NCBI GenBank assembly: GCA_963676105.1 | Contig: OY781039.1 | Location: forward strand, 240,001-272,000 | Source: Erysipelotrichaceae bacterium | Lineage (GTDB): Bacteria > Bacillota_I > Bacilli_A > Erysipelotrichales > Erysipelotrichaceae | Direction: 5' to 3' | DNA length: 32,000 nucleotides | Shown here: piece by piece, positions 1-32,000 of the stretch | Numbering within the stretch: the first letter of the stretch is position 1 | Layout of the letters: the number at the start of each line of letters is the position of its first letter | Notes under the pieces: generated by a model | Told to the model about the DNA's origin: nothing | What the model saw: the letters and a program-made list of their open reading frames with translations, nothing else | Database searches by the model: none | Position numbers and translations under genes: made by a program

Positions 1-2
1 CA

Positions 3-197
3 CGAGGAACAAATGATAGTTTATTAGTAGATATGCATGTGGTCATTGATCCACAAACAACGGTATTGGTCGCCCATGATTTATCGCATAAAATAGAAGC
101 TTTTATAGATTCACAATATCCTGATAAAAAAGTATCAGTAATATGTCATATTGAACCTTTTGATGAAGTATTTGATCAAAATAGAAAGAAGAAATGA
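3..197 (+). CDS. Cation diffusion facilitator (CDF) family transporter, C-terminal fragment (5' end outside window)
   Basis: Frame 3 is open from the window edge and reads ...VDMHVVIDPQTTVLVAHDLSHKIEAFIDSQYPDKKVSVICHIEPFDEV..., ending in TGA at 195-197. The H-x-D...AH...HIEP pattern is typical of the CDF cytoplasmic C-terminal domain. This ORF is absent from the supplied track because it has no start in the window. Confidence 0.55.
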   Translation, partial: RGTNDSLLVDMHVVIDPQTTVLVAHDLSHKIEAFIDSQYPDKKVSVICHIEPFDEVFDQNRKKK

Positions 198-838
198 TGA
201 TTTTAGAAATGATATCTGATTATAGTTGTCCGTTTTGTTATTTGGCAGAAGTACGACTCAATAAAGTCTTAAGAGAACTCAATGCAAAGATTGATGTGAA
301 ACATACAACCTACCAGTTAGATGAACATGCGCCAAATATCAATCGTTTAAACGCCTATGAAGTCTTTGCGCAAAAATATGAGGTCGATATTGAATTGGCT
401 AAACAACAAATGTCTCCTTTAGAAGCTAAGGCAAAAACTATGGGTCTAATCATTGATTACTCAAAAGTACAGTCAACTAACACCTTCTTAGCTCACCGCT
501 TTGCGAAAGCCTATGAAAAGAAAATCGGAAAAAAGGATATTCATCTTAAACTTTATCAAGCCTACTTTGAAAAAGGCTATAACTTAAGCGATAAGAATGA
601 CTTACTAAAAGTCGGAATGGATTGTGACTTAAGCGAAGAGGAAGCTTTAGAGCTTATTAACGACTCTTCAACCCTTGTGGAATGTTTAAATGATTTAAAA
701 ATGATTTCTCAAAAACAAATTCAAGGTATTCCTCAATTATTTCATAAAGGTGAGCGCTTAATTAAGGGTTTAGTGGAAGAAAATATCTATAAAGAAAAGA
801 TTACTTCTGCTTATTTAAAACTTATGGAAAATCAATAA
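194..838 (+). CDS. DsbA-family thiol:disulfide oxidoreductase (FrnE-like), with no signal peptide
   Basis: The N-terminal CPFC thioredoxin-fold active site (SDYSCPFCYLAE) and the ~210 aa length fit this family. The start overlaps the upstream stop codon (ATGATGA). Confidence 0.7.
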   Translation: MMILEMISDYSCPFCYLAEVRLNKVLRELNAKIDVKHTTYQLDEHAPNINRLNAYEVFAQKYEVDIELAKQQMSPLEAKAKTMGLIIDYSKVQSTNTFLAHRFAKAYEKKIGKKDIHLKLYQAYFEKGYNLSDKNDLLKVGMDCDLSEEEALELINDSSTLVECLNDLKMISQKQIQGIPQLFHKGERLIKGLVEENIYKEKITSAYLKLMENQ

Positions 839-860
839 GCGAACTTAATTCGCTTTTTGT
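837..860 (+). terminator. Rho-independent terminator after the DsbA-like gene
   Basis: AAGCGAA (837-843) pairs with TTCGCTT (849-855) across a 5-nt loop and runs into a T tract. Confidence 0.55.
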
Positions 861-890
861 TTGGACTTTCATGTTTTACAATAGACTTAG

Positions 891-1502
891 ATGAATACGA
901 TTAAAACAATCTTATTTGATATGGGAAATGTATTAGTGGATTTTACCCCAAATCGTTTTTGTGCTGAAGTGAGTGATGATTTGAAAGAAATCGAACATCT
1001 TTCAAATGGAATCTTTTATACCAAAGCTTGGTTAGATTTAGATGAAGGACTCATTAGTGAAGATGAAGCATTGTTTGAAATTTTAAAGAACTTTGACTTG
1101 GATGAACATGAAAAAGTTAAAAAGATTTTTAATTCATGGGATGAATGGATGCATGAAAAACAAGGCATGAATGAAATTATTAAAAACCTAAAAGAAAAAG
1201 GTTATCAATTGATTCTTGCCTCAAATGCAGCGCTTAGGTACCATCGATATATACATCGAATTAAGATATTTTCTTATTTTGATGAGATTGTTTATTCTTG
1301 TGATATTAAATGTTTAAAACCAGATTTAAAGTTTTTTAAACATATTTTAGAAACCTATCATTTGAATCCAAAAGAAACATTTTATATTGATGATAGTTAT
1401 GCCAATATCAAATCAGCTCAAGAGTTAAGTATATTAACCTATCATTTTATTGGTGATGTTGAATCATTTAAAGAAACTTTAAACCAAACGAAAATTTTAT
1501 AG
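891..1502 (+). CDS. HAD-IA family hydrolase (YihX-like phosphatase)
   Basis: Motif I is FDMGNVLVDF, the YihX-type DxGN variant. A later YIDDS motif and the ~200 aa length also fit. Confidence 0.75.
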   Translation: MNTIKTILFDMGNVLVDFTPNRFCAEVSDDLKEIEHLSNGIFYTKAWLDLDEGLISEDEALFEILKNFDLDEHEKVKKIFNSWDEWMHEKQGMNEIIKNLKEKGYQLILASNAALRYHRYIHRIKIFSYFDEIVYSCDIKCLKPDLKFFKHILETYHLNPKETFYIDDSYANIKSAQELSILTYHFIGDVESFKETLNQTKIL

Positions 1503-1513
1503 GAGACCAAAAT

Positions 1514-2395
1514 ATGGAAATGTTTGATTTTTTATTACCTAAATTAGATTTGAATAAGAAACCACGATTAGCTGTTGCATGTGCAGCAGATCATGAAGTA
1601 TTAAGTGCTGTCTTTATGGCACTAAACGAAGGATTAATAGAAGCTACTTTAGTGGGTGAAAGGGTGATGATTGAATCCCTTGCCCATAAGTATCACTATG
1701 ATTTAAAACTATGTAGTATTCTAGATGAGGCTGATAATATATTGGCTTGTGAGAATGCAGTAAGACTAGTATCAGAGAAGAAAGCTGATTTCTTGATGAA
1801 GGGATTAGTGGATACAAGTATCTTGCTTAAAGCAGTTTTAAATAGAGATTGGGGTTTAAGAACTGGTAATGTTTTATCTCATGTGGCTGTTTTTTCTTTA
1901 AATGATGAAGAGCGTGTTTATGCGATAACAGATGGAGCGATGAATATTGCGCCTAATCTAGATCAAAAACGACAAATTATAGAAAACTCAATCCAAGTAA
2001 TGCATAAGCTTGGAGTTGAAGTTCCAAATGTTGCATGTCTTGCGGCAGTTGAAAAAGTAAACCCAAAAATGGAAGCAACACTACATGCTCAAGAACTCAG
2101 TGAAATGACATGGGATAAAGCACATGTGGACGGTCCATTTGCGCTAGATAATGCAGTCAGTGTCGAAGCCGCAAAACACAAAGGAATACAAAATGATCAA
2201 GCAGGTAAAGCTGATGTATTATTTGTCCCTGATATTGAAGCTGGCAATATTCTATATAAAGCCGTTAGCTTTTTAGCTAAAGGTTCTGTAGCGGCAGTGA
2301 TTGCCGGCGCAACAGCACCGATTGTACTAACTTCACGTGCTGATAGTGATCAAGCTAAATTTAATTCAATTTGTTTAGCCCTAGCCATTCTATAA
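1514..2395 (+). CDS. ptb: Phosphate butyryltransferase / branched-chain phosphotransacylase
   Basis: The protein is 293 aa with Pta/Ptb-family motifs (FLMKGLVDT, DGAMNIAPN, PDIEAGNILYK, TSRADS). An AGGAGA ribosome-binding site lies upstream and buk is adjacent. Confidence 0.85.
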   Translation: MEMFDFLLPKLDLNKKPRLAVACAADHEVLSAVFMALNEGLIEATLVGERVMIESLAHKYHYDLKLCSILDEADNILACENAVRLVSEKKADFLMKGLVDTSILLKAVLNRDWGLRTGNVLSHVAVFSLNDEERVYAITDGAMNIAPNLDQKRQIIENSIQVMHKLGVEVPNVACLAAVEKVNPKMEATLHAQELSEMTWDKAHVDGPFALDNAVSVEAAKHKGIQNDQAGKADVLFVPDIEAGNILYKAVSFLAKGSVAAVIAGATAPIVLTSRADSDQAKFNSICLALAIL

Positions 2396-2399
2396 ACGT

Positions 2400-3461
2400 A
2401 TGAAAACAATACTAATCATCAATTGTGGCTCAACTTCAACAAAATGTGCCATCTATCAAGACACCGTATCATTTAAGTCTGTAAGTTTATCGCATTCACG
2501 AAATGATTTATCTTTTTTCTCGCAATTGATTGATCAGTATGATTACCGTAAAGATATGATTGAAAATTGGATCAAAACTCTAGGGTTTAACTTTGAAGAT
2601 TTTGACCTTTTTGTATCGCGTGGTGCTTTGATGAAACCTATGGAAAGTGGTATTTATCAGATAGAAGAATCAATGTTAGATGATTTAAGAAATGAAACAT
2701 ATGCGACACATGCGAGTAATCTTGGCTTATTAATTGCATATGAATGGTCTTTTAAATATCAAAAGAAAGCGATTTTCTTAAATCCACCATCAACCGATGA
2801 ACTGAGTAATCTTGCCCGCTATACAGGTATTAAAGGCATATATAGACGCACAGCTTTTCATGCCTTAAATCAAAAACAAATTGCTTTAGAATATGCACAA
2901 TCTGTTCATAAAAATATTAAAGATTTAAAACTCATTGTCATACATTTAGGTGGGGGCATTTCAGTGGGAGCTCATTTGTATGGTCGAATTGTAGATGTCA
3001 GTAATGCCTTAGATGGTGAAGGACCAATGTCAGCTGAGCGCTCAGGGGGTTTAAGTGCACGAAATCTAATTCGATTATATAAAGATTTAAATTATGATGA
3101 TCAGAAATTTTTTAAACTAATCGCAGGTGAAGGTGGTTTAGTTTCACATACAGGCACTAGTGATGTGAAAGCTCTACTTGAAAAAGCAAAAACAAATCAA
3201 CAGATTAAGGAAGTTTTAGAAGCGATGATTTATCAGATTGCGAAAGAAATTGGTGCGATGGCTACGGTTTTAGGAAAAGAGATTGATGCGATTCTTATTA
3301 CCGGTGGTTTAGCTCATTCAACAGAACTTGTTGATGCGATAAAAACAAAAGTTGATTGGATTGCGAAAGTAACTGCATATCCAGGCGAAGATGAAATGAA
3401 TGCTCTGGCTTGTGGGGCAAATCGATATCTTAATGGTGAAGAAGATCTAAAAAATACCTGA
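2400..3461 (+). CDS. buk: Butyrate (branched-chain fatty acid) kinase
   Basis: The protein is 353 aa with the N-terminal ILIINCGSTSTK ASKHA phosphate-1 motif and HLGGGISVGAH. It starts 4 nt after the ptb stop. Confidence 0.9.
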   Translation: MKTILIINCGSTSTKCAIYQDTVSFKSVSLSHSRNDLSFFSQLIDQYDYRKDMIENWIKTLGFNFEDFDLFVSRGALMKPMESGIYQIEESMLDDLRNETYATHASNLGLLIAYEWSFKYQKKAIFLNPPSTDELSNLARYTGIKGIYRRTAFHALNQKQIALEYAQSVHKNIKDLKLIVIHLGGGISVGAHLYGRIVDVSNALDGEGPMSAERSGGLSARNLIRLYKDLNYDDQKFFKLIAGEGGLVSHTGTSDVKALLEKAKTNQQIKEVLEAMIYQIAKEIGAMATVLGKEIDAILITGGLAHSTELVDAIKTKVDWIAKVTAYPGEDEMNALACGANRYLNGEEDLKNT

Positions 3462-3472
3462 AAACGCTTACA
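3459..3472. promoter_or_regulatory. Catabolite-responsive element (cre, CcpA operator) candidate
   Basis: TGAAAACGCTTACA matches the TGWAANCGNTNWCA consensus at every specified position. It overlaps the buk stop codon and lies 18 nt upstream of a TATAAT box. Confidence 0.5.
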
Positions 3473-3490
3473 GTTTTACTGACTTAGGCA

Positions 3491-3496
3491 TATAAT
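3491..3496 (+). promoter_or_regulatory. Candidate -10 box of an internal promoter for the leucine dehydrogenase-oxidoreductase genes
   Basis: There is a perfect TATAAT in the 136-nt buk-ldh gap. Only a poor -35 (TTACAG, 17-nt spacing) is present, and it overlaps the cre box. Confidence 0.35.
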
Positions 3497-3506
3497 ATAA
3501 GTAGGC

Positions 3507-3590
3507 AAAAGAATGAATGACTTTATTAGTAAAGACACACAAAGTGAATTAAAACTGTGTTTTTAGGATAAATCATCATTCTTTTTTACT
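3507..3590 (+). promoter_or_regulatory. Structured leader or attenuator-like element upstream of the leucine dehydrogenase gene
   Basis: An outer stem pairs AAGAATGAATGA (3509-3520) with TCATCATTCTT (3573-3583) with one bulge, followed by T6. It encloses two small hairpins: CTTTA/TAAAG at 3521-3534 and ACACA/TGTGT at 3535-3560. Confidence 0.3.
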
Positions 3591-3603
3591 TGGGAGAGTG
3601 TGT

Positions 3604-4692
3604 ATGAATAAATTTGAGTATATGGAAAAACATGGTTATGAACAATTAATGTATTTTCATGATCGGCATTCAGGTTTGAAGGGGATTATCTGTATCCATA
3701 ACACAGCTTTAGGTCCTGCCTTAGGTGGAACTCGTGTTTGGGAATATGAAGATGAAGAAGCTGCAGTCTTAGATGTTATGCGCTTAGCACGTGGGATGAC
3801 TAAAAAAGCAGCCTGTGCAGGCTTGAATTTAGGGGGCGGTAAAGCAGTAATTATTGGTAATTCAAAAGCTTTACGCAAAGATACCGTACGTAGAGAGGCT
3901 TTCTGGCGTGCTTTTGGGAAATATTTAGATTCATTAAATGGTCGTTTTATTACCGCAGAAGATGTTGGAACATGTCCTGATGATATGCATTTTGTACAAA
4001 TGGAAAGTGAGCATGTGGTCGGTTTACCAGATACCTCAGGAGATCCTTCACCATTTACGGCATATGGTGTTTTAAAAGGGATGAAAGCTTGTTTAAAAGA
4101 AAGTCAAAACTCAAGTAGTCTTAAAGGGATTACGGTGGCGATTGAAGGGGTTGGACATGTGGGGAGTTCATTATGCGAACTGCTTCATAAAGAAGGTGCA
4201 AACTTAATTATTAGCGATATTGATGACGAAAGCGTTAAAGAAGTTGCGAAAAAATATAATGCGAAAATCGTAGGTGTAGATAAAATACGGTCTGTTGACT
4301 GTGATATTTATGCGCCATGTGCACTTGGGGCAAGTATTAATGATGAATCTCTAAAATCGCTTAAATGTAAAATTATTGCGGGTTCTGCCAATAATCAATT
4401 AGAAGATTCTAAAAAACATGGAACCAAACTTCATGAAATGGGTTTTATCTATGCACCTGACTACGTTATTAACGCTGGTGGTTTAATCAATGTCTATCAA
4501 GAACGTATTGGCTACAATAAGCACTTCGCAATGGTTCAAATTGACCGTATCTATGATCGAATACGTGAAATTATCCGTGAATCGATTGAAACCAATACGC
4601 CAACCTTTCTAGTAGCTGATAACATGGCACAAAGACGCATTGAAATGATGCGAGATATTAATTCAATTTATATTGGCGATGACAAAAAATAG
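3604..4692 (+). CDS. Leucine (branched-chain amino acid) dehydrogenase, Glu/Leu/Phe/Val dehydrogenase family
   Basis: Supporting motifs are GPALGGTRVWEY, the catalytic-Lys region KKAACAGLNLGGGKAVI, and the Rossmann motif GVGHVGS. I prefer the ATG at 3604 (GGGAG 7 nt upstream) over the track's GTG at 3598. Confidence 0.85.
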   Translation: MNKFEYMEKHGYEQLMYFHDRHSGLKGIICIHNTALGPALGGTRVWEYEDEEAAVLDVMRLARGMTKKAACAGLNLGGGKAVIIGNSKALRKDTVRREAFWRAFGKYLDSLNGRFITAEDVGTCPDDMHFVQMESEHVVGLPDTSGDPSPFTAYGVLKGMKACLKESQNSSSLKGITVAIEGVGHVGSSLCELLHKEGANLIISDIDDESVKEVAKKYNAKIVGVDKIRSVDCDIYAPCALGASINDESLKSLKCKIIAGSANNQLEDSKKHGTKLHEMGFIYAPDYVINAGGLINVYQERIGYNKHFAMVQIDRIYDRIREIIRESIETNTPTFLVADNMAQRRIEMMRDINSIYIGDDKK

Positions 4693-5341
4693 AATCATCG
4701 TAAGTGGTGCATATGGTGTAGGAAAAAGTGAGTTTTGTGTTCAATATGCGCTACAAAATTCACCTTGTACGATTGCAGATTTTGATATATTAAACCCTTA
4801 TTTTAGACCAAGAGAGATTAAATCATTTCTTGAATCTAAATATGTTAAAGTCATCGCATCTCATATAAATGAAGGTTTAAATCAAGATGTACCCGCCATG
4901 AGTTTCGCATTAAACGCTGCTGTATTAAATAATGAAAACATCTTAATAGACTGCGCTGGTAGTGTGAATGGTTTAAGAGTTCTACATTCACTTGATGAAA
5001 ACTTTGATAAAGCTGAATTCTGGTTAGTTTTAAATCTAAATCGCATGGAATCCAATCTTAAAGAGTTTGATTCTTTGATTGAAGATTATGAGAGAGATTC
5101 TAAACGAAAAATAACAGGATTTATAAATAATACTCATCTCTTAGATGAAACGAGTTCTGAAATGATCATTGAATCGCAAAGAAAAATTGAAGCGTTTATA
5201 AAAACGAAAAATATACCTGTGGTCTATACAATGATTCATGAATCATTTGTAGAAGAATGCATAGATAAGATAAATAATCCAATACTTGTGATAAGTCATA
5301 TGTATTTACGAGAAGAATGGATGAAAGGAGTCACACTGTGA
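4679..5341 (+). CDS. Uncharacterised P-loop NTPase (SIMIBI/G3E-like) embedded in the oxidoreductase operon
   Basis: The Walker A motif is SGAYGVGKSE, with DCAG as a Walker B/G3-like motif and NNTH in an NKxD-like position. The start overlaps the ldh 3' end (ATG at 4679, or TTG at 4673). The stop overlaps the ferredoxin-subunit start (GTGA). Confidence 0.6.
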   Translation: MTKNRIIVSGAYGVGKSEFCVQYALQNSPCTIADFDILNPYFRPREIKSFLESKYVKVIASHINEGLNQDVPAMSFALNAAVLNNENILIDCAGSVNGLRVLHSLDENFDKAEFWLVLNLNRMESNLKEFDSLIEDYERDSKRKITGFINNTHLLDETSSEMIIESQRKIEAFIKTKNIPVVYTMIHESFVEECIDKINNPILVISHMYLREEWMKGVTL

Positions 5342-5559
5342 AAGGAAAATTGACCTTTGATGAAAATCGCTGTAAAGGCTGTAGTTTATGTGTTGAAGCA
5401 TGTCCAGTCCATATCTTAGCTTTAGATATGACACGTGTGAATGCGATTGGTTATACTCCAGCCATCATCCTAGAACCAGACAACTGCATTGCTTGTCAAA
5501 ACTGTGTTGTCATGTGTCCTGATAGTGTCATCACACTCGAAAGGTTGGATCAATCATGA
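5338..5559 (+). CDS. 2-oxoacid:ferredoxin oxidoreductase delta subunit (2x[4Fe-4S] ferredoxin)
   Basis: Two cluster motifs are present: CKGCSLCVEACP and CIACQNCVVMCP. I prefer the GTG at 5338 (AAAGGAG 7 nt upstream, GTGA overlap with the previous stop) over the track's ATG at 5317. Confidence 0.8.
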   Translation: MKGKLTFDENRCKGCSLCVEACPVHILALDMTRVNAIGYTPAIILEPDNCIACQNCVVMCPDSVITLERLDQS

Positions 5560-6617
5560 GTAAAGTACTAATGAAAGGCAATGAAGCGATTGCGAAAGCT
5601 GCGATAGCATCTGGCTGTGATTGTTTCTTTGGTTATCCAATTACCCCACAAAATGAGCTAATTGAATACATTGCGAAATACATGTGGGATAGCGGTGGTC
5701 AATTTGTACAGGCGGAAAGTGAAATTGCAGCCATCAATATGGTTTATGGGGCAGCCGCAACAGGTGCCCGTGTGATGACTTCATCATCATCTCCTGGAAT
5801 TGCCTTAAAACAAGAAGGAATATCTTATTGTGCAGGTGCACAGTTACCAGCTGTTATTATCTCAATTTCACGTGGTGGTCCAGGATTAGGTGGAATCTTA
5901 CCAGCACAAGCGGATTATAATCAAGCCACACGTGGTGGTGGGAATGGTGATTATAAAGTTATTGTGCTTGCACCAAATGGTGTTCAAGAATCAACTGATA
6001 TGGTAATGGATGCCTTTGTTTTAGCTGAGAAATATCGAAACCCAGTGATGGTCATGGCTGATGCGATGATAGGTCAAATGATGGAAGCTGTTGAAATAAA
6101 ACATGAACGTTTAGGCAAAATTCAGGGTGATTGGTTTGCGGATGGTCATCTTGAAAATAGAAATCGAAATGTGGTGAGTTCAGTGCTTCTAGATCCTCAT
6201 AAATTAGAGGATCATAATATAAAACTTCAACGTAAGTATCGTGAAATTGAAACCAATGAAGTCCGTTATGAAATCAGTGGTGACAAAGACTCTAATATTT
6301 TAATTGTGGCATATGGTAGTTCAGCACGTATCGCCAAAGCGGCGATATCTAGCTTAAGTGAAGAGGGTTTAAAAGTATCACTTCTAAGACCTCAAACACT
6401 CTACCCATTTCCTTATGAAGCTATCAAAGAAGCTTCAAAAAACAAGAAATTTGTTTTAGTTTGTGAATTATCGATGGGACAAATGGTCTACGATGTAAAA
6501 CATGCGATTATGGATCAAACGCCTGTTTACTTTTATGGACGAAGTGGGGGAGTAATCTTTGAACCAGATGAGATTGTTAATGAAGTTAAAAAGCATTTGA
6601 AAGGAGAAAAAGAATGA
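5556..6617 (+). CDS. 2-oxoacid:ferredoxin oxidoreductase alpha subunit (VorB/KorA-like)
   Basis: The protein is 353 aa with MKGNEAIAKAAI...GYPITPQNE..QAESEIAAINMVYGAA, typical of the pyruvate-flavodoxin/ferredoxin oxidoreductase core domain. ATGA overlaps occur at both ends. Confidence 0.85.
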   Translation: MSKVLMKGNEAIAKAAIASGCDCFFGYPITPQNELIEYIAKYMWDSGGQFVQAESEIAAINMVYGAAATGARVMTSSSSPGIALKQEGISYCAGAQLPAVIISISRGGPGLGGILPAQADYNQATRGGGNGDYKVIVLAPNGVQESTDMVMDAFVLAEKYRNPVMVMADAMIGQMMEAVEIKHERLGKIQGDWFADGHLENRNRNVVSSVLLDPHKLEDHNIKLQRKYREIETNEVRYEISGDKDSNILIVAYGSSARIAKAAISSLSEEGLKVSLLRPQTLYPFPYEAIKEASKNKKFVLVCELSMGQMVYDVKHAIMDQTPVYFYGRSGGVIFEPDEIVNEVKKHLKGEKE

Positions 6618-7360
6618 GTATCCTTTATCAAAAATCAAAAGGCCTAACAGATAGTCCATTATCTTATTGTCCAGGCTGTACCCATGGGATTATCCATCGT
6701 TTATGTGCCGAAGTTTTAGAAGAACTTAATATTATTGATAAGAGTATTGTGATTGCCTCTGTCGGTTGTTCAGTGTTTAGTTATGAATACTTTGCATGTG
6801 ATGCGATACAAGCAGCGCATGGGCGAGCACCCGCGGTTGCAACTGGCGCAAAAAGAGCACATCCTGAATCAATTGTTTTTACTTATCAAGGGGATGGTGA
6901 TTTAGCTTCTATTGGAACAGCTGAAATTGTTCATGCGGCTCATCGGGGTGAAAATATAACAGTTATCTTTGTGAATAATGCGATTTATGGAATGACAGGT
7001 GGTCAAATGGCACCGACGAGTTTACCAAAGCAAGTTACTACGACAACACCTTTAGGACGGGATGTAAATAGACAGGGTGATCCGATTAGAATGTCGGAAA
7101 TGATTGCGACCATTCCATCTTCTTATTATGTTGAAAGAGTGATGGTAGCTGATCCTGTGAGTGTAAGGAAAGCAAAAATCGCGATTAAAAAAGCCTTTCA
7201 GAATCAAATTGATCAAAATGGCTTTAGTATGATTGAAGTATTATCGTCATGCAATATCAACTGGGGTATGAGTCCAAATGACGCATTAAAACATATTAAA
7301 GGACCTATGCAAGATTATTATCCACTTGGGGTATATAAAGATAAAGGAGCACAAGGATGA
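6614..7360 (+). CDS. 2-oxoacid:ferredoxin oxidoreductase beta subunit (TPP-binding)
   Basis: Supporting motifs are the CPGC cluster ligands and the TPP motif GDGD...NNAIYGMTGGQ. Confidence 0.9.
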   Translation: MSILYQKSKGLTDSPLSYCPGCTHGIIHRLCAEVLEELNIIDKSIVIASVGCSVFSYEYFACDAIQAAHGRAPAVATGAKRAHPESIVFTYQGDGDLASIGTAEIVHAAHRGENITVIFVNNAIYGMTGGQMAPTSLPKQVTTTTPLGRDVNRQGDPIRMSEMIATIPSSYYVERVMVADPVSVRKAKIAIKKAFQNQIDQNGFSMIEVLSSCNINWGMSPNDALKHIKGPMQDYYPLGVYKDKGAQG

Positions 7361-7893
7361 AAACCATAAAACTTGTTTCAGCTGGTTTTGGTGGTCAAGG
7401 GGTCTTGACCATTGGACAACTCGTGGCTCTTATGGGTATGAAAAAAGATTATGCGGTTAGTTGGTTACCTTCTTATGGACCAGAGATGCGTGGTGGTACA
7501 GCAAATTGTCATGTCGTGATAGATGAAAATGAAGTTGCTTCTCCTCTAATAGGTAAAGGAATTACCCATTTAGTTGCCATGAATCAGCCGGCTTTAGATA
7601 AATTTTTACCAGCTTGTGCAGATGATGCGATTATAATTCGGCATCAAGCATTAACCACTAAACCACAACTTAAAAACGGACAAGTTGATGTGCCTTACGA
7701 TTTTTCAAAGTGTGCCTTAGATTTTGGAAATCCTAAAGTTTTAAATATGGCAGCTTTTGGTATCCTGATGAAATACTTATCGGATTTTACATTTGAAGAT
7801 GGTTTAAATGTCATTAATGAAAAGATTGGCAAAAAGAAACCTGATTTGATGCAAATTGATGATGCAGTTTATGAAAGTGCATATCGGAGTTAA
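7357..7893 (+). CDS. 2-oxoacid:ferredoxin oxidoreductase gamma subunit
   Basis: The protein is 178 aa with the GFGGQGV...SYGPEMRGG motif of the gamma family. Confidence 0.85.
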   Translation: MKTIKLVSAGFGGQGVLTIGQLVALMGMKKDYAVSWLPSYGPEMRGGTANCHVVIDENEVASPLIGKGITHLVAMNQPALDKFLPACADDAIIIRHQALTTKPQLKNGQVDVPYDFSKCALDFGNPKVLNMAAFGILMKYLSDFTFEDGLNVINEKIGKKKPDLMQIDDAVYESAYRS

Positions 7894-7915
7894 GAATGGT
7901 GGAAACATCATTCTT
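7892..7915. terminator. Weak bidirectional hairpin between the convergent oxidoreductase gamma and photolyase genes
   Basis: AAGAATG (7892-7898) pairs with CATTCTT (7909-7915) across a 10-nt loop, with T-rich sequence after it. It overlaps both stop codons. Confidence 0.3.
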
Positions 7916-9200
7916 TTAGTTTTAATTTACTTTTCTTTAACGTACCTTTTTTTGACATGGTTCGAACTAGACCAAAGACTTCTTTATTAAACCATGGTCG
8001 ATCATGAACACCTGCAATGCTCCACATAATCCCAACATAACCATTTGGATCTCTGCCATCAAGCATAAATGTGTCATTTAAATAAATGAGTTTATCTAAC
8101 GCTTCTTGTGCATTATGACTCCAGTAAAGTACTTGCTTTGCCCAATACATTCTAAGATAACCATGTAAATAACCTTTTTCTCGAACTTGATCCTGACAAT
8201 AATTCCAAAGATTATCATCTGTACGACTGTTTTCCAATTCAGTTAAAGGGTAAATATTTTCTCTTACATCATCTTCATGTTCTTTAAGTGTTTTAATGGC
8301 CCACGACCATGCGCCATCTAATTTGTCATATTGATCTTGATAGAAACAGTAGTTTTCCGCAAGTTCACGACGTACTAAAACTTGTTCAATAAAAGTTTCA
8401 GCATTTTCGCTTTTACTCTCTAATACTTTTCTAACGATTGTTCGTGGTGAAATCATTCCAAAATGTAAGTAAGGCGATAGGAAAGATGTTGCATTCGCAT
8501 TGACTTCATTTCTTAGATGATAACGATTTAATCCATCGAGAATAAAATCATTAAGTTGTTTGTGTGCAGCATCTTCACCTGGAATTAACCAGTCAATGGG
8601 TTGAGGATATATTTCTCTATAATTTTGATAAATTGTATTATACGTTGATTCATCAAATGTATTTAGAACTGATTGATTTAAAGGTATTAGCTTAAGTTCC
8701 TTATTTAGAAATTGCTTATATTGTCTTAATAATTTTGGCCGAATTGTTCGAGCTGCATATTCACATTTATCAGATGCAATATGGATTGGAACAACCGTTG
8801 CAGTATTAACACGATAAAACTCAACGGATTGTTTTTTACTTTGTGCTTTTACTTGTTCTTGTAAATTTCTCATAAAGCGCAAACTTGCTTGCTCAGTCAC
8901 GATTGTATGTATATTGGGTATTTCATTGAAAGCTAATAGCGGTGATGTTTGATGGACTAGAAGGGGTATATTAAGTTGTTTTAATTTCTTAGATAGTTCC
9001 AATAAACCATTTAATAAGAAATGCATGTTTCGAGCATTGGCATATTTAAAATCTTTCAACGCAAAAAAGTGTACTTCAAGTTCACAGTTGTTTTTTAAAG
9101 CTGTTTCGTAAGCTAATTCAAGGGCAGGGTTTTCGTAAAGTCTAATCGCTCTTGAGCACCAATAGATGACTTTTTTATTCATATGATTTAAGCATAACAT
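7908..9200 (-). CDS. phr: Deoxyribodipyrimidine (CPD) photolyase, class II
   Basis: Class II hallmarks are VIYWCSRAIR, CEYAARTIRPKL, LSPYLHFGMIS, HGYLRMYWAKQVLYWS and DGRDPNGYVGIMWSIAGVHDRPW. An alternative start is the ATG at 9182 (MNKKVIYW). Confidence 0.85.
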   Translation of the reverse strand: MLCLNHMNKKVIYWCSRAIRLYENPALELAYETALKNNCELEVHFFALKDFKYANARNMHFLLNGLLELSKKLKQLNIPLLVHQTSPLLAFNEIPNIHTIVTEQASLRFMRNLQEQVKAQSKKQSVEFYRVNTATVVPIHIASDKCEYAARTIRPKLLRQYKQFLNKELKLIPLNQSVLNTFDESTYNTIYQNYREIYPQPIDWLIPGEDAAHKQLNDFILDGLNRYHLRNEVNANATSFLSPYLHFGMISPRTIVRKVLESKSENAETFIEQVLVRRELAENYCFYQDQYDKLDGAWSWAIKTLKEHEDDVRENIYPLTELENSRTDDNLWNYCQDQVREKGYLHGYLRMYWAKQVLYWSHNAQEALDKLIYLNDTFMLDGRDPNGYVGIMWSIAGVHDRPWFNKEVFGLVRTMSKKGTLKKSKLKLKE

Positions 9201-9213
9201 TTTAGGCTTTAAC

Positions 9214-9242
9214 TTGATTAGTTAAGTGAGTATCTATATACT
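9214..9242 (+). promoter_or_regulatory. Sigma-A-type promoter candidate for the yerC-like gene
   Basis: TTGATT (9214-9219) and TATACT (9237-9242) are separated by a 17-nt spacer, 24 nt upstream of the ATG. Confidence 0.45.
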
Positions 9243-9265
9243 TTAATAAGGTAAAGAGGTAAAGT

Positions 9266-9553
9266 ATGCCGATTAAAAAAGATCAAAAGTTTGACCAATT
9301 ATTTGAAGCGATATTAAAACTTGAAAATATAGATGAGTGTTATGCATTATTTGATGACTTATGCACAATGAGTGAAATAAATGATATGAGAGATCGCTTT
9401 GAAGTTGCGCGATTACTTGTTGAAGGACACACCTATGCTCAAATTGAGCATGTGACATCAATGAGTTCTGCGACGATCTCACGCGTAAACCGCTGTATTC
9501 AATATGGTACTGGTGGGTACAAGACAGCTTTAAGTCATATTACTAAGGAATAA
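9266..9553 (+). CDS. YerC/YecD family TrpR-like protein
   Basis: The protein is 95 aa with ...RFEVARLL..G.TY..I...T..SSATISRVNRC..YG.GGY, characteristic of the YerC/YecD (TrpR-fold) family. Confidence 0.75.
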   Translation: MPIKKDQKFDQLFEAILKLENIDECYALFDDLCTMSEINDMRDRFEVARLLVEGHTYAQIEHVTSMSSATISRVNRCIQYGTGGYKTALSHITKE

Positions 9554-9580
9554 TTCAATTTTGAAAAAACTTTTCAATAA

Positions 9581-9607
9581 AACGGACCAAAACTGGTTCG
9601 TTTTTTC
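9581..9607 (+). terminator. Rho-independent terminator after the yerC-like gene
   Basis: AACGGACCA pairs with TGGTTCGTT as a 9-bp stem (one G-U pair) across an AAAC loop, followed by T6. Confidence 0.7.
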
Positions 9608-9638
9608 GTAATCAAGACTAAAAAGATTAAAACTGCTG

Positions 9639-9647
9639 TGCTAAACT
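9639..9647 (+). promoter_or_regulatory. Extended -10 promoter candidate directly upstream of the AEC permease ATG
   Basis: TGcTAAACT ends 7 nt before the ATG at 9655, and no Shine-Dalgarno sequence lies between them. Confidence 0.35.
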
Positions 9648-9654
9648 ATTATCT

Positions 9655-10593
9655 ATGTTGTCATTAATTGTCTTTAATCAAGTGGCTATAATGGTCGCTT
9701 TAATAGCCGTTGGATATTTAGCTTTTAAACTGAATATTTTATCTAAAGAGGGAAGTAAAGAAATTTCTCGTCTTTTAACAATGATCATTACGCCTGTTGT
9801 GATTGTGAAATCATTTATGGTGGAAAGTTCACCTGAAAAAACACAAATGCTTTTATATTCTTTAATGTTAGGGCTTATTTCTTTATTAATCACATTTATC
9901 TTTGCTTATTTTACTGAAAAGAAAAATCCAGCTTTACAGTATGGAGTTAGCTTTTCAAATGCAGGTTTTATTGGAATTCCATTAATACTAAATACCTTAG
10001 GTTCAGAAGCTCTATTCTATATGTTGGCTTTTTTCTCAATGCAAATCATGTCTGTATGGACTTTAGGTATCTTTATGTTAACGAGAGATCGCCATTTGAT
10101 ATCAATTAAACAATTATTAAAAACACCAACAATTTGGGCAATATTTGTTGGTTTAGCCGTTTATTTCCTTCAAATATCTTTTCCTGATAATGCGATGAGT
10201 ATTGTGAATAATATGAGTTCAACCTATTCACCACTTGCGATGTTTGTAGTTGGAACTCTTTTAGCTGAAATTAAATTCAAAGATATGTTTGGTGATAATG
10301 AAGTTTACATTATGATTGCATTACGTTTAATTATCATTCCGTTAGTAATTGCACTTGTCTTTGTTTTTATTCCAGGGGCTTCAGAATTACACCTTTTAAC
10401 CAAGACGGCAATCGTCATTGTAAGCTCCGCACCAGCGGGTGCAAATACGGCGATTTTATCGCATATGTTTGATTTAAAAACCGATCAGGCGGTTAAAGCG
10501 GTTACATTAAGTACATTACTTTCAGTGCTTACTATACCAATGATAGTCTTCAGTTTTGAGTATTTGTTAAATATCTTCACAAGTGGTCTGTGA
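9655..10593 (+). CDS. AEC (auxin efflux carrier) family permease
   Basis: The protein is 312 aa and polytopic, with about 10 hydrophobic segments in two halves and the N-terminal pattern typical of the AEC / malate-permease family. Confidence 0.75.
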   Translation: MLSLIVFNQVAIMVALIAVGYLAFKLNILSKEGSKEISRLLTMIITPVVIVKSFMVESSPEKTQMLLYSLMLGLISLLITFIFAYFTEKKNPALQYGVSFSNAGFIGIPLILNTLGSEALFYMLAFFSMQIMSVWTLGIFMLTRDRHLISIKQLLKTPTIWAIFVGLAVYFLQISFPDNAMSIVNNMSSTYSPLAMFVVGTLLAEIKFKDMFGDNEVYIMIALRLIIIPLVIALVFVFIPGASELHLLTKTAIVIVSSAPAGANTAILSHMFDLKTDQAVKAVTLSTLLSVLTIPMIVFSFEYLLNIFTSGL

Positions 10594-10628
10594 TTTGTAA
10601 AATTCGCATTTGACCACTTTTATTTTTC
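10581..10628 (+). terminator. Terminator-like hairpin after the AEC gene
   Basis: AAGTGGTC (10581-10588) pairs with GACCACTT (10612-10619) across a 23-nt loop, followed by TTTATTTTT. The 3' arm overlaps the serC -35 box. Confidence 0.35.
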
Positions 10629-10637
10629 CCTTATAAT
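10610..10637 (+). promoter_or_regulatory. Sigma-A-type promoter candidate for serC-serA
   Basis: TTGACC (10610-10615) and TATAAT (10632-10637) are separated by a 16-nt spacer. An AAGGAGG ribosome-binding site lies downstream. Confidence 0.55.
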
Positions 10638-10686
10638 ATGGTGTAAGTAACTTGTTAAAGTACTATCAAATAAAGGAGGCTTTGCG

Positions 10687-11769
10687 ATGAGTCAAAGAGT
10701 TTACAATTTTTCAGCAGGACCTGCAACTCTACCATTAGCGGTATTAGAGCGTGCACAAAAGGAATTATTATCTCATGGTGACAGTGGTCAATCTGTGATG
10801 GAGATGAGTCATCGATCTAGTGAGTACGAAGCTATCCACAATAAAGTAGAAAAAGATTTAAGAGAACTTTTAAACATCTCAGATGATTATGCCGTTCTAT
10901 TCTTACAAGGTGGGGCATCATTGGCATTCCATATGATTCCACTAAATATTTTAGGTAAAGATGAAAAGGCTGGGGTTATCGTAACTGGTAGCTGGGCTAA
11001 AAAAGCTTTAGATGCGATTAATGAAGTAGGCGTTGGTGAAGCCATTGCGTCAAGTAAGGATGCAAATTTCTCATATGTACCACGTGTTAATGATAAAGAT
11101 TTAAGTGACTATGCTTATATTCACTATGTATCTAACAATACTATTTTTGGAACACGTGAAACAGTGATTCCACCAGTAGATCATGCTTGTGTAGTAGCTG
11201 ATATGAGTAGTGATATACTATCTCGACCAGTTGATGTGAATAAACATGGACTTATCTTTGCGGGAGCACAGAAGAATATGGGAATTGCGGGTTTAACCGT
11301 GGTTATTATCCGTAAAGATTTATTAGCTAAAGTTGATCCAAGTGTTGCGGCGATTTTAAAATATTCAACGCATGCTGAAAAGGATTCACTATACAATACA
11401 GCCCCTACATATCCAATCTATTTAGCAGGTTTGGTGCTTGAATGGATAAAAGAATTAGGTGGTGTAGAAGCCATGGAAAAACACAATATCAAAAAAGCTG
11501 ATTTGTTATACAACTTTTTAGATAGTAGTGATTTCTATGAAGCTACAGCTGCTAAGGAAGATCGTTCTCTCATGAACATTACTTTTAAAACTGCTGATCC
11601 AGAATTAGACAAAGCACTTATCAAAAAATGTGCTGAGGCTGGTTTAGTTAATGTTAAGGGTCATCGTTCTGTGGGTGGTCTACGTGCTAGTGTTTATAAT
11701 GCGATGCCAATTGAAGGTGTTCAAGCTTTAGTTGATGTCTTAAAAGAATTTGAAAAGGAGAATGCTTAA
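10687..11769 (+). CDS. serC: Phosphoserine aminotransferase
   Basis: The protein is 360 aa with YNFSAGPA..LP, MEMSHRS and the PLP-lysine region GAQKNMG. Confidence 0.9.
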   Translation: MSQRVYNFSAGPATLPLAVLERAQKELLSHGDSGQSVMEMSHRSSEYEAIHNKVEKDLRELLNISDDYAVLFLQGGASLAFHMIPLNILGKDEKAGVIVTGSWAKKALDAINEVGVGEAIASSKDANFSYVPRVNDKDLSDYAYIHYVSNNTIFGTRETVIPPVDHACVVADMSSDILSRPVDVNKHGLIFAGAQKNMGIAGLTVVIIRKDLLAKVDPSVAAILKYSTHAEKDSLYNTAPTYPIYLAGLVLEWIKELGGVEAMEKHNIKKADLLYNFLDSSDFYEATAAKEDRSLMNITFKTADPELDKALIKKCAEAGLVNVKGHRSVGGLRASVYNAMPIEGVQALVDVLKEFEKENA

Positions 11770-12929
11770 TGTTTAAAATTAAAACTTTGAATGAGATTGA
11801 TCAACAAGGTTTAAATCAATTTGATGAACAATTTAAATTAAGTGATGATGCTGATGCTGAAGCGATTCTAGTCCGTTCTGCAAAAATGCATGATATGGAA
11901 TTTGATGAAAAATTATTAGCTATTGGACGCGCAGGTGTTGGGGTTAATAACATTCCATTAGAAAAATGTGCAGAAAAGGGGATTGTCGTCTTTAACACAC
12001 CAGGTGCTAACGCAAACGGTGTTAAAGAACTTGCATTAACCGCTATGCTTATTAGTTCTCGTGATATTCCTGCGTCTTTAGATTGGGTTCAATCCTTAGA
12101 TGGCAGCGAAGATATTGCGAAAGCAGTTGAAAAAGGTAAGAAACAATTTGTTGGACCAGAGCTTAAAGGTAAAACTTTAGGGGTTATTGGTTTAGGGGCT
12201 GTAGGTGTTCTTATTGCGAATGCGGCAAGTGCTTTAGGTATGAATGTACTAGGTTATGATCCTTATATTTCGGTTCAATCTGCATGGAGACTATCTCGTA
12301 ATGTTAAAAAGGCTGCATCTTATGAAGATATTTACAAAAATGCCGATTATATTACATTACACGTACCACTATTAGATAGCACTCGTCATTTAATTAATGC
12401 TGAAGTGATTAAAACATTAAAAGATGGTGTTCGTATAATTAACTTAGCACGTGCAGAACTTGTTGATGATGATGCGATGGAGAAAGCATTAGAATCAGGT
12501 AAGATTCATCGTTATGTAACGGACTTCCCAACTGAGAAAACCTATAAGATGAAGAACGTCATCGCAGTACCTCACTTAGGTGCTTCTACTCCTGAATCTG
12601 AAGTTAACTGTGCGATTATGGCTGCCGATGAAATTTCTGATTATCTAAAATATGGCACAATTCGTAATTCAGTTAATTATCCAAATTGTGAATGTGGTCC
12701 TGTTGATGCGGATGCGCGTGTCACAATCCTTCATAAAAACATCCCTAATATGGTGGGACAAATTACCACTGATTTAGGTGAACATGATATCAATATCGCA
12801 GGTATGCAAAATATGTCTCGTAAAGAGTGGGCATATACTGTACTTGAGATTGAAGGAAATGTCGATGAAGCATTGATTTCAACCTTAGAAGCTATTGATG
12901 GTGTTGTAAAAGTTCGTAAAATTGTTTAA
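11769..12929 (+). CDS. serA: D-3-phosphoglycerate dehydrogenase with C-terminal ACT domain
   Basis: Supporting features are the 2-hydroxyacid dehydrogenase NAD motif GVIGLGAVG, the catalytic region ARAELVD...PHLGAST, and a C-terminal ACT-like segment. It overlaps the serC stop (TAATG). Confidence 0.85.
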   Translation: MFKIKTLNEIDQQGLNQFDEQFKLSDDADAEAILVRSAKMHDMEFDEKLLAIGRAGVGVNNIPLEKCAEKGIVVFNTPGANANGVKELALTAMLISSRDIPASLDWVQSLDGSEDIAKAVEKGKKQFVGPELKGKTLGVIGLGAVGVLIANAASALGMNVLGYDPYISVQSAWRLSRNVKKAASYEDIYKNADYITLHVPLLDSTRHLINAEVIKTLKDGVRIINLARAELVDDDAMEKALESGKIHRYVTDFPTEKTYKMKNVIAVPHLGASTPESEVNCAIMAADEISDYLKYGTIRNSVNYPNCECGPVDADARVTILHKNIPNMVGQITTDLGEHDINIAGMQNMSRKEWAYTVLEIEGNVDEALISTLEAIDGVVKVRKIV

Positions 12930-12930
12930 T
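12926..12930. repeat. Left copy of the putative 5-bp target-site duplication (TTAAT)
   Basis: TTAAT immediately abuts the left IS end and is repeated at 14749-14753. It overlaps the serA stop codon. Confidence 0.5.
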
Positions 12931-12986
12931 AAACAGTCCCAATGATGCGACCCCTGTCAAGTAGACAGTGGAAATAAGTAAAGATT

Positions 12987-13016
12987 AGATGATCCAGAAA
13001 ATGGGTCATCTTTTTT
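12987..13016 (+). terminator. Terminator-like hairpin inside the IS left end, oriented against read-in from serA
   Basis: AGATGATCCA pairs with TGGGTCATCT as a 10-bp stem (one G-U pair) across a 5-nt loop, followed by T6 at 13011-13016. Confidence 0.4.
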
Positions 13017-13914
13017 AGTTTCTTATTTCTTGATTTTGTTTTATGGTTTCATAGTATTTTATGATTCGATTATTTGGTTTAATTGGGTATTGTGGAATGA
13101 CCTGACTATTTAAAGCTGCTTCTCTAACTTCAATAGGTGTTTGATTATTGAATCTGCTTTGAAATCTTTGATGATTGTAGAAGGACATATATTTATGAAT
13201 AGCTTGGTTTAAATCTTGTAGGTTTTCATATTTATGATGATGATACATCTCTGATTTAATAATGCCCCAGAAACCTTCAATCGGTCCATTATCGATACAG
13301 CGGCCAACTCTAGACATGCTTTGTGTCAATCCATTTGTTTCTAACTTATATTTGAATACTTTACTTGTATATTGGAATCCTCTATCTGAATGAAACAGTG
13401 GTTTCGCACCTGGATTAAGACTCATTGCTTTCTCAAAAGTGTTGAATACAAGTTGATTATTATTACGTCCACTTATCTCATACGCAACGATACTTCGATC
13501 ATATAAATCTAAGATGGCACTTAAATAGAGTTTCTGTTTTGTATGTCGATCTTTAAACTCAGTTACGTCTGTGACCCACTTTTGATTAGGTGCACTAGCG
13601 AAGAAATCTCTCGCTAAGATATTCTCAGCAGTAATCTCAGGTTCTGACTTATGATAGTTATTCTTCTTTTTACGTATGACGGATTTTATCCCTAATAGTC
13701 GCATCATACGACGAACACGTTTTTGATTATAATTTTTATGATTCAATCGATTAATGGCTATTGTCATACGTCGATAACCATAGATATGATCGAATATTTC
13801 ATCATACTCAAGTATCCATTGTGCAATTTGTTGGTTTTCCTTCTCTTGTGCTGTTTCAGTGCGTTTTAACCACTTATAGTAACTAGATCTCGGTATCTCT
13901 AATACCTGACACAT
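13015..13914 (-). CDS. IS3-family transposase OrfB (DDE integrase domain), probably made as an OrfAB fusion by -1 frameshifting
   Basis: The DDE triad contexts are WVTDVTEF, HSDRGFQY and NGPIEGFWG. The reading frame stays open upstream to the slippery site near 14019-14025. Confidence 0.85.
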   Translation of the reverse strand: MCQVLEIPRSSYYKWLKRTETAQEKENQQIAQWILEYDEIFDHIYGYRRMTIAINRLNHKNYNQKRVRRMMRLLGIKSVIRKKKNNYHKSEPEITAENILARDFFASAPNQKWVTDVTEFKDRHTKQKLYLSAILDLYDRSIVAYEISGRNNNQLVFNTFEKAMSLNPGAKPLFHSDRGFQYTSKVFKYKLETNGLTQSMSRVGRCIDNGPIEGFWGIIKSEMYHHHKYENLQDLNQAIHKYMSFYNHQRFQSRFNNQTPIEVREAALNSQVIPQYPIKPNNRIIKYYETIKQNQEIRN

Positions 13915-13958
13915 CCAATGTATACTCCAGTGATAATCTCTTTGACAGCTTTGTATGG

Positions 13959-14672
13959 CTAAGTATTTCGCTTCTTGTCTAACTTGACTGAATACCGCCT
14001 CCTTTCGAATTCCTTCACTTTTTTTAAGAGTGTGTTCTCATTCTCTTTAAGTTCTAATTGTTTCTCGAGTTGATCTATCTTCTTCTGCAGCTTTTCAACT
14101 TCACTTAAACTATCTTCTAGTTTTCGTTTACCACGTCGATCAAGTAAACCATCTTGTCCTTCAAGTTCATATTTCTTCACCCATTGATAAACTTGAGAAT
14201 ACGACACTTGATAAACTTCAGCTGCCTTTTTAAATTCACGATTGTGTTTGAGACAATACTCTACAATTTCAACCCGCTCTGCTAAATTTGTCTTCCTTCT
14301 TCCAGCCATATAAACATCTCCCTTAGGATCATAGTCCTTCAGTTCTATATGGTTATTATACTTTCTAAGCCAATTTAATATGATGGAATGGGATGATATT
14401 TGATACTTAATACGCAATCCTTCTAAGGAATCAACGCCGTTAAGATATTCGTGTATGACATTATCTTTTAGTTCTTTTGTATAGCGTTTGTTTCGTTCTT
14501 TATCTTCAAAAATTTCTCTGCCATATTTTTGATAACTATGTATCCATTGACGAACCGTGTAAGCTCGAACATTAAATTCAAATCCTAGTTGGTTCACTGA
14601 TTTTTCACCTCTTAAAAAAGTTTTTACTATTTCTACTTTAATTTCAGGACTATATTTATTCTTACGTCCCAT
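13959..14672 (-). CDS. IS3-family transposase OrfA (multiple HTH domains plus leucine-zipper-like coiled coil)
   Basis: There are repeated HTH segments (YSPEIKVEIV..., RRKTNLAERVEIVEYC...) and a C-terminal LQKKIDQLEKQLELKENE coiled coil. I prefer the ATG at 14672 (AGGAGG 8 nt upstream) over the track start at 14735. Confidence 0.8.
   Translation of the reverse strand: MGRKNKYSPEIKVEIVKTFLRGEKSVNQLGFEFNVRAYTVRQWIHSYQKYGREIFEDKERNKRYTKELKDNVIHEYLNGVDSLEGLRIKYQISSHSIILNWLRKYNNHIELKDYDPKGDVYMAGRRKTNLAERVEIVEYCLKHNREFKKAAEVYQVSYSQVYQWVKKYELEGQDGLLDRRGKRKLEDSLSEVEKLQKKIDQLEKQLELKENENTLLKKVKEFERRRYSVKLDKKRNT
14019..14025 (-). other. Programmed -1 ribosomal frameshift site (A AAA AAA G) joining orfA and orfB
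   Basis: The minus strand reads CTC TTA AAA AAA GTG in the orfA frame. A shift to -1 gives ...KKSEGIRKEAVFSQVRQEAKYLAIQSCQRDYHWSIHWMCQVLEIPRSSYYKW, which is continuous with OrfB. Confidence 0.6.
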
Positions 14673-14748
14673 ATAAAAAATCCCTCCTTTCAACTTTGCA
14701 TATTTGCATTGTCTACTTTGGAGGGATCTTATCACAAGTGGACTGTTT

Positions 14749-14753
14749 TTAAT
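14749..14753. repeat. Right copy of the putative 5-bp target-site duplication (TTAAT)
   Basis: It is identical to 12926-12930 and immediately abuts the right IS end. Confidence 0.5.
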
Positions 14754-14772
14754 TTGGTACGATATTTCATGA

Positions 14773-14786
14773 TGTTATCGCTTACA
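14773..14786. promoter_or_regulatory. cre-like box upstream of the first MacB-like gene
   Basis: TGTTATCGCTTACA has one mismatch to TGWAANCGNTNWCA. It lies 6 nt upstream of a TATAAT at 14793-14798 and shares CGCTTACAGT with the box at 3459. Confidence 0.3.
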
Positions 14787-14830
14787 GTGTTCTATAATAG
14801 AATAGTGAGTTTTTTAAAGGAGATATCATT

Positions 14831-16156
14831 GTGATTGAATTAAAGAATTTAGTAAAGACGTATACAAGTCGTCGGGGTGTTCAAACACATGCTTTAACTG
14901 ATTTTTCTTTAACCTTACCAGATACAGGCTTAGTATTTATTCTAGGAAAATCTGGGAGTGGTAAATCAACCTTATTAAATATTTTGGGTGGATTAGATAA
15001 AGCAGATGAAGGTGAAGTATTAATTAATGGAAAAAATATTGAAGGCTATGATCAAAAAGAATTAGATTTTTATCGTAATGCTCATGTTGGGTTTGTATTT
15101 CAAGACTTTAATATTATTGATACGTTCAGTATTTATGAAAATGTAGGCTTAGCACTACAACTACAAGGTCAAAAAGCGGATAAGAATCGTATTGATAAAA
15201 TGCTAGACTTTGTTGATTTAAGCGGTTATGGAAAACGAAAAGGTAATGAAGTTTCAGGTGGTCAAAAACAACGTATCGCTGTTGCGCGAGCATTGATTAA
15301 AGAACCTACGATTATTTTAGCTGATGAACCAACGGGTAACTTAGATTTAAAAACATCGGATCAAATTATGCAATTACTTAAAAAGGTCTCTGAAGATAAT
15401 CTAGTTGTTGTGGTTTCTCATGATCCAGAAGAAGCAGAAGCTTTTGGCGATCGTGTCATTCATATTAAAGATGGCCATATTGTGAAAGATATAGGGAATA
15501 CGAGTGATAAACAATCTAATCGTGAATATCCTCAAATTCATCCAAAATTATCATTTATTGCCTCAATAAAATATGGTGTACATGCCTTATCTAAGAAAAA
15601 AGGTCAATTGTTAGTGACGAATTTTGTGGTGTCACTTAGTTTATTGTTTTCAGTATTACTTGGAGCATATTTAAGTTTTCTAAGTAATCCAAATCCAGAG
15701 TTACTAACTTTATTAACACCTGATGAATTAGATTTCATGACGCGTGATTTAATGGGTTATTTATCCCAGGATTCAGCGTTTAAACTTTTAATTGCGATGT
15801 ACATTATTTTTGTATCTGTTATTTATGTCTTCTTGTCTTTAAGTATTGCGCAACGAAAAAAACAAATTGGTATCTTTAAAGCCCTAGGTGCAAACACAGG
15901 AGATATTCTTAAAATCTTTGCTTGGGAAGGTATTATTATTACATTAGTTTCTGGTGTTTTCTCAACTTATTTAGGATTGTCTTATGCATTAGATATGAAT
16001 ATTAAATTTTTTGATTCATATAATTTGTTGATTGCGAACCCACTACAACTTGGGATCAATATTTTGGCATTATTAGTTATTACAGTAAGTTTCACGACTC
16101 TTTTGGTTTTATCAACCCTTAAAAAGAATTCAGTGATTTCTATTTTGAAGGCGTAG
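14831..16156 (+). CDS. Fused ABC ATPase-FtsX permease (MacB-like) with an almost absent extracytoplasmic domain
   Basis: The N-terminal nucleotide-binding domain has [28 protein letters not shown] and VSHD. The C-terminal FtsX domain has four TM segments, with only ~35 aa between TM1 and TM2. It starts at a GTG with AAGGAG upstream. Confidence 0.8.
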   Translation: MIELKNLVKTYTSRRGVQTHALTDFSLTLPDTGLVFILGKSGSGKSTLLNILGGLDKADEGEVLINGKNIEGYDQKELDFYRNAHVGFVFQDFNIIDTFSIYENVGLALQLQGQKADKNRIDKMLDFVDLSGYGKRKGNEVSGGQKQRIAVARALIKEPTIILADEPTGNLDLKTSDQIMQLLKKVSEDNLVVVVSHDPEEAEAFGDRVIHIKDGHIVKDIGNTSDKQSNREYPQIHPKLSFIASIKYGVHALSKKKGQLLVTNFVVSLSLLFSVLLGAYLSFLSNPNPELLTLLTPDELDFMTRDLMGYLSQDSAFKLLIAMYIIFVSVIYVFLSLSIAQRKKQIGIFKALGANTGDILKIFAWEGIIITLVSGVFSTYLGLSYALDMNIKFFDSYNLLIANPLQLGINILALLVITVSFTTLLVLSTLKKNSVISILKA

Positions 16157-16166
16157 GGATTGAAAT

Positions 16167-18215
16167 ATGATCGAAATTAAAAATATAAATAAAACATATA
16201 AAGCAAAATCAAAAAATAGTGTAGAAGCCATTAAAGGTGTTGATTTAGAATTTTCTCGTCATGGCTTAGTTTTCTTATTAGGTAAATCAGGTTCAGGTAA
16301 ATCTACTTTCCTTAATATATTAGGGGGATTAGATTCAGCTAATACATCACGTATTTATATCAATGGCGAAAAACTAGATCGATTCGATGAAACAACTTGT
16401 TCAAATTATCGTAATACCTATGTTGGTTTTATCTTTCAAGAATACAATTTATTAAATGAATTAAATGTTTATAAGAATATTGAATTAGCGCTGCAGATGA
16501 TTGGTCAAACTGAAGATAATCATGAGAAGATCATGAATGTCTTAAAACGTGTTGACCTTGAAGGCTTAGAAGATCGTGAACTTGATGAATTATCAGGTGG
16601 TCAAAAACAACGAGTTGCGATTGCACGTGCTTTAGTTAAAGATCCTACGATTATTTTAGCGGATGAACCAACAGGTAACTTAGACTCTGAAACATCTGAA
16701 CAAGTGTTTGAACTCTTTAAAGAGTTATCTAAAGACCGTTTAGTGATTGTGGTAACCCATGACTCAGAATATGCTCATGTCTATGGAGATCGAATAATTG
16801 AAATTTCAGATGGTGAAATTGTGGCAGACAGCGCACCTAAAGCAGATGAAGATCATTTAGATGTACCAAAAATGATTAAGCCAAAACTCCCTTGGGAATT
16901 TATCTTTAAGATGAGTATTGGTAATGTTTTAAATAATAAGTTAAGAATGGTTGTTACAGCTGTGATTACAGCATTCTTAGTAGCGATTTTATCGGCTGTA
17001 TATACAATGTTGTATGTATCAGATAGTGTGAATACAGATATTATGAGCTTATCAAATCAAGAACATGTTTTGATTACGCGTACAGTTCCTCAAGGTTTAT
17101 TCTTTAATTTCTCTTTTGATGGAGAAGATTTTACTTCAAACACCAACGAGATACCTCAAGAAAAAGTTGAAGGTGCTATTGAAATTTCTAACAATGCGAA
17201 TGCGACTTTATATGATAAGACCTATGTATTAGTTGATAACAATCCAATCGTGATTGCAGATTTAAACATTGATGCTTCTGATTTAGAAACTGACTATGTG
17301 GATGAACCACTAGAAGCCATGGTAAATACCATAAATCAAACACCTCTTACTTTCAGTGCAGTTGAAGAAAATAGTGTTCTTTATAAAGATTTATTGGGTT
17401 TTGTACCTCAAAATGACTCTGAAGTGGTTGTTTCTTCATATGTGGCTGATTGGTTGATTAATGCAGGTCTTGCAGAAAATCATCAATCGCTCATTGATGC
17501 ACAAGTTAATATTAGTTTAGATGGTTTAAATCCATTAAAACTTGTGGGGATTATTGAATATACAACACCTATCTTAAATCAAGAATTTACTGCATTGTAT
17601 ACGGTAGGGAATAGTTTCTATGTTCATGAATCATTCTTTGATCAAAGTATACAAACACATACTGAACAATATGGAATATATGTCGCGGATGTAGAAGATA
17701 TGCCAACTTTTACTCAAGATATAAAAAACTTGGGAACCATGACAGTAACACCTAACTATAAAGAAGATTTAAATCAATACACACGTTATGATTTAACACT
17801 TGTGATATCGGTTATAGTTCCTGTTATAGGGTATTTAGCCTTTGTCTTCTTAGCGAACTATATTTCATCTTCTATCTTATTTAGAAAGAAACAAATTGGT
17901 ATCTTAAGAGCGATTGGTAATTATATTTCAAATGTAGAACATATTTTTAGACTAGAAGCTATCTTTGTTGGGGCGATAGTCATGGCGCTTGTTTACTTCA
18001 TGATTCCAATTTTTGTGGATATCGTGAACTTTGCGTTTATGGTTCACTTCCAAGATACGTTCTTATCCTTCTATCACTATCAAATCTATCATGTTGGTTT
18101 AAGCTCAATTATTGAAATCTTCTTACTATTAAGCCTTATGATTACGGTTTTAACCTTTACATTAACCCACAACATCAATCTAATTGATCCAGTGGATGTT
18201 ATTAGCGGGCGATAA
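16167..18215 (+). CDS. Fused ABC ATPase-FtsX permease (MacB-like) with a ~270-aa extracytoplasmic domain
   Basis: The nucleotide-binding domain has [28 protein letters not shown] and VTHD. After TM1 there is a long hydrophilic domain with a MacB-periplasmic-domain-like pattern ([12 protein letters not shown]...LVGII), then a three-TM FtsX domain ([13 protein letters not shown]). Confidence 0.8.
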
Positions 18216-18217
18216 GT

Positions 18218-19336
18218 ATGTTAGCAATCGGTTTGATGTCAGGCACTTCACTTGATGGAGTTGATGCAGTCTTATGTGAGATTACAGGTGTCGATGAAAC
18301 AACACAAATCAAACAAATCGATTTTATCTGTGTGCCTTTTAAGTTAGCACTGAAAGAAAAATTACTAAATTTATTAGAAAATCATCATACAACAACACGT
18401 TTTATCAGTAGTTTAAATTTTGAACTTGGCTATGCATTTGCGGATGTTGTTAAAGAATTATTAAAAAGGAACCATCTGAAATCTTCAGATGTTTCTTTTG
18501 TTTCATCACATGGTCAAACCATTTATCATTTACCTAATCCAATTCAAGGGGAGTTTGCTTCAACACTACAGTTAGGTGAAGCTGCCGTTATTGCCTATGA
18601 ATGTGGTATACAAGTTGTATCAAATTTTAGAGTGATGGATATGGCAGCTGGTGGACAGGGTGCACCACTCGTACCTTTTAGTGAAAGTATTTTATATGGG
18701 CAAACAAGTGAGAGAACTGTTTTACTCAATCTAGGAGGTATCGCAAACATAACAGTTTTGGATGAAAAAATACTTGCGTTTGATACAGGTCCAGCCAATA
18801 TGATGATTGATGAAGCCATGAGAATCTTTTACAAAAAAGAATATGATGAGAATGCAGAAGTTGCACAAACAGGAATGATAAATGATGCATTATTTGATGT
18901 TTTAAAATCTCATCCTTATTTGACATTTAACTATCCAAAAACCACTGGTCGAGAAGATTTTGGAGCGGAATATGTTCAGTCTATTTTAGAAGATTTTAAA
19001 TTACTAGATTCCCAAGATATTATACGGACATTGACGTATTTTACTTCATATTGTGTCGCAAAAGCACTAAGTGATGTGGGTGGAACTTTTGATCGCTTAA
19101 TTGTCTCAGGTGGTGGTGCTTATAATCCACTGATTTTAAAAGATTTAGCTGATTTATGTGATGTTAAAGACGTATTAACGCAAGAAGATTTAGGGTATTC
19201 TTCTGCTTCAAAAGAAGCCATTGCCTTTGTCATTTGTGGAAATCAAACACTTCATCACAAACCATCAAACGTACCGAGCGTAACGGGTGCACAAAAGAAT
19301 CTAGTTTTAGGTAGTATCACAGCGATTCCTTATTAG
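18218..19336 (+). CDS. anmK: Anhydro-N-acetylmuramic acid kinase
   Basis: The protein is 372 aa with the N-terminal GLMSGTSLDGVDAVL motif and the later NLGGIAN, FDTGPAN and SGGGAYN motifs typical of AnmK. It starts 2 nt after the preceding stop. Confidence 0.9.
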   Translation: MLAIGLMSGTSLDGVDAVLCEITGVDETTQIKQIDFICVPFKLALKEKLLNLLENHHTTTRFISSLNFELGYAFADVVKELLKRNHLKSSDVSFVSSHGQTIYHLPNPIQGEFASTLQLGEAAVIAYECGIQVVSNFRVMDMAAGGQGAPLVPFSESILYGQTSERTVLLNLGGIANITVLDEKILAFDTGPANMMIDEAMRIFYKKEYDENAEVAQTGMINDALFDVLKSHPYLTFNYPKTTGREDFGAEYVQSILEDFKLLDSQDIIRTLTYFTSYCVAKALSDVGGTFDRLIVSGGGAYNPLILKDLADLCDVKDVLTQEDLGYSSASKEAIAFVICGNQTLHHKPSNVPSVTGAQKNLVLGSITAIPY

Positions 19337-19371
19337 AGTCGTTGTTTTTTTATGTTTGCGTATTACAAAAG

Positions 19372-19380
19372 TGATACAAT
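19372..19380 (+). promoter_or_regulatory. Extended -10 promoter candidate for the FtsX-ATPase-PASTA operon
   Basis: TGaTACAAT lies in the anmK-ftsX-like gap, 35 nt upstream of the ATG at 19416. Confidence 0.4.
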
Positions 19381-19415
19381 TATTGTGCGCTAAATGGAGC
19401 GTTATGGGGAGGCAT

Positions 19416-20822
19416 ATGAATTTTATACATCGAGCATTCTTAAGTATGACAAGACGCTTAGACAAAAGTTTATTATTGTTTTTAATTGTCTTTATTTTAA
19501 GTAATGTAATGGCAGGTTCGATTGCGATATCACAAGCATCTGAAAATGTCGAAGCAACAATGAAACAACAGTTGGGGGCAAATGCGACTGTTGAAATTGA
19601 TTATGAAAAAATCCAAGACTGGAATGAAGAACAGTGGCAAGAACTTATCTGGGTTACACCTGAAATGGTGGATAATATTGGCGCATTAGAACAAGTTAAA
19701 TATTATGACTATAATATTCAAGCTTGGATGATGGGGAATGATTTAAAAGAATATAACCCTAATAATGGTCCAACTGATTATGAAGCCTATTTTGAAGTCA
19801 AAGGTGTTCACTTTGCGGAGGTTTTAGATATTGCGACAGGAGAGGCAGACCTTGTTGATGGTCGTGTTTTCACACAAAGTGAAATTGACAATAATGAAGC
19901 GTTTGCGCTTGTTTCACAACAATTCGCTGAAGTGAATAATTTGAACTTAGGCGACTTAGTACTTTTATCTCAAAGTTTTTGGGATGAAGAAGGTGAAGAA
20001 ATCCGCCAAGACTTTTTCTTTGAAATTATTGGTCTATATTCACCTAATGTTGACTTAGAAAATAATGATGATCCTAATAGATGGATTGACTATACAGCCT
20101 TTAATCGTATCTATACATCCAATGGTGCAGTACAAGCTGTCAATGATTGGCAAAATGCGATGTATGCAGAAATTTATCCTGACATGGAATTAAACAATTT
20201 TGTGTATATCACACCTACGTTTGTTTTAAATGATCCTGAAGCTGTTGAAAGTTTTAAGGTGGATGCATTGGCGTTCTTACCTGATTATTATCGAGTTCGA
20301 GCAGATGCAGATGCTTATGAATCTGTAGCTGGACCAATTAACTTTATTGGTTCACTTTCAAATATGATCTTATGGGTTGCGATTTTTGCGACTATCCTAA
20401 TACTAAGTTTAGTTGTTGTACTATTCTTACGTGATCGAAAACATGAATTTGGTATTTATTTATCCCTTGGTGAAGCAAAATGGAAAGTTTTATCACAAAT
20501 TGTGGCTGAAGTATTCATCGTGTCTTTCTTAGCGATTACATTATCCATGTTCTCTGGAACAATGATTGCAGATGCAACATCACAAAGTATGATTGATATG
20601 GGTGTCGGTATGGATAATCCTGATGATGGATGGATTGAACCACTTTATTATTATGGGGGCAATAATATTTCTCAAGAAGATGTTATTAATGCCTATGATG
20701 TTAACTTTAATTTAGAATATGTCTTAGTACTCTATGGTGTGGGACTTGGAACTGTTTTAGTTTCAACGATTGCGCCAATGTTGTATCTTCTTAGATTGAA
20801 ACCTAAGAAGATCTTGATGTAA
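19416..20822 (+). CDS. FtsX-family ABC transporter permease with a large extracytoplasmic domain
   Basis: TM1 is LLLFLIVFILSNVMAGSIAI, followed by a ~270-aa hydrophilic domain and a C-terminal FtsX domain (FLRDRKHEFGIYLSLGE...). I prefer the ATG at 19416 (GGGAGG 5 nt upstream) over the track start at 19356. Confidence 0.8.
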   Translation: MNFIHRAFLSMTRRLDKSLLLFLIVFILSNVMAGSIAISQASENVEATMKQQLGANATVEIDYEKIQDWNEEQWQELIWVTPEMVDNIGALEQVKYYDYNIQAWMMGNDLKEYNPNNGPTDYEAYFEVKGVHFAEVLDIATGEADLVDGRVFTQSEIDNNEAFALVSQQFAEVNNLNLGDLVLLSQSFWDEEGEEIRQDFFFEIIGLYSPNVDLENNDDPNRWIDYTAFNRIYTSNGAVQAVNDWQNAMYAEIYPDMELNNFVYITPTFVLNDPEAVESFKVDALAFLPDYYRVRADADAYESVAGPINFIGSLSNMILWVAIFATILILSLVVVLFLRDRKHEFGIYLSLGEAKWKVLSQIVAEVFIVSFLAITLSMFSGTMIADATSQSMIDMGVGMDNPDDGWIEPLYYYGGNNISQEDVINAYDVNFNLEYVLVLYGVGLGTVLVSTIAPMLYLLRLKPKKILM

Positions 20823-20832
20823 GGAGAAACTT

Positions 20833-21507
20833 ATGGCTATTTTAAACATACAAAATTTAAACTATCACTATCAAGATGGCGAAAATATTAGAACCATTCT
20901 TAAAGATCTAAATGTTGAATTTGAACAAGGAAAATTCTATACAGTACTTGGACAATCAGGATCTGGCAAAACCACTCTATTATCTTTGTTGTCAGCTTTA
21001 GATACACCTAAGTCCGGGAAAATTCTATTCAACAATGAAGATATTGAAGAAATTGGTCATGAACATTTTAGACGTAATGCAATTGCGATTATTTTCCAAA
21101 GCTATAATTTAGTTCCATATATGACAGCGGTAGAGAATGTCATGGTACCAATGTCCATTACTGAAAATGATATTCCAAAAGATCGAAAAACAGTTGCATA
21201 TCATCTATTAGATTATATTGGCATCACAAAAACAAAAGCTGATCGAGTGGTTAATAAATTATCGGGTGGTGAACAACAACGAGTTGCGATTGCGCGTGCT
21301 CTCGCATCCAATGTTGATGTGATTTTAGCGGATGAACCAACTGGTAATTTAGATGAATCTTTAGAAGATGAAATTATTCAAATCTTTAAGGATTTAGCAC
21401 ACACACACAATAAATGCATCATTATGGTTACCCATAATAAACATATTGCGGATGAATCGGATGTATCCTATTTATTACATAAAGGAGTTTTAAGTATCAA
21501 TGAGTGA
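20833..21507 (+). CDS. ABC transporter ATP-binding protein (MacB/LolD-type)
   Basis: Motifs are [35 protein letters not shown] and VTHN. An AAGGAG ribosome-binding site lies upstream. Confidence 0.9.
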
Positions 21508-22843
21508 TTTTTTAAATAAATTTACCGATGAAAACTACAAAGATACCATCGATAAAAAAGTAGAAAGTCCTAAGAAAAAAACAAGTTCTCTAAAAAGAGC
21601 AGAACCAACAACTCAACGTCATGAGTTTGTTGAAGAGAGTTATAAGGATCCTAACTACAAAAAGCAACAACGTACAAAATGGGTATTAGTCATTGTATCA
21701 ACAGTTATTCTAATAGCTTTAGGTGTTTTTGGCTTTATTTGGATGAATCGAGTACGTGTAATCGATTTTGTGAATCAACCGATTGGGGATATGCAAACAT
21801 GGGCAGCTCGTAATGATTTAATCCTTCAAGTAGAAGAAGTATACTCCCTTGATGTAAGTGATAATACTGTTATTGAAATGACACCTGTAGGTGGAACAAC
21901 CATTTCAAAAGGGGATATCATCACAGTCGTGGTATCTATGGGTGCTGATCCTGATGAAATACTCGTTGTTCCAGATTTTACAGGTAGTTCATATATGGAT
22001 GTTCAAATGTGGATTGATGAAGTAAAAGCAAATAATATGCGAATCTCTTATGAATATTCTGAAACCATTGAAGCAGAAAATTTTGTTCGTATTAATTTCA
22101 GTGATACTAATACAACAAATAGCTCATATCAACGTAAAGATTATGCAATTGTCTATATCTCACGTGGACCACAAGTTTATGAAAAAGATATTGAAGTTCC
22201 AGCGTGGGTTAAAGACCAATCAACTCTTACAACTGCCCAAGCGTGGGCTGATACTAATGATATTGATTTAGTGATTAATTATGTTTATTCAGCATTACCA
22301 AACGACACGATTATTTATCAATCAGTTGCGGCCGAATCAATGGTTGCGAAAAATGATACTATCACCATATCTGTTTCTAAAGGCTTATCAGTTAGTGTGC
22401 CAGATTTCATTGATAAAAATATGACTACTGCAACTTCTATGATTGCCGAGTTGAATCTATTAGACAATGTTAGTGTCGATTTAATTGAAATGTACAATAA
22501 CACCAATGCATATGGAACGTATATTTGGCAAGATCATGAAGCTGGTGAAAAGATTGATGCATCCATCACAAAACCATTTGAAATGAGAGTTTATTATTCT
22601 TTAGGAAAACCTTTTATTAATTCTCAAGTCGGTTCACTCGAATCAGTTCTTACAAGTTACTTCTACAATTTAAATTTAAACTCTGCAGAACTATCTTATT
22701 CAGTTACATACAAAAACTGTACTTCAGTAACTGATCCTGTAAAAGGTCAAATCTGTTATCAATCAAAATACAATGAGTATGTTAATACAGGCACACATAT
22801 TGATTTGATTGTTCATGATCCATCAAGTTCACAAGCATATTAA
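21500..22843 (+). CDS. Single-pass membrane protein with five tandem PASTA-like repeats and no catalytic domain
   Basis: A ~60-aa K/E/S/T-rich N-terminal tail precedes the TM segment WVLVIVSTVILIALGVFGFIW. Five ~65-aa repeats follow, each opening with a V-(P)-D-F-like strand and closing with a PASTA-type strand (VVVSMG, VYISRG, ISVSKG, VYYSLG, DLIVHD). The start overlaps the ATPase stop by 8 nt. Confidence 0.7.
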   Translation: MSDFLNKFTDENYKDTIDKKVESPKKKTSSLKRAEPTTQRHEFVEESYKDPNYKKQQRTKWVLVIVSTVILIALGVFGFIWMNRVRVIDFVNQPIGDMQTWAARNDLILQVEEVYSLDVSDNTVIEMTPVGGTTISKGDIITVVVSMGADPDEILVVPDFTGSSYMDVQMWIDEVKANNMRISYEYSETIEAENFVRINFSDTNTTNSSYQRKDYAIVYISRGPQVYEKDIEVPAWVKDQSTLTTAQAWADTNDIDLVINYVYSALPNDTIIYQSVAAESMVAKNDTITISVSKGLSVSVPDFIDKNMTTATSMIAELNLLDNVSVDLIEMYNNTNAYGTYIWQDHEAGEKIDASITKPFEMRVYYSLGKPFINSQVGSLESVLTSYFYNLNLNSAELSYSVTYKNCTSVTDPVKGQICYQSKYNEYVNTGTHIDLIVHDPSSSQAY

Positions 22844-22844
22844 T

Positions 22845-22867
22845 AAAAGACTTCGGTCTTTTTTTGT
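22845..22867 (+). terminator. Rho-independent terminator after the PASTA gene
   Basis: AAAGAC pairs with GTCTTT across a TTCG loop, followed by T8. Confidence 0.8.
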
Positions 22868-22987
22868 TTAGTCGTTTTAGAGTGCTACCATTAAATTATA
22901 TTTCAAGACAATTTCCTAGGTTAAGTGGAAAAAGTAAGAATTCATAAAAAATGTTAATCAAACTAAAATGAAGGAGGAAAGGAATCC

Positions 22988-24913
22988 ATGTTACAAAAAA
23001 GACAAATTGCATTACTTGATTTATTGCTCATCAATGAAAAACCTATAACAGGTGCGCAACTGGCAAAAACGTTAGGTGTTTCATCAAGGACTATTCGTAG
23101 TGATATTGAGCAGATTCAATCACATTTAAAAAGACACAACATTCTCATTCATTCAATTAATCCTAAGGGATATTATATTGATTTAATAGACAAAGATATT
23201 GTTGAAAAAATGCTGAATGAATTAAAAGATGAATCTAAGCAAACGACTTTGCCGCAGACACCTGACGAACGAATGACTTATATTTTGATGGATTTGTTAT
23301 TGCATGAAAAACAATCAATGCAAACACTTTCAGAACAACTATTCGTCACCAAAACTACTATAAATACTGATGTTAGCAAATTAAATGAAAGTATTTCTCA
23401 AGGCTTAAATGAAAATCTTATTAAATCTGATTCGAGTGGAATTCATTTTGATGGAGTTGAATTTGAAATTAGAAAAAGAAGTGCAAGTTGGATAGCTAAA
23501 GACCAAGATCATTTGAATCCATTAATTCAATGTTTAGATCTATTTGACCCTAGTAATAAATTCATTGAAAACACAATTGATATTTATCAAATGCTTGTTA
23601 ATATTATTGAACAATATCAGGTTTATCTAGCTGATCGAGAAGTATCATATTTAACAATGTTTCTCATCCTTTCCAAAAATCGTCATGAAAAATATCCGAT
23701 TGCGTACTCACTTAAACATGAACATATTGATTGGATTGAAGAAGTTATAAACCAATCATCTGACTTGCTAAGTGTTAATTGGACTGAAGATGATAAGAAT
23801 TCCATACGAATATTTTGTGATTCTCTGTCGTTAATATCTACTGAAATTGTTAAACAAGACAATAAAGATTTGCAACAATTAATAGACAAATTTTTAGAAA
23901 AAGTACTGAATTTTTATGATATTGATTTTAGAGAAAATGAAAGTTTAAAGCAGTTTCTATATGTTCATATTCGCTCAATGTTTTATCGTTTAGAACTGAA
24001 TGAACATGAATACAATCCATTAAAAGATGATATTAAGAAGAAGTTTCCATTAGCTACTGAAATTTCATTGTTGTTTTTTAACATAGTAAAAGAAGAAAAA
24101 CGACTCATGATGAACGATTCTGAAATATCATATATTGCTCTACACATTGCGAGTGCTTTGGAGGTTTTAATCGAACCTACAAGAATTATATTAGTTTCAA
24201 ATTTAAATCAAGGATCAACTCGTTTGCTTTCAACAAAATTAATTCATTTCTTTACAAATAAAATTAATATTGTACAAACACTATCTGTTTACCAGTATGA
24301 AAAGATAATTGACAACAATTCATTGAACTGCGATTTAATAGTTTCTACTTCAAGCATTAAAAATACTTCAAACATTCCGGTAGTTTTGGTTAATCCTTTA
24401 TTGTTTCGTGATGATATTGCACATCTAAAACGTTATATTCATTTCTATTCTATGGAAATGAAGAACCAATTAAGATTTTCTGAATTATTTGATGAAAGAC
24501 TATACTTTAGAGTATCAAATTCAAATAACTCCTATTATGCAACGATTAGATTCCTTGTTAGACAATTAAAAACCTTCGATTATATTGAAGATGAAGATGA
24601 GTATTATCAACTAATACTTGAGCGTGAAAAAACATTTTCAACCGTCATGGATAATGGCATTGCAATACCACATGCTGCAGAGAATAGATCTCGTAAAACA
24701 GTTATTGCTGTCGCAATATTAAATGAACCATTAATACATGAAGGTAAGAAAGTAAGTATAATCCTCCTAAATGCGATTAATGAGAAAGAAGATCTACAAA
24801 ATTTATATCAAATGATTGAGAAAGTTTTAGATCTTGAGAGTTTGAATGATGCATTAAGTGCCAAAAATTTAAGTCACTTTATTCAAATAATATCTCAGAA
24901 AGGTATGGATTAA
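22988..24913 (+). CDS. PRD-containing transcriptional regulator (LicR/MtlR-type: HTH - Mga-like HTH - PRD1 - PRD2 - EIIB-like - EIIA(Mtl/Fru)-like)
   Basis: The N-terminal DeoR-type HTH is ITGAQLAKTLGVSSRTIRSDI. PRD-type helices carry conserved His (YVHIRSMFYRL, ISYIALHIASAL). The C-terminal EIIA type-2 motif is GIAIPHAAEN. Confidence 0.8.
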   Translation: MLQKRQIALLDLLLINEKPITGAQLAKTLGVSSRTIRSDIEQIQSHLKRHNILIHSINPKGYYIDLIDKDIVEKMLNELKDESKQTTLPQTPDERMTYILMDLLLHEKQSMQTLSEQLFVTKTTINTDVSKLNESISQGLNENLIKSDSSGIHFDGVEFEIRKRSASWIAKDQDHLNPLIQCLDLFDPSNKFIENTIDIYQMLVNIIEQYQVYLADREVSYLTMFLILSKNRHEKYPIAYSLKHEHIDWIEEVINQSSDLLSVNWTEDDKNSIRIFCDSLSLISTEIVKQDNKDLQQLIDKFLEKVLNFYDIDFRENESLKQFLYVHIRSMFYRLELNEHEYNPLKDDIKKKFPLATEISLLFFNIVKEEKRLMMNDSEISYIALHIASALEVLIEPTRIILVSNLNQGSTRLLSTKLIHFFTNKINIVQTLSVYQYEKIIDNNSLNCDLIVSTSSIKNTSNIPVVLVNPLLFRDDIAHLKRYIHFYSMEMKNQLRFSELFDERLYFRVSNSNNSYYATIRFLVRQLKTFDYIEDEDEYYQLILEREKTFSTVMDNGIAIPHAAENRSRKTVIAVAILNEPLIHEGKKVSIILLNAINEKEDLQNLYQMIEKVLDLESLNDALSAKNLSHFIQIISQKGMD

Positions 24914-24915
24914 TT

Positions 24916-26526
24916 ATGAAACTATTACTCTTGTGTGCAGGTGGTTTATCGACAAGTTTGTTAGTTTCAAGAATGAAAAAATATGCCCAAAGTATTGGCG
25001 AAGATCCAGTGATCGAAGCTCATCCATATGGCAACCTAGATGAATTATTTGAACGATTCGACATGATTCTTCTTGGTCCACAAATAAGTCATAATCTTGA
25101 AAAGGTTAAAAATCGATGTGGCCACTCGATTAAATCTATTCGAGTTATTGATCCTGTTGATTACGGCTTACTCGATGGGAAAACTGTATATGAAAAAGCC
25201 AAACTTGACTTTACAAAGTCAGGGAAAGGAAAGAAGAAAACTATGAAAGATAAAATTTTACAAGTTATCTCTGATATTACGAATCATCCTTATGTATCAT
25301 CTTTACAAAAAGGGTTCATGTCAGTTATCGGGATAACAATTGCGGGTGGTATTTTTGCCCTCCTTAAAACACCTCCATTTCCAGCTGATACAACTAGTGG
25401 ATTTGGTTTAGCGTGGATAGCTTGGTCACAAGCAAATGCATCTTGGTTAGTAGTAGGTTATGAATTAACCATGAATTTCTTAGCTGTTTATGTATTGATT
25501 GGCGCTGTTTATGCACTAGCATCACATTATAAAATGAACGTATTAAATCCGATTGTTATGGGTTTATTGTCATTCTTAATTTTATCAGTGAATATTGCAT
25601 CATCTAATCCTGAAAATCCATATGCTGTCATGAATATGGCGATGAATTATTTGGGTGGACAAGGTATCTTTACAGCTATTGTAGTTTCAATTGTTGTAGT
25701 TGAATTATTAAGATTAATGAAAGAAAAACATGTTTTAGAATTAAAACTTCCTGATGCAGTTCCTCCTATGGTTTCTCAACCATTTGCATCATTATTTCAA
25801 AATCTAATTTTAATCTTAATTATTGTTTTAGTTAGAATTGCATTCTCATCTGTAGGAATGATGTTTCCACAAATCGTATTTGCCATATTTACACCTATTC
25901 TCAAAGCTGCAGATACGTTCTGGGCAATCGTATTGTTATTTGCTTTCTCGAGAGTTTTATGGTTCTTTGGGATTCATGGAACATCAGTTATCTTTGCAGT
26001 ATTAATGCCAATTGTTTTAGTTAATACTACAGAGAACTTAGCAGCTTATGCGGCAGGTGCTGAAATTCCACATATTTTCGCAGGTGGATTTATTTTATTC
26101 CAAATTGGTATGTTACCAGCTGCAATTGCAATGCTAATTATTGCGAGATCTGAGCGACTAAAAGCAGTTGCAAAATTAGGTTTTGTACCTTCATTATTTA
26201 TGATTTCCGAACCTATTTTATTTGGGACACCGTTTGTATTAAATCCAATCCTATTTATTCCACATATTGCGGCATTCGCATATTCAGTAGGGCTAGCTTA
26301 TATTGCAATGGCAGTTAATTTAGTTGGTAAGCCAATCTTCTCAACACCTAGTTTTGCTCCAGGATTTATCACAGCATTCTTGACAACAGGTGATTGGAAA
26401 GCTGTTCCTTTATGGTTAGCGATTGTTGCAGGTTCAACATTGATTTATATTCCATTTTTAAAGAAATATGATAATCAACTATTATTAGAAGAAAAAGAAC
26501 AAACATTAGATACTGAAGTAGAATAA
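24916..26526 (+). CDS. PTS transporter, fused EIIB-EIIC, lactose/cellobiose (Lac) family
   Basis: The N-terminal ~100 aa form an EIIB-cellobiose domain with the phospho-Cys (MKLLLLCAGGLSTSLLV). A K-rich linker leads to a ~430-aa polytopic EIIC domain of the cellobiose/chitobiose type. Confidence 0.85.
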   Translation: MKLLLLCAGGLSTSLLVSRMKKYAQSIGEDPVIEAHPYGNLDELFERFDMILLGPQISHNLEKVKNRCGHSIKSIRVIDPVDYGLLDGKTVYEKAKLDFTKSGKGKKKTMKDKILQVISDITNHPYVSSLQKGFMSVIGITIAGGIFALLKTPPFPADTTSGFGLAWIAWSQANASWLVVGYELTMNFLAVYVLIGAVYALASHYKMNVLNPIVMGLLSFLILSVNIASSNPENPYAVMNMAMNYLGGQGIFTAIVVSIVVVELLRLMKEKHVLELKLPDAVPPMVSQPFASLFQNLILILIIVLVRIAFSSVGMMFPQIVFAIFTPILKAADTFWAIVLLFAFSRVLWFFGIHGTSVIFAVLMPIVLVNTTENLAAYAAGAEIPHIFAGGFILFQIGMLPAAIAMLIIARSERLKAVAKLGFVPSLFMISEPILFGTPFVLNPILFIPHIAAFAYSVGLAYIAMAVNLVGKPIFSTPSFAPGFITAFLTTGDWKAVPLWLAIVAGSTLIYIPFLKKYDNQLLLEEKEQTLDTEVE

Positions 26527-26536
26527 AAGCTTATTC

Positions 26537-26571
26537 AGATAGAGGAGTTTTCTCCTCTATCTTGTTTGTTT
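26537..26571 (+). terminator. Strong hairpin (terminator/attenuator candidate) between EIIBC and the sulfatase gene
   Basis: AGATAGAGGAG pairs with CTCCTCTATCT as a perfect 11-bp stem across a TTTT loop, followed by TGTTTGTTT. Confidence 0.5.
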
Positions 26572-26594
26572 ATGTAAGGTAAGGTGATTAAAAA

Positions 26595-28352
26595 ATGAAA
26601 GCAGTACAAGTTATGTTTGATACGCTTAGTCGTAGATTTTTATCTATCTATGGTAATGAGTGGGTACAAACACCGAATTTTGAGAGATTAGCAGAAAAAG
26701 CAGTTGTATATAATAAATTTTTTGCTGGATCACTTCCGTGTATTCCAGCGCGTAGAGAATTGCATACGGGTAGATATAATTTTTTACATCGTTCATGGGG
26801 TCCACTAGAACCTTATGATTTTTCAGTCATTGAAACATTAAAGAATAATGGAATCTATACTCACTTAGTTACAGATCATTCTCATTATTTTGAGGATGGT
26901 GGGGCAACCTATCATAATCGATTTAATACATGGGAAGGTTTTAGAGGTCAAGAAGGGGATCGTTGGGTACCAACATTAAATCCAAAGTCAATATTCGTTC
27001 CAAAACAAAGTGAGACAAATAAGAAAGGTCCTTCACTCCTACATAATTATGCTAATCGAACACGTCAAAATACTGAAGAGGAAATGTCATCAGTGATGAC
27101 GATTAGAGCTGGTGTCGATTTTTTAGAAAAATATCATGATATTGATCAATGGTTTTTACAAATTGAATGTTTTGATCCACATGAACCATTTTTTGTACCG
27201 CAAAAATACTTGGATATGTATCAGGATACTTATACTGGAGACGTGTTTGATTGGCCGCCTTATTCACCAATAACTAGTGAATCAGATGAACAAAAAGAAC
27301 ATATAGTTAAACGTTATGCAGCATTAATTACAATGTGTGATACGTATTTAGGTGAAATTTTAGATCAATTTGATAGATACAATTTATGGCAAGACACTAT
27401 GCTTATCATTAATACAGATCATGGTTTTTTACTAGGTGAACATGATTGGTATGGTAAGAATGTTCAGCCAAATTACAATGAAATAGCTCATTTACCATTT
27501 TTAATTTATAAGCCAAATAGTGATCAACGTGAATCAAATACTTTAGTTAGAACGATAGATATTGCTCCAACTTTATTAGATTATTTTAATCAAGATATTC
27601 CTGATGTTGTACAAGGTAAATCAATTAGTAATGAGAGCGTTATTGATAATGCTTTATTTGGTGTTTTTGGAGCACAGGTTAATATTACAGATGGTCATCA
27701 TGTATATATGAGAGGACCAAATACAATTGATAATCAACCGTTGTTTGAATATACAATGATGCCTACACGTATGCGTGGTTTTATTGAAACTAAAGCATTA
27801 CAAAAAGCAGTCTTACAAGAACCATTTTCATTTACTAATGGGATGCCACAATTTAAAATACCCTCAAAGGCGTGGTTTAGTCCTTATCGATATGGTCATA
27901 AATTATTTGATATTGATCAAGACTATGAACAAAAACATCCAATAGATAATCTTGATCTTGAGATTGAATGGTTAAATAAATTGCGAGATGCCTTGATTGC
28001 GAGTGATGCACCAATTGAGCAATATGAAAGATTAGGTCTATCTATTAAAGAGGACATGACAAAGGATAAACTTTTAAAACAAAGATTATTTAGAGAAGCA
28101 TATCAAAAGATTGATATTGGACTAAAACTTAATTCTAAACAAGAAGCTAAAATTAGAATGATTCGCGAGATGTTACCAAAGCCTGTGTATGAACAATGGA
28201 TTACAAGTTTAGTTCAAGAAGCAAATGAGAATTCAAATATCGAAACGGTACTAGAGAAAAGTATTGTACAAGTCTTTGAAATGATGAAACTTCCCAGTCA
28301 TTATGCTTCTATGTTAATGAGTATGCTTGAATACGCTGATAAAGACAGTTAA
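26595..28352 (+). CDS. Cys-type (formylglycine-dependent) sulfatase family protein, with no signal peptide and a ~130-aa helical C-terminal extension
   Basis: The sulfatase signature SLPCIPARRELHTG (C-x-P-x-R, Cys49 codon at 26739-26741) is present, with the N-terminal metal ligand FDT and TDHG / NTDHG motifs. The N-terminus is not hydrophobic. Confidence 0.8.
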   Translation: MKAVQVMFDTLSRRFLSIYGNEWVQTPNFERLAEKAVVYNKFFAGSLPCIPARRELHTGRYNFLHRSWGPLEPYDFSVIETLKNNGIYTHLVTDHSHYFEDGGATYHNRFNTWEGFRGQEGDRWVPTLNPKSIFVPKQSETNKKGPSLLHNYANRTRQNTEEEMSSVMTIRAGVDFLEKYHDIDQWFLQIECFDPHEPFFVPQKYLDMYQDTYTGDVFDWPPYSPITSESDEQKEHIVKRYAALITMCDTYLGEILDQFDRYNLWQDTMLIINTDHGFLLGEHDWYGKNVQPNYNEIAHLPFLIYKPNSDQRESNTLVRTIDIAPTLLDYFNQDIPDVVQGKSISNESVIDNALFGVFGAQVNITDGHHVYMRGPNTIDNQPLFEYTMMPTRMRGFIETKALQKAVLQEPFSFTNGMPQFKIPSKAWFSPYRYGHKLFDIDQDYEQKHPIDNLDLEIEWLNKLRDALIASDAPIEQYERLGLSIKEDMTKDKLLKQRLFREAYQKIDIGLKLNSKQEAKIRMIREMLPKPVYEQWITSLVQEANENSNIETVLEKSIVQVFEMMKLPSHYASMLMSMLEYADKDS

Positions 28353-28378
28353 AAAACCGCGTGAGCGGTTTTCTTTTT
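28353..28378. terminator. Bidirectional rho-independent terminator between the convergent sulfatase and proA genes
   Basis: AAAACCGC pairs with GCGGTTTT across a GTGA loop, flanked by an A tract on the 5' side and a T tract on the 3' side. Confidence 0.85.
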
Positions 28379-29618
28379 AGCGTATTTGACCTGTTCCTTC
28401 TAGAAGGTATTTATAGGTGCATAATTCATTTAAGCCCATAGGACCTCTGGCATGTAGTTTTTGAGTAGAAATACCAATTTCTGCTCCAAAGCCCATTTCA
28501 GATCCATCAGTAAAGCGAGTGGATGCATTAACATAGACTGCAGCCGCATCAATTTCTTTTTGAAAACGAGTCGATGATTCTTTATCTCGTGTCACAATGG
28601 CTTCTGAATGTTTAGTCGAATAAGTTTGAATATGTTTGATAGCTTCATCAAAGTTTTCAGTAATCTTAATGCCTAAGACTAAATCTAAATATTCGGTGGA
28701 CCAATCTTCATCAGTTGTAGGAATCAGTGAAGGGAAGAAATTTCGTGATTTTTCATCACCTCTAAGTTCAACATTATTTTTTTCTAAGAGTGGTATTACC
28801 ATTTCTAAGAAATCTTTGGCAATGGATTGATCAACAAGTAGTTTCTCAGCCGCATTGCAGACACCAGGTCGTGAACATTTCGCATTAATAATAATATTCT
28901 TAGCCATTTCTAGATCTGCATCTTCATGAACATAGATATGACAATTACCAACCCCTGTTTCTAAAACAGGAATCTTTGCATTATCGACAACTGTTTGAAT
29001 CAGTCGAGCACTACCACGTGGGATCAAAACATCAACATGTTCTCGATCTTGCATGAGTTCTGTCGCAAGAGCTCGATCTGGATTATCGATAAATTGAACG
29101 GCATCTTCATCAAGATCACATGCCTTAAGTGAATCATGAAGGATGTCGATTAAAGCTTGATTTGAATGGATAGCTTCTTTGCCACCTCTTAGCACTACAG
29201 TGTTTCCAGCTTTTAAACATAGAGTTGCCGCATCAATGGTTACATTTGGTCGTGATTCATAAATAATCGCTATTACACCAATTGGAACTCTTACCTTTTT
29301 AATATGTAGACCATTAGGGCGTGTAAATTCTTCAAGAATCATGCCATTTGGATCTTTAAGTTCGATGAGTTCTTCGCAAGCTAAAGCCATTGATTCAACT
29401 CTGTTTTTATTAAGTTTTAATCGATCAAGTAAACTATCGGGTATTTTACCTTGAGAGGTTTGTATATCTTTATCGTTTTCTTCTAGGATAAATGCTTCTT
29501 TATTTCTTAAATTATTGGCTAAGTGTTGAAGAAAGTTATTTTTATCTTCACTACTTAATAACGCAAACGATTTTGCGGCATTTTGAGCTTTTATTGTTTT
29601 ATCAGTGATATATGACAT
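28377..29618 (-). CDS. proA: Gamma-glutamyl phosphate reductase
   Basis: The protein is 413 aa and belongs to the aldehyde dehydrogenase superfamily, with IYESRPNVT and the catalytic region CNAAEKLLV. It overlaps the proB stop (TAATG). Confidence 0.9.
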   Translation of the reverse strand: MSYITDKTIKAQNAAKSFALLSSEDKNNFLQHLANNLRNKEAFILEENDKDIQTSQGKIPDSLLDRLKLNKNRVESMALACEELIELKDPNGMILEEFTRPNGLHIKKVRVPIGVIAIIYESRPNVTIDAATLCLKAGNTVVLRGGKEAIHSNQALIDILHDSLKACDLDEDAVQFIDNPDRALATELMQDREHVDVLIPRGSARLIQTVVDNAKIPVLETGVGNCHIYVHEDADLEMAKNIIINAKCSRPGVCNAAEKLLVDQSIAKDFLEMVIPLLEKNNVELRGDEKSRNFFPSLIPTTDEDWSTEYLDLVLGIKITENFDEAIKHIQTYSTKHSEAIVTRDKESSTRFQKEIDAAAVYVNASTRFTDGSEMGFGAEIGISTQKLHARGPMGLNELCTYKYLLEGTGQIR

Positions 29619-30421
29619 TATTTGACTCCTTTAAAATAAGTCCCCACATTTTCCCCTTTGAATATTTTGTGTAAGATTTTTGGGTCTTCGCCCTGTGCGA
29701 TGACCATATCAATCCCTTCAGCCATAACGATTTGAGCTGCATTGATTTTAGTACTCATGCCACCTGTTCCAAGATTAGTTGAAGAGCCTTTTGCGTTATT
29801 AATTAGTTCATCATTGATTGTTTCAACTGTTTCAATTAGCTTAGCATCTGGGTTTTTCTTTGGATTATCTGTATAGAAACCATCAATATCTGATAATAAT
29901 ATCAAACAATCCGCTTTAACGATTTTTGCGACATGAGCGGAAAGTTTATCGTTATCACCAATCGATTTTTCACCTTCAATTTCATCAGTTGCGACAGGGT
30001 CATTTTCATTCACGATAGGAATGACTTTTTCTTTGATTAAGGCTTCAAAACTATTTTGAACATTCTTGATTAAAATGGGTTTATCAAACACGCCTGAGGT
30101 TAAAAGAATTTGTCCGACGACAAAACCATACTCACCAAAAAATTTTGCATATAAATGCATTAGTTCAGATTGACCAACAGCAGCTGCGGCTTGTCGTGCT
30201 TCTACAGTGCTTGGACGTTTTGTCCATTTCATTTTAGCGGCACCAACACCAATCGCACCTGAGGTGACTAGAATAATTTCTTTTCCATCATTCATTAAAT
30301 CGGATAAAACAAGGGATAATTTGTCCATGCGTTCAAAATGTGCACGACCATTGGGATGTGTCACGGTGGTTGTGCCTACTTTAACCACAATACGTTTTGC
30401 ATTTTTAAGTGTTTTACGCAT
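29618..30421 (-). CDS. proB: Glutamate 5-kinase (short form without PUA domain)
   Basis: The protein is 267 aa with amino-acid-kinase motifs RIVVKVGTTTVT, LVTSGAIGVG and GDNDKLSA. Confidence 0.9.
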   Translation of the reverse strand: MRKTLKNAKRIVVKVGTTTVTHPNGRAHFERMDKLSLVLSDLMNDGKEIILVTSGAIGVGAAKMKWTKRPSTVEARQAAAAVGQSELMHLYAKFFGEYGFVVGQILLTSGVFDKPILIKNVQNSFEALIKEKVIPIVNENDPVATDEIEGEKSIGDNDKLSAHVAKIVKADCLILLSDIDGFYTDNPKKNPDAKLIETVETINDELINNAKGSSTNLGTGGMSTKINAAQIVMAEGIDMVIAQGEDPKILHKIFKGENVGTYFKGVK

Positions 30422-30456
30422 GAGAAAATCTCCTTTATATTAGTGTTTATTATAAC

Positions 30457-31128
30457 TTAAATACATTTCTCTACAAATGATTTAAATAAAGCTTTTGTAC
30501 TTTCTTGAGAAGTCATACGCTCTGGATGCCATTGAACGGCTAGAATTTGATCACCTTCGACGGCCTCGATAATGCCATCTTCACTTTGGGCAATGACATT
30601 TAATGTAGGCGCACATTTATCAATCGCTTGATGGTGATAGGAATTTACTTCGATGTTTGAACCAAATATTTCGTGTAGTAGTGTGCCTTTTTCGATATTT
30701 ATCATATGTCCCTTTAGACGATTAGTATCTGAAGATAGTGAATGATTTGGGATGTCTTGTTTTAATGATCCACCTAATGCAACATTTATGATTTGAATTC
30801 CGCGACATATTCCAAATATGGGGATGGCATATCTTTGAGCGATTTCTATCGCATCAATATCCATTTGATCAACTTCATATGGTTCAGTAGTCGAATCTGT
30901 GTTTTCTTGATTATAAAAATAAGGGTCTACGTCTAAACCACCTGGTATCACTAGCCCATCACAATTTTTAAGTTCATCTTCTAATTCCTCGATAGCTTGT
31001 GGGTAGATTAAAATGACGCGTGCTCCTGCTTCTTTAATTGCAGTGATATAATCCTGATTAATAAAAAACTGATCATGGATATGTCCAGTGCTTTTAGCCC
31101 TAGTTAGTAAGGCGAGGGTAGGTTTCAT
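30457..31128 (-). CDS. Peptidase C26 / class I glutamine amidotransferase-like gamma-glutamyl hydrolase (PuuD family)
   Basis: The nucleophile elbow is GICRGIQIINVALGG and the His-Glu pair sits in VQWHPE. I prefer the ATG at 31128 (AGGAG 7 nt upstream) over the track start at 31155. Confidence 0.8.
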   Translation of the reverse strand: MKPTLALLTRAKSTGHIHDQFFINQDYITAIKEAGARVILIYPQAIEELEDELKNCDGLVIPGGLDVDPYFYNQENTDSTTEPYEVDQMDIDAIEIAQRYAIPIFGICRGIQIINVALGGSLKQDIPNHSLSSDTNRLKGHMINIEKGTLLHEIFGSNIEVNSYHHQAIDKCAPTLNVIAQSEDGIIEAVEGDQILAVQWHPERMTSQESTKALFKSFVEKCI

Positions 31129-31140
31129 AGCTTGACTCCT

Positions 31141-31158
31141 GTTGTGACTAATCACAAC
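31141..31158. promoter_or_regulatory. Perfect 7-4-7 palindrome (operator or 5'-UTR hairpin candidate) in a divergent intergenic region
   Basis: GTTGTGA-CTAA-TCACAAC immediately abuts the Shine-Dalgarno sequence of the C26-proBA operon on the minus strand. Confidence 0.35.
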
Positions 31159-31191
31159 TTATACACTTTATTTTACATGTATAATTAACGC

Positions 31192-32000
31192 ATGGACAAA
31201 CAACATAAAACAATCTTTTTAGATATTGATGGAACATTAGTGGGTGATAAAGGCTCTGTTCCAGAGTCTGCAAAAGAAGCAATCTTAAAAATGAAGGAAA
31301 AAGGTCACAAAGTAATTCTATGCACAGGTCGCACTCTAGATGAAATATATCCACCAATAATGGAAATTGGTTTTGATGGGATTATCGCATGTGGTGGAAA
31401 TTACGTTATTGCGAATGATGAAATCTTATATGAAAGGTATTTTTCGCTTGAAGATTTAAAACATCTCTATGAATACTTCGATAAATATGGAATTAACTAT
31501 TATGCTGAAGCGATATCAGGTATCTATGCTTCAAAGGGCTGTGATCAACAACTTTATGATTTGGCAATGGAAGTTGCGAAAACTGCTGGGGATCATTTCA
31601 TGGAACATTTTAATGTTTTTAGAAATGTGATGAAACAAAATGAGAATTTATTAAGAGAAGATGTCACTAAAATTTCCTTCTTAGGATCAAATCATCACAT
31701 AGATGATCTGAAAGAAGAATATAAAGATAAATTTGAAATCTTTGATTTAGTGGTGCCTATGTTTGGTGAAAATAGTGGTGAAATATCAATTAAAGGAACA
31801 GATAAAACGGTTGGTATGGATATTATGATTCATCACTTTGATTTGATTGAAGAAAACTCAATTGCGATAGGTGATGGGAATAATGATATTACCATGCTTC
31901 AAAAAGCAAATATCGGCGTATGTATGGGAAATGGTACAGATAAACTTAAAGCAGTAGCTGATATGATTACTGATGATGTTAATCATGATGGTCTCGCAAA
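31192..32000 (+). CDS. Cof-type HAD-IIB phosphatase (YidA/Cof-like), 3' end outside window
   Basis: Hand translation gives MDKQHKTIFLDIDGTLVGDKGSVPESAKEAILKMKEKGHKVILCTGRTL...GDGNNDITMLQKANIGVCMGNG...DDVNHDGLA, with HAD motifs I-IV. It is absent from the supplied track because no stop codon falls in the window. Confidence 0.8.
   Translation, partial: MDKQHKTIFLDIDGTLVGDKGSVPESAKEAILKMKEKGHKVILCTGRTLDEIYPPIMEIGFDGIIACGGNYVIANDEILYERYFSLEDLKHLYEYFDKYGINYYAEAISGIYASKGCDQQLYDLAMEVAKTAGDHFMEHFNVFRNVMKQNENLLREDVTKISFLGSNHHIDDLKEEYKDKFEIFDLVVPMFGENSGEISIKGTDKTVGMDIMIHHFDLIEENSIAIGDGNNDITMLQKANIGVCMGNGTDKLKAVADMITDDVNHDGLA

Follow-up and report, generated by a model that had tools for sequence, protein, structure and literature searches.

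The locus described here raises the question of what a membrane protein that consists of PASTA domains is doing directly behind a MacB/FtsX-type ABC transporter. To our knowledge, work on PASTA domains has so far dealt with them only as parts appended to Ser/Thr kinases and penicillin-binding proteins (PBPs), and there is still debate about what they sense and by which means. In type VII ABC transporters, the functions are largely defined by the partners. The window, a stretch of 32,000 nt from an Erysipelotrichaceae genome, had been read in an initial annotation as carrying a permease, an ABC ATPase and a PASTA protein that together do not correspond to any recognised system. This view can be maintained, as neither curated families nor the literature that could be searched (PASTA with FtsX, MacB, ABC, mechanotransmission or type VII) yielded a description of such a cassette.

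Gene layout and the transporter pair

Three co-directional open reading frames occupy positions 19416-22843 of the forward strand, on which all features mentioned below are located: a permease gene (19416-20822), an ATPase gene (20833-21507) and a gene for a 447-aa protein (21500-22843). The proposed trio is thus borne out by the reading frames and by Pfam domain matches. The third gene was said to start within the second, and the overlap is exactly 8 nt; this octamer, ATGAGTGA (21500-21507), joins the ATPase stop to the start codon of the PASTA protein, a putative case of translational coupling. For the permease gene, the ATG at 19416 is preferred over a longer ORF with a TTG start and over a database call beginning 12 nt further 5', because homologues begin with MNF[IL]KR. 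It is preceded by the ribosome-binding site GGGGAGG (19406-19412).

On the 5' side, a terminator-like hairpin at the end of anmK (19319-19345), found by a consensus scan as a 10-pair stem followed by TTTTTTATGT, is the predicted boundary between the cassette and the upstream genes. The extended -10 box that had been assigned to the cassette can be read as TGATACAAT at 19372-19380, 36 nt 5' of the start codon, but it lacks a good -35 element and is not listed by a two-hexamer consensus scan, and it should therefore be regarded as a candidate; a similar element occurs in 7 of 62 upstream regions of homologues. Sites for WalR, ECF sigma factors and LiaR do not occur consistently upstream of homologous cassettes (3/62, 5/62 and 0/62, respectively). 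At the 3' end, the terminator that was called strong is present as a hairpin with a 7-bp stem, a UUCG loop and a U7 tail (22841-22870), but it is modest (-6.2 kcal/mol, z = -2.2) and goes unflagged by the scan because its stem contains fewer than three G-C pairs. No RNA family of Rfam matches within the window.

The permease (468 aa) has a layout in which TM1 (around residues 17-40) is followed by an ectodomain of about 250 aa (54-300), TM2 and TM3, an external loop of about 37 aa and TM4. In the suggested profile check, it matches the Pfam FtsX domain above the cut-off (8e-11; 42.5 bits against 25.5) and MacB_PCD slightly below it (24.6 bits against 27); in the third product, the PASTA profile scores above its cut-off. 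The AlphaFold2 model (pLDDT 79) contains four TM helices, and its Foldseek matches include Spr0695, LolC/E, MacB, YbbP, YtrF, HrtB and the ectodomain of YknZ. The predicted membrane domain is thus of the FtsX type, with TM1 and TM2 flanking a large ectodomain, as is typical of a type VII (MacB/FtsX-fold) ABC transmembrane subunit. The cognate ATPase (224 aa; Pfam ABC_tran, 2e-34) has all its catalytic motifs intact, as is also expected for this type: Walker A GQSGSGKT (40-47), Q-loop (87-89), signature LSGGE (143-147), Walker B ILADEP (164-169) and H-loop VTH (199-201). The closest solved chains are MJ0796, LolD, YtrE, Spr0694 and MacB, and even in distant loci its median identity is 70%.

The best NCBIfam match of the ATPase is L_ocin_972_ABC (TIGR03608), and one could imagine that the cassette serves export of, or immunity to, a lactococcin 972-type bacteriocin, with the PASTA protein shielding lipid II against a peptide that the cell itself makes and that binds lipid II. 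One homologous locus (L003), with an Agr-like kinase, a LytTR regulator and a 47-aa ORF upstream, would be in line with this. However, the score of 187.2 bits falls short of the cut-off of 254.85 and is close to those for the LolD equivalog (181.9 against 307.75) and FtsE (177.6 against 264.85), and neither a small peptide gene of the Lcn972 kind nor a 7-TM immunity protein is conserved beside the trio or present in the window. This explanation is therefore very improbable. Membership of LolCDE is not indicated either, given the LolD score and the named hosts, which are Bacillota apart from one Coriobacteriales MAG, where LolCDE requires a diderm host.

A PASTA protein without a catalytic domain

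The third product had been described as a cytoplasmic tail, one TM helix and five PASTA repeats, and this architecture is found again, with four clear repeats and a fifth, divergent one. Pfam PASTA (PF03793) matches in three stretches (76 bits against a cut-off of 23.2), and no other domain family is matched, in agreement with the claim that a kinase, transpeptidase or other catalytic domain is lacking; the 54 homologues of the protein are likewise all PASTA-only. The single TM helix WVLVIVSTVILIALGVFGFIWM comprises residues 61-82 (21680-21745) and is part of a helix 53-82 in the model. It is followed by domains D1 to D4 (residues 84-148, 156-223, 231-295 and 297-369; 21749-22606), supported by the Pfam stretches, hhalign and Foldseek, and by the PASTA-like D5 (372-441; 22613-22822), supported by hhalign and the model. 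The AlphaFold2 model (pLDDT 84.5, modules about 90) predicts five helix-plus-strand modules, and its best Foldseek matches are the PASTA regions of PrkC, PknB, PBP2x and PBP1, with E values down to 3e-12. In profile comparison with hhalign, D1 to D4 are linked pairwise with 97-99.7% probability. D5 is linked to D1 and D3 only (about 90%), and it has a helix-plus-three-strand pattern at a pLDDT of about 90. As expected for PASTA folds, the predicted units stand in tandem, measure about 65-70 aa and each combine a helix with three or four strands, with D5 weakly linked by profile. The helices bear a family-specific W-A-x-x-N signature, and conservation falls slightly from the membrane-proximal to the distal domain (0.55 to 0.47). 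Binding of peptidoglycan, muropeptides or lipid II by these divergent domains is assumed by analogy with other PASTA proteins.

The sole NCBIfam match of the protein concerns the C-terminal half of the Stk1-family kinase model (NF033483; 124.5 bits against a cut-off of 450), in an alignment limited to model positions 285-563, that is, the juxtamembrane segment, the TM helix and the PASTA repeats. This might suggest that the gene is the decayed remnant of a kinase or PBP, or else a gene that has nothing in common with its neighbours except for the operon. There is, however, no N-terminal Hanks-type domain and no Pkinase match in Pfam, nor is there a transpeptidase or dimerisation domain of class B PBPs in Pfam, and PBP2x aligns structurally by its PASTA parts only. 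The family forms more than 100 clusters at 50% identity in which start, length and N-terminal motif are conserved, no fragment of a kinase or transpeptidase was detected, and the gene stays with the ABC pair in different bacterial orders and even where the gene order has changed. The comparative data therefore refute this reading, to which we would give next to no probability, and the truncated pseudogene that the initial annotation had left as an alternative is excluded.

Residues 1-60 contain 12 K, 6 T, 6 E, 5 S and 5 D and correspond to the K/E/S/T-rich tail noted before; family members have tails of 54 to 147 aa. The tail is not uniform. The best-conserved segment of the whole protein is a cytoplasmic N-terminal motif with the family consensus MSDFLxKFxxxxY (21500-21538), in which F4 and L5 do not vary among 31 sequences; its mean majority fraction is 0.70, as compared to about 0.5 for the PASTA domains. 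Then follow a variable, low-complexity K/E/S/T-rich linker (21539-21631; majority fraction 0.29) and a second conserved, juxtamembrane cytoplasmic motif, EExxxDPxYxxxQRxK (21632-21679), recognised in two alignments: in the broad alignment A1, conservation of D50 reaches 90% or more, and E45, D50 and P51 are invariant in alignment A2. The N-terminal motif is also found in loci that were retrieved through the permease, and variants of it occur in a distant branch. It is absent from the stand-alone protein P0053 and from giant multi-PASTA proteins, neither of which is linked to a transporter. Judged from these sequences, the motif appears to track the linkage to the ABC pair. Such a family-specific motif suggests that coupling takes place at least partly on the cytoplasmic side, and not just extracytoplasmically. 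A search for homologues with the tail alone gave no candidates for the motif on other ectodomains.

Linkage across genomes and probable accessory character

A gene-neighbourhood survey reveals that a PASTA-only gene recurs behind permease/ATPase pairs and that the order is not specific to this strain. Seen from the PASTA side, all 77 genome loci present permease, ATPase and PASTA genes in this order, unless a contig end intervenes. They belong to six or more orders or families of Bacillota (Erysipelotrichaceae, Bacillaceae, Streptococcus, Enterococcus, Tissierellia and Clostridia), and this is the phylum of all named hosts bar one homologue from a Coriobacteriales MAG. Of 79 loci, 77 have the -8 junction, and 75 carry the identical octamer. 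Seen from the permease side, the PASTA gene is present in the three named genomes (3/3) and in 49 of the 80 metagenome loci, where the flank allows; about eight lack it, and in all of these permease identity is at most 35%. Every locus with a permease identity of at least 36% and sufficient flank has the PASTA gene. In a distant branch, the trio is retained in a permuted order (PASTA, FtsX, ABC). Co-inheritance of the three genes is strict: in a neighbour-joining tree, the permeases of the triads form one clade and the PASTA-less permeases fall outside. A Pfam scan of nine unusually long family members gave no Rosetta-stone fusions with ABC or kinase domains. Near-universal synteny, the conserved 8-nt junction, the agreement between both sides and the survival of a change in order all argue that the PASTA protein is probably the dedicated partner of the transporter, as had been proposed.

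The wider neighbourhood is less informative. The envelope theme that was derived from anmK and two fused MacB-like neighbours does not stand, as these genes recur only in an 80%-identical relative and therefore add nothing to it. Nothing conserved at the surveyed loci, be it a neighbouring gene, a regulator site or a two-component system, indicates a specific substrate. A two-component system as part of the module was rejected: it is adjacent in about 16 of 87 loci, its position varies and it often belongs to a nearby Bce-like pair; the window has none. Several triads have Bce-like modules in their vicinity. Of the two PASTA-less relatives examined, L091 on a B. cereus plasmid adjoins a response regulator and an intramembrane-type histidine kinase, and L065 has no such pair beside it. 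The kinase, regulator and small ORF of locus L003 lie directly upstream of its cassette, and one distant locus adjoins genes for a PcsB-like M23 protein and a Ctp protease. A role in anti-phage defence was also rejected, since PADLOC gave only matches to generic ATPase and PASTA-kinase models.

The distribution of the cassette is patchy. It is carried on an Enterococcus raffinosus megaplasmid and broken in sister plasmids, and pseudogenised copies occur in some strains. This patchiness, megaplasmid carriage and decay, together with the pair of the PASTA-less sister clade beside a two-component system, make an accessory role in envelope protection or remodelling most likely, and a core division function is less likely. 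The preference for resistance over remodelling is based on the distribution and on one PASTA-less relative at 29% identity. The presence of the cassette in streptococci and enterococci, including the megaplasmid, would make any role in tolerance to wall-active antibiotics of practical interest.

A possible PASTA-equipped machine among known systems

Taken together, it seems fairly probable that the trio constitutes one membrane machine with an accessory envelope function, in which a type VII ABC motor has the PASTA protein as a dedicated, obligate third subunit. A permease dimer and two ATPase subunits would form the motor. The N-terminal and juxtamembrane motifs may dock on its cytoplasmic face, either on the ATPase or on the permease, and the TM helix would pack against the permease. 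Built of five PASTA domains, the rod could then extend into the wall and bind un-cross-linked peptidoglycan or lipid II. With the rod bound there, we propose that ATP-driven movements of the permease ectodomain would be aimed at places where wall is being made, or be gated by them. One example of such a role would be a BceAB-like freeing of lipid II-cycle intermediates from wall-active compounds. The cassette points to a third use of PASTA domains, besides kinases and PBPs. More tentatively, it is possible, if doubtful, that it represents a third functional class, in which the rod is wired to a mechanotransducing ABC ATPase through the N-terminal docking motif, occupancy by nascent peptidoglycan or lipid II gates ATP-driven wall work, and signalling is independent of a kinase. 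The cassette is widespread and, by combining a catalytically empty rod with a MacB/FtsX-type motor, would offer a simpler and genetically separable system to study PASTA ligands and transmembrane signalling, and it adds a new class of partner to the type VII ABC transporters.

The direction of control could also be reversed. The PASTA rods of PknB and PrkC dimerise on ligand binding, and here binding of muropeptides or lipid II might likewise dimerise the rods, upon which the N-terminal motif switches the ATPase on or off, so that an ABC ATPase replaces the kinase as cytoplasmic output. That conservation is strongest in the cytoplasmic motifs rather than in the ectodomain, that the juxtamembrane-TM-PASTA region aligns with Stk1-type kinases and that the ATPase is unusually conserved would fit such a ligand-gated motor. 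The motif could, however, equally target another cytoplasmic protein. We regard this variant as unlikely; it is compatible with the single machine proposed above and does not form an exclusive alternative to it.

A rather doubtful possibility, to be placed slightly above the former, is an FtsEX-like regulator, in which the motor exerts force on the rod and the latter brings in or activates a hydrolase or PBP encoded elsewhere, thereby setting wall thickness or septal splitting. By analogy, PASTA4 of StkP reportedly engages LytB. The permease fold is shared with FtsX, MacB and YtrF, the slight decrease in conservation along the rod and the single locus beside PcsB-like and Ctp genes are consistent with such a role, and YtrF has been proposed to affect wall thickness through protein partners (PMC8060467). 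Against it, no hydrolase or PBP gene figures among the conserved neighbours, the patchy, partly plasmid-borne and sometimes pseudogenised occurrence is at odds with a core morphogenetic role, and the pair fails the FtsE and FtsX family models.

The accessory machine favoured here can be compared to several known systems. In FtsEX, the partners are PcsB, CwlO, EnvC and RipC, secreted coiled-coil hydrolases or LytM factors. As in the cassette, a 4-TM FtsX-fold permease with an ectodomain, a separate ATPase and a dedicated wall-side partner are combined, and by analogy both presumably perform mechanotransmission instead of transport. However, the cassette has a bitopic PASTA rod as partner, on which the cytoplasmic motifs are conserved, the ATPase stays below the FtsE cut-off, no FtsX model is matched by the permease, and the cassette is patchy and accessory, whereas FtsEX is universal. 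MacAB-TolC and the MacAB-like systems of Gram-positives, Spr0693-0695 and YknXYZ, are also reminiscent of the cassette in having three components, including a single-pass protein with a long extracytoplasmic part, and the permease Spr0695 (PDB 5xu1) is the top structural match of the cassette permease. Their partner is, however, a channel-forming membrane-fusion protein of the HlyD family, and no gene for such a protein is present in the cassette or among its conserved neighbours, so that it does not belong to the MacAB type. We know of no channel function for PASTA domains.

The YtrEF pair of Bacillus subtilis (ytrGABCDEF) is likewise a Gram-positive type VII ABC pair, of which structure 9o9x matches both the ATPase and the permease model, and it has been tied to wall thickness and is induced by inhibitors of the lipid II cycle (PMC8060467, PMC12772383). 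The Ytr operon differs in having no PASTA protein, but a GntR-type repressor and a second ABC pair, and permease identity in the structural alignment is about 13%. BceAB-BceRS resembles the cassette in its FtsX-domain permease and ATPase, in the regulatory pair beside the PASTA-less plasmid relative and, by analogy, in its action on lipid II-cycle targets, which is proposed here as well. On the other hand, in BceB, a protein of 10 TM helices, the ectodomain lies between TM7 and TM8, while four helices and an ectodomain between TM1 and TM2 are predicted for the cassette permease, which thus would not be a BceAB member; moreover, the conserved cassette includes no two-component system. Finally, the PASTA kinases (PknB, PrkC, StkP, Stk1 and IreK) and the class B PBPs (PBP2x and S. 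aureus PBP1) share with the PASTA protein a juxtamembrane segment, a TM helix and an external rod of tandem PASTA domains. Unlike them, it has neither a kinase nor a transpeptidase domain, its cytoplasmic part has shrunk to two short motifs, its helix signature is specific to the family, and its gene is always tied to an ABC pair.

Genes and signals of the cassette

Three co-directional open reading frames occupy positions 19416-22843 of the window, and their Pfam matches bear out the initial annotation of an FtsX permease, an ABC ATPase and a 447-aa protein. The permease gene (19416-20822) matches FtsX at 8e-11, with a match to MacB_PCD just below threshold. The ATG at 19416 is a better start than that of a longer TTG frame or of the database annotation, which begins 12 nt further upstream: this ATG is preceded by a GGGGAGG ribosome-binding site, and the N-terminus MNFIHRAF agrees with homologue starts (MNF[IL]KR). 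The second gene (20833-21507) encodes a standard ABC ATPase (Pfam) with all catalytic motifs intact. The third (21500-22843) starts, as proposed, 8 nt within the ATPase gene, at ATGAGTGA. PASTA is its sole Pfam match (76 bits), in keeping with a product devoid of a catalytic domain, and the only NCBIfam match, far under the cut-off, is to the C-terminal half of Stk1-type kinases.

The cassette had also been credited with its own extended -10 box and a strong terminator. A candidate extended -10, TGATACAAT, can be read at 19372-19380, but it lacks a good -35 and was not called by the promoter scan. Likewise, the hairpin 3' of the PASTA stop codon has a canonical form but is weak (-6.2 kcal/mol, z = -2.2). 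Another terminator-like hairpin ends anmK, just upstream of the cassette. The suggestion that anmK and two MacB-like genes add to an envelope theme did not hold up, as this arrangement recurs only in L011, a relative with 80% identity. Positions 14831-19336 carry two fused ATPase-FtsX genes, head to tail and 10 nt apart; one product (441 aa) has no large ectodomain, while the other (682 aa) is MacB-like with an ectodomain. Since anmK lies only 2 nt behind the second of these genes, it seems to share a transcript with the fused ABC system and not with the PASTA cassette.

Two further features of the window were observed. An IS3-family insertion sequence lies on the minus strand (12943-14734), flanked by 50-nt imperfect inverted repeats (72% complementary), with its transposase in two frames, an HTH part (13959-14735) and an rve integrase core (13015-13914). 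A 222-aa open reading frame with a TTG start (4673-5341), which has a Glu/Leu/Phe/Val dehydrogenase gene on one side and 2-oxoacid:ferredoxin oxidoreductase genes on the other, matches no Pfam family at E <= 1e-5.

The AlphaFold2 model of the PASTA protein, built on a 31-sequence alignment, is confident (pLDDT 84.5) and consists of a disordered tail and one long TM helix, followed by five modules (D1-D5) that each combine a helix with strands. In a Foldseek comparison with the PDB, significant matches were obtained only to the PASTA regions of PrkC and PBP1 from S. aureus, of PknB from M. tuberculosis and of PBP2x. Pfam, model and Foldseek thus agree with the earlier assignment of a PASTA fold to the repeats, D5 being divergent: in profile-profile comparisons D1-D4 are mutually homologous (97-99.7%), while D5 is linked to D1 and D3 only (~90%). 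The protein is a true PASTA-domain protein, neither a kinase nor a PBP. Two cysteines of D5 (window 22613-22822), residues 406 and 422 (YKNCTSVTDPVKGQICY), are kept in the closest relatives only and may form a disulfide in this distal domain. The permease model (pLDDT 79) shows TM1, an ectodomain of ~250 aa and then TM2-TM4. By sequence alone the permease has no convincing match among solved structures; its model matches Spr0695, LolC/E, MacB, YbbP, YtrF, HrtB and the YknZ ectodomain, and so has the type VII ABC fold. The ATPase is closest to MJ0796, LolD, YtrE, Spr0694 and MacB.

Conservation and variation of the pairing

The pairing is strongly conserved. A homologue search with the PASTA protein returned 54 PASTA-only proteins (25-100% identity), and context look-ups show that the order permease, ATPase, PASTA is kept in relatives as distant as 25% identity, although the genes on either side differ from case to case. 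A species-level genome scan yielded 77 loci with a PASTA protein, in Erysipelotrichaceae, many Bacillaceae genera, several Streptococcus species, the Enterococcus casseliflavus group, Granulicatella, Isobaculum, Tissierellia and Clostridia. The trio is intact in all of them unless cut by a contig end, so that PASTA-only proteins do recurrently follow FtsX/ATPase pairs. Of 79 loci, 77 have the PASTA start 8 nt before the end of the ATPase gene, 75 of them with an identical overlap octamer. Neighbourhood comparison of the loci found no conserved gene beyond the trio.

The same picture emerges from the permease side. In the three named genomes recovered (Gracilibacillus, S. merionis and Breznakia), ATPase and PASTA genes lie downstream in each case. 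Among 80 metagenome loci, 49 show a neighbouring PASTA gene as far as the flank permits, and about 8 have none, all at <=35% permease identity; at >=36% and with sufficient flank, every locus has one. Across distant loci, identity is 70% for the ATPase, 39% for the permease and 30% for the PASTA protein. Comparative genomics from both sides thus lends strong support to the proposal of a dedicated transporter partner.

Several variants exist. A neighbour-joining tree, indicative only because it lacks bootstrap values, groups the triad permeases in one clade and the rearranged variants in its sister clade; the PASTA-less permeases, one from a pair on a B. cereus plasmid and one from a second pair in S. 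henryi, branch outside. In a branch with 733-aa PASTA proteins, a 95-nt gap replaces the overlap. Seven loci (L112, L127, L135, L146, L149, L039, L043) have two or three tandem permease genes ahead of just one ATPase gene and one PASTA gene; the second permeases nest inside the triad clade, and by analogy with LolC/LolE this arrangement would imply heteromeric permeases. The permuted order PASTA, FtsX, ABC occurs in two distant members. One permuted cassette (L093, 1-4751) stands directly behind genes for a PcsB-like coiled-coil M23 peptidase and for an S41 Ctp protease carrying a PG_binding_1 domain, together with uvrB, a setting typical of ftsEX in Bacillota. Upstream of another triad (L003, 917-3582) lie genes for a LytTR response regulator and an AgrC-like kinase (HATPase_c_5), along with a 47-aa open reading frame without Pfam family; together these look like a peptide quorum-sensing or bacteriocin unit.

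Cytoplasmic motifs of the PASTA protein

Conservation in the protein peaks outside the PASTA domains, at the cytoplasmic N-terminus, MSDFLxKFxxxxY, in which F4 and L5 are invariant among 31 sequences. The majority-residue fraction is 0.70 in this motif, ~0.5 in the PASTA domains and 0.29 in the linker. A second motif, DPxY, immediately precedes the TM helix. The genome scan was seeded with the N-terminal motif, which makes its conservation in the scan loci circular; it is found in three independent sets, namely the search that gave the 54 homologues, the permease-found loci and a library of 50%-identity representatives, where 104 of 125 members of <=1100 aa fit a strict pattern and obvious variants occur among the rest. 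The distant branch retains a [DS][FY]L core also at loci without gene overlap, so that the motif is not explained by an overlap constraint. It is missing from a stand-alone 669-aa PASTA protein without ABC neighbour and from giant multi-PASTA proteins. This motif, overlooked in the initial annotation, is family-specific. The giant proteins of the library (P0175, P0178-P0180, P0186, P0193, P0205 and others; 1100-3346 aa, up to ~30 PASTA repeats) have signal-peptide-like N-termini and look like a distinct class of surface proteins with many PASTA repeats.

Possible role and relation to known systems

The cassette unites a MacB-fold motor with a PASTA rod that has no catalytic domain; the two are inherited together and translationally coupled, and a cytoplasmic motif specific to the family marks the PASTA protein. 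This protein is probably a third subunit of the transporter and would dock in the cytoplasm by its motifs and in the membrane by its helix. By analogy, the N-terminal motif might instead be aimed at a divisome protein: its core F-L-[NR]-K (within residues 3-8, DFLNKF; window 21500-21523) resembles the conserved FtsZ C-terminal peptide DIPxFLR, which docks on FtsA, SepF and EzrA. In the third-subunit reading, the rod would bind lipid II or nascent peptidoglycan, a property reported for other PASTA domains, and this binding would direct or gate ATP-driven movement of the permease ectodomain.

We lean towards an accessory role in envelope protection or remodelling. This is favoured by the patchy distribution, by the Bce-like modules near several triads and by the occurrence of the cassette on an E. 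raffinosus megaplasmid, with the PASTA gene broken in sister plasmids. Such megaplasmids are ~1 Mb, and the cassette is complete in one (NZ_CP072889.1, H1/H6); in L092 (NZ_CP081847.1, 951693-964552), two annotated CDS between IS110 copies represent the split PASTA gene, and the annotation shows neither a permease nor an ATPase next to them. Furthermore, on the B. cereus plasmid the PASTA-less relative goes together with a response regulator and an intramembrane-type kinase and lies beside a Bce-like pair; this association was seen in one of the two PASTA-less relatives examined, and not in S. henryi. Any specific functional claim is weakened by the finding that the loci compared show no hydrolase, PBP, peptide or regulator as a conserved companion of the trio.

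No curated family model specific to any of the three proteins was found, nor did full-text literature searching find a paper connecting PASTA domains with FtsX or MacB transporters, consistent with the earlier impression that the system matches none described. The cassette can be regarded as a type VII ABC system whose partner is of a new class, and as a third context for PASTA domains; it occurs widely, has clear boundaries and lends itself to direct tests, which makes it a fairly interesting system. By the criteria applied, it falls outside the FtsEX, LolCDE and lactococcin 972 ABC families, and likewise outside MacAB (the cassette has no membrane-fusion protein) and BceAB (the permease has 4 TM helices versus 10, and there is no BceRS). 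Structurally, Spr0694-0695, LolCDE, MacB and YtrEF are nearest, while the mode of working would be most like that of FtsEX-partner systems and MacAB-type three-component pumps. YtrEF, which has been linked to wall thickness and is induced by lipid II-cycle inhibitors (PMC8060467; PMC12772383), is a useful functional analogue.

Follow-up and report, generated by a model that had tools for sequence, protein, structure and literature searches.

A reduced PTS-sulfatase module with a PRD regulator and a fused EIIB-EIIC, probably serving a sulfated sugar, in an Erysipelotrichaceae genome

The closest described cases to the locus reported here are a PTS-sulfatase island of Streptococcus pneumoniae and the N-acetylglucosamine-6-sulfate cluster of Bifidobacterium breve. 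The pneumococcal island (SPH1922-SPH1930) comprises a ROK regulator, a Lac-family "cellobiose" PTS, a sulfatase, a sulfatase-modifying radical-SAM enzyme, and TauE (McAllister et al. 2012, PMC3283741; Bidossi et al. 2012, PMC3302838), and its regulator controls the transcripts of both the PTS and the sulfatase (PMC3283741; PMC3302838). It is the only PTS-linked sulfatase island that has been tested, and 4-methylumbelliferyl sulfate was not cleaved (PMC3283741), a result that counts against the function we propose below. In B. breve UCC2003, N-acetylglucosamine-6-sulfate is handled by sulfatase clusters (Egan et al. 2016, as summarized in PMC7326374), and there import comes first, desulfation taking place inside this Gram-positive gut bacterium by means of an intracellular sulfatase.

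The window, that is, the whole stretch of 32,000 nucleotides analyzed (240001-272000 of OY781039.1, assembly GCA_963676105.1, Erysipelotrichaceae bacterium), contains a related unit. The ORFs and their Pfam matches bear out the three genes that the first-pass annotation had recognized at 22988-28352, all of them on the plus strand: a PRD-type activator (22988-24913, 641 aa), a fused EIIB-EIIC PTS permease (24916-26526, 536 aa), and an S1 sulfatase (26595-28352, 585 aa). Compared by locus make-up, the unit resembles the uncharacterized pneumococcal island in having a Lac-family PTS beside a maturase-dependent, cytoplasmic Cys-type sulfatase, and in containing no glycosidase. Unlike that island, with its ROK repressor, the window unit has a PRD activator; its EIIB is fused to the EIIC, and it has no ComA-like gene. 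EIIA, maturase, and TauE are also not part of the locus, the maturase being located ~0.8 Mb away and TauE being absent from the whole genome. A second locus of the genome, with an EIIC, a CxPSR sulfatase, RpiR, and an anSME, looks closer to the pneumococcal arrangement. The window unit would share with B. breve import followed by intracellular desulfation; in a PTS-coupled route such as this one, the sugar is phosphorylated on entry, so the sulfatase would face a substrate carrying phosphate as well as sulfate.

The same genome provides a further point of comparison, a LicR-type cellobiose/lichenan operon (genome positions 200,834-206,294) composed of regulator, EIIB, EIIC, EIIA, and GH1. Both loci share the regulator architecture and the PTS family, with the regulator adjoining the PTS genes, and differ in the catabolic enzyme, a sulfatase taking the place of the GH1 phospho-beta-glucosidase in the window unit. 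The window regulator is, judging from its domains, a PRD activator of the MtlR/LicR/ManR class, with an HTH/Mga region, a PRD, and a C-terminal EIIA(Mtl/Fru)-like domain (Pfam HTH_11, 8.9e-17; Mga, 3.2e-08; PRD, 6.3e-16; PTS_EIIA_2, 3.1e-23). Pfam finds a single PRD, and we infer a second one. H327 in the PRD and H562 in the EIIA-like domain are invariant across the six regulator orthologs. The EIIB-like Cys of classical LicR-type operons has been lost, as the EIIB(Gat)-like segment reads LVSNLNQGST; in the ortholog alignment, this phosphorylatable Cys is absent from the clade of the window, which has S-N or S-D at the site (window, sister genome, and L103), while L048, L049, and L033 have C-A/G-S-G-x-G.

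The permease belongs, according to its domain matches, to the Lac/cellobiose family, with EIIB fused N-terminally to EIIC (PTS_IIB, PF02302, residues 2-94; PTS_EIIC, PF02378, residues 132-452). The EIIB Cys7 is present in LLCAGGLSTS, and the protein scores 249.2 bits against TIGR00410 (Lac-family IIC; cut-off, 236), remaining below the NCBIfam equivalog cut-offs for cellobiose, lactose, and chitobiose transporters. The window EIIC is 34 to 40% identical to EIICs that adjoin the same sulfatase family in other genomes, versus 27 to 30% to paralogs of its own genome and ~20% to the EIIC of the 200,834-206,294 operon. In the EIIC tree, the window, the sister genome, and L103 group together (support, 100/100) within a wider sulfatase-linked group (93/94), and the six own-genome paralogs stand apart. 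As this EIIC groups with sulfatase-linked EIICs and not with the paralogs from its own genome, a functional link between transporter and sulfatase is supported.

The third protein is predicted to be a leaderless, cytoplasmic formylglycine-type (Cys-type) S1 sulfatase of the long form, with sulfatase activity itself a prediction from sequence and model. PF00884 matches residues 4-331 (108.8 bits versus a cut-off of 25; 4.4e-31). The formylglycine motif is Cys49-I-P-A-R53, of which C49, P51, A52, and R53 are invariant in 21 aligned relatives (C-x-P-A-R), and it falls at the formylglycine stretch of SpAS1 in a pairwise alignment read by eye. D9, H95, H97, H196, D275, H276, and K288 are equally invariant in these relatives, and their metal-binding or catalytic roles can be assigned by homology. 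The family is large, highly conserved, and leaderless in 21 of 21 aligned members; the N terminus (MKAVQVMFD...) is directly the start of the catalytic core and leaves no room for a signal peptide. The C-x-P-x-R motif and the missing signal peptide noted in the first pass are thus both confirmed, while its ~130-aa helical C-terminal extension stands only in part. The AlphaFold model (pTM, 0.86) does place helices at 453-579, a tail without any Pfam match above the cut-off, but residues ~453-482 are common to the whole family and only ~100 aa (~483-585) are absent from short-form relatives of ~490 aa. In a Foldseek search of the model against the PDB, all of the best 50 matches listed were S1 sulfatases (probability, 1.00; 14 to 20% identity). 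The enzyme shares its fold, formylglycine motif, and metal/catalytic residues with the solved S1 sulfatases and phosphonate monoester hydrolases (SpAS1, 4upi; SpAS2, 4upl; PsS1_NC, 6pt4; BuS1_11, 7lha), and differs from them in being predicted as cytoplasmic instead of exported, in its low identity (14 to 20%), and in the extra helical tail.

The three genes had been taken as a functional module, and the set indeed recurs in the five nearest relatives, one contig being cut before the regulator. In the sister genome (69% identity), the regulator/EIIBC/sulfatase triad recurs in another neighborhood, whereas L103, L113, and L115 (51 to 60% identity) have the order regulator-EIIB-EIIC-EIIA-sulfatase, and L114 has EIIB-EIIC-EIIA-sulfatase adjoining RpiR, an EIIC, a second sulfatase, and an anSME. 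The five-gene arrangement is found in 4/5 nearest relatives, with one contig ending before the regulator position. From this order, it follows that the window unit is a derived form in which EIIB and EIIC were fused and EIIA was lost; it descends, in reduced form, from an ancestral operon of the order regulator-EIIB-EIIC-EIIA-sulfatase and is a trimmed copy of a module occurring in many Gram-positive bacteria. No glycosidase was found in the five nearest-relative modules or in the window unit. The trait is distributed patchily and was seen in 9 of the 80 sister genera sampled.

Inspection of the translated ORFs, together with the positions of the genome-wide matches (all outside 240001-272000), corroborates that EIIA-Lac, GH1/GH4, anSME, and FGE are absent from the window. 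The idea of missing partners does not extend beyond it, as the search of the 1.96-Mb genome recovered two Lac-type EIIA genes (at 204,487 and 1,444,563), about nine GH1 genes, three GH4 genes, and an anSME-like maturase; of the partners that the first pass proposed to look for, only FGE was absent genome-wide. The genome's EIIA-Lac proteins are 31 to 36% identical to the EIIA of the relatives' modules, with no clear ortholog. The anSME-like radical-SAM gene (1,065,595-1,066,686) contains Radical_SAM and SPASM domains and scores 337.4 bits on TIGR03942, just under the equivalog cut-off of 349.45; it is located in the second EIIC-sulfatase-RpiR locus. The genome-wide search found no TauE sulfate/sulfite exporter; this result, the sub-cut-off score of the maturase, and the lack of a clear EIIA ortholog all count against the function proposed here.

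Considering the gene content, domains, motif conservation, gene order, co-evolving EIIC, and genomic partner genes observed, we read the unit as a catabolic module that regulates itself and handles a sulfated sugar or a sulfated beta-glycoside, with a probability of roughly 0.65. The PRD activator would turn the operon on while the PTS is busy with its substrate, through the phosphorylation sites of its PRD and EIIA-like domain. The EIIB-EIIC fusion would import and phosphorylate the substrate, with EI/HPr supplying the phosphate by way of a Lac-type EIIA whose gene lies elsewhere in the genome. Cys49 would be converted to formylglycine by the anSME-like enzyme, and the matured leaderless sulfatase would then hydrolyze off the ester-linked sulfate in the cytoplasm, leaving an ordinary sugar phosphate. 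This product would feed into central metabolism as such, or else first be cleaved by one of the genome's GH1/GH4 phospho-glycosidases. Such a cytoplasmic route, already suggested in the first-pass annotation, is the best reading. More tentatively, and with considerable doubt, the PTS-coupled members of the family may act on a sugar that bears a sulfate ester in addition to a 6-phosphate, the cargo being a sulfated monosaccharide. This could explain the lack of a glycosidase in the Lac-type modules, as a sulfated monosaccharide would yield hexose 6-phosphate in a single step. If true, these enzymes would be a family of phospho-sulfo-sugar sulfatases, a substrate class that, to our knowledge, has not been described for any sulfatase. 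Our literature search returned no substrate, induction, or enzyme data for any member of the subfamily of the window sulfatase.

As a first alternative, the enzyme with the sulfatase fold could be a PMH/PehA-like phosphoesterase that depends on formylglycine and acts on the PTS-added phosphate, a phosphonate, or a phosphodiester instead of a sulfate ester. The closest solved structures by sequence belong to the SpAS1/SpAS2/phosphonate-monoester-hydrolase group (E = 1.5e-23 to 1.8e-18), there is a partial match to NCBIfam PehA (102.6 bits, far under the cut-off of 900), and the lack of TauE in the genome would also fit. Against this, the fold is equidistant (14 to 20% identity) from all S1 subfamilies, and the wider family points elsewhere. 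In a survey of 71 loci, with neighbors counted within 4 kb, we found anSME at 12, FGE at 6 (a maturase at 18/71), and TauE at 4, while importers were PTS (14 loci, of Lac, Bgl, and Man types), ABC (19), and MFS (5). ABC and MFS systems are nonphosphorylating and serve homologs at 45 to 55% identity. Family members frequently occur together with a second sulfatase of the canonical CxPSR type, and one of them is located with a Man-PTS, LacAB, a second sulfatase, anSME, and TauE. As the family adjoins anSME or FGE and PTS, ABC, or MFS importers, hydrolysis of a sulfate ester is favored over that of a phosphoester, and the suggestion in the first pass that the enzyme acts on the phosphoester itself appears quite unlikely.

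We also consider it very unlikely that the sulfatase serves sulfur scavenging, with sulfate released for assimilation instead of carbon catabolism and the link to the PTS being incidental. Bacterial arylsulfatases are classically sulfate-starvation enzymes, and in the 1.06-Mb locus, the second sulfatase has a cysK-like gene as its neighbor. However, a unit controlled by a PRD activator and a sugar PTS typically serves carbon catabolism, and the relatives are under RpiR, BglG, and LacI regulators of the sugar type.

The limits and internal signals of the unit bear on whether the sulfatase belongs to it at all. On the left, it is bounded by the intrinsic terminator that closes the preceding PASTA/ABC operon (22846-22866, plus strand); this terminator lies directly 3' of the stop of the PASTA gene and reads AAAAGAC-UUCG-GUCUUUUUUU, with a 7-bp stem, a UUCG loop, and a T-run; it is not listed by our terminator scan because it does not reach the rule of 3 GC pairs. 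On the right, a two-way intrinsic terminator (28353-28372, AAAACCGCGTGAGCGGTTTT) is shared with the convergent proA and has T-runs on both strands, both of which are listed by the scan; the surrounding 41 nt fold at -12.8 kcal/mol (z = -2.9). A sigma-70-like site 5' of the regulator (22941-22969, plus strand; TTCATA-17-TAAAAT, 9/12 consensus matches) is only a weak promoter candidate, as such sites are no commoner in the region than the shuffled expectation. The regulator stop codon and the EIIBC start codon are 2 nt apart. Between EIIBC and the sulfatase, there is an 11-bp hairpin (26537-26562, plus strand), terminator-like in the scan and followed by a T-rich, interrupted tract. Folding of the surrounding 81 nt gives -21.8 kcal/mol (z = -4.1), and in the sister genome, L102, the corresponding position has a hairpin that shares the GATAGAG/CTCTATC core. 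The terminator-bounded unit of the first pass thus keeps its outer limits, but the inner hairpin means that the three genes are not a plain operon. The hairpin could uncouple sulfatase expression from the PTS gene, which counts against the catabolic module, and taken further, it could end the regulator-EIIBC transcript and leave the sulfatase merely adjacent, with an unrelated role. We find this highly improbable, because the PTS and sulfatase genes are neighbors in each of the five nearest relatives examined as well as in several further lineages, with a gap in relatives down to 11 nt or overlapping genes, and the EIIC tree tracks the link. In addition, the T tract is interrupted, and the space ahead of the sulfatase Shine-Dalgarno sequence (AAGGTGA) is too short for a promoter. 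The hairpin is probably a leaky terminator or a transcript-end stabilizer that sets the ratio of transporter to enzyme.

A glucosinolate module would be a special case of the sulfated-sugar reading, in which desulfation of the plant thioglucoside in the cytoplasm before phospho-beta-glucosidase cleavage would prevent isothiocyanate formation, but although beta-glucoside-type PTS and phospho-beta-glucosidases are reported to be implicated in bacterial glucosinolate metabolism (PMC8660893) and BglG, a Bgl-type EII, and GH1 accompany some members of the family, it is hardly probable given that nothing in the locus is glucosinolate specific, that the Lac-type modules have no GH1, and that the family also occurs in metagenomic genomes of Planctomycetota, Kiritimatiellia, and Caldilineaceae, where glucosinolates would not be expected.

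Last, the regulator gene had been noted by eye as more A/T-rich than its neighbors, with horizontal acquisition as a possible cause. It is indeed A/T-rich (GC, 0.287 versus 0.339 for the genome; 5th percentile among genes), but the horizontal island does not pass the comparison of composition. GC3 is 0.206, 0.211, and 0.181 for regulator, EIIBC, and sulfatase, respectively (genome mean, 0.233; standard deviation, 0.035), and their codon-usage distances are ordinary (percentiles 8, 46, and 42). As both measures are typical of the genome, the low GC of the regulator resides at codon positions 1 and 2 and reflects its amino acid content.

The interval 22988-28352 is filled by three co-directional ORFs on the forward strand of a complete, 1.96-Mb genome (33.9% G+C): a PRD regulator (22988-24913), a fused EIIB-EIIC protein, here called EIIBC (24916-26526), whose start lies 2 nt from the regulator stop, and a sulfatase (26595-28352). 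Upstream, a UUCG-loop hairpin with a T-run (22846-22866) terminates a PASTA/ABC operon, and a two-way terminator (28353-28372) lies between the sulfatase gene and the convergent proA. The ORFs, the domain matches and these flanking hairpins bear out the three-gene unit proposed in the first-pass annotation, with both of its boundaries, and only its interior needs refinement. Between the EIIBC and sulfatase genes there is an 11-bp hairpin followed by an interrupted T tract (26537-26562), contained in an 81-nt stretch with a folding z of -4.1, and the GATAGAG/CTCTATC core recurs in a hairpin at the equivalent site of a sister genome of the same genus. There is no space for a promoter ahead of the Shine-Dalgarno sequence of the sulfatase, and this conserved hairpin is probably a leaky terminator or a 3'-end stabilizer. 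The sister locus also has an extra hairpin of 16 bp immediately ahead of the sulfatase start (L102, 8880-9005), which the window lacks, and the 126-nt stretch containing both of its hairpins folds with z = -5.5. Elsewhere in the window (13015-14735, minus strand), two ORFs in overlapping frames (258 and 299 aa) resemble, judging from their translations, an IS3-type insertion sequence, with an HTH orfA and a DDE integrase-like orfB between serA and MacB-like ABC genes.

The sulfatase (585 aa; Pfam Sulfatase match, 108.8 bits) is predicted to be a formylglycine-type enzyme of a large cytoplasmic subfamily. Its N-terminus, MKAVQVMFD, is the first core strand, so it has neither a signal peptide nor a membrane anchor, as previously noted, and every one of the 21 aligned members starts likewise at the catalytic core. 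The C-x-P-x-R formylglycine motif noted earlier also stands: in this alignment (mean column identity of 60%) C49, P51, A52 and R53 are invariant (CxPAR), together with D9, H95, H97, H196, D275, H276 and K288. A word-index search gave about 8,000 relatives, and a pattern scan of species-representative genomes confirmed at least 593 loci with 43 to 57% identity, with Bacillota, Actinomycetota, Chloroflexota, Planctomycetota and others among the taxa listed. Members come in two lengths, about 490 aa (short form) and about 590 aa (long form), and the extra ~100 residues of the latter fold as a helical bundle (helices 490 to 579) in the AlphaFold model (pLDDT 81, pTM 0.86); this C-terminal tail had no Pfam matches above threshold. 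The top 50 PDB matches listed by Foldseek for the model were all sulfatases of the S1 formylglycine family, at 14 to 20% identity. The nearest solved proteins by sequence belong to the SpAS1/SpAS2/phosphonate-monoester-hydrolase group (E about 1e-23), and no close solved structure was found. As all S1 subfamilies are equally distant, the nearest structure was dropped as a pointer to the substrate.

The link between this sulfatase and a phosphotransferase system (PTS) is conserved. In EIIBC (536 aa), a Lac-type EIIB (residues 2 to 94, with Cys7 in LLCAGGLSTS) precedes an EIIC (132 to 452). The protein scores 249.2 bits on the NCBIfam Lac-family IIC subfamily model, above the cut-off of 236, and falls below all NCBIfam equivalog models for cellobiose, lactose or chitobiose. 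The EIIC shares just 27 to 30% identity with its six Lac-type paralogues in the genome, against 34 to 40% with EIICs adjoining sulfatases of the window type in genomes such as those of Bulleidia, Solobacterium and Hungatella. In a maximum-likelihood tree, the EIICs of the window, the sister genome and a further relative (L103) form a clade (100/100) that joins the remaining sulfatase-linked EIICs (93/94), away from all own-genome paralogues. The sister genome has the same triad, including the B-C fusion and a 69% identical sulfatase, between different flanks (HD/metallophosphatase genes on one side and an aromatic amino-acid operon on the other). Three loci with more distant sulfatases, L103 (60% identity), L113 (59%) and L115 (51%), code for regulator, EIIB, EIIC, EIIA and sulfatase, with B, C and A as separate genes. 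L114 (55%) codes for EIIB, EIIC, EIIA and sulfatase, followed by RpiR, an EIIC, a second sulfatase, two chromate-transporter-family genes (PF02417) and an anaerobic sulfatase maturase (anSME). No glycosidase was present in any of the modules examined (sister, L103, L113, L114 and L115). These gene orders and the EIIC tree are read here as showing that the window module derives by reduction from an ancestral operon of five genes.

The partners that the first-pass annotation regarded as missing are encoded elsewhere in the genome, which has two Lac-type EIIA genes, about nine GH1 genes, three GH4 genes and an anSME-like gene; FGE, the other maturase type, was absent from the genome-wide search. 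One EIIA gene (204,487) belongs to a classical regulator-EIIB-EIIC-EIIA-GH1 operon. The other (1,444,563) is an orphan. Comparison with the module EIIAs of the relatives (31 to 36% identity) did not single out either gene as the cognate one; the orphan instead shares 49% identity with the EIIA of a module from Collinsella whose sulfatase is of a second, CxPSR type. Seven Lac-type EIICs against two EIIAs mean that EIIA has to be generally shared in this organism. The orphan is clustered, at 1439950-1444874, with genes for a chromate-transporter-family protein (PF02417), a GH1, an Fe-ADH-like protein and a SIS-domain (MurQ-like) protein.

The second sulfatase type is also present, about 0.8 Mb from the window, in a locus (1,058,725-1,066,686) with an EIIC-Lac, flavodoxin-like and cysK-like genes, the leaderless 491-aa CVPSR-type sulfatase, another EIIC-Lac, RpiR and a 363-aa radical-SAM/SPASM gene. 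The product of the last gene scores 337.4 bits against the anSME model, below the cut-off of 349.45. Since FGE is absent from the genome, no candidate maturase other than this anSME-like enzyme is left. The EIIC of this locus groups (100/100) with EIICs whose neighbors, in Clostridiaceae and Collinsella loci, are orthologues of the second sulfatase. Such orthologues (34 to 59% identity) lie within 8 kb of a window-type sulfatase in 8 of 80 loci (L023, L026, L047, L055, L070, L083, L091 and L100), as well as in L114, and the two sulfatases frequently have a PTS permease apiece. By their gene neighborhoods the two types tend to travel together, and this genome simply keeps them apart. The pairing may point to two related substrates, or to sulfates at two positions. 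The sulfate/sulfite exporter TauE was not found in the genome-wide search, which rules it out as the sulfate exit here; a ChrA-type (chromate-transporter-family) protein might be a candidate for this role where TauE is lacking.

We clustered the neighbors of 80 sulfatase loci and, for the 71 of them with a called target gene, counted those within 4 kb. Clusters for anSME, FGE, TauE, Bgl- and Lac-type PTS parts, RpiR and MFS were named by Pfam/NCBIfam matches, and those for ABC parts, GH3, LacI and BglG by reading a representative sequence. ABC importer parts were the neighbors at 19 of the 71 loci, a PTS permease (Lac- or Bgl-type) at 14, anSME at 12, GH3 at 9, FGE at 6, a GPH/MFS symporter at 5 and TauE at 4. 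A third PTS family, the mannose one, accompanies one member, P0054 (a protein on a metagenomic contig, its cluster named for Sebaldella termitidis), together with LacA/LacB, RpiR, a second sulfatase, anSME and TauE. Five transporter classes thus serve one conserved cytoplasmic enzyme. In Listeria aquatica (L072, 9430-12285), the sulfatase adjoins a two-ORF anSME (possibly a frameshift), TauE and FGE, so oxygen-dependent and anaerobic maturation systems both stand beside one sulfatase.

With a probability of about two in three, we propose that the module imports a sulfated sugar through the PTS and desulfates it in the cytoplasm. The PRD activator would sense PTS traffic, EIIBC and an EIIA encoded in trans would import and phosphorylate a sulfated sugar or beta-glycoside, the sulfatase, once matured by the anSME, would strip the sulfate, and the sugar phosphate would enter glycolysis directly or via a GH1/GH4 enzyme. 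The cargo may be a sulfated monosaccharide, as there is no glycosidase in the Lac-type modules and one relative has a Man-PTS/LacAB context; in that case, the sulfatase would act on a phospho-sulfo-hexose. As for the phosphoester itself being the target, importers of the ABC and MFS classes leave their cargo unphosphorylated, so the sulfatase cannot in general need, or attack, a PTS-made phosphoester. This, together with the maturase and TauE neighbors, favors hydrolysis of a sulfate ester.

Sulfated glycans (mucins, glycosaminoglycans, and algal and plant sulfates) are major nutrients, and the known bacterial desulfation route, best studied in Bacteroides, removes the sulfate outside the cytoplasm. 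In Streptococcus pneumoniae, a Lac-type PTS with a sulfatase, a maturase and TauE was described at the level of annotation in 2012 (PMC3283741, PMC3302838). This island contributes to fitness in mice, its substrate was not found (PMC3283741, PMC3302838), and lysates had no activity on 4-methylumbelliferyl sulfate (PMC3283741). These were the only reports on PTS-linked sulfatases that searches of the openly accessible full-text literature found, and within the same scope we found no biochemical characterization of the window-type subfamily or of any PTS-coupled sulfatase. Bifidobacterium breve UCC2003 is known to process GlcNAc-6-sulfate by a route with an intracellular sulfatase (Egan et al. 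2016, summarized in PMC7326374). Unlike the pneumococcal island, the window unit has neither maturase nor TauE in the locus. It is real, intact and conserved, and a reduced variant of a kind already known from annotation rather than something unique. Cytoplasmic PTS-linked sulfatases are widespread among Gram-positive bacteria. The window unit pares the kind down to three genes, in a genome that is small and complete and in which all trans-acting partners are identifiable, so it is a convenient test case for finding the substrate and for asking if a sulfatase can act on a phosphorylated sugar.

The unit is an accessory module. Within the same taxonomic family, its sulfatase type is patchy, with matches at E ≤ 1e-50 in 9 of the 80 other genera sampled, and the long form occurs there only in the same-genus genome. 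Either an old transfer or repeated loss would account for this, and composition does not discriminate between them. The regulator gene is A/T-rich, as had been judged by eye (GC of 0.287, 5th percentile of the genes in the genome), but the horizontal island suggested on that basis finds no support in composition. GC3 of regulator, EIIBC and sulfatase (0.206, 0.211 and 0.181) lies within the genome spread (mean of 0.233, sd of 0.035), and synonymous codon usage is ordinary in all three genes (its distance to the genome mean falls at percentiles 8, 46 and 42); the low GC of the regulator reflects its amino-acid content, not foreign origin.

The regulator itself (641 aa) matches HTH_11, Mga helix-turn-helix, PRD and PTS_EIIA_2 in Pfam, which is how MtlR/LicR/ManR-type PRD activators are built. 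Inspection by eye of the region upstream of its gene gave no convincing cre site or activator operator. Its EIIB(Gat)-like segment (residues ~400 to 430, window 24100-24400) reads LVSNLNQGST, while orthologous regulators of L048, L049 and L033 retain the cysteine (VCASGVGTS). The regulators of the window, the sister genome and L103 have all lost it, and this clade therefore lacks one of the points at which the PTS controls MtlR-type activators.
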